Of a stretch of 64,000 nt of DNA, positions 1 to 64,000 are shown in pieces. Within the stretch, counting starts at the first letter, position 1. Each line of letters starts with the position of its first letter. Origin of the DNA: Mustelus asterias (Eukaryota). The notes beneath the pieces are model-generated. The model worked only from the letters and a program-made list of their open reading frames with translations, made no database searches and was not told the DNA's origin. Made by a program: the position numbers and the translations under genes. The stretch lies in NCBI RefSeq assembly GCF_964213995.1, contig NC_135808.1:35154001-35218000 (forward strand), written 5' to 3'.

Positions 1-244
1 TTGTGTTGTTTGTCTCATGTTTTTATCAATCTTCTGTATAGATTTATCACTCACAATAAATTCACTTTTTTTACTTAACCCCAATTACCTGATTTGACAG
101 CGTGGTGTGCTCCTGTTCACTGAAACACTCAGGAGCCTACAGTAAGAGTCCTGTACACAATATATTGATCAATGTCACTGTGGACTTTCTCCACCAATGG
201 GCTTATCATTTCCATTTCACAGGAAGTAGGAAGTTTCCCTCAAA

Positions 245-651
245 AAAAAGTTGCATTTATGTATCAACTTTCACAAACTCAGTATCTGAAAACATTAAAG
301 CCAATGAAGTCCTGAATGGTAATTTAGCAAAAGTGAAATCCAATTTGAGCACAGCAAGCAGCAATGTGATCACCAGATATCTGTTTTTGGGATATTGTTT
401 GTGGGATTCCTATAGGTCAGAACATCAGAGATAACTCCCCTGCTTTTCTACAACATAATATTATGGAACCTTTTACATTCACGCAAGCACAGAGCCTTGG
501 TTTAACTCATCTGAAAGATGGTATCTCTGACAGTGCAGGACTCCCTCAGTACTGCATTGGAGTATCAGCCTCAGTTCTCAAGTCTCTGGAGTGAGACTTG
601 AACCCACAACATTCTGACTCAGACGAGAGTGCTAACTAAGCCATGGCTGAC
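245..651 (-). mobile_element. DeuSINE/SacSINE1-like SINE relic
   Basis: Deu-domain-like body (gccttggtttaactcatctgaaagatgg..ctctgacagtgcag..ctccctcagtactgcattggagt) and a tRNA-like head on the minus strand (gacttgaacccacaac..ctgactcaga); paralogous copy at ~46075-46585. Confidence 0.6.
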
Positions 652-1057
652 AACATATAATATTTCTGTTGTATTAGATTCAGTTTATAAGAGGTTAAAT
701 CCCAAGGCTATGTACAGAATCCTTTCCCCCCTGTAAACTGGAAACATGAAAGTTTGTTTTGATTTAAAGAGGTAACTAGTTTGAGCTGCAGGAGCCGGTG
801 GCCGGTGATGTCTTTGCGTCTGGTTTCCTGTTTTATTTTGTGAATGCAAATTCCTGGAACCAAATGATACACACTGAGCAGGAGGTGTTCTTTATTGATG
901 CCCATATCTATCTGAGGAAGCTCACAGAGAGAAGCTAATGGAATGTTGAAGAACTATTTAAGGTACTGGTTACACTTGGTTGGATCACAATATTCCCCAG
1001 CAAGAGAGAGAATGGTCATAATGATCCTCATGAACTGCATATCACTCTCAAACAATT

Positions 1058-2290
1058 TTGATTTTGATCTGATTTACCATTGTCACATGTATTAGTACAC
1101 AGTGGAAAGTATTGTTTCTTGTGCACTACAACAGAGCATACTGTTCATAGAGAAGGAAACGAGAGAGTGCAGAATGCAGTGTTGCAGTCATAGCTAGGGT
1201 GTAGAGAAAGATCAAGTTAATGCGAGGTAGGTCCATTCAAAAGTCTGACAGCAGCAGGGAAGAAGCTGTTCTTGAGTCGGTTGGTTCGTGACCTCAGACT
1301 TTTGTATCTTTTTCCCGATGGAAGAAGGTGGAAGAAAGAATGTCCGGTGTGTGTGGGGTCCTTAATTATGCTGCTGCTTCGCTGAGACAGCGGGAAGTGT
1401 AGACAGAGTCAATGGATGGGAGGCTGGTTTGCGTGATGGATTGGGCCACATTCACGATCCTTTGTAATTTCTTGCGGTCTTGGGCAGAGTAGGAGCCATA
1501 CCAAGTTGTGACACAACCAGAAAGAATACTTTCTATGGTGCATCTGTAAAAGTTGGTGAGAGCCGTAGCTAACATGCCAAATTTCCTTAGTCTTCTGAGA
1601 AAGTAGAGGCGTTGGTGGGCTTTCTTAACTATAGTGTCAGCATATGGGGACCAGGACAGGTTGTTGGTGATCTGGACACCGAAAAACATGAAGCTCTCGA
1701 CCCTTTCTACTTTGTCCCCGTTGACGTAGACAGGGGCATGTTCTCCTTTACGCTTCCTGAAGTCGATGACGATCTTCTTCATTTTGTTGACATTGAGGGA
1801 GAGATTATTGTTGTCGCACCAGTTCACCAGATTCTCTATTTCATTCCTGTACTCTGTCTCGTCATTGTTTGAGATCTGACCCACTATGGTGGTGTCGTCA
1901 GCAAACTTGAAAACCGAGTTGGAGGGGAATTTGGCCACAGTCATAGGTGTATAAGGAGTATAGCAGGAGGCTGGGAACACAGCCTTGTGGGGCACCGGTG
2001 TTGAGGATGATCACAGAGGAGGTGTTGTTGCCTATCCTTACCAATTGGGGTCTGTGAGTTAGGAAGTTCAGGATCCAGTCGCAGATGGAGGAGCCGAGGC
2101 CCAGGCCACCAAGTTTGGAGATGTGTTTTGTAGGAATAATGGTATTGAAGGCTGAGAAGTAGTCAATAAAGAGGAGTCTGACAAAAGTGTCTTTGTTGCC
2201 TAGGTGTTCCAGGGTCAAGTGCTGGGCGAGGGGGATGGCGTCTGCTGTGGACCCGCTGCAGCGGTAGGAAACTAGTGGATCCAGGCAGTC
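1058..2290 (-). mobile_element. Rex1/Babar-clade LINE, 3' fragment (decayed RT)
   Basis: ORFs 1366-1995 and 1898-2473 contain [16 protein letters not shown] and [10 protein letters not shown] motifs plus the KKAHQRLYFLRRLRKF C-terminus; joined by a frameshift. Confidence 0.85.
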
Positions 2291-2734
2291 TGAACAAGGT
2301 CTAGAGTGGAACGGAGAAGGTGAGGAACCGGGAGAGGGCAAAAACCGGGACATCCTCAGAGAGGGAAATGAACTGGGATATCCCAAGAGAGGTGAATGAG
2401 TTGGGACATCCCAAGAGAGGTGAATGAGATTGGGGATTGCTGTCTCATAAATTAAAGCTATGGGGAGCTGCATCTCACTTGGACAGGAGTCACACCTTGA
2501 GCACTGTCAATATTTGTCTATCTTCTGTAACCCTCCCATCTGTGCCCCTCAGTCTCACTCCTGTGCACCTCTCTCCTGTGTCTCTTTCCATCCTGCGTAT
2601 GTGCTGATCTCACCACTGCAAGGTGTGTTCCTGTGCCTTTAAAAAATGTATTTGTGTCGTGTTTCTGTGCAGGATGTTTTTAGCAATCCCTTCCATCTTA
2701 TCAGTGCCACTGGATCTATAACCGGCATCCTCCG

Positions 2735-3228
2735 ATGGGACAATTACAAGTTTAAATTCCCACCTGATCTGCTGCTCAAAATCGCCTCCGTTTCACCGGT
2801 CAGTTTCCCAAGCTTCTGGAAACTCATGTTACTCCAGAAATATTTGGATTGGCTGTGAGAGACGTCAATCAGAGAGCCCACCCACTCTGCCCATTCCCTC
2901 CTCTTCCTCTTTCACAGCTGCTTCACTTCCTGTAGGGACTGAAAACCAAGTGAGGAGATGGTGAGTGAAGGAGCAGAATTTATAATAATTACATTGCATA
3001 ATCTCCACACTAATGTCCAGGCAGTCTGACTATCCTGTGGGGAATCAGGTGTGAGAAGATCCAGCTGAGAGACCTGTTTATTCGGTGCTTTGTGCTGAGC
3101 TGTTTGATTGGAGCTGTGTGTTGGATATTGAGTGTGTTTATTGGAAGCATTTCCCTTCTGATTTACAGGCTGAGTTTTGTTGATGGGTCATTACTGAATA
3201 TGAGAAGGTGAGGTGTAATTATCTGGGA
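2735..3228 (+). promoter_or_regulatory. ZNF promoter/first-exon module, copy A
   Basis: Inverted CCAAT (gattggct), CRE-like gacgtca, ETS-like cacttcctgt; exon ends ATG|gtgagt at 2960/2961; micro-exon 3169-3207 (ttacag|...gaag|gtgagg); near-identical copies at ~30.1-30.7, 47.4-48.0 and 62.6-63.2 kb. Confidence 0.7.
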
Positions 3229-4363
3229 GGTCTAAGGATTCTTACTGATTTCCTATTGTTGAATTGTGTGTTTGTTGGGAGCTGGTTATTATCCTGTGGA
3301 CTGATTATACAGTTCCTCTGAGAGAATAACTCCTTGGAAGTGCATTACTGAGGGAGAGTTGCCTCTTTGGAGGTTTGATACTGAGTGCATGTTGTGTCGC
3401 CAGTGGGGATAATCCATAGAAATATGAGTTTAGATGTTTCATTTCTCAAGCATGTTCCACCACTCAGTGAGATCATGCTATATCTGTGATCTATTCCTGC
3501 CCTCTCCTCATCCCTCAATACTTTGATAAACAAAATTCCATCAATCTCAGATTGAATATTAATCATTTATCGTCGATTCTCTTTGTGGACTTCCAAACTT
3601 CTCCCAGTCTTCGTGTGTTGATGGGTTTCCTGATTTCCCTCCTGAAAACTCTTCCTTCAATTGTTAGACCATGTTCCCTAGTCTGAGACCCCCAACCAGT
3701 GAAAATAATTTCTCTCAATTCATCCGCTCTCTTCCCCTTAATAACCTGAAAACATCAATTAGATTCACCCCACTTAGCTTTCTAGAGCTGGGGAATATAA
3801 CTCTCACTTGTTCAATCTCTCTTCATCATTTAACTATTGCAGTCCAGGTCTCATTCCAGTTAATCTACACTGCCTTCTCACCTATCCTTCCTGTTGCGAG
3901 GGACCTGAACTGTTCCCAATAATCCAGGTGTGGTCAAACCACGGCTGAAATATTCCTTCTATCTCTTTGGATTATTTTCCTCCAGAAATTAAACCACCTT
4001 TCCATTCACCTTTCTGATTATTTTCTCCAACAATTCATGACATTTTAATGATCTCTGTACAGAGTCTCCAAGACTCTTTGAAACTCCACTCTTTCTAGTT
4101 TTTCACCATTTATAAAATACCCTGTGTAGGGTCAAAGTGCCAATCTTGAATTCCAGTTGGCACAGTATTACCCATTGATTTTAAGGTATCAGTGTCTCTT
4201 TGTCATTTGATGTTTCCAGTACATTGTTTAGATGGCCACCTATCTTGTGTCATCAGTAAATTTGTAGATGCAGATTTCTATTCCATTGTCTAAATTATTA
4301 ATAAATACAGGGAGAGATTGAGACACAAAACAAATACTTGCAGGTCACCACTCATCACATCAT

Positions 4364-4522
4364 TACTGAGGGAGTGCTGTATTGTCAGAGGGTCAGTACT
4401 GAGGGAGTGCTGCACTGTCAGAGGGTCAGTACTGAGGGAGTGCTGCACTGTCAGAGGGTCAGTACTGAGAGAGTGCTGCACTGTCAGAGGGTCAGTACTG
4501 AGGGAGTGCTGCACTGTCAGAG
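4364..4522 (+). repeat. 33-bp minisatellite (tactgagggagtgctgcactgtcagagggtcag), ~4.8 copies
   Basis: Directly visible; the unit resembles part of the DeuSINE body. Confidence 0.9.
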
Positions 4523-5251
4523 TTCTGATTTTGAGGAATGGCCATTTGATCAGTGTTTTGGAATGGTCTGAGTATGTGAAAGCTCCTGTTCCTTTCTTTT
4601 ATTTATAATTGTGGGTACAATCTTTGCATTAAATCTTCAAATAGTTTCAAAGCTGAAGCACAATTCTCAGACCCACCCCAATGATTGGCTGAGCAGTGAT
4701 TGCCATGTAACTATTGGTGGGCTGTCAGTGCATTTCAGTCCCAGATTGGCTGTGAGAGATAGAAACATAGAAAGTAGGAGGAGGCCATTCAGCCCTTTAA
4801 GCCTACTCTGCTATTCAATATGATCATGGCTGGTCAAACTCAATATCCTGATCCCACCTTCCTTTATACGCTTTGATCCCCTTCACCCCAGTGCTATATC
4901 TAACTGTTTCTTGAAAATAATCAGTGTTTTGCCTCAACTACTTTCTGTGCTGGTGAATCCAATAGGCTGACCATTCTCTGGGTGAAAAAAATTCTCCTCA
5001 TCACCGTCCTAAATGGTCTCCCCAGGATCCTCAGACTATGGTGCTTGGTTCTTGACATCCCCACCTTTGGGAACATCCTCCTTGCATCTACCCTGTCTAG
5101 TCCTGTTAAAATTTTATCGGTTTCTATGAGATCCACCCCCATTCTTCTGCACTCCAGCGAATACAATCCTAACTGACTCAGTCTCCCTTCATACGTCAGT
5201 CCCACCATCCCAGGAATCAATCCGGTAAATCTTCTCTGCATTCCCACTAGA

Positions 5252-5600
5252 GGGGCGGCATGGTAGCACAGTGGTCAGCACTGCTGCTTCACAGCTCCAG
5301 GGACCTGGGTTCAATTCCCGGCTTGGGTCACTGTCTGTGTGGAGTTTGCACATTCTCCTCGTGTCTTTGTGGGTTTCCTCCGGGTGCTCCGGTTTCCTCC
5401 CACAATCCAAAGATGTGCGGGTTAGGTTGATTGGCCTTGCTAAAAATTGCCCTTAGTGTCCTGAGATGCGTAGGTTGGAGGGATTAGTGGGTAAATACGT
5501 AGGGATATGAGAGTAGGGCCTGGGTGGGATTGTGGTCAGTGCAGACTCGATGGGCCGAATGGCCTCTTTCGTACTGTAGGGTTTCTATGATTTCTATGAT
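5252..5600 (+). mobile_element. HE1-type tRNA-derived SINE, full length
   Basis: ggggcggcatggtagcacagtgg A-box head, gggttcaattcc B-box, V-SINE core (gtggagtttgcacattctcc), ttctatga tail. Confidence 0.9.
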
Positions 5601-5647
5601 GAAGAACATCCTTCCTCAGATAAGGAGGGCAAGATTGCATACAGTGC

Positions 5648-5773
5648 TGTGAATTTTCCTGTTCCGCCCGCCACAGGACTCGTAGCGGGTGAGGGGCAGA
5701 CTATGGAAAGGTCTGTTGACCTCAGGTGGGATTTTCTGGTTCAGGGTGAGCGCAGCTGGAAAATCCCGCCCAG
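5648..5773. mobile_element. Short MITE-like element
   Basis: Imperfect terminal inverted repeats (gaattttcc...ggaaaatcccgccc); related copy at 12352-12480. Confidence 0.5.
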
Positions 5774-6512
5774 TATTTCAGGTTTGGCCTCACTAAGGCC
5801 CTGTATAATTGCATTAAGACATCGCTGGTCCTGTACTCGAATCCTCTCCCTATGAAAGCCAACATACCATTTGCCTTTTTTACTGCCTGCTGTACCTGCA
5901 TGCTTACTTTCAGCGACTGGTGCATAGTGACACCCAGGTCTCGTTGCATGAAATTACGAATTTATAGCCTTTGAAATGGTAATCTGTCTTCCTGTTTTTA
6001 CTACCAAAGTAGATAATTTCACATGTATCATTTGCCCACTCACTCAGCCTGTCCAAATCATACTGAAGCATCTCTGCATCTTCCTAACAGTTCACCTTAC
6101 CACCCAGCTTTGTGTCATCTGCAAATGTGGAGTTAATATCTTTAATTCCTCATCTAAATCAATAATGTATATAATGAATAGCTGGGGTCCCATAGAGCCT
6201 GCACCAAAAATGCCACTCATGCTCTATTCGCGTAGCCCCACGTATTTATCCTACTAATCCCCTTGACACTAAGGGGCAATTTAGCATGGCCAATCAACCT
6301 AACCCATACATTTTGGCAGAGTGGGAAGAAACTGGAGCACCCAGAGAAAACCCACGCAGACACGGAGAATGTGCAAACTTCGCACAGTCACCCAAGGCCA
6401 GAATTGAGCCAGGGTCCCTGGCACTGTGAGGCAGCAGTGCTAACCACTTGCCATCTCATTTGCCTGCTATTTGGAAAATGACCCATTTATTCCTACTCTT
6501 TGTTTCCTGTCC

Positions 6513-6655
6513 ATCAGAGAGCCCACCTACTCTGCCCATTCTCTCCTCTTCCTCTTTCACAGCTGCTTTATTCCCTGTAGGGACTGAAAACCAAGTGAGG
6601 AGATGGTGAGTGAAGGAGCAGAATTTATAATAATTACATTGCATAATATCCACAC
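6513..6655 (+). promoter_or_regulatory. Partial duplicate of the ZNF first exon
   Basis: Matches ~2868-3010; keeps the ATG|gtgagt donor at 6605/6606 but lacks the upstream CCAAT/CRE part. Confidence 0.7.
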
Positions 6656-6725
6656 CAAAATTCAGGACGAATATTGAGTGAGAAAGAACATTCTTGTGAA
6701 GTAATATTACTGGATGGATTCCTCG

Positions 6726-7020
6726 GGTGGATGTAGCTGTTACTCGGGGGCATAACTATAAGGTTCATGGTGGGAGATATAGGAGGGATGTCCGAGGTAG
6801 GTTCTTTACTCAGAGAGTGGTTGGGGTTTGGAATGGACTGCCTGCTGTGATAGTGGAGTCGGACACTTTTGAACTTTCAAGCGGTTATTGGATAGGCACA
6901 TGGAGCACACAAGGATGATAGGGAGTGGGATAGCTTGATCTTGGTTTTGGCCAAAGCTCGGCACAACATTGAGGACCGAAGGGCCTGTACTGTGCTGTAC
7001 TGTTCTATGTTCTATCTATG
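6726..7020 (+). mobile_element. HER1/CR1 LINE extreme 3' end
   Basis: [19 protein letters not shown] motif and gttctat tail. Confidence 0.85.
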
Positions 7021-7521
7021 GTATGATGCTGGTGGAGATAATCATTTTCCTGTTTTACAGAAGGATTGCACTGTACGACACCAGAGAATATAGAGAGGAT
7101 AGACACCGCAGATAGATCCTAACCATCACCCAAGAAACAACTGCACAACTGTGGGAAGACATCCAGTCCCTTCACAGCATTGCCCAACACAGGGAAGGTT
7201 GGACAGTAAAATCATCTGGAAATTGGTTGGGCCAGGGGAGCTTTGACATATCATCAGATCTGAAACTGGTCAGTGGTGTGGAACCTTCCATAAAAACCAA
7301 CCTTTCTGAAGGTTCAGCTATGGGTGAGGCTGGGAAAAAGTGAGTGGGCTTCAAGTGTGGTGAAAAGCTTCAATCATTCATCGGGTCTCATGAACCTCTG
7401 ACTCATTCCCACAGGTGAGAGGCTGTTCAAGTGTGGTGTGTGAGGAGGACTGCACAGGCTCATACAATCTCTGAACACAAAAGTGCATCATTTCTCACAC
7501 CTAGACAACCAGAAAAGGAAC

Positions 7522-8793
7522 ATGGAAGAGAAATTATTCAAGTGTGATGTGTGTGACAAATCATTCTCACAATCCTCGAGCTTCCAGCGGCATCAGAGGA
7601 TTCACACAGGAGAGAAAGCATTCAGATGTGAGGTGTGTGAAAAATCATTCTCACAGTCATCACATCTCCTGAGACATCAGAGGATTCACACAGGAGAGAA
7701 ACCTTTCACGTGTGAGGTGTGTAACAAATCATTCTTGGAGCCATCAGAACTTCGCTCACACCAACGTATTCACACAGGGGAGAAACCATTCAGGTGTGAG
7801 GTGTGTGACAAATCATTCTCGCAGTCATCCAGTCTCCACAGACACAAGCGCATTCACACAGGGGAGAAACCATTCACATGTACTGTGTGTGACAAATCGT
7901 TTGCCACATCACAGTACTTCCGCACACACCAGCGCATCCACACAGGAGAGAAACCGTTCAGATGTGAGGTGTGTGACAGATCTTTCACACAGCCCACGCA
8001 TCTCCTGCACCATCAGAGGATTCACACAGGGGAGAAACCATTCAGGTGTGAGTTCTGTGATAAATCATTCTCGATGTCATCACGCCTCCTGAGACATCAG
8101 TGCATTCACACGGGAGAGAAACCATTTAAGTGTGAGGTGTGTGAGAAATCATTCTTGCAACCATCAGAACTTCGCTCACACCAACGTATTCACACAGGGG
8201 AGAAACCATTCACATGTGTCGTGTGTGACAAATCATTTGCTAGATCAGAGAACCTCCGTGAACACCGACGTGTCCACACTGGAGAAAAACCATTCCATTG
8301 TGGTGTGTGTGACAAATCATTCTCACAATCATCCAGCCTCCTGCAGCACCAGCGGATTCACAAGGGGGAGAAACCATTCCAATGTGAGGTGTGTAACAAA
8401 TCATTCTGTTCATCATCAGATCTTCGCTCACACCAACGTATTCACACAGGGGAGAAGCCATTCACATGTGTCGTGTGTGACAAATCATTTGCTAGATCAT
8501 GGATCCTCCGCGAACATCAGCGCATCCACACAGGAGAGAAACCATTCAAGTGTAAGGTGTGTGAAAAATCATTCTCACAATCATCGAGCCTCCTGCAGCA
8601 CCAGAGGATTCACACAGGGGAGAAACCATTCACATGTGAAGTTTGCAACAAAGCATTTTCAGCATCAGCCAATCTCCGCACACACCGACGCATTCACACA
8701 GGGGAGAAACCATTCAAGTGTGAGATATGTGACAAATCATTCTCTCAGTCAACAAAACTCCTGCTGCATCACAGGATCCACACAGTGGAATAA
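7522..8793 (+). CDS. Tandem C2H2 zinc-finger protein A, 15 fingers, no effector domain
   Basis: 15 CxxC-x12-HxxxH fingers with TGEKPF-type linkers; start MEEK at 7522; splice acceptor ttttacag| at 7060. Confidence 0.93.
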   Translation: MEEKLFKCDVCDKSFSQSSSFQRHQRIHTGEKAFRCEVCEKSFSQSSHLLRHQRIHTGEKPFTCEVCNKSFLEPSELRSHQRIHTGEKPFRCEVCDKSFSQSSSLHRHKRIHTGEKPFTCTVCDKSFATSQYFRTHQRIHTGEKPFRCEVCDRSFTQPTHLLHHQRIHTGEKPFRCEFCDKSFSMSSRLLRHQCIHTGEKPFKCEVCEKSFLQPSELRSHQRIHTGEKPFTCVVCDKSFARSENLREHRRVHTGEKPFHCGVCDKSFSQSSSLLQHQRIHKGEKPFQCEVCNKSFCSSSDLRSHQRIHTGEKPFTCVVCDKSFARSWILREHQRIHTGEKPFKCKVCEKSFSQSSSLLQHQRIHTGEKPFTCEVCNKAFSASANLRTHRRIHTGEKPFKCEICDKSFSQSTKLLLHHRIHTVE

Positions 8794-9149
8794 GCCTTCA
8801 AGTGTGAGGTTGCGATGAAGCTTTTGTGACATCTTTTAACACTCTGGGGGCATTAGTGGATTCAGACAGGAGAGAAATTCTTCAAGTGCGATGTTTGTGA
8901 CAAAACTTTCATCCATTCATTCAGTGGCCTGAAGTGGAAGAACGTCACTGATAAGAAGCCATTCAGCTGTGAGATGTGTGACAAAATCTTTGCACACTCA
9001 TTGTATCTTCTGGTGCATCAACTCTGTCGATTTTTTTAAAAATTAATTTTACAGGACGGGAGCATCGCTGGCTGGGCAGCATTTATTGCCCGTCCCTAAC
9101 TTCCCTCCAATTCAGTTGGCAACTGAGAGTTGAACACATTGCTGTTGTT

Positions 9150-11880
9150 AGAGTCATAGAGGTTTACAGCATGGAAACAGGCCCAACTTGTCCATGCCGC
9201 CCCTTTTTCTTTTAACCCCTAAGCTAGTCCCCATTGCCCGTGTTTGGTCCACATCTCTCTATATTTATCTTACCCTGTAACTGTCTAAACGTTTTTTAAA
9301 AAACAAAATTGTACCAGCCTCTACTACTACCTCTGGCAGCTTGTTCCAGACACTCACCACTGTCTGTGTGAAAAAATTGCCCCTCTGCACCCTTTTGTAT
9401 CTCTCCCCTCTCACCTTAAACCTATGCCCTCTAGTTTTAGACTCTCCTACCTTTGGGAAAAGACATTGACTATCTAGCTGATCCATGCCCCTCATTATTT
9501 TATAGACCTCTATAAGTTCACCCCTAAGCCTCCTACACTCCAGAAAAAGAAGTCCCAGTCTATCCAGCCACTCCTTATAACTCAAACCATCAAGTCCTGG
9601 TAGCATCCAAGTAAATCTTTATGCACTCTTTCTAATTTAATATTCTTTCTATTATAGGGTGACCAGAACTGTACACAGTATTCCAAGTGTGGCCTTACCA
9701 ATGTCTTGTACAACTTCAACAAGACGTCCCAACTCCTGTATTCAATGTTCTGACCAATGAAACCAAGCATGCCGAATGCCTTCTTCACCACTCTGTCCAG
9801 CTGTGACTCCACTTTCAAGGAACTATGAACCTGGACCCCTAGACCTTTTGTTCTATCACTCTCCCCAACGCCCTGTCATTAACTGAGTTGGTCCTGCCCT
9901 GATTCGATCTACCCAAATGCATCATCTTGCATTTATCTGAATTAAACTCAATCTGCCATTTGTCAGCCCACTGGCCCAATTGATCAAGAACCTGTTGCAA
10001 TCCGAGATAACCTTCTTCACCATCCACAATGCCACCAATCTTGGTGTCATCTGCAAACTTACTAACCATGCCTAGTAAATTCTCATCCAAATCATTAATA
10101 TAAATGACAAATAACAGTGGACCGAGCACCGATCCCTGAGGCACACCGTTGGTCACAGACCTCCAGTTTGAAAAACAACCCTCTACAACCACCGTCTTTC
10201 TTCTGTCATCAAGCCAATGTTGTATCCATTTGGCTACCTCACCCTGGATCCCGTGAGATTTAACCTTATGCAACAACCTAACATATGGTACCTTGTCAAA
10301 GGCCTTGCTAAAGTCCATGTAGACAACATCAACTGCACTGCCCTCATCTACCTTCTTGGTTACCCCTTCAAAAACCTTAATCAAATTTGTGAGTCATGAT
10401 TTTCCACTCTCAAAGCTATGCTGACTGTCCCTAATCAGTCCTTGTGTCTCTAACTGCCTGTAGATCCTGTCTTTCAAAATACCTTCTAACGACTTACCCA
10501 CTACAGATGTGAGGCTCACTGGCCTGTAGTTCCCAGGCTTTTCCCTGCAGCCTTTTTAAACAAAGGCACAACATTTACCACCCTCCAATCTTCAGGCACT
10601 TCACCTGTGACTATCGATGATTTAAATATCTCTGCTAGGGGACCCGCAATTTCCTCCCTAGCCTCCCACAGTGTCCTGGGATACACTTCATCTGGTCCCG
10701 GGGATTTATCTGCCTTGATGCGCTTTAAGACTTCCGGCACCTCCTTCTCTGTTATATGTACAGTCCTCAAGACATCACTATGTATTTCGCCAAGTTCCCT
10801 AACATTCATGCTATTCTCAACAGTGAATACTGATGAGAAATATTCATTTAGGGTCTCACCCATCTCATGTGGATCTGCACATAGATTACCTTGTTGATTC
10901 TTAAGAGGTCCTACCCTCTGCCTAGTTACTTTTTTGCCCTTTTTGTATTTGTAGAAGCTCTTTGGATTCTCCTTTGTCTTATCTGCCAAAACAATCTTGT
11001 GTCCCCTTTCTGTCTTCCTGATTTCTCTCTCAACTTTACTCCCACACCCTCTATATAATCTTCAAGGGATCCACTTGATCCCAGCTGCCTGTGCATGTCA
11101 TGTGCCTCCTTCGTCTTCTTGACCAGGGCCTCAATATCGTGAGTCATCCAAGGTTCCCTATTTCTACCAGCCTTGCCCTTCACTCTGAGAGGAATGTGTT
11201 TCCCCTGAACCCTGGTTAACACACTTTTGAAAGCCTCCCACTTACCAGACGTCCCTTTGCCTTCCCACAGACTCCCCCAATTAACTGTTGAAAGTTCCTG
11301 CCTGAGACCATCAAAATTGGCCTTGCCTCAATTTAGAATTTTAACTTTTGGGTCAGGATTCATTCTCCATAGCTATCTTAAAACAAATGGAATTATGGTC
11401 ACTGGTCCCAAAGTGATTCCCTCGCTAACACTTCTGTAACCTGCCCTTTCTTATTCCCAAGAGGAGGTCAAGTTTTGCCCCTTCTCTATTCGGGCCATCC
11501 ACATACTGAATGATAAATTCCTCCTGAATACACTCAACAAATTTCTCTCCATCCAACCCTCTAATACTATGGCTGTTCCAGTCAATGTTGGGGAAGTTAA
11601 AATCCCCTACCATTACCACCCTATTTTCCTTGGAGCTATCTGTAATCTTCTTACATATTTGCTCCTCAATTTCCTGCCGACTATTTGGGGGCCTATAGTA
11701 CAATCCTATCAAAGTGATTTCCCCCTTCTTATTTCTCAGTTCAACCCATATAGACTCCGTGGGCAAACCCTCAGATGTATCCCCTTTCAGTACTGCCGTG
11801 ATGTTTCCTTAATCAAAAGTGCAACTCCCCCTCCTCTCTTATCTCCTGTTCTATCTTTCCTAAAGCATCTGTACCCTGGA
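9150..11880 (-). mobile_element. CR1/HER1 LINE ORF2 fragment (endonuclease to 3' tail), decayed
   Basis: MVGDFNFPNIDW endonuclease, KSPGPD, DFSKAFDKVP, GVPQGSVLGP and KFADDTK motifs; inserted in a SINE whose halves lie at ~9040-9150 and ~11880-12100. Confidence 0.92.
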
Positions 11881-12109
11881 TCTGGAGTCACATGTAGGTC
11901 AAACCAGGTAAGGATGGCAAATTTCCTTCCTTAAAGGATATTAGTGAACAAGATGAGCTCTTCCGACAATCGATAATAGTTTCATGACCATCATTAGACT
12001 TTTAATTCCAGATTTTTATTGAATTCAAATTTCACCATCTGCCGTGGCGGGATTTGAACCTGGGTCCCCAGATCTTGTTCTGGGTCTGGATTACTAGTCT
12101 GACCAGAAG

Positions 12110-13450
12110 CCACTTCAAATCATCTTTCTCAATCTGCTTCTGTCTGTTCTAAAAGGTTTACAAAAGATGTGACTTCATTTACAGAGATATCATTTGAAAG
12201 TGAATACAAGCAAGGGAAGCAGATATACATCACTGACTTGCTGTGCACTCTCTTTGAAGGAAGTGATGCTGGTACAGAGTGTGAAATCTTCCAGATTCAA
12301 AAAGAATCAACAGCACAACATGCTCTGGAATCATTAACCCAGCAGAGACATTGGGCAGAATTTTCCCGTCCCACCCACTACAGGAATCATAGCGGGTGGG
12401 GGTACACCATGCAAATGTCCATTGACCTTAGGTGAGAATATCTGGCTTTGGGGCAGGTGCAGCCGGAAAATCCCACCCATTGAATCTGTCAGACAAGCTT
12501 CTTGCTCAAATCGAGCAAACTACACAATTAGATACAACTCTTCAAATGTTACAGGAAGTTGTGATGAAAGGATGGCCTGAAACCATCAAAGACACACCTG
12601 TTGCTGTAAGAGAGTATTGGGCAATCAGGGATGAAGTGATCGCCCAAGATGGCAACTTGTACAAAGGGACTGGGATCATTATCCCTGAAGCACATCCACA
12701 CAAACCATCAAGGAATCATGTTTAGCCTGAGGAAGGAAAGAGAAGTGCTCCACTGGTTAAACATGAACAATGAGATTAAGGACCACATCAGCCGGTGCAG
12801 TGCTTGTAATAACACCAAGCTAAGTGATCTAAAGACCTTCTCATGACTCTTGACATCCCAGACAGACCATGGGTGAAGCTTGGAGTAGACCTCTTCACTC
12901 TCACTGGAACTGATCATCTCGTCACAGTTGACGACTATTCAGACAACTGGGAGTTAGACCAGCTGATGTCAGTGACGACTCATGAGACCATACAACACCC
13001 TAAAACACACTTCAGTTGTCCTGGCATTCCTGACAATGGCCTTCAATTCACGAGTGAAAAATCCCGACACTTGATGAATGATTTGGAAATTCAGCACCAA
13101 TCATCATCTTCGCGCTATCCCCAGTCAAATGGAAAGGCTGAGGCAACGGTGAAAATTCTAAAGTGATCATCAAAACATTGGCTCAATCCAGTACAGATGT
13201 GTACAAGGTAATCACAGAGTGAAGAAACACACCTACTGAAGACATGGAAAGTTGTTCAGTCCAGTGACCAATGTCATGCAGCATCGAGACTACCCTTCCA
13301 ACAGCTAAAAAAACTACTGAGGCTGGTAGTGACAGGAGTGAGTAATAAAATCAAAGTGAAATGTCAGAAAGACAAATTTCACTTTGATAAAGGTGCTTAT
13401 TGGTTGCCAGAGCTGAGAATTGGAGAGTCGGTCAGAGTGCAAATATTCAA
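12110..13450 (+). mobile_element. Gypsy/Ty3 pol relic (RNase H linker and integrase)
   Basis: GWPE..VREYW, PDRPWVKLGVDLF, DNGLQFTS and SSRYPQSNGKAE integrase motifs with many lesions. Confidence 0.85.
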
Positions 13451-16299
13451 CATACTCAACAATTATCAGCTCACTTGAAAGATCAGATCTATTGCCACAA
13501 CTGCAGATATATTCTGATGGGACAGAAAGGAGCAGCACAGGAGAGAGGCTAACAAGAGTAGAAACACAGGAAGGATGTAAATTACTCTCTCTCTCCCCAC
13601 TTCCCTTTCCAGCTTTTATCGCTCCTTCCGGTCCTCGTTAATATTCTTCTCTTTCCTGGCTAATGAAGGGGATTCCTAACTTGCTGATAAGATTCATAGG
13701 CAGAATGTAGTCTTTCAGACAACATGGGATCAGTAGGAGTTAAATGATTTTAAGACAAGCTAACACAAACAGTTTTACACGTATGTGAATGCATTAAGAG
13801 AATCAAAACAAGTAATTATGATTTTAAAACATATATGCTGCTATTTTAAATGTAATTGTTCACTTAGTCAAGCAAAGATACCGAAAGGCTTGGTGGTAAA
13901 TGGCAATAGTTTAAAGCCAAAAGTCGGGGAACTGGTTAGTCAGCAATCGTCTTATCGGGTGGATTCCTGAGGATATGTATTTTGCAACATTAATGAATAG
14001 ATGCATTCGCTGCCCAGACACAAGGATAGAAATGCCCCTGGTTGCAGGAGTAACATGACTATACAACTTGGCAGTGAGCCAGTGGGAACGTTCACTTTGA
14101 CCTTATGGTAGCATCTGCCATTACCAGGCAACAGGGATGTAGTTAGTGCCAAGTAGGGAGGCCATGTCCAGACTTGGAAGGACAAATAAAATATCATCAT
14201 GCTATTAAGTAGCATATGGTTGGCTGAGGTACTCGACAGTGATTTGTATTGATGCATGACTGTTAAATGAAATTGATTTGAGCTAATGAAAGGTGGAGTT
14301 ATTAATTAGGAAAAACTATAATTGATCTGTATTTGACTGTGTACATCAGATCTTTCGGAGAGATTGTAGAGCTCTATTCCCAAAGCTGTTTAACCCTTTT
14401 GGAAGTCTCCGGTCAGCTGTATGTTTGTTTTGTCTGTATGTTAAATAAACTTTGTTACGTCTTTGCACAGAGATTTGCCTTGTGAGTTTTGAATGGTCTA
14501 AGTTAAGACACAATTGGCCACCTTGAAATCTCCCCACAACATGGCTATTTGTTCTCCTCTTTCCTGTGTCGTTCACTGCCCTATCCCTCTATCTCCCTCT
14601 CCTAGCTTATCTCCACCAACTTTTCATATCTTCCTTTTTGCTACCTCTCTCTCAATTCTCTCCTGCTCTCCTCCTCTTGAATGGTGGAGCAGGCTTGAGG
14701 GACTGACTCCTGCTCCCAATTCTTTTGTATAAATCAGCGTTTAATATTTCAAAAGTTTAATTTACTTTTGACAAAACTTCCATTTGAAATTCCTTTGAAT
14801 TGTCAGATTACCCTGATAAAACCAACAAGGAATATTACGGAAACAAATATTTTTAAAATTGTGGCAACTAATTGAAGCAGTTGTATTTAAGGATTGTGAT
14901 GTGATTGATTTCATGATTGGTGTGGTGTGTAGACAGGATAATTTCTTCACTCATTCTACAACACATTTTTGTTTCAATAAATGGTGATGGGGGAGGGGGT
15001 TTTTATACAGGCAGCACAGAACCTCAGGAATTTTTAACGTGGTCTTGTAAACAACTTCAATCCATGTTCATTGAATAAACTGGAGTCGGTCTTAAAAGAT
15101 CCCATAGCACTACGTTGTAGAAGAGGAAGTTATTCCTGACGTTTTGGTCAGTATGTGTTACACAATCAACATCTCAAAAGCAGATTACTCAGTCATTATC
15201 ACACTGCTGTTTGTGGAAACTTGCTCTTGTGAAAATCTAGTTTATAATTTCTCTATAACTTTTATCTTTAGGAATTAAAATGTTCACTGTATATAAATCA
15301 GGTCACCTGTTTGAGAAACTGGTAATAATTCTGATGTAAATGTAATTGAAAACAAGCTTGGAGTTTATTACAGTAAAAGACTAACCCGTGTTTATCTTAC
15401 AAGGTCAGGGGTAGAGGTGTGAAAGCGGTAAGCAACAGAGGATCATCTTTAAGTTTGTAATGGAGCCAAAAGTTTGACACTTAATTCAATAAAAGATTGA
15501 AATTACGGGTGTGGTTTCCAGATGAAAAAAAGCTGAGTGAACATGGGGGTTTCTTCATCGGCCCAGTGAGTCCAGAGAGAAGACGATCACATGCAGTAAT
15601 GTTAAGTAGGCATAGGGTTGGGTAGAAGGTTATTTTGTTCAGTTTAGCTGGCTGTTTGCTCACAGAAGATAACGGCAGTTTTGCCTTGATGTAGACTGCA
15701 TCTTGCTCAATTGAGAGAAACAACACGGGATGATTGTTCATCAGACATGCACATTAACCAGAGAAAATACTAACTTTATCTTTCACTGCAAGGAATGTGG
15801 CTGCAGGTCAAGCTCAGTTTGGATGGTGTGAGGGAAAATCAGCTGGAAGATTTGCCTAGATTGAAGCTAGTGGAAGAAATCTACAGTGGTCCTCATAGTG
15901 CTTTTTATCAGAAAGCAGTCAGCAGAGTTAGTTTGGCAGCTGTCACAGGCGGTTGGGTATCTGCCAACAAAATAAACAAAGGTCTGAAGCATTCAAATTT
16001 GAGGTTTTAAAGGAAAGTTGAAAGTGTCGTTCAGCTACAAAGCTAATGGAGAATAGCAGGATCACGGTGGGCTGGTCCTTTGATGTATCTTATGATGTAT
16101 CAGGGAACTTTCAGAGGGGTTGTGGGGGGGTGATGGAGGGGGAGTAAGAAGTAGAACTGAGTTTGTAGCATGAGTGATGAAGTAATAATGTAATGTTAAA
16201 TGAATGGTGCTTGCTTTGTTTTAATTCTTTTTATATGCAATAACATTTGTTTTTTAAAAAAACATAATCTTGTGGTGTGGTTGATCATGGGATGTTCAT

Positions 16300-16975
16300 A
16301 TTTCACAAAGGGACTTGGGGTACTTGTGCACAGCACAGAAAGCTAGCACACAGGTACAGCATGTTGACCCTTATTTCAAGGGGATTAGAACAGGAAGTCT
16401 TGCTACAACTGTACTGGGTACTGGTGAGACCACATCTGGAATACTGTGAGCAGTTTTGGTTCCCTTATTTAAGGAAAGATATTATTTCATTGGAATCAGT
16501 TTAGATGATGAAGGTTCACTAGGATGATCCATGTTATGGAGGGATTGTCTTACGAGGAAAGGTTAAACAGGTTGAGAGCTTACTCATTGGAATTTAGAGA
16601 GGTGATCTCATTGAAACATGAGGATTCTTAAGGGGCTTGACAGGGTAAATGCTGAGAGGATTTTTCCCCTCATGAGAAAGTCTAGGACCAGAAGAGTCTC
16701 AGAATAAAGGGGTGCCAATTTAAGACTGAGATGAGGAGGAATTTCTTCTCAGAGAGTTGTGTCTTTGGAACTCCTTTCCACAGAGAGCAGTGGGGCAGAG
16801 CTCTTGTGTATATTTAAGGCTGAGATAGATTTTTGATCAGTAAGGGGATCAAGCATTACAAGTAAAGGGCAGGAAAATGAATGTGAGAAATGTCAAATCA
16901 GTCATAATCCTATTGAACGGCAGAGCAGGTTGATGGGGCCGAACTACCTGTTCCTCCTATATCTTATGGTTAATA
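16300..16975 (+). mobile_element. CR1 LINE 3' fragment
   Basis: [17 protein letters not shown] motif and 3' tail. Confidence 0.8.
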
Positions 16976-17554
16976 GGTCATGGGATTGTTCCAGTTTTCT
17001 ACTTTCACTAAATTCCTCTCAATTGCCCTCAGCAACAACAGTTATTCAGTTTCTTCATCTTCAACCTCCAGCTGAGATTCTGAACCCATACCCTCCCCAT
17101 CACAAAGATCACCTACTCTCCCCTCTGTAACGTCACCCATTTCCAACCCCCCAACCACCCCTGTATTAATTCATCTGCTGTTGAAATCCTCATCCATGCT
17201 ATTGTTGCTTCTAGACTAGCCTGGACCATTCCAATGCTCTCCTGTCCAACTTTCAATCTTCTACCCTCCACACAATCTCACAGCAAAGGACGTTCAGTAG
17301 CATTGCGACACAGAACAAGCAGCAGCTTTCACTCACATCAAACAACTAGCGACAACAACGCCGGTACTGAGATTGCAAAATATACGTTTCTGGGGGGGTA
17401 TTGACAAGGTAGATGTAGAGAGGATATTCCCTCTTGTGGGAGAATTTAGAATTAGGGGTCATGGTTTAAAGTCAGGGTCACACATTTGAGACAGGTGAGG
17501 AGGAATTTTTCACAGAGGATCGTGAGTCTTTGGAACTCTTCCTCAAAAGGGGAG

Positions 17555-17900
17555 GTATTGGGGTAGTGATTTGTCACTGGACTTGCAACCCAGAAACCTA
17601 GGGTATTACTTTGGTGGACCTGGGTTCAAATCCCACCATGGAAGTTGGTAAAATCTGAATTCAGTAAACAAAATCTAGAATTAAAAGTCTAACGTTGACC
17701 ATGAAACCATTGTTGACTGTTGTAAAAACCCACCTTGTTCACTAATATCCTTTTAGGGAAGAAAATCTGTCATCCTTACCAGGTCTGGCCTACATTTGAC
17801 TCCAGACCCACGGAAATGTGGTGACTCTTAAAATGCCCTCATGGATGGACAATAAATGCTGACCCAACCAGTGACGCCTCCATATCTCATGAATGAATTT
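17555..17900 (+). mobile_element. Second tRNA-derived SINE family
   Basis: gggttcaaatcccacc B-box followed by the gaccatgaaaccattg..ggtctggcctacat body; related to 11880-12100 (minus) and 48640-48940. Confidence 0.6.
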
Positions 17901-18759
17901 TATAAAAGCATTATTGAGAAGGGAATGAAAGGTTATGGAGGGGTAGGCAGCATGTTGTAGAATCTTGAATGTTTGTATAAAGTGTTATTGAGTGTTTTAG
18001 AAGGGGTACTTGGATATTTTTAGATAGTATTAGGCTGTACGCAGCTAAGTTAAAACAGAGTCCCAAATTCCCCTTTTCTCTTTCAAACTATTTGAGTTTA
18101 ACAGAGATATAACCATCAGACAATGACTCAGATACCACATCAGTAAATAGTATCAAACTTTGATTAGAAGCAAATTTTAGAAACCTATCAGTGAACGAGT
18201 AGAGACAGAAAAGTGTCAGTGAAACTCTACCAACTTCACACTTTCAAATGAATGATCAATCCAAGAGAGATGGAAAACAAAATTCCTCATTCTGACGGGG
18301 AATCCATCACTGCTCCGAGAAGCACATCTTGTTGGGATATCAACAGAGAGAATCAACCACTGAGTCAGTCCCAGCACTAATCACATTCAATACTCATGTG
18401 TCCCTGGACTTTGGTAGAAATGACCTTTGCGCTGATTGGAGGACGCTGAACTCCCTCAGAAGATCTAATCTGGATCCACCAAACCTGATGGACACAAAGA
18501 TGGTTCCCGCAACCCCTATTTTGATATTCAGAAGATGTTGTCAGCTCACCTGAGCCAAGTTGTTGAAAATGGCTAATTGTTCTGTAATTTGTCATTAATG
18601 TGATGAGTTAACTCCATTGGTTCGAGCTAATTACACATATTGGGGGGCGATCTTACCATTGTGCCCTGCTGGCTGATGGATGGGGCGAGCCGGTGAGATT
18701 ACGCACGAGCTGAGAAATCCGGTTCATGCCTGATTTCTCACCTCTCCCGATCTTACTAG

Positions 18760-19378
18760 GACGGCACAGTGGTTAGCATTGCTGCCTCATGGTAAGAAGT
18801 CTCACAACACCAGGTTAAAGTCCAACAGGTTTATTTGGTAGCAAATACCATAAGCTTTCGGAGCGCTGCTCCTTCGTCAGATGGAGTGGATATCTGCTCT
18901 CAAACAGTGCACAGACACAGAAATCAAGTTACAGAATACTAATTAGAATGCGAATCTCTACAACCAGCCAGGTCTTAAAGGTACAGACAATGTGGGTGGA
19001 GGGAGCATTCAACACAGGTTAAAGAGATGTGTATTGTCTCCAGACAGAACAGCTAGTGAGATTCTACAAGCCCAGGAGGCAAGCCTCATGGTGCCAGGGA
19101 CCAGGTTCAATTCCCGGCTTGAGTCACTGTCCTGCGTGGAGTTTGCACATTCTCCCCATGTCTGCATGGGTTTCCTCTGGGTGCTCTGGTTTCCTCCCAC
19201 GGTCCAAAGATGTGGAAGTTAGGTGGATTGGCCATGATATATTGTCCATTAGTGTCAGGGGGATTAGCAGGGTAAATGTGAGGTTACAGGGATAGGGCCT
19301 GGATGGGATCATTGTTGGTGCAGGCTCTATGAGCTGAATGGCCTCCTTCTGCACTGTAGGGATTCTATGATTTTATGA
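18760..19378 (+). mobile_element. HE1-like SINE split by a Penelope-type insertion (~18791-19083)
   Basis: SINE head (acggcacagtggttagcattgctgcctcatgg) resumes at gcctcatggtgccaggg after the insert; gcctcatggt is duplicated. Confidence 0.75.
18848..18884 (-). ncRNA. Minimal type-I hammerhead ribozyme in a Penelope-like element
   Basis: Minus strand reads ccat-CTGACGA-aggagcagcgctcc-GAAA-gc-TT-atgg: intact core, stem II ggagc/gctcc, stem I ccat/atgg. Confidence 0.75.
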
Positions 19379-19499
19379 TACTGGTACCAAATATCCGGCG
19401 CATTTAGCTTCGTGCCCAATTCTGGCGCAAGGCCAAATAAATTAAATATAATTAGCGAGCCCAGGTTAGAATCGTCCAGGCTCACTTAAATATACGACA

Positions 19500-22093
19500 A
19501 AATATACACTACCACAAATAGTCTCGAGATGAAACATCCTGAAGCCTTGTTCTTTGTGGCCAGGGACTTCAACCAGGCCAAGCTCAAGAGTGTCCTAAGA
19601 AGATACCACCAATACATCTCCTGTTGCACCAGAGGCCCAAACATCCTAGACCACTGCTACACAAATATCAAATATGCCTACCTCTCTATCACCCACCCAC
19701 AATTTGTGCCCAATTTACAAGCAAAAACTGAAATGGGAGAATCCGATCGAAAAAGTCAGCAATGTTCGTCTGAGGAATTGGATGATCTCCTACAGACTGC
19801 TTCAAGTCAGTGGACTGGTCAATATTTAAGAACTCAATGGCCAAACTGAGCGAGTATGCCACTACAGTAACAGACTTCATTAGCAAGTGCGTAGAAGACT
19901 GTGGGCCAAAGAAGCAAATCCATGTGCTTCCCAACAGGAAATCATGGATGAACAGAGATATCAACTACTTGCTGAAGTCCAGGTCTGAGGCATTCAAGCC
20001 AAGTGATCCAGAAATGACCTATAGAGATCCATCAAAGATGCCAAGAGATGGTACCGGATCAAGCTAGAGTTCCAGGCTAGCCACATGGACCCCCACAGAC
20101 TATGGCAAAGACATAGGCTACAGGATGAAGGCAAATAAAATCAGCAGCACCAATGCACCCCTCCATGATTAGCTCGACAAATTCTGTGCCGTTTTGAGCA
20201 AGAGGTCAGTGAGAGCATGCCTTCCGCCCTGGAGTCCTCGGCCGAATCGATATCCAAGGTCACCATCACAGACGTCAAATCAGCCTTCTCGAAAGTCAAC
20301 CGACAGAAAGCGACTGTCCCGGATGAGCACTCAGATTCTGCTCAGACCAGCTGGCAGGGATATTTGCAGACATCTTTAACCTCTCTTAACACTGATCTGC
20401 TTCAAGATGACGACCATCATACGGGTACCATAGAAAAGCCAGGCAGCCGGTCTGGCGGCTCTGACATCCATCATCATGAAGTGCTTCGAAAGGTTAGTCA
20501 TGGCATGGATCAATTCCGACCTACCAGATTTCCTGGCTCCAGTACAGTTCACCCATCACCACAACAGGCCCACATCAGATGTAATCTGCCTGACTCTACA
20601 CTTAACCCTGAAACACCTAGATAACAAAGACACCTATGTCAGACCCCTATTAATGACTACAGCTTAGCCTTCAACACCATTATTCCGACAAAACTCATTC
20701 CCAAACTCCATGGCCTGGGGCTCGGCTCCTCTCTCTGCGACCAGGTCCTAGACTTCCTGACCCACAGACCACAATCAGTAATGATAGGCAACAACATCTC
20801 CTCCATGTTAATCCTCAACACCGGTGCCCCTCAAGGCTGTTTCCTCAGCCCCTTACTATATTCCTTATACACCTATGACTGTGTGGCCAAATTCCACTCT
20901 ACCTCCACTTTCAAATTTGCTGGTGACACCACCATAGAGATTCAAATCTCAAACAATGATGAGACGGAGTACAGGAAAGATGGAGAATCTGGTGAACTAG
21001 TGCGACGACAATAATCGCTCCCTCAATGTCAGTGAAATGAAGGAGATAGTCATCAACTTCAGGAAGCGTAGATGTGCCCATCTACATCAATGGGGATGAA
21101 ATGCAAGTGGTTGAGAGCTTCAAGTTTCTCAGTGTCCAGATCACCAACAACCTATAGTGTCCCCACTGACGCTATAGTTAAGAAAGCTCAACAATGCCTC
21201 TACTTTCTCAGGAGGCGAAGGAAATTTGGCATGTCTGTGACAAGCTTCACCAACTTCTACAGATGCACCATAGAAAGCATTCTTTCTGCTGGTATCATAG
21301 CTTAGTAGGGCTCCTGCTCTGTCCAAAATCGCAAAAAACTACAAATGGATGTGAACGAATCTCAGTCCATCACGCAAACCAGCCTCCCACCCATTGACTC
21401 TGTCTATACTTCCCACTGGCTCGGAAAAGCAGTCAGCACAATCAGGACCCCACGCATAGAAATCATAGATCATAGAAACCCTACAGTGCAGAAGGAGGCC
21501 ATTCGGCCCATCGAGTCTGCACCGACCACAATCCCACCCAGGCCCCACCCCCACATATTTTACCCACTAATCCCTCTAACCTACACATCCCAGGACTCTA
21601 AGGGGCAATTTTTTAACCTGGCCAATCAACCTAACCCGCACATCTTTGGACTGTGGGAGGAAACCGGAGCACCCGGAGGAAACCCACGCAGACACGAGGA
21701 GAATGTGCAAACTCCACACAGACAGTGACCCGAGCCGGGAATCGAACCCGGGACCCTGGAGCTGTGAAGCAGCAGTGCTAACCACTGTGCTACCGTGCCA
21801 CCCCAGACGCACCCCGGACATATTCTCTTCCACCTTCTTCCGTCAGGATAAAGATACAAAAGTCCATGTCACATTTCAACCAACTCAAGAACAGCTTCTT
21901 CTCTGCTGCCATCAGACTTTTCAGTGGACCTACCTTGCATTAAGATGATCTTTCTCTACACCCCAGCTATAAACTATAACATTACATTCTGCACTCTCTC
22001 CTGTCCTTCCCTTTGTAGGGTATGTTTTGTCTGTATAGCATGCAAGAAACAATACTTTTCACTGCATACTAATACATGGTGATAATAAATCAA
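19500..22093 (+). mobile_element. Rex1/Babar LINE ORF2, long decayed copy
   Basis: DFNQA endonuclease, [28 protein letters not shown] and KFAGDTT motifs; interrupted by an HE1 SINE. Confidence 0.88.
21456..21804 (-). mobile_element. HE1 SINE, young copy
   Basis: Near-identical to the reverse complement of 5252-5600 and 29467-29814. Confidence 0.9.
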
Positions 22094-22157
22094 AGGATTG
22101 TTCCACATTGAGTGCTTGTCTGCTATTCCCGTATGGAGGATCAGATGCCTCACTTGA

Positions 22158-22480
22158 CACAGCACGGTGGCATATGCTTAGCATGACTGCCTCACAGCGC
22201 CAGGAGCCTGGGTCCGATTCCAGCCTTGGGTGATTGCATGGAGTTTGTACATTCTTCCTGTGTCTGCATTGGTTTCTTCCGGGTACTCCATTTCCACTCA
22301 GTCCAAAGATGTGCAGGTTACGTGGATTGGCCATGCTAAATTGCTCCTGAGTGTCACAAAGATATGTTGGATCGGGGGATACAGGCTTAGGCCAGAGGGC
22401 CTGGGTAAGATGCTCTTTCAGAGAGTCGGTGCAGACTCAGAGCTGAATGGCCTCCTTCTGCACTGTAGGGATTATAGGAT
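22158..22480 (+). mobile_element. HE1-like SINE, older copy
   Basis: Diverged head, V-domain and ctgcactgtaggga tail. Confidence 0.75.
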
Positions 22481-24599
22481 GGCTGTCACACACCCTCTGT
22501 TTCTAGCAGGGACACTGGATGATGACCAGAAGCAGACACCATGGCTACTTTCTTTCCTCCGCCCAGACCCCCACCTTCCTAGGTACCGTGAGGAATGGAA
22601 AAGACAGTCGGGTGGAGTGTAAAATGGGCTATCAAGTCAAGCTCTGTCTAAACGGTCTCTGAAGTGTGGGATCAACCCGGGTCATTCACACACCTGGATC
22701 ATGATCAAGACTCACCTGCCTGCGTCACTCAAACAATCCTGTATTACTGTCCTTAATGTCATCGGATGCCATGTCTTGGCGCAACAGGAGAGTTCTCCCG
22801 AAACAGCATATCTAGTATTCCTCAATGAACTGGTTCAGACCAGTATCACTGAGGGATACCAGGGATTTTCAGACAGTCGATGGTTGTTCTGGAGTGTGGT
22901 CAGTGGGATTTAGGATGTTTAGGTTTTTGTTCGATGTGGGGATCCTCCATCGGCACCGAGCCTGTAGGTTTTTCCTGACTCCGGGAGTCTACCTGCTTTT
23001 CTTCATCAGTTTCACTTCTCCTGACATCAGGGACTTTACCACCTTTCACAACTTCAGGAAACCAGACACAAAGACAATACTGACTCCTGCAGCTCCAACT
23101 AGTTACCACTTTAAACCAAAGCAAACTTTCAAGCTACCAGTTTACAGGGGGAAAAAATGCATTCTGTACACAGCCTTGGGACTTAACCCCTTAGAAACTG
23201 AATCTAATACAACAGAAGTATTATACATTGTGAGCCAAGACTTAATTAGCATTCTCGTCTCTGAGTCAGAAGGTTGTGGGTTGAAGTCTAATTCCAGAGA
23301 CTTGAGCACTGAAGCTGTCAATTTGCTTTTTACAGGAGCAGTTGACGTATAAATGCAAGCTTTCTTTCTCAGGGGAACATTCTACTTCCTGTGAACTGCA
23401 AATTTTAAACTTATTGATGAAGTTAAGTATACCAGTGCACAGTGACACTGACCATTACATCGTGTACAGGACTCTTACCGTAGGCTCCTGAGTGCTTCAG
23501 TGAAGAGGAACACACCATGCTGATAAATCAGGTAATTAGAGTTAAGCAAAAAAAAAAAGAGACTTATAAATCTATATAGAAGATTGATAAAACAGCAGAC
23601 AAAGAAACACAATTTTCAGCTTACACGGAAGGTTTAATCAACCAAAATAACAAAACCTTTTTAAATGACTCAAGATCTTTCCCAGAAGATGAAATGAATC
23701 TTGGAAGAGTGTAAGGTGAACATATCACACTGTCATTACATCGAAGTATGATGAGCTGAGGGAATTCAGGTCTGTGGAGATTCACCTCCACTCCCTCACC
23801 ATACTCAGGATTGTAGTCTTCCCAGACAGGAGAGTACAAACATTACCCACGATGTTCGTCAAACACCCATCACCTGAAGAGCATCTGTCTATAATTTACA
23901 TCAACTAAAGCAGGGTCTGATTCTACCCCATACCCACTCCTGAGAGCTGGCTCACTTTACTGACACACACACACACACACACACAGATCAGGGGAAAGTC
24001 TCTCGGAATCCTACAGACAGAAGTTTCTTTAACATCTGTGTTTTAGTCTGACTCTCAATTCCGATGGTCAGAAATGGCACTGAACTTTAGTGACACAGGA
24101 TGGAGCTCGTTTCCATCATACAAACCCACTAATGGTTACATGGGTCCATGGACCAGTTTCTATTCCTGGAAGACACTCTTCCCCCAGGTGAGTTGGACAG
24201 TGCTTTCCAATTCCCAACTCTCTACCCTTTGACCCTCCATTCACCACAACGTTTCTGTAGCCGTCAATCTGGTTTAAACATTCACTCATATCATCTTCTA
24301 CACCCTTGTTCCCAAAATTACCGTTACTGTCTTCCTTCCTGGTCAATCTCCCTGCTTCTCAGGTCCAAGGGGTAAAGACTTACCTGTATCTGGTACACAA
24401 CTGGTTCAGCCATCCATTGCCAGATCTGACTGGACCACATCAGGCCCTAGTGGTCCTGCTTTCCCCTGTCAAAATTGCTCATTACTCCAGGATGTGGAGA
24501 TGCCGGCATTGGACTGGGGTTACTCCAGGACCATCCTGAAGAGAAAAGATAACCCACAACTTCTCCTTCCTAAAAACAACTGTGTCCTTGTGGAAGTTA

Positions 24600-25115
24600 T
24601 GTCACCAGCTTTACAGAGCTCTGTTTAGATCCTATTTGGAGAACTGTGTTCAGTTCTGGGCCCCACACCTCAGGAAGGATATACTGCCCTTGGAGAGAGT
24701 GCAGCATAGATTCACCAGAATGTTCCTGGGGCTAAAAGGGTCAAATTATGAGGACAGGTTGAACAGACTGATGACTAAATGAATTGATAGTTAGAGAGAA
24801 ATTATTCCTCTGGTGGGAGAGTCCAGAACATGGGGACAAGAGCATTAAAATTAGAGCGAGGCTGTTCAGGGGTGATGTCAGCAAACAGTTCTTCACAAAA
24901 AGGGGACTGGAAATCTGGAACTCGCTCCTCACAAAAATCTGTCAAGTCTGGGGGTTAATTGAAAATTTGAATACTGAGGTTGATAGGTTTATTGTTAGAC
25001 AAGGGGATTAAAGGTTACAGAGCCAAGGCAGGTAGATAGAGTTAAGATACGGATCAATCATGATCTAATTGAATAGTGTCACAGGCTCAAGGGACAACTC
25101 CAGTTCCTACATTCC
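24600..25115 (+). mobile_element. CR1 LINE 3' fragment
   Basis: LENCVQFWAPHLRKDI..RVQHRFTRM and FFTKRGLEIWN motifs. Confidence 0.8.
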
Positions 25116-25394
25116 TTAAGTTCCTCTCGATTGTTCTCTCCACTCATCTCCAACAATTAGTCAGTGTCATTCTCTTCAACCTCCAGTTTAGCTTCCAACC
25201 CCATACCTTCTCTATCACAAAGATCACCTACTTCCCCCTCTGTAATATCACCCATTTCCAACACCCCGACCTACACCCACATTAGTCTCTGCTGTTGAAA
25301 TCCTCATCCATGTTGACTGTGTGAAGTCCTCGTCAGGCATCTTTTTCTCAGTGTGGATGTCTCAGTTTCTTGAGCATTGCTGACTGTGAGAGAC

Positions 25395-26186
25395 TCAGTC
25401 ACAGGCCTGACTTGGCTTCCCCGCTGTGTGAATGCGACGGTGATCCAACATGCCCCATAATTGTCCAAACTCCTTATTACACACATCACATCTGAATGTT
25501 TTCTTCTTCCCTGCGTGAATGCGCCGGTGCTTCACCAGGCCTGTTAACAGTGCAAAGCCCTTATTACACACCTCACACTTGAATGGTTTATCCCCAGTGT
25601 GAATGCGTTGGTGCTGACGGAGGCGTGATGGCCGGGAGAATGATTTCTTACACACTTCACAGGAGAATGGTTTCTCCCCAGTGTGAGTGCGTTGATGTTC
25701 ACGGAGGTTCGATGACTGGGAGAATGATTTGTCGCAAACTTCACAGGTGAATGGTTTCTCCCCAGTGTGAATGTGTCGGTGTTGTGCAAGCGCTGATGAA
25801 CGTGTAAAGGCTCGCTCACAAATCTCACACCTGAATGGATTCTCCCCTGTGTGAATGCTCTGGTGTATCAGGAACTCTGTCGATGTTGGAAAAGCTTTAT
25901 CACAAAACTCACACTTGAAGGGTTTCTCACCTGTGTGGATTGTCTGATGGACCTGGAGGGTCGATAAGTGTCTGAAAGCTTTCTCACACACGTCACAGCG
26001 GAATGGCTTCTCCCCTGTGTGAATGCGTTTGTGTCTGTGGAGATGCCACAACTTTGAGAATGATTTGTTGCAAACCTCACATGTAAATGGTTTCTCTCCA
26101 GTGTGAGTGCGTTGGTGGTTATGAAAGTGGGTCGAGCGCAAGAACGATTTGTCACACAACTCACACTTCAACAGTTTCTTTTCCAT
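25395..26186 (-). CDS. Tandem C2H2 zinc-finger protein B, 9 fingers, no effector domain
   Basis: gccacATG MEKK start, 9 fingers with TGEKPF-type linkers; acceptor ttttacag| at 26611/26610. Confidence 0.92.
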   Translation of the reverse strand: MEKKLLKCELCDKSFLRSTHFHNHQRTHTGEKPFTCEVCNKSFSKLWHLHRHKRIHTGEKPFRCDVCEKAFRHLSTLQVHQTIHTGEKPFKCEFCDKAFPTSTEFLIHQSIHTGENPFRCEICERAFTRSSALAQHRHIHTGEKPFTCEVCDKSFSQSSNLREHQRTHTGEKPFSCEVCKKSFSRPSRLRQHQRIHTGDKPFKCEVCNKGFALLTGLVKHRRIHAGKKKTFRCDVCNKEFGQLWGMLDHRRIHTAGKPSQACD

Positions 26187-26699
26187 GTGGCAGTCCCTGT
26201 GGCTACAGCTGGTACAATGGAGTCTGTGGGGCCTTCCTCACTCGCCTCCCACTTGGACAGCTTCTCCCCTTTAGGAATGAGTTAGTGGTTCATGAGACTC
26301 GATGAATGACTGAAGCTCTCACCACACTTGGGAGTCCACTCGCACTTCTTCCCAGTCTCAACATGACCAATCACCCACAGCTGAACCTTTGGAAAGGCTG
26401 GTTCTGAATGAAGGTTCCACACCACTGACCAGTTTGAGATCTGATGATATATCAAAGCTCCTGAACCGGACCGATTTCCAGATGATGGTTTCACTGCCCA
26501 ACCTTCTCTGCGTTGAACAATGCTGTGAAAGGACTGGACATCTTTCCACAGTTGTGTTTGGATAATGTTCAGGATCTCTGTATTCTCTGGTGTAGTACAG
26601 TGCAATCCTTCTGTAAAACAGGAAAAGGAAACATCATTTCCTCCAACTCCCTCTCCTCCTTCGCTGAAGGGGCTGACTCCTCAAAGATAGTTCCACAGT

Positions 26700-29160
26700 G
26701 AGAACAACAAAGAACAAAGAAAAGTACAGCACAGGAAGAGACCCTTTGGCCCTCCAAGCCCGTACCAATCATGATGCCGCAATTAAACTAAAAAAGACCT
26801 GCCCTTACTCGGACCATATCCCTCTCTTCCTTCCCTATTCACATACCCATCCAGATGCCTTTTAAAAGTTGCTAATGTGCCTGATTCCACCACCTCCTCT
26901 AGCAACACATTCCAGGCACCCACCACTCTCTGTGTGAAAAACTTCCCCCACACGTCTCCCTTAAACTTTCTTCCTCTCACCTTGAACCTGTGCCCCCTTG
27001 TAATTGACACTTTCATCCTGGGAAAAAGCCTCTGACTATCCACCCTTTCTATGCATCATAATTTTGTAGACCTCTATCAGGTCTCCCCTCAGCCTCTGTC
27101 TTTCCAGTGAAAGCAAACCTAATTTATTCAACCTCTTCTCATAGTCAATATCCTCGAGACCTGATGAATCTTCTTTGTACTCTATCCAAAGCTTCCATGT
27201 CATTCTGGTCGTGTGGCGACCAGAATTGCACGAACTACTCCAAATGCGGCCTAACCAAGATTTTAAGTAGCTGCAACATGATTTCCCAACCCTTGTACTA
27301 AATGCTCCGGCTGATGAAGACAAGCCTTCTTAATCACCTTGCCACCTGTGTTGCCACTTTTAGGGAACTGTGGACCTGCATGTTCAGACCCCTCTGTATG
27401 TTAATGTTCCTAAGCGCTCTGCCATTTACAATGTAATTCACACCTAAATTTGATCCTCCAAAATGCACCACCTTGTATTTGTCTGGATTAAACTCCCATC
27501 TGCCATTGCTGTGCCCAAGTCTCCAATCTATCTACATCCTGTTGTATCCTCTGACAACCCTGGCACTATCAACAACTCCACCAATCTTTGTGTCATCTGC
27601 ACACTTACTAATCAGACCACCCACATTTTCCTCCAGATCATTTATATATACTGCAAACAACAGAGGTCCCAGCACTGATCGCTGTGGACACCACAGATCT
27701 CCAATCTGAAAAACACCCTTCCACCACGACTCTTGGTTTTCTATAACCAAGCCAATTCTGTGTCCATCTAGCCAGCCCACCCCAAATCCAACATGATTTT
27801 AGTTTTTGTACCAATCTGCCATGTGGGACCTTGTCTAACGCCTTACTAAAGTCCATATAAACTACATCCACAGCCCTTCCCTCATCAATTATCTTTGTCG
27901 CTTCTTCAAAAAACTCATCCGATTTGATGAGACATGACCTGCTCCGTACCATGCAGCCTGTCACTAACTAGTCCATTTTCTTCCAAATGTGCATATATCC
28001 TGTCCCTCAGTATCTTCACCAAAAGCTTCCCCAACACTGTCAGGCTTGCCAGTCCAGAATTTCCTGGGTTATTCCTGCTTCCTTTCTCAAACAAACATTG
28101 GCTATTCTCCAGTTATCTAGAACCTCACTTGTGGTCAAAGAGGATGTGAAGACATCTGTTAAGGCCCCAGCTATTTCTTCCCTTGCCTTCCGCAGTAACC
28201 TGGGATAGATACCATCCAGCCCCTGGGACTTGGATACCCAACATTTCCTCCTTTGATTTACTGACATTCTCGAAGACTGTTCACATACCTATCTCTGACC
28301 TCAACATCTTAACATGTCCTTCTGCTTGGTGAACAAAGTACTCATTTGGATCTCAACAACTTCCTGTGGCTCCACATGTAACTTCCCTCCATTGTCCTCG
28401 AGTGGGCCTATTCTTTCTCTTGTTACCCTCTTGCTCCTAATACATGCATAAAAAGCCTTGGGATTCTCCTTGACCCTGTTTGCTAAAAACATTTCATAGC
28501 CCCTTTTAGCCCTCCTAATTCCACATTTAAGTTCCTTCCTACTTTCGCTATATTCCTCAAGGGCTTTGTCAGTTTCTAATTGCCTAGACCTTCATTTTGA
28601 CTTAGCTTACAATTTCCCTCGTCATCCATGGTTCCTGAATCCTGCCATTTTTATCCTTCCATTTTTGCAGGGACGCGCAAATCCTGCACTTCAATCACCT
28701 GGCCTTTAAATTGCCTCAAATAGCAGCTCCCAATCCACATTCCCCAGTTCCTGTTTAATTTAGATGTAATTGGGCCTGCAACCAATTAAGCACCATTACC
28801 CGAGGGCCACTTTTATCCTTATCCATGACTACCCAAAATCTTATGGAATTATGGTTGCTAAGCCCAAAATGCTCCCCCACTGAAACATCGATCACCTGGT
28901 CTGGCTCATTCCCCAATACCAAGTCTAGTACGGTCCCCTCCCTGGTTGGATTGTCAGCATACTGTATCAAAAAGCCCTCCTGGACACATCTAACAAACTG
29001 CTATCCATTTGAACCACTGGCTCTAAGGGGGTTCCAGTCAATATGGGGGGAGTAAAACTACCCTGGTTTTTTCACCTCTTTCCAGTATCTGACTACACAA
29101 CTGCTCCTCTGTCTCCTGCGGGCTGTTGGGAAGTCTGCAGTACATTCCCAACATTGTGAT
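26700..29160 (-). mobile_element. CR1/HER1 LINE ORF2 fragment in the intron of ZNF B
   Basis: DFSKALDKVPH, CADDTKIGG, KENPKAFY and TRGHRFKV motifs with frameshifts. Confidence 0.88.
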
Positions 29161-29466
29161 TTCACTTGTGTGGGGATCAGATGCAAGATCTTTATTTTTC
29201 CTACTTCACTGACACACACCCTCTATTTCCAGTAGGGATGCAAAACAGGAGCAGAGGACATGGCTACTTTCTTTCCTCTGCTCAAACTCCATCTGCCCAG
29301 GCACCATGAGAGCAATGGAAAAGACAGTCAGACTAAAATGAGCTATCAATTCACAATGAGCTATCAATTCACTATGAGCTTGAGTCATGCTGTCAAAGAC
29401 CAGTTTTACCCTGAGAATGTGTTTAATATAACAGTAAGAAATATTAATTCAATGGAGATTTTGAAA

Positions 29467-29814
29467 GGGGCGGCACGGTAGCACAGTGGTTAGCACTGCT
29501 GCTTCACAGCTCCAGGGTCCCGGGTTCGATTCACGGCTCGGGTCACTGTCTGTGTGGAGTTTGCACATTCTCCTCGTGTCTGCATGGGTTTCCTCCAGGT
29601 GCTCCGGTTTCCTCCCACAAGTCCAAAGATGTGCGGGTTAGGTTGATTGGCCAGGTTAAAATTTGCCTCTTAGAGTCCTGTGATGCGTAGGTTAGTGGGA
29701 TTAGCGGGTAAATATGTGGGGGTAGGGCCTGGGTGGGATTGTGGTCGGTGCAGACTCAATGGGCCGAGTGGCCTCCTTCTGCACTGTAGGGTTTCTATGA
29801 TTTCTATGATTTCT
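29467..29814 (+). mobile_element. HE1 SINE, young copy
   Basis: Full head, core and tail; the empty paralogous site is visible at ~48303-48325 (reverse orientation). Confidence 0.9.
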
Positions 29815-30089
29815 CCCCTTGTTTTTCCAAAATAATTTGAAGAAAACACATTGGATATGAAGTGTGAGAAGCCAAGGAAAATATTGCTTCAGTGTAGCTG
29901 ATTGAAAGGTTCTGGTTTATCCTGGGAAATTAGATACACTGCTCTCACTCAGACTCCATATCCCAAATTCAGCTCTCAGACACAGCACTGGGCAAAATTA
30001 TCAAATCCAAGCCCAGGCTTTTGGGAAAGGCCAAAGGCCTTCAGGTAAAATCTTTAAAAAAGACATTTCAATAAATGTGTCTCTGCCCT

Positions 30090-30660
30090 CCCAGATAATT
30101 ACACCTCACCTTCTCATATTCAGCAATGACCCATCAACAAAACTCAGCCTGTAAATCAGAAGGGAAATGCTTCCAATAAACACACTCAATATCCAACACA
30201 CAGCTCCAATCAAACAGCTCAGCACAAAGCACCGAGTAAACAGGGCTCTCAGCTGGATCTTCTCACACAGCATAAGGGGCATTTCCACACCTGATTCCCC
30301 ACAGGATAGTCAGACTGCCTGAATATTAGTGTGGATATTATGCAATGTAATTATTATAAATTCTGCTCCTTCACTCACCATCTCCTCACTTGGTTTTCAG
30401 TCCCTACAGGAAGTGAAGCAGCTGTGAAAGAGGAAGAGGAGAGAATGGGCAGAGTGGGTGGGCTCTCTGATTGACGTCTCTCACAGCCAATCCTAATATT
30501 TCTGGAGTAACAGGAGTTTCCTGAACTTTGGGAAACTGACCGGTGAAACGGAGGCGACTTTGAGCAGCAGATCAGGTGGAGATTTAAACTTGTCATTGTC
30601 CCATCTGAATAAAACCTCACTTATTGCAGCTGCTGTCTCAGTTCCCCCGGTAAATGTTTT
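30090..30660 (-). promoter_or_regulatory. ZNF promoter/first-exon module, copy B
   Basis: Reverse complement of the module; ATG 30381-30379 followed by a donor; micro-exon 30148-30110. Confidence 0.72.
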
Positions 30661-30769
30661 GGTGAGTTCGAGAGGGGACATGGGGAGTAAAGAAGTGAAG
30701 ATGGGGCTGTGAGGTTCAGCGAATAGTGTGAGGGGGTTTAACCGGCTGGCATTTACAGGTGCGCATCTC

Positions 30770-31020
30770 CAATTCCAGCCCCTCCCACGTGACAGCCGCT
30801 CGGGCTCGCGCTTCCTCACATTCCAACTCCCGAACGCTGGGAGCCAACCGCCGCAGCGCGCGGCAGAACTACAACTCCCATCAGGCACCGCGGGCTGGCT
30901 CTCTCGCTCTCTCTCTCTCCCTGACTCCATACTGCCGCTCCTCACTGCGCAGGCTCCGGGGACTACATGCAGCATGGGTAATGTAGTTCCCATCGGCTGA
31001 GAGTCTGTCTCATCCGCACC
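30770..31020. promoter_or_regulatory. CpG-rich promoter with two ZNF143/Staf-type (ACTACA..TCCCA) sites
   Basis: ACTACAACTCCCATCAGGCACCGCG at 30868-30892 (+) and ACTACATTACCCATGCTGCA at 30987-30968 (-); locally CpG-dense. Confidence 0.7.
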
Positions 31021-31939
31021 TGCCCTGTGTGGGAGAGTGGGAAACCCCAGCAGCAGCTGCTGCCTTTCCAGAGGAGACTGGATTGTGATGGAGAATCTGA
31101 ACAAGTGGGAAAGGAAGGACTGGAAAAGGCAGAACTCCCTGGATGATAAAACAGGTAGAATATAGGATGAAACAGGATGTCACCTTAATAATTCAACTGA
31201 TAATCAGGATGTAAAGAGAGAGGACAAGTCGACACTGGTAGCTAAAGAATGCGAATGTTTGGTAGACAAATACATAGTTAAACTTAGTCAGATTATGGGT
31301 GGGTGAATTCGGGACCAGAAAGGTGGTGAAGACTCAGATACTAAAAGAGAACTTGGTCCTTGCCCAGGGAGAAGATACTGCTGAAATCATAGTGACGGGG
31401 GAGGTAATTGAAACACTGGATGTGCTCAAAATGGATAAAGAGGAGATATTAGAAACACTGGTGTATTTAAAATCATTAAACAACAAGAACCAAATGGTTT
31501 CTTGTGTGCATCCTGAACACTTGAGGGGAGAATAGAGTGGGCATCTCAGAGGTATTGGCCATAAACTTCCTTAGATGGTGCTCGAGGACTGGAGAATTGC
31601 AACAACCTTGTTGATAAGATGCAAGGATAAGCAATAAATACTGGTTCGATGAGTTTAACCTCAGGGGTTGGGAAAACGTTGAGACCCAATAATCTGGAGA
31701 AAAATTTACGGCAAATATGGATTTAATTAAGGAAAGTCAACATTTAATTTTTCAAAGCAAAGAAAATCAAATCAAGCTGAGCATGGCATAAAGAAGCCTG
31801 AGTAAAATAAAAATAATTTAAAGAGAATTGGGGGGGGGGAAACTCTCCATTGGTTGGAGTCATACCGAGCACAAATGAAATTGGTTGTAGTAGTTGGAGG
31901 TCCTTCATCTCAGCTCCAGGAGTTTCTCAGGGCAGTGAT

Positions 31940-32360
31940 GTAGAAACATAGAAAATGAGAGCATGAAGAGACATTCACCCCTTCGAGCCTGCTCTGCTAT
32001 TCATGATGATCATGGCTGATCATCCAACTCAATATTCTGATTCTGCCTTCCTCCCATATCCTTTGATACCCTTCGCCTCAAGTGCTATATCTAATTGCTT
32101 CTTGAAAACAAACAGTTTTGGCTTCAGTTGCTTTCGGTGGTAGCGAATTCCACTGTCTGGGTGAAGAAATTTCTCCTCATCCCTGTATTCTCAGACTGTG
32201 ACCCCTTTTCTGGACACCCCCACCTGCGGAACATCCTCCTTGCATCTACCCTGCCTAGTCCTGTTACAATTTTATAGGTTTTTATGAGATTTTCTCCTCA
32301 TTCTTCAGAGCTCCAGTGAAAACAACCCTAACTGACTCAATCGCTCCTCATATGTCAGTC
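31940..32360 (-). mobile_element. CR1 LINE 3' fragment
   Basis: Similar to 4757-5250; tagaaacatagaa tail. Confidence 0.7.
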
Positions 32361-32369
32361 CTGCAATCA

Positions 32370-35300
32370 AGCAGGAAATTAAAGATGTGTGCAGTAAGGG
32401 TACAGCAGTTATTATGGGTGAGTTCAATCTGCATATTGATTGGGCTCACCAAACTGGTAGCAATGCAATGGAGGAGGATTTCCTGGAATGTATAAGGGAT
32501 GGTTTTCTCGACCAATATGTTGAGGAACCAACTCGAAAGCAGGCCATCCTAATCTGGGTATTGTGTAATGAGAGAGGATTAATTAGCAACCGTGTGGGGA
32601 GAGATCCTTTGGGGAAGAGTGATCATAACATTGTAGAATTCTTCATTAAGATGGAAAGTGACACAGTTAAGTCTGAGACTAGGGTCCTGAACTTAAGAGA
32701 AGCTAACTTTGATGGTATGAGACATGCATTGGCTAGGATAAGCTGGCAAAGGATACTTAAGGGCTTGACAGTGGATAAGCAATGGCAGACATTTAAAGAA
32801 TAAATGGATGAACTTCGACAACTATACATCTCTGTCTGGCATAAGAGTAAAGCAGGGAAGGTGGCTCAATCATGGCTAACAATGGAAATCAGGGATAGTG
32901 TTAGAACATAGAACAGTACAGCACAGAACAGGCCCTTCGGCCCATGATGTTGTGCCGAGCTTTATCTGAAACCAAGATCAAGCTATCCCACTCCCTATCA
33001 TCCTGGTGTGCTCCATGTGCCTATCAAATAACCGCTTAAATGTTCCTAAAGTGTCTGACTCCACTATCACTGCAGGCAGTCCAGTCCACACCCCAACCAC
33101 TCTCTGCGTAAAGAACCTACCTCTGATATCCTTCCTATATCTCCCACCATGAACCCTATAGTTATGCCCCCTTGTAATAGCTCCATCCACCCGAGGAAAT
33201 AGTCTTTAAACGTTCACTCTATCTATCCCCTTCATCATTTTATAAACCTCTATTAAGTCTCCCCTCAGCCTCCTCTGCTCCAGAGAGAACAGCCCTAGCT
33301 CCCTCAACCTTTCCTCATAAGACCTACCCTCCAAACCAGGCAGCATCCTGGTAAATCTCCTCTGCACTCTTTCCAGCGCTTCCACATCCTTCTTATAGTG
33401 AGGTGACCAGAACTGCACACAATATTCCAAATGTGGTCTCACCAAGGTCCTGTACAGTTGCAGCACAACCCCACGGCTCTTAAACTCCAACCCCTGTTAA
33501 TAAAAGCTAACACACTATAGGCCTTCTTCACAGCTCTATCCAGTTGAGTGGCAACCTTTAGAGATCTGTGGATATGGACCCCAAGATCTCTCTGTTCCTC
33601 CACAGTCTTCAGAACCCTACCTTTGACCCTGTAATCCACATTTAAATTAGTCCTACCAAAATGAATCACCTCACATTCATCAGGGTTAAACTCCATTTGC
33701 CATTTTTCAGCCCAGCTTTGCATCCTATCTATGTCTCTTTGCAGCCTACAACAGCCCTCCACCTCATCCACTACTCCACCAATCTTGGTGTCATCAGCAA
33801 ATTTACTGATCCACCTTTCAGCCCCCTCCTCTAAGTCATTAATAAAAATCACAAAGAGCAGAGGACCAAGCACTGATCCCTGTGGCACTCCGCTAGCAAC
33901 CTGCCTCCAGTCCGAAAATTTTCCATCCACCACCACCCTCTGTCTTCGATCAGACAGCCAGTTACCTATCCAATCGGCCAACTTTCCCTCTATCCCACAC
34001 CTCCTCACTTTCATCATAAGCCAACCATGGGGGACCTTATCAAACGCCTTACTAAAATCCATGTATATGACATCAACTGCCCTACCTTCATCAACACACT
34101 TAGTTAAAGCCAAAGAGGAGGCATATAAAAAGCAACAAACCTGAGAGCTGGGCGAAATTTAAAATTCAGCAGAGGAAGACAAAGGGTTTAATTTGGAAGG
34201 GGAAAATAGAATATGAGAGTAACATAAGAACTTACTGCAAAAGCTTCTATAGATGTGCAAAGAGAAAAAGACTAGTGACGACAAATGTAGGTCACTTACA
34301 GTTAGAATAAGTGAATTCATAATGGACAACAAAGAGATAGCTGAACAAATATTTTGGATCTGTCTTACTGGGGAGGACACAAATAACCTTCCAGAAATAC
34401 TGGGGGGGCAGAGAGTCTAGCATGAAGGAGGAACTGAAGGAAATCCTTATTAGTCAGGAAATTGTATTGGGGAAATTGCTGCGATTAAAACCTGAAAAGT
34501 CCCAGGGTCTGATGCTCTGCATCCCAGAATACTTAAGGAAGTGACCCTAGAAATAGTGGACATATTGGTGATCATTTTCTAGCATTTTATAGAGTTCCAA
34601 TGGATTGGAGGATAGCTAATGTAACCCCACTTTTTAAAAAAGAATGGAGAGAGAAATCGGGGACTTATAGACCAGTTAGCCTGACATCATTGGTGGAGAA
34701 AATGCTGGAGTCAATAATTAAGGATGTAATAACTGAGCATTTGGAAAGCGGTGGCAGGATTGGTCCAAGTCAAAATGGATTCACTGAAGGGAAATCGTGC
34801 TTGACAAATCTGCTGGATTTTTTTGAGGATGTGGCCAATAGAGTGGACAAAGGTGAGCCTGTGGATGCTGTGTATCTGGACTTTCAGAAGGTTTTTGACA
34901 AGGCCCAAACAAGAGATTAGTGAGCAAAATTAAAGCTCATGGTACTGGGGGTAATGTATTGACATGGATAGAGAACTGGTTGGCAGAGGGAGCAGAGAGT
35001 GGGAATAAATGGGTCCTTTTCAGAGTGGCAGGCAGTGACTAATTGGGTACCACAGTGTTGGGACTACAACTGTTCACAATATACATTAATGATTTGGAAT
35101 TGAATGCGATTCTCCAAATTTGCAGACAACACAGTGTGTGCTGTGAGGAGATTGCTAAAAGGCTGCAAGGTGACTTGGACAGGCTGGCTGAGTGGGCAAA
35201 TACTTGGGAAATGCAATATAATGTGGATAAATGTGAGGTTATCCACTTTGGTGGTAAAAAAGGAAGGAAGATTATTATCTGAATGGTGGCAGTTTAGGAA

Positions 35301-35455
35301 AAGGGGAAGTGCACTGTGACTTAGGTGTCATGGTGGAACAGTCACTGAAGGTTGGCATGCAGCTGCAGCAGACGGTGAGGAAAGCTAATAGCATGCTGGC
35401 CTTCATAGCAGGAGGATTTGAGTATAGGAGTAGGGATGTTATGCTGCAGTTATAC
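32370..35455 (+). mobile_element. Older CR1 LINE ORF2, host of nested insertions; 3' end resumes at ~43100-43243
   Basis: MGEFNLHIDW endonuclease, DWRIANVTPLFKK and YLDFQKVFDK motifs. Confidence 0.85.
32904..34107 (-). mobile_element. Young 5'-truncated HER1/CR1 LINE nested in the older CR1
   Basis: Nearly open RT (ORFs 33439-34113, 33206-33490, 32978-33190) with DFSKAFDKVPH, GVPQGSVLGP and FADDTK; tagaaca tail. Confidence 0.92.
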
Positions 35456-35457
35456 AG

Positions 35458-36122
35458 ACCATAAGACATAGGAGCAGAATTAGGCCACTCGGCCCATCGA
35501 GTCTGTTCCGCCATTCAATCATGGCTGATATTTTCTCATCCCCATTCTTCTGCCTTTTCCCCATAACCTTTGATCCCCTTAGTAATCAAGAACCTATCTA
35601 TCTCTGTCTTAAAGACACTCAGTGACCTGGCCTCCACAGCCTTCTGCGGCAAAGAGTTCCACAGATTCACCACTCAGGCTGAAGAAATTCCTCCTAATCT
35701 CTGTTTTAAAGGATCGTCTCTTTAGCCTGTGATTATGCCCTCTTGTTCTAGTTTTTCCTACGAGTGGAAACATCCTCTCCACATCCACTCTAACCAGGCC
35801 TTGCAGTATCCTGTAAGTTTCAATAAGATCCCCCCTCATCCTTCTAAACTCCAACGAGTACAGACCCAGAGTCCTCAACCGTTCCTCATACGACAAGCTT
35901 TTCATTCCAGGGATCATTCTTGTGAACCTCCTCTGGACCCTTTCCAAGGCCAGCACATCATTCCTTAGATATGGGGCCCAAAACTGCTCACAATATCCAA
36001 ATGGGGTCTGACCAGAGCCTTGTACAGCCTCAGAAGTACATCCCTGCTCTTGTATTCGAGCCCTCTTGACATGAATGTTAACATTGCGTTTGTCTTTCTA
36101 ACTGCCAACTGAACCTGCATGT
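35458..36122 (-). mobile_element. CR1 LINE 3' fragment, target of the provirus; continues at 43071-43100
   Basis: ORF 35609-35956 ([14 protein letters not shown]); gaacctgcATGT..ATGTtaaccttaag reads through once the provirus is removed. Confidence 0.85.
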
Positions 36123-36338
36123 TGTGGTAATATAATCAGGGCCTAGTTTTAAGGCTGATTAAATTGGACATCCTAAATTAAAGAATTGGGCATATTAAAA
36201 TCAAACAGTCAAACCTCAGCCAGGCCAATTATACAAATACACAAACATGTCTGGGCCTGGCCCATCAATAAGGGCACCGGGGTATAACCTTGGAGTAAGC
36301 AAATTGGTCGAAAGTATCTGAAAATTACAGGTACAACA
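36123..36338 (+). repeat. 5' LTR, internally deleted
   Basis: Matches both ends of the 3' LTR with about 12 differences in 216 nt (hand count); the middle is missing. Confidence 0.9.
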
Positions 36339-36340
36339 TT

Positions 36341-36358
36341 TGGCACCCCAGACGGGAC
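36341..36358 (+). promoter_or_regulatory. Primer-binding site, tRNA-Arg(CCT)-type
   Basis: TGGCACCCCAGACGGGAC, 2 nt after the LTR end, complementary to the recalled vertebrate tRNA-Arg-CCT 3' end (..GUCCCAUCUGGGGUGCCA). Confidence 0.8.
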
Positions 36359-37440
36359 TTCGATAAGAAGTGATACGTTGCTCTGAAGTCGAACCTTCAA
36401 CCCGGTATTCTCCAACACTCCATCTGAGCCTGAATTAAGAGGGCAAGTTGCCCCACGTTACGGCCAGTCTTAAGTGAGTGAAGGACTAATACAGATTCGA
36501 CCAGTAAATTGGGCCACAAACCCAGTGTCTGTAACACAAGGTTTGACAAACTGCGTAGCTAGAACTAGGATAGTCAAGGGAATTTGGGTAAAATCTACAG
36601 GCAGGAATTTAGTGAAAACTGGACCCCTACCCCGATCCCTTACCTATACCCATGTGACGAACCCTAAAAGGAAATAATTATGGCCAGTCATGCCGAATGG
36701 GAGGAAGTTCTCCGTTTATATTTGAACCATAAGTGGCCCAAATGGATGCAGTGGGGTGACGCCCCGAAACCGGATCTGGGATCCAAGGGACAGAATTGTT
36801 GGAGTCGTGTCCATAATGAAATGGGTAAAAGGGCTCCCAAAATTAGGAAGGCGATTGCTAGTTGTCTGGAACAGTGCTGTGGTAGAGAAGCAGAGATTAT
36901 CCGGGTTAAACGGGACAGAGAAGCCCAGGTAACCCAACTAAAGCAGGACTTAATGAGTGCTACCTTGCGCATATAGCAATTGGAAGCGGAGGTAGGCACA
37001 CGAGCGGAAAGAAACCAGATTAATATGATACACATGAGCCAAGTCCAGGCTCAATGTGATAAAGCCTGCCAAAAGGCACAGCGCGCTGTCAGTGAGAGAG
37101 AGGCCGCGTTGCGGTAGAGGAAGTTAAACGTAAATGCAGCGACCTGCAGACTGCAGTAAAAGTTTTGCACCAAGCAGGAAAAGCAAATACAGCTCACTCC
37201 AAATGCCTGCATGAGATTGAAGATTCAAAGTCACAACTAGCCATAAAAAGGGTGTAATGTGTGACCTAGGGGTAGAGTGGGGGATTTAGAAGAGGATGCC
37301 TGCCATTATGCAACAGCTAGCGTCACTGCCGACTGGGGACCCCCACCTCCCTTCCCGGTAATGGAACCAACGGCACCACCTCATCCGGCCCGCATCCCGG
37401 AAAACTCAGTCTCAGCTCCTAGTCCTTGTACCATCCCAAT

Positions 37441-37548
37441 CGATTTTCACTCCATCTGACGAAGGGGCAGCGCTCCGAAAGCTTATGGTATTTGCTACCA
37501 AATAAACCTGTTGGACTTTAACCTGGTGTTGTGAGACTTCTTACTATG
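37441..37548 (+). mobile_element. Penelope-type terminal fragment inserted in gag
   Basis: Reverse complement of ~18792-18888; flanked by duplicated ccatcccaat (37431-37440 and 37549-37558). Confidence 0.75.
37452..37488 (+). ncRNA. Minimal hammerhead ribozyme
   Basis: ccat-CTGACGA-aggggcagcgctcc-GAAA-gc-TT-atgg. Confidence 0.72.
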
Positions 37549-39426
37549 CCATCCCAATAAGCCCAGTCACTAATCCGGTTCGCGTACCAATTAATCCGGT
37601 CACCACCCAACGACAGGACGGACAGAACCACAATGTGACTTATGTAACTCCATACACCATGACCCAACTCACTGACATAGCTAAAGTGATTGGAATATTC
37701 GAACTCTCTGGGGATCCACATGCTCTCTTTGACCAGGTCACCCAATATCATGTTTTAAACGGCCTAGACGAGGCAGAAAAGGTTAAACTTATTTTGCTAT
37801 GTTTAAGTCCTGCCATCTGTTCCGCCCCACCCGAACCCCAGAACGTGGCCGGGGGAACCCTACCAGAAATGAAGGCAGCCATTCTGGCCGCCATAGGCTA
37901 CAATAGGGATGACCCGGTACAAGGTTTAAACAACTGCCAACAAAAGCGAGGGGAACACCCGACAGCCTCTGCTGGCCGACTATGGAACCAATTTGTTGCG
38001 GTTTTCGGCCAATTTAATCGAGTTCAATTAAACGTACACCACCGATCCACATGGATCCGGACCCTGATAGCACACGCCACTGAGGGGAGCTGGAAAGCCT
38101 GTGAGAATTTTGACCTTGATGATAATGCACACACACAAGCCTGGGCCACCAGTAAAATGACTCGCGTGTGGGAACGGGAAGTCAGACAAACAGACACCCC
38201 CAAGTCCACAAAACACGGATTGATGAACCCAATCCACACAGACCCGGCCCCGGTTTGGCGGAACGAAGGGGGAGGTGGAAACAGGGGACTGGGAAACTCG
38301 GGGCACCCACCCCCATATACCCCTGCCAATCATCGATACAGAAAACTGCAGCCCCGTGCAGAACCCCGATATATTCCCAACCCCAGGTACAGTGAACAAG
38401 ATAAAACCAACCCCAGATATCCACCCCCATAAGCACAGTATTATAACTGCGGGCAACCCAACCATTTTGCCCAGTACTGTAGGGCACCACCATATTTCAG
38501 GGGACCAGCAAACCCCAAACACCCATACACTATTGCTGATCGCCGACACAGGGAATAGGACATAGGCCCAACCTCCAACACCGAGAACCATACAGAGCCG
38601 AGCCCAGAGGCCCACGCCCACAAGTGCAGTGTTATACCTGCAGGCAACCCAACCATTTTGCCTGGAACTGTAGGGCACCATGCAACGGCACCACGCAACG
38701 ACCATCTCAGCGGTTCCCCGACGATGGACCCTGACCCATGCCCCTCGAAGGACCGGCCTGACAAACCATTATAACCCACACCCTGTACCCCCAGGACCAG
38801 CACACGCATCCTTGGTTCCTGCCCCAATTTACAGGGCTTCAGGACTAAAACCCTGGCCCAGGGGACCCCGACGAAAAGGATGGGGCACCTACAAACCTTA
38901 CCCCCTATGGCGCCCCTGGTACCGGGACTCCCAAAAACGTTTGACCCGGCACTCACTACCAGAGATGGTAATGCAGTGAGTACCCGGCAGCCAAGGCCCG
39001 CCCACATAGGTTCCCTCCACTAAGGAAGAATCAGGACATCACAGTTCAAATTGTAAATAGCTTTATCCATCCACTCCATGCATCACCCAATTGAAAAGGG
39101 TTTCTTATCTGCCCACATTATACTGCACCATAATCTTCCGACACACCACAGTTTGGTTGTGGGATGAAGAATCTATTATACTGTGCCATAGTCCTCCAAC
39201 AACAAGGACACATGCCACATACCCAACATTTTATTTTCACACTCTGCAAACTCCTTACCCCACTCAACCCCATTAAACACTGATTGCCGACCAACCCTTC
39301 GTATGACACTATTGGGCCTTTATTATTCATTCACTTATTTCTTTTTTTTTAAAGTGGAAAGTCATATGACATTCTAGTAAAGAAAAGGAAAAGAGAATCA
39401 GGTACTAATAAGAATTACCAGGTGAA

Positions 39427-39616
39427 TCATAGAATCATAGAAGCCCTACAGTGCAGAAGGAGGCCATTCGGCCCATCGAGTCTGCACCGACCACAATCCC
39501 ACCCAGGCCCTACCCCCACATATTTTACCCGCTAATCCCTCTAACCTACGCATCTCAGGACTCTAAGGGGCAATTTTTAACCTGGCCAATCAACCTAACC
39601 CGCACATCTTTGGACT
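39427..39616 (-). mobile_element. 5'-truncated HE1 SINE inside the provirus
   Basis: Matches the HE1 3' half (compare 21456-21650). Confidence 0.85.
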
Positions 39617-39655
39617 ATTGTTATCTACCTTGGTGCTACCTTGATCTCCCCCAAA

Positions 39656-41700
39656 ATGAACTACATACTTCTCTGCTATCTGGGACTCCTCGTCTCAGAC
39701 TGAACCACAGACACCACACCAACCGAAGACCAGAAGATCAGCCTATGATACCCCGGATATATGTGGTTCACCCCACCAGATGCAGACAAATGTGAGGATG
39801 ACATCCTATAGGTACACCCCAATAAGAGTATCACCTATGGGTGTAATAACCAAAGAGTGGTGTACAGGAAAGATAATGGGAGCTCTGATTACTGCTCCCT
39901 AAGGACGACCCTCACTAGTGATTGGTGGGCGTACACTAACCCTGGGTGCATGGAGCTAGCCTGTCTAGCCCATAGCCCAGAAAAAGGGCTGGAATTGGGA
40001 AAGAAGTGCCCCGGTAAGGTTATTCAGAACGAGTACATATACAATGAAATTAAGAATAGGTTAAGACCAACTGTTAGCTCACCCATCCCCACTTGTCCCG
40101 AAACCACCCCAGGGCCCCAAAATGGGTTGATACTAAAACATACAAGGAAAATATTATTCGACAACACACACTACGAATTGGTACCAGTAGTGGTAGATTT
40201 AGCCAGAACACAATTACCAGACTGGTGTCCCTCCCCACTTAGAAAATTGTACCTCCACTTGACCCAGAGGCTGCTAAGCTGAAAGACCGGGACACACACG
40301 GGGGAAGTGCCGCCCAGGTCAAAGGGACGCAAGAGGAGGGAAATCCTGAATGATCTGGTAACTGCATACGGAGCGGGGATATCCACCATTAATGCACTGG
40401 ATCCAGCTGATTTGGATAATAAGCTCAAGTCCTAACCCGACAAGTTAAACAGACCTTGGACAGCTTAAATGAAAATGCTCGGCAAGATGCCGAGGGAGAT
40501 TTGGCTGAGAACAGGGCTACTGGCTTATAGTTACTGTACTAGAAGAACATGCCCAAACTAAAATTCAGATCGCCCAAGGGAGGGTGATGATGCCAGGCAA
40601 CAGAACCGAACCCTATGTAGCATCTATGGGCAATGGATGGTCGAGCAGTTAAGAGAGAATCTTGACCAGGTTAGCAGGGGGAAAGTTGCGTCCGGATCAG
40701 TGATGAACAGATTGAACACCTGTACTGGGGAAAAGGACACCCCAATGTCACTAACTGCCAATTACGGCAACTGACCAAGGTCTGGTCTAACGATAGTTGT
40801 AGATGAATCCCGGGGACCGCACTAGGAATGGTTTTGGGGATCCCAGTAACATTAAAAGATAAGGTTGGGTTGAGACTTTTTGAAGCCAAAAATAAAGGGA
40901 TTGTTAAAGGAGGGATGTGGATGGGATACCAGGGGACTCTACTGTATGTGGTTGTGAAAAGAGGGAAGCTCATAGGTACCAGTCTGGAGAAATGTGAACA
41001 CACAGACAAAATGGTCATGTGCCCATATCCAGTGTATGAAAATGAACATGCCCTGTGTGGATTCAGAACAACCACTGACCTAAATTGTACACTGGAGATT
41101 CGAAATTTGGAAAGGGATGTCACCGGGTGGCTTACAGGGGGGGAGGGAGAATATTGTATTACAACCTCACTAGAAAATTACCAGTATGGGGCAGCCATAA
41201 CATCCACGACATTACCTTGTGCATTAAACCACACAGTCCCGCTAGGATAGGATTAATTGAGATGGTAGCATACACAGAAGAGAGAAAACACTAATAAATG
41301 CTAGCAAGGAATTGAGACAAAGCTTAGGGGACTATTTTGAAAAATTTGATACCGGGATAACACTTCTACCTGAGAAACTTCAACAAATTCGGACACAATT
41401 GATCACAGCACACAAGACCTTTGTCAAAGTGGTGCAACAAACAGGGGAAATAAAAAAGAATATTGTGAAATTAGAGTCACTACATGGTGGGATGACCTCA
41501 GGGATTGGGGTTCAAATGTCCAAATCCACCCATGGGTCCGCATTCTGTCACACCTGGCCGTAATAGGAATCCTACTTATGGCAGTGTACCTAACCATCCT
41601 CACATTTAAATTCGCCCGATGGAAGAAGGAATTTCTGGAAAACCTGGACTCGGCAAGGGCCATCCGACATGGGGAAAGGCTCTACAATCAAGAACCTTGA
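39656..41700 (+). pseudogene. env: env relic: class-I fusion (F-like) glycoprotein
   Basis: Signal peptide MNYILLCYLGLLV; furin site RKRR at 40328-40339 followed by EILNDLVTAYGAGISTINALD; heptad region; Cys-rich domain (40828-41250); WWDDLRDW then a transmembrane helix ILSHLAVIGILLMAVYLTILTF; TGA at 41700; several stops and frameshifts. Confidence 0.82.
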
Positions 41701-41945
41701 TACTCCCATCTATATTGTAATATGTATAGTCACTTGTCATTTTGTACTGTTTATTACTTTGTTTTGTATTTACCCGATTGATGTATTGTTTCTTTATTGT
41801 TTTTTTAAATTATTTTACTTCATTTAAATTTGTTAGTACTATTATGGGTTAGGGATGATACTATCAACCCCAGATTTGGGGTACTTGCTTGTTGAGATGG
41901 TTTGGTAAGGATTGTGTGATCCGGTTCGCTGACGCTCACTGAATC

Positions 41946-41957
41946 AAGAGGAGAGAA
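41946..41957 (+). other. Polypurine tract
   Basis: aagaggagagaa immediately before the TG of the 3' LTR. Confidence 0.8.
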
Positions 41958-43070
41958 TGTGGAATATAATCTGGGCCTAGTTTTAAGGCTGATTAAATTG
42001 GATATCCTAAATTAAAGAATTGGGCATATTAAAATCAAACAGTCAAACCTCAGGTAGGCCAATTATACGAATACACAAGCATGTCTGGGCCTGGCCCGTC
42101 AAAGATCATTGCACTCTACTGAGACCCAGCAGGAGATCATCGCACCCCATTGAAATGTACCAGCCTATTGTTAGAAGCCCAGATCGGGCCAGACTTTAGA
42201 AACATAGAAACCCTACAGTGCAGAAGGAGGCCATTCGGCCCATCGAGTCTGCAACGACCACAATCCCACCCAGGCCCTACCCCCACATATTTACCCGCTA
42301 ATCCCTCTAACCTATGCATCCCAGGACGCTAAGGGGCAATTTTTAACCTGGCCAATCAACCTAACCCGCCAATCAACCTAACCCACATGGAGCACACCAG
42401 GATGGTAGGGAGTGGGATAGCTTGATCTTGGTTTCAGATGAAGGTCGGCACAACATCGTGGGCCGAAGGGCCTGTTCTGTGCTGTACTGTTCTATGTTCT
42501 ATGTTCTATCTTTGGGTGACTTTCTGTCACCTAGAGTTCCTGCAGTTATCTGGCAACAGATTACATGTCAGTAACACCATGGAGATGGACACCTAGGGAC
42601 GGACCCCAGTGTCCTGTCAGGCAGACATCAAGAAACCCACTGGGTATTGCAACCCCCTTATTGGCCGGAAACCAGAGAAGTTTCTGGAAAGGCAGGCGGA
42701 TAAAGGTACACATCTCAGACACACCAGGAGCGAAGACTCGATGAGGGAGGTGACCTTGACCATGCGGAAGACTGACCAGAGAAGGAAGGAAGAAGCTGCC
42801 ATTGAGACTCACCTTCGTGACGACGGACCAGAGGGACTCAGATAATCGGGCCTGCAGTTTGACCAAACCATCTTTGCCGGTAGTATACTTGAATCTGGGG
42901 TATCCTCTTGTTTTATGTGGGTAATTTAAGGGTTAATAGTGTTATTATTAATAAACTTATTGAACCTTTACTTGTGCTTGTCCTTTGTCCATCTTGCAAA
43001 TAAGAGCACCGGGGTAAAACCTTGGAGTAAGCAAACTGGTCGAAAGTATCTGAGAATTACAGGTACAACA
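41958..43070 (+). repeat. 3' LTR, containing a composite SINE/LINE insert at 42198-42509
   Basis: Starts tgtgg, ends gtacaaca; AATAAA at ~42950; followed by the TSD. Confidence 0.9.
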
Positions 43071-44147
43071 ATGTTAACCTTAAGAAAATCTTGAACAAGA
43101 GGGACCTGAACATGGCCCTTGCAGCTAAAGGGATCAAGGGGTATGGAGGGAAAGCAGGAGTGGATACTGAAAGTGCATGATGATATTGAATGGCAGTGCA
43201 GTCTCAAAGGGCCGAATGGCCTACTCATGCACCTATTTTCTATGAATCATAGAATCCCTACAGTACAGAAAGAGGCCATTCGGCCCATCGAGTCTGCACC
43301 AACCACAATCCCACCCAGGCCCTACCCTCATATCCCTACATATTTTACCCGCTAATCCCTCTAATCTCCTCCTGACATTTAATGGCATTACCATAGCTGA
43401 ATCTCCTACTACCAACATGCTGGAGGTTATATTTATTTTAGAGTAGTAAAACCTCTTAAAGTCCAGACGTCTTTTAAAGTGAAACGAAAGCTGAAGTTGC
43501 CTTAACATGCAATTGCAGAAAAACAAATTAAGCTTAAATATTTCGCTATCTATTTCCCGACATAAAATTCATTTCAAGTTTTGGGAAAGATATTGAGCCA
43601 TTTTCAACGGTTTTGTTATTGAGATTGATTCAAAGTTTGATGTAAGCCGAATACTGTGTTGTTGTTTGTCTACTGTTTTATCAATCTTCTGTATTGTGGC
43701 CAAATGGGCCACCTAAAATGGCGATTTACAAAGCACGCTGGGAAAATTTGCCAACTACAGAAACAGACAGACTGCAGCCTTAAATGACAGAGATAAACAG
43801 GCTGCAGCTCCAGACTATTGAATACACAGGATATAGGCAATCTCTAAGACAATGGACACTTTCTGATCAAACAGACTTGTTTACCAGACACACAGGTGCC
43901 TGAATCCCTTATTTGGGAGGGAGGTATGTTACCTACATGGCTCTAGCACCTACAGGCATGGCTGTTGGGTATTGATTGAATCCAATCAGCGTGGCAGCAC
44001 CTGATTGCTCTCTCTCTCACCAGACTTCACTGAGGACTGCAGAGAACAACACGCAGATAAAGGCAATTATCCTGGGTACTTGCAGTCATGCAAAAGTTGT
44101 TAAGGTCCAGTATTGAACTTGAACTTTAGTATTTCGTAAAGAAAAAT

Positions 44148-45720
44148 GTAAGAACTCGAGCAGGAGTAGGCCATCTGGCCCCTCGAGCCTGCTCCGCCAT
44201 TCAATAAGATCATGGCTGATCTTTTCGTGGACTCAGCTCCACTTACCCGCCTGCTCACCATGACTCTTAATTGCTTTACTGTTCAAAAATATATCTATCC
44301 TTGCCTTAAAAACATTCAATGAAGCAACCTCAATTACATCACTGGGCAGGGAATTCCACAGATTCCCAACCCTTTAGGTGAAGAAGTTCCTCTTCAACTC
44401 AGTCCTAAATCTGCTCCCCCTTATTTCGAGAACATGCCCCTAGTTCTAGTTTCACCTGCCAGTGGAAACAACTTCCCTGCTTCTATCTTATATGTTTCTA
44501 TGTGATCTCCCCTCATTCTTCTGAATTCCAATGAGTATAGCCCCAGTCTACTCAATCTCTCCTCATAAGCCAACCCTCTCAAATCCGGCATCAACCTAGT
44601 GAATCTCCTCTGTACCCCTTCCAGTGCCAGTATATCCTTTCTTAAGTAAGGAGTCCAAAACTGTACACAGAACTCCAGGTGTGACCTCACCAGCACCTTA
44701 TATAGCTGCAACATAACTTCACTGTTTTTAAACTCCATCCCTCTTGCAATGAAGGACAAAGTTCCATTTGCCTTCTTAATTACCTGCTACACCTTTGATG
44801 CACATCAATTTGGACACGAGGCTCGAAGCTTCAGTAAAAGAAGGCTTTTATTAACTAACAATGAAGCTATCAGAACTTATGTACACTATCCCAGACTGAA
44901 GGGGTCCCGTCAGAGCAGGGACTCTTATACCTCTCCCAGGAGGCGGAGCCCGACTGGGATGTGCCACAACAGTAACAAACACAGGTGTAACAACCCCACC
45001 CTAACCCAACAGTAACAGTAGTACAATCCAACAGTAACATATATACATCCTTGTAGTACTGGCCAGCCCTGGCTCAGTACTATCCAGTGGGAACCAACGA
45101 TGGTTCACCACAACCTTCATACCAACTTTTTGTGATTCATGCAGAAGGACACCCAGGTCCCTCTGCACAGCAGCATGCTGCAATTTTTTACCATTTAAAT
45201 AATAGTCCATTTTGCTGTCATTCCTACCAAAATGGATGACCTCACATTTACCAACATTGACCCTTGCCCACTCACTTAGACGATCTATATCCCTTTGCAG
45301 ACTTTCAGCGTCCTCTGCACACTTTGCTCTGCCACTCATCTTAGTGTCCTCTGTGAATTTTGACACAGTACACTTGGTGCCCAACTCCAAATCATCTATT
45401 TAAATCATAAACAATTGCGGTCCCAACACTGATCCCTGAGGCACACCACTAGTCACTGATCGCCAACCAGAAAAACACCCATTTTCCCCCACTCTTTGCT
45501 TTCTGTTAGTTAACCAATCCTCTATCCATGCTAGTACATTACCCGTAACACCGTGCACCTTTATCTTATGCAGCAGCCTTTGGTGCAGCACCTTGTCAAA
45601 TGCCTTCTGGAAATCCAGATACACCACATCCACAGATTCCCCATTGTCCACTGCGCATGTAATGTTCTCAAAAGGTTCCACCAAATTAGTCAAACATGAC
45701 CTGCCCTTCATGAACCCATA
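44148..45720 (-). mobile_element. CR1 LINE RT fragment
   Basis: ORFs 45400-45711, 45001-45390 and 44421-44759 (DFQKAFDKV, GVPQGSVLGP). Confidence 0.88.
44796..45112 (-). mobile_element. Solo LTR (Gypsy-like), 5-bp TSD ACCTT
   Basis: tgatg...caccaca flanked by acctt at 44791-44795 and 45113-45117; TATA-like and AATAAA motifs on the minus strand. Confidence 0.85.
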
Positions 45721-46261
45721 AGTAACTTATATTGATTGTGCGGGTGATTAATATCAATTGTGTGTGTGAATAAATATTACTGTACTAACAAGAAGTCAAC
45801 TCACAGTTCTTTGTCCACCGTATAATGGTTAAAAACAGACTGTGCGGCAGGCAAAACAGTATAGATTCATAACTCAAAATAAATTTACTTTTTTAACTTC
45901 CCCCAAAATCCCTGATTTATCAGTATGGTGCGTTCCTGTTCACTGAAATCGTCAGGAGCCTACAGGAAGAGTCCAGTACACAGCATATTGGTCAATGTCA
46001 CTGTGGACTGGTAAACTTTCTCCATCAATGGGTTTAGAATTTCCAGTTCACAGGAAGCTTAACAATTCCCTGAGAAAGAAAGACTTGCATTTTTATGTCA
46101 ACTTTAATGAATTCAGGACATCCAAAAGCACTTTGAAGCCTAAGAATTGTGATTTCAAGTGCAGCCATTGTTGTCATGTAGGAAACATGGCAATCAATTT
46201 CTGTAAGAAGTTTAACAACACCAGGTTAAAGTCCAACAGGTTTATTTGGTAGCCAAAGCCA

Positions 46262-46298
46262 CACAAGCTTTCGGAGCTCCAAGCCCCTTCTTCAGGTG
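46262..46298 (-). ncRNA. Minimal hammerhead ribozyme variant in a Penelope-type fragment (~46202-46312)
   Basis: Minus strand reads cac-CTGAAGA-aggggcttggagctcc-GAAA-gc-TT-gtg; stem I covaries with the other copies. Confidence 0.7.
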
Positions 46299-46939
46299 AG
46301 TCTTCAGGTGAGTCAATTTCTGCACAGCAAGCTCCCACAGAAATATGATAATGATCAATTAATCTGTTTTTGTGACATTGATTGTGGGATCCACACTGAC
46401 TGGAACATCAGTAACAACTCCCCTGCTCTTCTACAATGTATATTCATCTGAGAGGGCCTTTGTTTAACTGATCTGAATTTTGGTTTCTCTGACAGTGCAG
46501 CACACCCTCAGCACTCCACTGGAGTGTCAGTCTCAGTGGCCAAGTCTCCACAGTGTGACTTTCTGACTCAATGTCAGTCATGGCTTCGTTAAAACTTTGT
46601 CGATGTATAATATTTCTGTTGTATTAGATTCAGTTTCAGTTAAGTCCCAAGGCTGTGTACAGAATGCTTTTCCCCTCCTGAAAACTGGCAGCCTGCAAGT
46701 TTGATTTGATTTGAAGTAATGACTAGTATGAGCTGCAGGTGTCAGTGTTGTTTATGAATCCAGATATCACAGGAGAATAACCGGAAGGGTTGAATAAGTC
46801 TCAGAAAGTGGAGCTGAGAGAAAATGAATCTCCACAGCAGGCGACCCCTAAATAGGGTGGAGCTGTAAGATATCAAACCATGGACGATCTACTCACACAA
46901 TCAGCCCCAACACACTCCCTGAATCACCAAGTCACTCTC

Positions 46940-47218
46940 TGATGCGCGACAATCAAGCACGAGGTACAAGGCTTCAGCGATTGAAGGCTTTTATTGACAA
47001 ACAATGGAACTATCTAACACGAGTACACCAATCCAGACTGGAGGGGTCCCGCCTGAGCAGAGGGTCTTATACCTCTCCCCAGGAGGCGGGGCCCGACCGG
47101 GATGTGCCATAACAACATCCACCACAGGTATATTAATCCCACAGTGTAAACACCCTAACCCAACAACATTATAACATTGGAATAACCCCACAGTGGTAAC
47201 CAACGATGGTTCACCACA
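46940..47218 (-). mobile_element. Solo LTR of the same family as 44796-45112, 5-bp TSD CTCTC
   Basis: tgatg...caccaca flanked by ctctc at 46935-46939 and 47219-47223. Confidence 0.85.
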
Positions 47219-47449
47219 CTCTCCCAGGAATAGAGGCACTCTCCGATCACTGGTCAATCTTTCCTCTCTGGACCTCCCACTCTCCTGTCCATGAACTGAT
47301 CCCACCACTGCACATCATCACTGCCTTGGATGCTGTGAGTCTTCCTCTTCTGATCTGCTGTCAAACATATCCGAGGTTGCACATCCCACACTGATGTCAG
47401 TTTGAAAGCCCCTGAGGATGAAGAATGCTATTCCCACACTAGGAATCTC

Positions 47450-48022
47450 TGTCAAACATTTACCAGGGGAACTGAGACAGCAGCTGCAATAAGTGAGGTT
47501 TTATTCAGATGGGACAATGACAAGTTTAAATCTCCACCTGATCTGCTGCTCAAAGTCGCCTCCGTTTCACCGGTCAGTTTCCCAAGCTTCAGGAAACTCA
47601 TGTTACTCCAGAAATATTTGGATTGGCTGTGAGAGACGTCAATCAGAGAGCCCACCCACTCTGCCCATTCCTTCCTCTTCCTCTTTCACAGCTGCTTCAC
47701 TTCCTGTAGGGACTGAAAACCAAGTGAGGAGATGGTGAGTGAAGGAGCAGAATTTATAATAATTACATTGCATAATATCCACACTATTGGTCAGGCAGTC
47801 TGACTATCCTGTGGGGAATCAGGTGTGGAAATGCCCCTTATGCTGTGTGAGAAGATCCAGCTGAGAGACCTGTTTACTCGGTGCTTTGTGCTGAGCTGTT
47901 TGATTGGAGCTGTGTGTTGGATATTGAGTGTGTTTATTGGAAGCATTTCCCTTCTGATTTACAGGCTGAGTTGTGTTGATGGGTCATTGCTGAATATGAG
48001 AAGGTGAGGTGTAATTATCTGG
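47450..48022 (+). promoter_or_regulatory. ZNF promoter/first-exon module, copy D
   Basis: ATG|gtgagt at 47734/47735; micro-exon 47965-48003. Confidence 0.72.
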
Positions 48023-48639
48023 GAGGCGCTGTGACATATTTATTGAAATGTCTTTTAATGCCTCCATTAAAGATTTTACCTGAAGGTCTCGGCCTTTTCC
48101 AAAAGCCTGAGCTTGGATTTGATAGTTTTGCCCAGTGCTGTGTCTGATAATTGAATTTGGGATGTGCAGTCTGAGTGAGTGCAGTGTATCTAATTTCCCA
48201 GGATAAACCAGAACCCTTCATTCAGCTACACTGAAGCAGTATTTTCTTTACCTTCCAGCACTTCTTGCCCTGTGTGTTTTCTTCAAATAATTTGGGAAAG
48301 CAAGGGGAGAAATTTCAAAATCTCCATTGAATTACATTTTTTCTGAGTGTTTTTATTTTATACGCATACTTGAAGGATAAAACTTGTTTTTCCCAGCACA
48401 ACACAAGTTTTTGGGGAATTGGTAGCCCATTTTAAATGTTGCCCTCATGGTGCCTGGTAAGATGGGGCCTGGGTGGAGGAAAGAAAGTATCCATGTTGTC
48501 TGCTCCTGGTCACTGTCCAGTGTCCTTGCTGAAAATAGGTGTGTGACAATCAAGTGAGGAAAAAGAAAGGACTTCTATCTTGTCCCCACACAGGAGTAGC
48601 AGACCGGCACTTACTGTGGAACAGTCTCTAACTGGGAGG

Positions 48640-51290
48640 TGGCAATCACTGGACCAGTAAGACAATGGATCTAGACTAATTCTTTGGCAACCTGGGTTCA
48701 AATAACCGCACAGCAGTTCGTAGAATTTAAGTTCAATTAATATTGTATATTTAAAAGCTAGTGTCAGTAATAGTGGCCATGAAACCATTGTTGATTGTCA
48801 TTGAAAGCCCATCTGGTTCGTTAATGCCCTTTTAGTGAGGAAATCTGCTGCCTGTACCTGGTCTGGCCTCCATGTGACTTCAGATCCACAGCAATGTTGC
48901 TAACTCTTAAATGCCTTCAAAATGGCCTAGCAAGCTACTCGGTTATATCCAACAATGACAGAGCCACAAAGCAATGAAACCAGATGGAGCACTTGGCATC
49001 AACCTAGGTACTGGAAACAATAATGGCAAACCCAGCTCTGTTGACTCAGCAAAGTCCCCCTTACTAAGATCTGAGAACTTGTGCCAAAATTGGGAGAGCT
49101 GTCCAACAAAGAAATCAAGCAACAACTTAACATAATCAAACACAAGGAATCTTCCCCTGCAGACAATGTCCCACAGACCGTCTTCATCCTTATTACATAC
49201 GTCCTGTCCCACCAGCAGGAACAGTGGTATACTCTAGGAGTCCTCAACATTGACTCTGAACTTATTAAGTTTCATGGCATCAAATAAATCATGGGTAAGG
49301 AAACTTGCTGGCTACAGCCTGCTGCAATGACCATTCTTGCCCCCCTCCCCCACTTCACCCACACCTCTCAGCTTATCCATAAAATCCGTAGAATCCCTAC
49401 AGTGCAGGAAGACATTCAGCCCATTGAGTTTGCACTGACTCTCTGAAAGGGCATCTTACCTGGGTCCACCCGCCTGCCCTATCCCCATTACCCCACACAT
49501 TTACAATGGCTACTCCACCAAACCCACACATTTATTTGGACACAAAGGGGAAATTTGGCAAGGCCAATCCATCTGGCCTGCACATGTTTGGACTTTTTTT
49601 TTAAGTTTAAAATTTATTTATTAGTATCACAAATAGGCTTACATTTACACTGTAATGAAGTTGCTGTGAAAATCCCCTAGTCGTCACACTCTGGCGTCTG
49701 TTCGGGTACACTGAGGGAGAATTTAGCATGGCTAATGCACCTAATCTGCATGTTTTTCGGACTGTAGGAGGAAACCGGAGCACCCGGAGGAAAAAAACAC
49801 AGAAACGGGGAGAATGTGCAAACTCCACGCAGTCATCCAAGGTTGGAATTGAACCCAGGTCCCTGGTGCTGTGAGGCAGCCGTGCTAACCACTGTGCCAC
49901 TGTGAACATCAATTGACCTATTGAAGGATGCACTGATGATAAGGGCATAGAATGTACTCTAGGTTGGGGCTTCAATGTCCATCAGCAAGAGGGGGTTTGG
50001 TAGCACCATTGCTGACCGAGCTGGCTGAGTCCCAAAGGACTCATGGTGAATGGAAGGGGTGAATATTTAAGGAGCTGAGGGAGTGCCAATCAAGCAGCTC
50101 TCTCTGTCCTGGATGCTGTAAAGCTTCTTGACTGGTGTTTGAGCTGTATTCATCCAGGCATAGGGAGAGAATTCTATCACAAGGCTTGTGGATGGTGGAC
50201 AGATTTTGGAGAGTCAGGAGGCAAGCTACTCTCTACAGAATTCCCAGCCTCTGGCGAGTTCTTGTAGCTGCAGTATTTATCTGGCGAGTCCAGTTCAGTT
50301 TCTGGTCAATGGTAAGCACAAGGATGTTGATAGTTGGGAATTTTCAGCAATCCCACCACCAACAAATCAGATCAAAGTCTTGCCACATCCACTGTGAATG
50401 GTGGATGGCAATTAAACAACTAACTACAGAAGGAGGAGGCTCCATAAATATCCCCATTCTCAATGATGGAGGAGCCCAGCACATCAGCGCGAAATCATTT
50501 GCAAATATCTGGAGCCAGAAGTGCCGAGTGGATGATCCTTCTTGACCTCCTCCAGAGATCCCTAACATCACAGATGCCAGTCTTCAGTTAATTTGATTCA
50601 CACCCATGATATCAAGAAATGGCTGAAGGCACTGGACACTGCAAAGACTGTGAACTCTGACAAAATTCCAGTAATAGAACTGAAGATGTGTGCTGCAGAA
50701 ATGTTTTCCAAAATTTCAGTTTTGAGTTGTTGAATCTGTTTGAAATCTATCCCGTTTAGCACAGGATGGGGAGTATCTTCAGTGTAAAAATAGGAATTTG
50801 TTTCCACAAAGACTGTATAGTGATTACTACCAGTACTGAAGTGGACAATGCATTTGCGACAGGTAAATTGGTGAGGACGAGGTCATATACGTTTTTCCCT
50901 CCTGTTGGTTCCCCCGTCACCTACACACTGGTAGCAGTGTGTGTTTTGTGTACAAGATGCACTACAGGAACTCACCAAGGCTATTTCTACAGCGCTCTCC
51001 AAACCCGCAACCTTTACCATCTAGAAGGGCAGGCACAGCAGATGCTTTCCAACACCATCACCTGGAAGTTCCCCTCCATGTCACTCCCCTTCCTGACTTG
51101 GAACTACAACCGGTGCTCCCTCACTGTCGCTGGGCCAAAATCCATAAAACTTATTCCCTAACACCACTTTGAGTGTAGCAACACCTCATGGACTGCACCA
51201 TTTCCAAAATACAGCTTACCATCACCTTCTCGAGGGCAATTGGGGATGGGCAATAAATGGGTTTAGATTCAGATACGTCCTCATCCTGTG
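48640..51290. mobile_element. Mosaic of SINE and rearranged LINE fragments in the intron of ZNF D
   Basis: Pieces in both orientations homologous to the LINE at 58600-60800; HE1-like pieces at ~49380-49900. Confidence 0.6.
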
Positions 51291-51841
51291 GAAATACAAA
51301 TAAACAAAATGAGGAGTCAATCCCTTCAGCAACGGAGGAGAGGACGTTGGAGGAAATCATGTTTCCTTTTCTTGTTTTACAGAAGAATTGCACTGTGCCA
51401 CACCAGAGAATACAGAGAGGATAGATCTTGACCATCACCCAAGGAACAACAGTACAACTGTGGGAACACATCCAGTTCCTTCACAGCATTGCTCAACACA
51501 GAGAAGATTAGGCAGTGAAACCATCATCGGGAAATAGGTCGGGTCAGGGGAGCGTTGACATATCATCAGACTTGAAACTGGCCAGTGGTGTGGAACCTTC
51601 CATCAGAACCAACCTTTCCGAAGGTTCGGCTGTGGGTTATTGGTCAGGGTGAGGCTGGGAAGAAGCGTGAATGGGCTCTAAGTGTAGTGAGATCTTCAAT
51701 TGTTAATTGAGCTTCATGAATCACTGACTCATTCCTACAGGTGAGAGGCTGTTCAAGTGTCAGGTGTGTTCCACAGGCTCATAAGATGTCATAGCACAGA
51801 AAGTGCATCACTTGTTCTACCTGCAACACAAGGACAACTAC

Positions 51842-52609
51842 ATGGAAGATAAACCATTCAAGTGTGAGGTGTGTGATCGAGCTTTCGCACATCCATCAAC
51901 ATTTGAGAATCATCAACGCAGTCATACTGGGGAGAAGCCATTCGAATGTGCAGTGTGTAATAAGGGCTTTTCACAGTTGTCAGGCCTGGTGAATCACCGA
52001 CGAATTCACACTGGGGAGAAGCCGTTCAAGTGTGACATGTGCAACAAATCCTTCTCTCAATCATCAGCCATTGACGTCCACCGACGCAGTCACACTGGGG
52101 AGAAACCATTCGCGTGTGAGGTGTGTGAGAATTCATTCCCGTCATCATCAACTCTCCGTAGACATCAACGCATTCACACTGGGGAGAAACCATTCACGTG
52201 TGAGGTGTGTGACAAATCATTCTCACGGTCATCAACTCTCCTCAGACACCAACGCATTCATACAGGGGAGAAACCATTCACGTGCGAGGTGTGTGACAAA
52301 TCATTCTCATCACATTCAGATCTCCACAAACATGAACGCATTCACACAGGAGAGAAACCATTCAAGTGTGAGACATGCTACAAATCATTCTCGCAGTCAG
52401 CACATCTCCGGCAGCATCAGAGGATTCACACAGGGGATAAACCATTCACGTGTGAGTTGTGCAATGAAACATTCTCAGCTTCATCGACATTCTGCAAACA
52501 CCAACGCATTCACACAGGAGAGAAACCTTTCAGATGTGAGGTGTGTAACAAATCATTCTCGATGTCATCCAACCTCCTTCGCCATCAGAGGCTACACACA
52601 GTGGAGTAA
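51842..52609 (+). CDS. Tandem C2H2 zinc-finger protein D, 9 fingers, no effector domain
   Basis: MEDK start, 9 fingers, ends HTVE*; acceptor ttttacag| at 51382/51383. Confidence 0.92.
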   Translation: MEDKPFKCEVCDRAFAHPSTFENHQRSHTGEKPFECAVCNKGFSQLSGLVNHRRIHTGEKPFKCDMCNKSFSQSSAIDVHRRSHTGEKPFACEVCENSFPSSSTLRRHQRIHTGEKPFTCEVCDKSFSRSSTLLRHQRIHTGEKPFTCEVCDKSFSSHSDLHKHERIHTGEKPFKCETCYKSFSQSAHLRQHQRIHTGDKPFTCELCNETFSASSTFCKHQRIHTGEKPFRCEVCNKSFSMSSNLLRHQRLHTVE

Positions 52610-52829
52610 CCATTTAAATGTGAGATTTGTGATAACACATCTGTGATGCCGTCAACTCTCTTGGTACATCAGAGATATGCAGGAAAAATACTCTTTAGGT
52701 GCAATGTTCATGTTACAGTTGTCACCAAGTCCTCTGATTTTCTAATCCACCAGTGGATTCTCACTGGTGAGAAATTAGTCAGATGCGAATTCTGTAATAA
52801 GTTTTCATGTAATTGTTGAACCCACATGG

Positions 52830-53930
52830 GACTCCCTAACCAAGTTCCTGTCAATTTGTTAGATTCAGAGTGTGAATCTTCACACAAGCTCACTGCAAAG
52901 GATGTTCAGTGTTATTGGGGCACAGAACAAGAAGCAGCTTTCACTCACATCAAACAACTAGTGATGACAACGCCAGTGCTGAGGTACTATGATGTCGATG
53001 ATGAAGTCATCCTGCAGTGAGATGCCAGTGAAACAGGACTTGGAGCAATCCTCATGCAGCCAAGACAACCAGTTGTGTTTGTGTCCAGAGCATTAACACA
53101 AACTAATCAATGGCACCATGTACAAGGGACTGTGGTTATTATCCCTAAAGAGATGAGAAAGGAAATGCTGAAGCAGATCCACATAAAACATCAAGGAATC
53201 AAGACTACTGGCCTATGAGGTGTGTGAAAATCATTATTGGAGATATTAGAACTCCACAGACATCAATGCATCTTCTGGTGGCCAAACATGAGCAATGAGA
53301 TTAAAGACCATATCAACCAGTGCAGTGCTTGCAATGAACATCAAACTAAGCAAGAGAAAGAGCTGCTCATGACTTATGACATCCCAGAAAGACGCTGGAT
53401 AAAGATTGGAGTAGACCTCTTCACTTTCACTGGAATTGATTATCTTGTCACAGATACTGGGAGTTAGAGCAGCTGATGTCAATGATGACTAGTGAAATTG
53501 TAGAACACCTGGAAGCATACTTCAGTCATCATGACATTCTTGACATTATGACAAGTGACAGTGGGCCTCAATTCATGAGTGAAGAATTCAGGCACTTGAC
53601 AAGTGATTGGGAAATTCAGCACCATGCATCATCTCCACACTATGCCCAGTCAAATGGAAAGACTGAGGCAGTAGTGAAAATTGTCAAAAATATCATCAAA
53701 AAATCAACTAGATCCAGCACAGATGTGTACAAGGTGAAGTGGAGAAACACAGCTACTGAAGACATAGGAAGTTTTCAAGTCCAAATATCTGCACCCAGAC
53801 CACTCATTCAACAGCTAAAATTACTGAGGCCAGAAGTAGTAACAGGAGTGAGTAATGAGACCAAAGTGAAACGACAGAAAGACAAATTTCACTTTGTCAA
53901 AGCTGCCATGTCATTGCAAGAGCTTTAAAG
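52830..53930 (+). mobile_element. Gypsy pol relic (RT-RNase H linker and integrase), related to 12110-13450
   Basis: WGTEQEAAF..TTPVLRYYD..DAS, PERRWIKIGVDLF, SDSGPQF and YAQSNGKTE motifs. Confidence 0.85.
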
Positions 53931-54867
53931 ATTATGTCTGCAATGTGTAGGGAGTGGGGAAATTGGAACAGACTAGAAAGAACAAACAGTTTGTTATTGG
54001 TGTGATGATTTTCTTTATGGAGTATGACTGTGGACTGATGTGTAAATGACAGTGCATGGATTTTGTTTTTCTTTTCATGACTTGGAAAGTGACACTGTGA
54101 CTCGCAGGTTAGGGCAGTGAGTTGGGGAGTGATTTCTTCACACTCATTGGCAAATCTCATTGCTGGTTTGTCACACACCTCCTGATTTCACTCCCCTCGC
54201 CTGACACTGTGTCCCTTTCCAGGATTTGGAGGCAACAACATGTACCAGGATTTTGGGAAGGAAAGGGAGGTTGGAGATGGCACGAAAGTTTGCAAGGTCG
54301 GGGAGGTCAAGGGTTCAGAGAGGGAATGTAAGAGGAGAGGGATGGAAGTAGAGAGAGAAGGAGACTGAGAAGAAGTGGAGTGATTGGGTGGAAAAGGAGG
54401 CCTCAGGGTGAGAGAGCGAGACAGAGAGAGGATCTGACAAACAAACAGCAGTGCTCACTTTCACAATTACAGTTTATTTATGTATGTGATTTCCCAATTC
54501 TGTTTGTATTAAGAACCCTTTATTTTTTCTTCTAAATCTCTCCTCCTGGGCCTGGATTTCCAGTTCACAACAAATAGTAAAAAACGTAAATCCTTTCCAG
54601 TGGCTTTCTTCCTCTTTAATATTTGTTTAATAAATTGTGAATGACATTTAGAGATGTCTGGGGTAGTGGGTGAAGGAATGTTGTGGGAGAATTCCAGTTT
54701 TTATTGTTCCCCTTGGGTTTTTCTGTAACTGTTTCTGTTATTGGAGTCTCTGTCTGTAGACAAGCTTTATTGACTGTCGTTGTTTGTGAGTTTTCTTATT
54801 TAAATAAAAAGTTTTTCTTTATTCATTCGTGGGACATGAGCATCACTGGCTGGCCAGCATTTACTAT

Positions 54868-54992
54868 GATGTGGAGATGCCGGCATTGGACTAGGGTAAA
54901 CAAAGTAAGAAGTCTCACAACACCAGGTTAAAGTCCAACAGGTTTAGTTGGTAGCACGAGCCACAAGCTTTCAGAGCGCTGCCCCTTCATCA
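54868..54992 (-). mobile_element. Penelope-type terminal fragment with a truncated hammerhead
   Basis: gtggagatgccggcattggact..gtaagaagtctcacaacaccagg; core lacks the first C of CUGANGA. Confidence 0.6.
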
Positions 54993-56871
54993 TCCTTCCC
55001 TAAAGGACATTTGATGTGCAGAAAATGTTGGGAGTCCGATTCCAGTCAATTCAGGCCCTGAGTTTAATTCAATATCAGCCACCAGCCACTGGATGAAGAC
55101 GATGGGGGTGGTGGGTGAATCTGAATGAAGGAATGCATTTTAATGCACTGGTCTATGACTTCCCTCTTGCGGTTTCCATTCTGTGTCAAACTTCCTCGTT
55201 GCTTATAGTGAGACTAAATTCAAGTGAAGTCACCCCACAGCACAATCTCCCATGCAGAGCTCAAATAAGGATCATGACACATGGATGTTGATCTCGAAGT
55301 TTAATTGGTGTTTCATTGCTACTGCTTTAAATCGCTGCAGTCCCTAATGGCACACTCACAGTGCCATTAGGAAGAGAGTTCCAGGATTTTGATCGAGCGA
55401 CGGTGAAGGAACGGTGATATATTTCCAAGTCAAGATGGTGAGTGGCTTGGAGGGGCACTTGCAGGTGGTGGTGTTCCCATGCGTCTGCTGCCCTTGTCTT
55501 TCTAGATGGTCATGGGTTTGGAAGATCCTGCCAAAGGAGCCTTGGTGAGTTGCTGTAGTGCATCTTGTCAATGGTGCACCCTACTGCTACCGTGCAATGG
55601 TGGTGGAAGAAGTGAATGTTTAAGGTGTTGGAGGGAGTGTTGATCAAACGGGCTGCTTTACGCAGTGGTTACTCTCGTATTAAGAGGCTAACATTCAATC
55701 TGAAAATCCCAGTGCTCTAGTTACAAATTGAGTAATATTTGGCAACCTAACACAGATGGAGCTGAAATCCATTGAGTTTACCCAAGCTGATGTGACTACA
55801 TCAGTAAAGTAATTCTTGCAGTGATCATGCTGGAAATGTGGGTGGGATGGCGGGGCCCATCACTTCAGAATGTTTTCTATCATGTACAGAGACACTGGGG
55901 AATCTCCAAAGAGGATGAGAATATGAAATAATCCTGATGCATGTCACATTGGAAGGATTTGTTTCCCGTGTGAGTTATGGAGCAGCAGATGGTAAGTGCT
56001 AGGCTGCCGAAATCCCAAAAGGAAACTTAGAACAAGCTGCTACAATGGTTTGCAATTTGTATATTATGAGGAGTTATCTGAAGTCAAGATAAGTAAATTC
56101 CAGACCACATGATGATTTTAAATTTGAATTTAAACATTTAAAGACACAAGAAAACCTTTAGGCAGTTAACCATAATTTACAAACAATTCCAAAAAGATGT
56201 TGGATGAAATAAACTCACCACCGCCCCACACCTCCTCAACTCCTTTTATGGCAGCTGTCCTTATAGAGTTTCTAATCTATAAAGCTCCAGTAACATTACC
56301 ACACAATGTCCTATTGCTCGAAGGGAAATCTCACATTGACTCTGCTCTCTGAGGATGTGGCAAAACTGGTGTTCATAGGTCTGATTTCAACACACACACA
56401 CACTGCCTTCTTCAAGATCTCACAGTCACCCCACAACAGCCTTCAGTCTCAATTTCAATATGTTTTTCCCTCTGACTTTACATTATTGTTTTGACAATTG
56501 TTTATAAGTTTCTCAGAATCAATCTTTCTTTATTACTTATTAGCTGCTCTCTGCAGAAGTAAACCTACAATTTTCTCTCACAAATTTACAATCTCTCAGT
56601 TGTATATGTTTCCTTTGAAATCTAACAGCCTACTTTAAAATCACTCACTCGTGAATTCCTGGTCAAGCTGCTTCCCTGGTCCCCTGTTCGTTACCATGAC
56701 AACTCTTCGTAGTTCTTATATCAATGTTTTGACCTTTGCAGTCCAATTGTCTCCTGTCTAATTAAACCAGTCACACCCACAAGCTTGTTTCTCAGAATAT
56801 GACCGTAGTATGGCAAAAAAATTGAGAATTATCAATTTCCTCACACATAGCTACTTTGATGTTCCAGGATG

Positions 56872-57892
56872 TCAGACAAGTGTTTGAAAGCTGAACGCTC
56901 TCTCCTGTGTGGGTTCACTGATATTCCACCAAGTCTGACGACTGTGTGAAGGCTTTGTTACAAAATTCCCAGTGGGGGCGCTTTCTCCTCCCGTGTGGGT
57001 CCTCTGGTGATCCAGGAGGTTTGAGGAGCGTGTGAAAGCTTCATCACACACCTTACATTGGAAGGGTTTCTCTCCTGTGTGGATCCTCTGGTGTTGCAGT
57101 AAGCTCGAGGGGTGTGTGAAAGTTTTCTGACAGACCTCACAGCTGAAGAGTTTCTCCCCTGTGTGGATCCTGTGATGGTGAAGGAGACTCGATGACTGGG
57201 TGAAAGCCTTGCCACAAATCTTGCACCTGAAGGGTTTCTCCCCTGTGTGGGTCCGCTGGTGGATCAGGAGGGTGGATGAGAGTGTGAAACCTTTAGCACA
57301 CACCTCACAGTGGAAAGGTTTCTCCCCTGTGTGAGCTCGCTGGTGGACGAGGAGTGTGGATGACTTTACGAAAGCTTTGTCACACACCTCACACTTGAAG
57401 GGTTTCTCCCCTGTGTGTGCCCGCTGATGTAGCAGGAGGGTCGAGGAATGTGCAAAGGCTTTGTCACAAATCTGGCAGTTGAACTTCCTGTCCCCTCGGT
57501 GAATGCACTGATGCTACAGGAATGTTGATTACTGTGTTGTCACACACCTCACTTCTGAAGGGCCTCTCCCCTATGTGAACACGCTGGTATTGTAAGAGAT
57601 TGGATAACTTTATTGCAAATATCAACGTGAAGGGTCTCTTCCCCCGTGTGAGTTCTCTGATGGTCCATGAGGGATGATGACTGAGAGAAACTTTTATCTC
57701 ACACCTTACATTTGAACAATTTCTCCCCTGTGTGAGTGAACTGGTGTTTCAGGAGGTACGATGATTGGACAAAGGTCTTCCCTTACACTTCACAGCTGAA
57801 TGGCTTCTCTGAGTGGGTGGGTTATGGTTTCACAGGGACTGGTGACTGTGCAGAGACTCCCTCAAATTACCCACAAACGATTTCTCTTCCAT
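56872..57892 (-). pseudogene. C2H2 zinc-finger gene C: 5' fingers decayed, about 5-6 intact 3' fingers
   Basis: gcagccacATG MEEK at 57892 stops after ~20 codons; frameshifted finger relics at 57480-57830; open fingers at 56990-57480; acceptor tttacag|aagaattg at 58383/58382. Confidence 0.75.
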
Positions 57893-58599
57893 GTGGCTGC
57901 CTTTGAGCTGCAGGATGCACAATATCCTCACTCGACTGTCGTCACTCTTGTCTATCTATGAGTGAGGAGCTCCAGAAAAGATCCTCATCACATTTCTACT
58001 AGTCAGGATTTGTGAATATTGCACAACTGTAATGAATCCTTAAAGCTCTCTTTACATTCAGAGCTGCCCTCACTCCCTCTCTTCATACTGAGAGCCGCCC
58101 TCGTGCTCTCTCTCCTCACCCTGAATGACCTTTTGTGGATGTTTCAATCTCCTGTACAACTCCTCCATCTGTTGCACTGACTGATATCCCATAGTCTAAC
58201 CTATGGAAGTGTTGTTAATGATTGGACACTGGTCAGTTTCATTAATCGTTGATTAAATTCTTACTGAGTGATTGGATCACTGGAACTGGTTTTTCTGGGG
58301 AGTTATCCCTTGGCTGATATTAGGATCTCCTCGGTTGACGAGGATCTGTAATCCCTGTTCTCTTTAATTCAGGACAATTCTTCTGTAAACAATAAAAGAA
58401 AATCCACAAGTTATTTTAACTCTTTGAATGTTTTGCCCCCTTACTAGGAGACAGCTTCACAGTGAGGGGCAGTAGGATAGAACCACGCCGTTCCTACTGA
58501 ATGCCTGCTCACTTTCTAACTTTTTACACAATAAACAACAACAACTTGCCTTTATATGGCACCTTGTCCCAAGGTAATATTAATGCAGATGACCCAAAG

Positions 58600-60800
58600 C
58601 TTGCTCAAAAAGACAGACATTAAGGAAAGTCTTACTGTAGTAATTGAGGAGAGCAGGAGGGCACATCAAGAACATCATCAGGCAGACCTAAAAATGAGAT
58701 GTCAACCAGGTGAAGCTATAACACTTGCTCGCCAAACAGCACAAGCAGTAGACAGAGCTCAGCGATTCCACAACCAACGGCTCGGATCTAAGCTCTGTAA
58801 CAATCGCTGGAGGAAGAGACTCCATAAATATCCCTATCCTCAATGATGGAGCAGCCCAGCACATCAGTGCAAAAGATAAGGCTGAAACATTCGCAACAGT
58901 CTTCAGCCAGAGGTGCTGAGCAGATGATCCATCTCTGCCTCCTCCAGAGGTCCCGAGCATCACAGGTGCCAGTCTTCAGCTAATTTGATTCATTCCATGT
59001 GATATCAAGAAACTGCTGAAGGCACTGGATACTGCAAAGGCTGTTGGCCCTGACAAAATTCCGGTAATAATACTCAAGACCTGTGCTCCAGAACTTGCTG
59101 CGCCCCAGCCAAGCTGTTCCAGTACAGTTACAACACTGTCATCTACCCAAGGCTGTAATGAGGTCAGGAGCTGAATGACCCTGGCAGAACCTAAACTGAG
59201 CGTCCGTGAGCAGGTTATTGCTGCCGCTTGCTAGCACTTTTGATGGCCCCTTCCATCACTTTACTGATAATCGAGAATAGACTGATGGGCTGGTAATTGG
59301 CCGGGTTGGATTTGTGGAAAATGTGGAAAATTTCTCAGCTATGTCCTGTATACAAGAAACAGAACAAATCCAACCCGGCAAATTACCAGCCCATCAGTCT
59401 ATTCTCGATTATCAGTAAAGTGATGGAAGGGGCCATCAATAGTGCTAGCAAGCGGCAGCAATAACCTGCTCACGGATGCTCAGTTTAGGTTCTGCCAGGG
59501 TCTTTCAGCTCCTGACCTCATTACAGCCTTGGTTCAAACATGGACAAAAGAGCTGAATACTAGCGGTGAGGGTGACTGCCATTGGCATCAAGGCAGCATT
59601 TGACTGAGTATGGCATCAAGGAACCCTAGCTAACTGGAGTCATTGGGAATCGGGGAAAATCCTCCACTGGTTGGAGTCATACTCGCACAAAGGAAGATGG
59701 TTGTGGTGATTAGAGATTAATCACCTCGGCTCCAGGAATTTACTAGGCCCAACCATCTTCAGCTGGTTCATCATTAAGTCAGAAGTGAGGATGTTCACTG
59801 ATTATCATTCACAACTTCTGAAATACTGAAGCAGTCCATTTTCAAATACAGCAAGACCCAGCCAATATCCAGGCTTGGGCTGCCAAGGGCAAGTAACATT
59901 CGTGCCACACAAGTGCCAAGCAATGGCCATCTCCAACAAGGCAGGATCTAACTATCGCCTTTGACATTCATGGCAGTACCATCACTGAATCCCCCACTAT
60001 CAACAAACTTCCTGGGGGTTACCATTGACCAGAAGCTGAACTAGACTAACCATATAAATATGTGACTACCAGAGCAGGTCAGAGGCTAGGAATCCTGCAG
60101 CAAGCAACTCACCTCCTGACTCCCCAATGCCTGTCCACTATCTACAAGGCACAATTCAGGAGTGTGCAGAAGGAGGCCATTCAGCCCATCGTGTCTGCAC
60201 CAACCCTCAAAAGAGCATTTTACCTAGACCCCGGCAGCACCTGGAAGAAACCCAGGCAGACACGAGGAGAACGTGCAAACTCCACAGACACAGTCACCCA
60301 AACCCAGAATCGAACCCGAGTCCCTGGCTGTGAGGCAGCAGTGCTAACCATATGCCTGGATGAGTGCAGATCCAGCAACAAACACTCATGAACACTGGAA
60401 AAATCAATCCGCTTCATTGCTACCCCTTCCACAAATGTTCAATCCCTGCTCCAGTGGCAGCTGTGTGTATCATCTACAAGATGCACTGCAGGAACTCTCC
60501 AAGGTTGCTTAGGCCACACCTTCCAAACCCACGATCCCTACCATTTGGAAGGGCAAGGGCAGCAGATACTTGGGACCATCACAAACTAGAGGTTCATCTC
60601 TAAGTCACTCACCATCTTGATTTGAAAATATATTGCCGTTCCTTCACTGTCACTGGATCAAAATCCAGAATCTCCCCTCTAACAGCATTGTGGGAGTACC
60701 TATACCTCAGGGACTACAGCGATTCAAGAAGCAGCTCACCACCACCTTCTCGAGGGGAACTAGGGATGGGCAATAAAAGCTGGTCTAGCCAGCAACACCC
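58600..60800 (+). mobile_element. Decayed LINE of a second CR1/L2-group family
   Basis: KAVGPDKIP..LKTCAPEL, NYQPISL, IKAAFD*VWH and RAGQRLGIL motifs; clade not resolvable by eye. Confidence 0.7.
59147..59532. repeat. Long inverted repeat (169-bp arms, 48-bp spacer)
   Basis: 59147-59315 is the near-perfect reverse complement of 59364-59532. Confidence 0.92.
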
Positions 60801-60851
60801 ATAATTGAAAATATATATTTTAAAAATTTGTTTCTGGACCAAACTTTACTC

Positions 60852-60909
60852 CACCTCAGATGGACTTGAACCCACAATCCTGGTTTAGGAGGCCAGTGCC
60901 TTATCCAAT
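60852..60909 (-). pseudogene. tRNA-Arg(CCT) relic, 5'-truncated
   Basis: Minus strand attggataaggcactggcCTCCTAAaccaggattgtgggttcaagtccatctgaggtg: D-loop, anticodon CCT and T-loop present; 5' acceptor strand missing. Confidence 0.75.
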
Positions 60910-61568
60910 CACCAAACCATCTGGGCTGTACAAGATGGTAAGGTGATTGGAACTTTGCCTCTGTCTCAATGTAATCGCTGCCAAATTTGATGCCATTTTG
61001 TGGGCCAGCCCTTTCTTTTCATCAACAACCAGATTGGTTCAATTCCAAACATTCCAGTAATGAACTGACAGGGTCAGGATTTGGTTTCTGCCTGTCAGTA
61101 ATTAATGCTGGAAAAGTATAGATTGTATGTGAGAAGCAATTGTATTTCCAGAAGTTTCCTTGCTGTCCTGACTTGAACTTTCAGTGATTTCCCAGCGCAG
61201 ATTCCCGGCCACTTCCTTGAACTCTCATCGTATCAATCACAGAGGAGACCATCTCTGATCACTTCCATGTATTACTCAGCACCCACACCCCCCTCCAACA
61301 TTCCAGCTGCACCTCCTTCTGTATCTGTCCCTGGAATAAACTATGCTCCAATTTACTAACAATTGCGCTCTCCAAATCCTTTGGGTCTCCATTCACCACA
61401 ACATTTCTGCAGCTACTGATTTAATCACTTTCAACTTCACCTCCACCTGAGATGTCTGAGTCTCCAATAAAACTATTCCTCTCTCTCACCCTGGCCCTTT
61501 GTCTGGGTACAGACATCACATGCACTGCTTTAAGACCAAGAGACGCAGCTTTCAAAGGTTCTTCTGGA

Positions 61569-61615
61569 CACCTGGTTTACCATCCACCTGGTTTACCATC
61601 CACCTGGTTTACCAT
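61569..61615 (+). repeat. 16-bp tandem repeat (cacctggtttaccatc), 3 copies
   Basis: Directly visible. Confidence 0.9.
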
Positions 61616-62589
61616 GCCAGTCGACATCCAGAGACAGTTTACACTGAGCTCGATTCTGTATCTAACCCATGCTGTACCTTCTCTGTGAGTGTTTGATGGA
61701 ACAGTGTCAATGTGAGGAAGTTATTCGAGCCCTATTTTAAATGTGGAGAAGTTATTCCTTCGACTTTCATATCCAAGTGTTTTTTAAATGTGATGAGGGT
61801 TTCTGCCTCTATCATCCTTTCAGACAGTGAGTTCCAGGCCCTCACCATTTTCTGGATGATAGAATTATTCTTCAACTAATCCTTCCATCAATGACTTTCA
61901 ATCTCTGCTCCCTGGTTATTGACCTCTCTGCTCAAGAAGATTGAAACAATCCCATCAGCTGCTTCTGCCACTTCCCTCTCATCCACTAGCCCGCCTGGAC
62001 AAACTTCCATTAATGCTCCCCGCCCCCAAGCCCTGAACTCTCATCTTTCTCTAGTTTCTCTCCTATCTCCTTTCATGTCCTTTCTAACCTACTCTTGTCC
62101 ATGAGACACACCTCGTGTTTCCTCGACCCTATTCTCACTGAACTGCTGATCATCCAACTGCCTCTCCCCCGCCCCCATGTTAACTGATATTGTTCGTGGT
62201 TTTCTCTCTCCAAACGCTGTCCTTCTCTCCTATAAATGTGCTGCTATTGCCCCTTTCCACCCTGTCCTTACAAACTACCTTACCATCTCAACCTCCCAAA
62301 TCTTTGGAATGGACATGGGGTCAGACAAGAGGTGAGGGACAAAAGGTGAGGTCTGCCAAGGAGTGACGGATGAAATCATGAACACAATCACAGAATCGAT
62401 CTTTTATTCTCTCTCTCCTGTGTCCCTCTCTCCTGTCCATGTGCTGATCCCACCACTGCACATCATCACTGCCTTGGATGCTGTGGATCTTCCTCTTCTG
62501 ATCTGCTGTCAAACACATCCGAGGCTACACATCCCACACTGATGTCAGTTTGAAAGCCTCCGAGGATGAAGGATGTTATTCCCACACTA

Positions 62590-63157
62590 GAAATCTCTGT
62601 CAAACATTTACCAGGGGAACTGAGACAGCAGCTGCAATAAGTGAGGTTTTATTCAGATGGGACAATGACAAGTTTAAATCACCACCTGATCTGTTGCTCA
62701 AAGTCGCCTCCGTTTCACCGGTCAGTTTCCCAAGCTTCAGGAAACTCATGTTACTCCAGAAATATTTGGATTGGCTGTGAGAGACGTCAATCAGAGAGCT
62801 CACCCACTCTGCCCATTCTCTCCTCTTCCTCTTTCACAGCTGCTTCACTTCCTGTAGGGACTGAAAACCAAGTGAGGAGATGGTGAGTGAAGGAGCAGAA
62901 TTTATAATAATTACACTGCATAATATCCACACTAATGTTCAGGCAGTCTGACTATCCTGTGGGGAATCAGGTGTGGAAATGCTCCTTATGCTGTGTGAGA
63001 AGATCCAGCTGAGAGACCTGTTTACTCGTGCTTTGTGCTGATTGGAGCTGTGTGTTGGATATTGAGTGTGTTTATTGGAAGCATTTCCCTCCTGATTTAC
63101 AGGCTGAGTTTTGTTGATGGGTCATTGCTGAATATGAGAAGGTGAGGTGTAATTATC
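62590..63157 (+). promoter_or_regulatory. ZNF promoter/first-exon module, copy E
   Basis: ATG|gtgagt at 62882/62883; micro-exon 63103-63141. Confidence 0.72.
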
Positions 63158-63818
63158 AGGCAGAGACACATTCATTGAAACGTCTTTTAATATCTCCATT
63201 AAAGATTTTACCTGAAGGTCTCGGCCTTTCCCAAAAGCCTGAGCTTGGATTGGATAGTTTTACCCAGTGCTGTGTCTGATAGCTGAATTTGGGGTGTGCA
63301 GTCTGAGTGAATGCAGTGTATCTAATTTCCCAGGGGCATGACAAACTATCTAATAGCTGTGGAAGTCTGTAACTGAGGAGTCAACTCCCTCAGCAATGCA
63401 GGAGAGTGAGTTGGAGGAAATCATGTTTCCTTTCCTGTTTTACAGAAGGACTTCACTGTACTGCACCAGAGAATATAGAGGATAGACACCACAGATCCTG
63501 ACCATCACCCAAGGAACAACTGCACAACTGTGGGAAGACATCCAGTCCCTTCACAGCCTTGCTCAACACAGAGAAGGTGGGCAGTGAAATCATCAACTGG
63601 AAATCGGTCGGGTCAGGGGAGCTTTGACATTTCATCAGATCTGAAACTGGTCAGTGGTGTGGAACCTTCTGTCATTTTTCAAACTTCATGAACCACTGAC
63701 TCATCCCTACAGGTGAGAGGTTGTTCAGTTCTGCAGTCTGTGAGGAGGACTTGTCAAGTTCAAAGATCTCCAGTCAAGGAAGGTGCATTTGTTGTGCGGT
63801 TTACTAAAGGGCAGCCAC

Positions 63819-64000
63819 ATGGAAGGGAAACGTTTTAAGTGTGAGGTTTGTAATAAAGTTTTTGTGACGTCTACAAGACTGCTCATACACCAGAGGATTC
63901 ACACAGGTGAGAAACCTTTCAGGTGTGAGGTTTGTGAGAAAGCTTTCTCCCAATCCTCCCATCTTCTGTCACACCAGTCGAGTCACACAGGAGAGAAACC
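63819..64000 (+). CDS. C2H2 zinc-finger protein E (5' part, runs off the window)
   Basis: gcagccacATG [60 protein letters not shown]; acceptor at 63445/63446. Confidence 0.85.

Follow-up and report, generated by a model that had tools for sequence, protein, structure and literature searches.

A decayed envelope gene in a pol-less shark provirus, predicted to be of the F type and likely carried by an SnRV-related retroviral family

The literature describes envelope proteins that resemble F-type fusion proteins from lokiretroviruses, foamy viruses and errantiviruses. An F-like Env is treated as a mark of the lokiretroviruses (PMC7947760, PMC9040795) and of foamy viruses, and the orthoretroviral Env is placed in a separate class Ia (PMC11468914). 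Endogenous retroviruses (ERVs) resembling the snakehead retrovirus (SnRV) are reported from the elephant shark (lineage I), and the clade Huo is described as infecting all vertebrate groups (PMC6001957, PMC4422223, PMC12193657). In zebrafish, the non-autonomous BHIKHARI ERVs, assigned to lokiretroviruses, are LTR elements that carry gag only and were amplified without pol (10.1101/2024.03.25.586437). As for captured envelope genes, a 2026 screen of 36 chondrichthyan species is described with syncytin-type queries and an ISD filter only, and for this reason could not find env genes of the F-type class.

We analysed a window of 64,000 nucleotides from Mustelus asterias, in which a decayed env occupies positions 39656–41700. 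We consider it highly probable that this gene belonged to a provirus lacking pol, from an ERV family that is likely SnRV-related (class III / clade Huo), with an Env predicted to be F-type, class Ib. Five stops, beginning at codon 16, interrupt its frame together with nine frameshifting indels, so that it encodes no protein; decay has gone furthest here among the 24 copies examined, namely the window copy and 23 of the closest, chosen by score. Because of this decay, a natural unbroken copy, P0001 (G000:C26; L005:1003-3057:-; 685 aa), with 93.6% nucleotide identity to the window env, was chosen as the working sequence and used for folding. The env sits inside a provirus at 36123–43070 with a 4-bp target duplication, LTRs, a tRNA-Arg primer site and gag, and without pol:

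36119..36122, + strand: target-site duplication, left copy (ATGT); right copy at 43071–43074
36123..36338, + strand: remnant of the 5′ LTR (TG...CA) after an internal deletion, 146 + 72 nt left of ~830 nt
36341..36358, + strand: primer-binding site, complement of tRNA-Arg(CCT), with one mismatch in the window copy
36680..38700, + strand: broken gag, with a repeat insertion at ~37441–37548 and a duplicated zinc-knuckle segment
38769..39010, + strand: 3′ junction of the pol deletion, then the terminal part of the integrase frame
39425..39631, + strand: SINE-like host interspersed repeat, directly 5′ of env
39656..41700, + strand: env pseudogene, predicted F type; five in-frame stops and nine frameshifting indels (~40430 to ~41465)
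39704..40093, + strand: Cys-containing N-terminal extension of ~130 residues, ahead of the predicted F core
40328..40339, + strand: putative furin-type cleavage site RKRR; a basic site stands in the same columns in most relatives
40343..40675, + strand: fusion-peptide-like segment and predicted HRA / domain III helices; coordinates mapped from P0001 (model helices 220–342)
40777..41281, + strand: predicted beta-rich domains I/II including the Cys cluster; pLDDT mostly 85–97, aligned to F proteins
41306..41697, + strand: predicted HRB helix, Trp-rich membrane-proximal segment, TM helix and 29-residue tail
41946..41957, + strand: polypurine tract
41958..43070, + strand: 3′ LTR with a host repeat inserted at ~42198–42517

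Duplications of 4 bp were also found in 11 other copies read at both outer ends, six of them exact and five with one mismatch; in a twelfth, L054, the duplication is mismatched at two positions. The 5′ and 3′ LTRs of the window provirus differ at 11 of 217 columns. The primer-site pattern occurs at 19 genomic places against 0 for the reversed control, and ARAGORN called a tRNA-Arg(cct) at six of the eight fetched loci that match it. In the Gag of copy L035, zf-CCHC appears in two stretches. The repeat at 39425–39631 is not found at that position in other copies and has more copies elsewhere within the window.

In the surroundings, a 573-nt inverted repeat pair (30087–30659 and 47454–48026), 98% complementary and 16.8 kb apart, brackets the provirus, and the minus strand of 25416–26201 holds 84-nt tandem repeats that resemble a C2H2 zinc-finger array. 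The flanks of L049 (G000:C415:268640-278639) resemble the repeat that flanks the window 5′ LTR; since its target duplication differs from that of the window, L049 inserted independently into a repeat of this type.

Three of the 24 copies carry pol (L047, L058, L063) and encode PR, RT, tether, RNase H and IN. Fourteen, the window copy among them, share one 3′ junction, at which they rejoin the pol-bearing L047 at its positions 5178–5183; five are truncated, and two are pol-less with other or uncertain junctions. From the shared junction we infer that one pol-deleted master was amplified, and Pol was then necessarily supplied in trans. The window form resembles BHIKHARI in this amplification without pol and differs from it in keeping both gag and env. 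Within the 24 copies, the subfamily with gag and env but no pol is the larger one, with at least 14 copies against 3 that bear pol, and its Gag has two zinc knuckles against one in L047. The LTR pairs of 11 dated copies differ by a K2P of 0.023–0.064, or ~5–15 million years on the mammalian rate that Wang and Han applied; slower evolution in sharks, if it holds, would make them older.

The architecture that the sequence-only reading had given to this env was recovered as a whole in the three-frame translation, with every feature in its place. An ATG and a hydrophobic N-terminus at 39656 mark the predicted signal peptide; the furin site RKRR, announced some 225 codons in, is found at codons 225–228 (40328–40339); the LDQVSRGKV motif lies at 40661–40687; and the cysteine pattern C-x8-C-x11-C-x9-C, at 40993–41088 of the window, recurs with identical spacing in P0001 (C449-x8-C458-x11-C470-x9-C480). 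The second helix, the Trp-rich segment, the TM helix (41542–41610) and the short tail are all present ahead of the stop at 41700. The post-cleavage subunit, estimated at ~450 aa, measures 457 aa in P0001, and the reported lack of an ISD/CX6CC motif agrees with P0001, in which neither CX6CC nor CXXC occurs. As for the fusion-peptide-like segment, EILNDLVTAYGAGISTINALD does follow RKRR, and the segment after the cleavage site (RKRR/RKKR, 225–228) is conserved and Gly/Ala-rich in relatives, but it is weakly hydrophobic, with no 19-residue hydropathy peak above 1.0 and with low pLDDT. The hydropathy of P0001 peaks at residue 4 and at 634–638, and its model contains long helices at 248–342 and 555–609; hydropathy and model together place the predicted signal peptide, HRA, HRB and single TM anchor of F-type fusogens.

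The AlphaFold model of P0001, a monomer built on an alignment of 33 sequences (A1), has a mean pLDDT of 64.5 and a pTM of 0.45, with pLDDT 70–97 in the core and low confidence over the first 141 residues. With Foldseek, the best PDB match was RSV F (E 2.8e-11), and hPIV3, NDV, henipavirus and hMPV F were also found, the matches listed being exclusively pneumo- and paramyxovirus F. A search independent of Foldseek, through 48,161 chains, gave 11 rows at Z>=8, ten F proteins and a foamy Env, with a top Z of 11.7. Realignment to the F proteins brought Z up to 13.2. Model residues 152–549, spanning both sides of the cleavage site, align to F proteins (Z 11.7–13.2, 290–340 aligned residues, rmsd 5–18, 8–15% identity), and the match takes in the beta domains flanking the cleavage site, beyond the coiled coils. 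As modelled, the three-domain F fold would be built from both cleavage products, as the alignments to RSV, hPIV3, NDV, henipavirus and hMPV F indicate. The TM-scores of the F matches are low (0.2–0.34, with large rmsd) and the model is a monomer, for which reasons the F fold is to be taken as predicted rather than solved.

Among predicted viral structures (BFVD), the matches were lispivirus-like, chuvirus and baculovirus glycoproteins and paramyxovirus F, together with feline foamy Env (E 1.3e-6) and the Envs of WEHV-1 (Q9WHI8; E 4.5e-12, TMq 0.28) and WDSV (A4GTG3; E 1.7e-8, TMq 0.14). These model matches suggest that the walleye epsilonretrovirus Envs may themselves be F-type. Foamy Env aligned at Z 8.6 in the postfusion and 7.5 in the prefusion form, and SnRV Env was named neither among the 50 BFVD rows listed nor among the Env homologs looked up by name. 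The top ESM Atlas clusters hold Fusion_gly PF00523 (18–21% of members) and Baculo_F (11–12%), with scores of 0.92–0.95, in a ranking where the recognition value of the query lay under the threshold of the tool. The proposal of an F-type class I fusogen is therefore backed by the structure matches and by ESM Atlas. At the level of primary sequence, Pfam returned no Fusion_gly or Baculo_F match for seven window fragments or for P0001, and Fusion_gly was not among the 25 of 43 families listed for the 33 members of A1. PDB sequence searches with P0001 and with a profile matched no solved F protein, and a word-index protein search gave 0 matches with P0001 and six short fragments with A1.

The N-terminal extension has a pLDDT below 50 in both models, the second of which, the extension folded alone, gave 29, and ESM Atlas gave nothing above 0.77 for it; these ~130 residues would likely bind a receptor. 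Cleavage falls at 228 in P0001 against ~115 in Loki-Xtr, by eye, which corresponds to ~130 extra residues before the F core. With pneumo- and paramyxovirus F, baculovirus F and errantivirus Env, the window Env shares the predicted class Ib core (residues 152–549); unlike them, it has an extra N-terminal domain and a weakly hydrophobic fusion peptide, and its element lacks a separate attachment-protein gene. Foamy virus Env is likewise a retroviral Env with an F fold; what sets it apart is a leader peptide that contains a second TM helix, and a length of ~980 aa (PMC11468914). Where the shark Env has its extension, some frog relatives (P0127, P0002) have an Ig V-set-like domain ahead of the F core. 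P0095 from a bamboo shark, a protein of 739 aa with an Ig-like annotation, appears to be a full-length Env belonging to the family of the window env.

Relatives of this Env are numerous. A genome search with one env piece of 147 aa gave 1121 candidate matches, of which 150 were scored, all at E<1e-37, so the match cannot be put down to chance. About 60 of the scored matches are at least 61% identical and make up the window family; the remainder, at 47–58%, form a second related family with pol. This second, more numerous family (L037–L046, e.g. G000:C4:81705001-81725000) has gag, pol and the same type of Env, about 55–63% identical, and no full-length open env was seen among the matches listed. 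A HMMER search of 1.84 billion representatives found 55 Env relatives; 25 of them were looked up, and those named come from sharks, skate, coelacanth and frogs. The frog Pol P0002 continues into an Env N-terminus that is 48% identical to the Env homolog P0127, and since this Pol belongs to the same group and this Env to the same family, their pairing is not specific to sharks. Some shark gene models with env or RT pieces (P0014, P0103, P0122, P0131), annotated as F-box, Niban, cadherin-related and lysophosphatidylcholine symporter, are probably annotation chimeras.

Among the named rows compared, SnRV is the closest to the reverse transcriptase of this family. SnRV reportedly uses a tRNA-Arg primer, as does the family described here by its primer site. 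Over 49 RT core columns, 38 are identical to SnRV (by script, via P0010, an RT matching the SnRV row of Wang and Han), against 29 for WDSV and 24 each for Loki-Ame, Loki-Lca and the foamy virus FFV, counted by eye over the same columns. The window family shares the LPQGF and PTVA motifs of SnRV. A tree of 19 RT rows, none of them Loki, gamma, epsilon or foamy, puts the family together with SnRV at only 88/87, apart from gypsy, and does not support the shark, frog and coelacanth Pols as one clade (51/35). Identity to SnRV across RT and RNase H is only 32%, and by eye the Loki rows come about equally close in the RT thumb. The nearest Pols, at 44–52% identity, come from frogs and coelacanth and are named 'NYNRIN-like'; the best solved match of the integrase is the foamy integrase, and a search of IMG/VR gave no relative of the RT. 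Unlike SnRV, the window family has a simple gag-pol-env layout in which no accessory genes were seen, an SH3_Tf2-1/p58-like integrase C-terminus, where MLVIN_C is annotated in SnRV, and an Env tail of 29 aa against 136. On these sequence comparisons, the family is likely an SnRV-related member of class III.

The sequence-only reading had named best hits to a gamma- or epsilonretroviral TM, or to a host membrane protein, as telling against an F-type Env. The epsilon Envs of WEHV-1 and WDSV are themselves among the top structural matches to the F-type model, so that this test was ill-posed. A gamma-type Env or a host membrane protein is in fact extremely improbable here, as the structure matches to F proteins refute it. 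The TM piece of one relative touches GP41 (E 0.041) and the profile touches a HERV-K chain (E 1.1), but neither the CXXC in SU nor the ISD and CX6CC in a short TM of gamma-type Envs were found, Pfam gave no TLV_coat-type match and nothing of the ISD family, the TM subunit has 457 aa, and the gene lies between gag and the 3′ LTR. The rows listed in the Foldseek PDB, BFVD and 48,161-chain searches held no gamma-type TM, which falls short of exclusion. The link drawn to lokiretroviruses holds for the type of Env and fails for the element. The Env layout is as described for lokiretroviruses (F-like, with signal peptide, RXKR, fusion peptide, coiled coil and TM; PMC7947760), Loki-Xtr Env has similar motifs by eye, and the relation to Mononegavirales F appears in structure, not in Pfam sequence scores, P0001 being without a PF00523 match. 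Dual RNase H (tether and RH; RT_RNaseH and RNase_H in L047) is also shared, and is not diagnostic because it is common to all retroviruses. The top Pol matches in frogs and coelacanth are 'NYNRIN-like' and the Loki integrase is reported near CGIN1/NYNRIN, but the same label is also carried by Pols outside the group of the window family. Against these likenesses stand the RT motifs, compared by eye: 24/24 Loki rows (Dataset S2, PMC7947760) show PFG in motif B and have W-P following DYR/DLR, where the window family has LPQGF and PTVA. The RT identity of 24/49 against 38/49 for SnRV points the same way. Wang and Han, moreover, list 0 lokiretroviruses in three chondrichthyan genomes (PMC7947760), and one of these species has relatives of the window Env. 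Membership, which would make this the first lokiretrovirus in cartilaginous fish, is thus largely refuted and very unlikely, and on the compared sequences we firmly hold that the element is not a lokiretrovirus.

Two further readings concern the origin and the fate of the env. Envelope swaps between retroviral lineages are frequent, as in XtERV-S, and recombination with a lokiretrovirus, an errantivirus or an RNA virus could have given a class III retrovirus its F-type env. Such an origin fits the best BFVD matches, which are glycoproteins of arthropod mononegaviruses and of baculoviruses and not retroviral Envs. However, the same Pol group goes with the same Env family in frogs (P0002, P0127, 48%), Env homologs range over sharks, skate, coelacanth and frogs, and foamy and walleye epsilon Envs match too, which fits an old shared ancestry. 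Such a recombination seems to us rather less likely than not; as it concerns where the env came from, it is compatible with the decayed F-type env of an SnRV-related provirus that we favour. The suggestion that intact relatives could be domestication candidates found one open copy and no signal of selection beyond its youth. P0001 is the sole full-length frame among the 150 matches listed, its pN/pS of 0.24 is the lowest of the 24 copies, and the gag at its locus is broken, all of which would suit a domesticated shark gene. Yet its LTR pair is the youngest of the 11 dated (K2P 0.023 against 0.031–0.064), the probability of zero lesions at that age is ~0.10 per copy, and its private dN/dS of 0.46 (9/6) is no different from that of the decaying copies (Fisher p=0.24) and indistinguishable from neutral. 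Domestication was accordingly set aside as very improbable. Contigs of four runs guessed to be RNA covered 28–30 of 30 bins, in short divergent pieces that are tied to no particular locus.

For the preferred reading, an active virus of this family would have carried a trimeric Env led by a signal peptide and cut by furin at RKRR, by analogy with F proteins. In the model, the three-domain F core would be assembled from both cleavage subunits, with the additional N-terminal ~130 residues likely binding a receptor, and HRA would refold onto HRB and so drive membrane fusion, again by analogy. A single pol-deleted master that kept gag and env was likely copied by helper proviruses supplying Pol. 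Shared variants of env have a dN/dS of ~0.34 (340 nonsynonymous and 310 synonymous cells, which are cells and not independent events), against 0.88 for private variants (457/159) and 1.23 for the window copy. The difference between shared and private variants suggests that Env was constrained during the spread of the family and has decayed neutrally since. Purifying selection during the spread favours reinfection as its likely mode; after insertion, the copies would have decayed neutrally, and the window copy is dead.

By itself, the window copy is an ordinary dead provirus. As the predicted fold is F-like while the family looks SnRV-related and not Loki, F-type Envs may be more widespread among retroviruses than reported. 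In the literature searched, with Hart 1996 and Calcraft 2024 outside its scope, we found no report of an F-type Env in SnRV-related or walleye retroviruses. An F-type Env on an SnRV-related Pol, together with the walleye Env matches, bears on the open question of the origin of retroviral env. We tentatively propose, as an idea that falls somewhat short of an even chance, that vertebrate retroviruses ancestrally had an F-type Env, and that the gamma-type, or class Ia, Env replaced it later. If true, foamy viruses, lokiretroviruses and the walleye epsilonretroviruses would all have kept the F-type Env, and so would the SnRV-related lineage found in sharks, skates, coelacanth and frogs; this would contradict the scenario of independent acquisition favoured by Wang and Han in 2022. 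Shark genomes would then contain a large stock of F-type envs invisible to syncytin screens.
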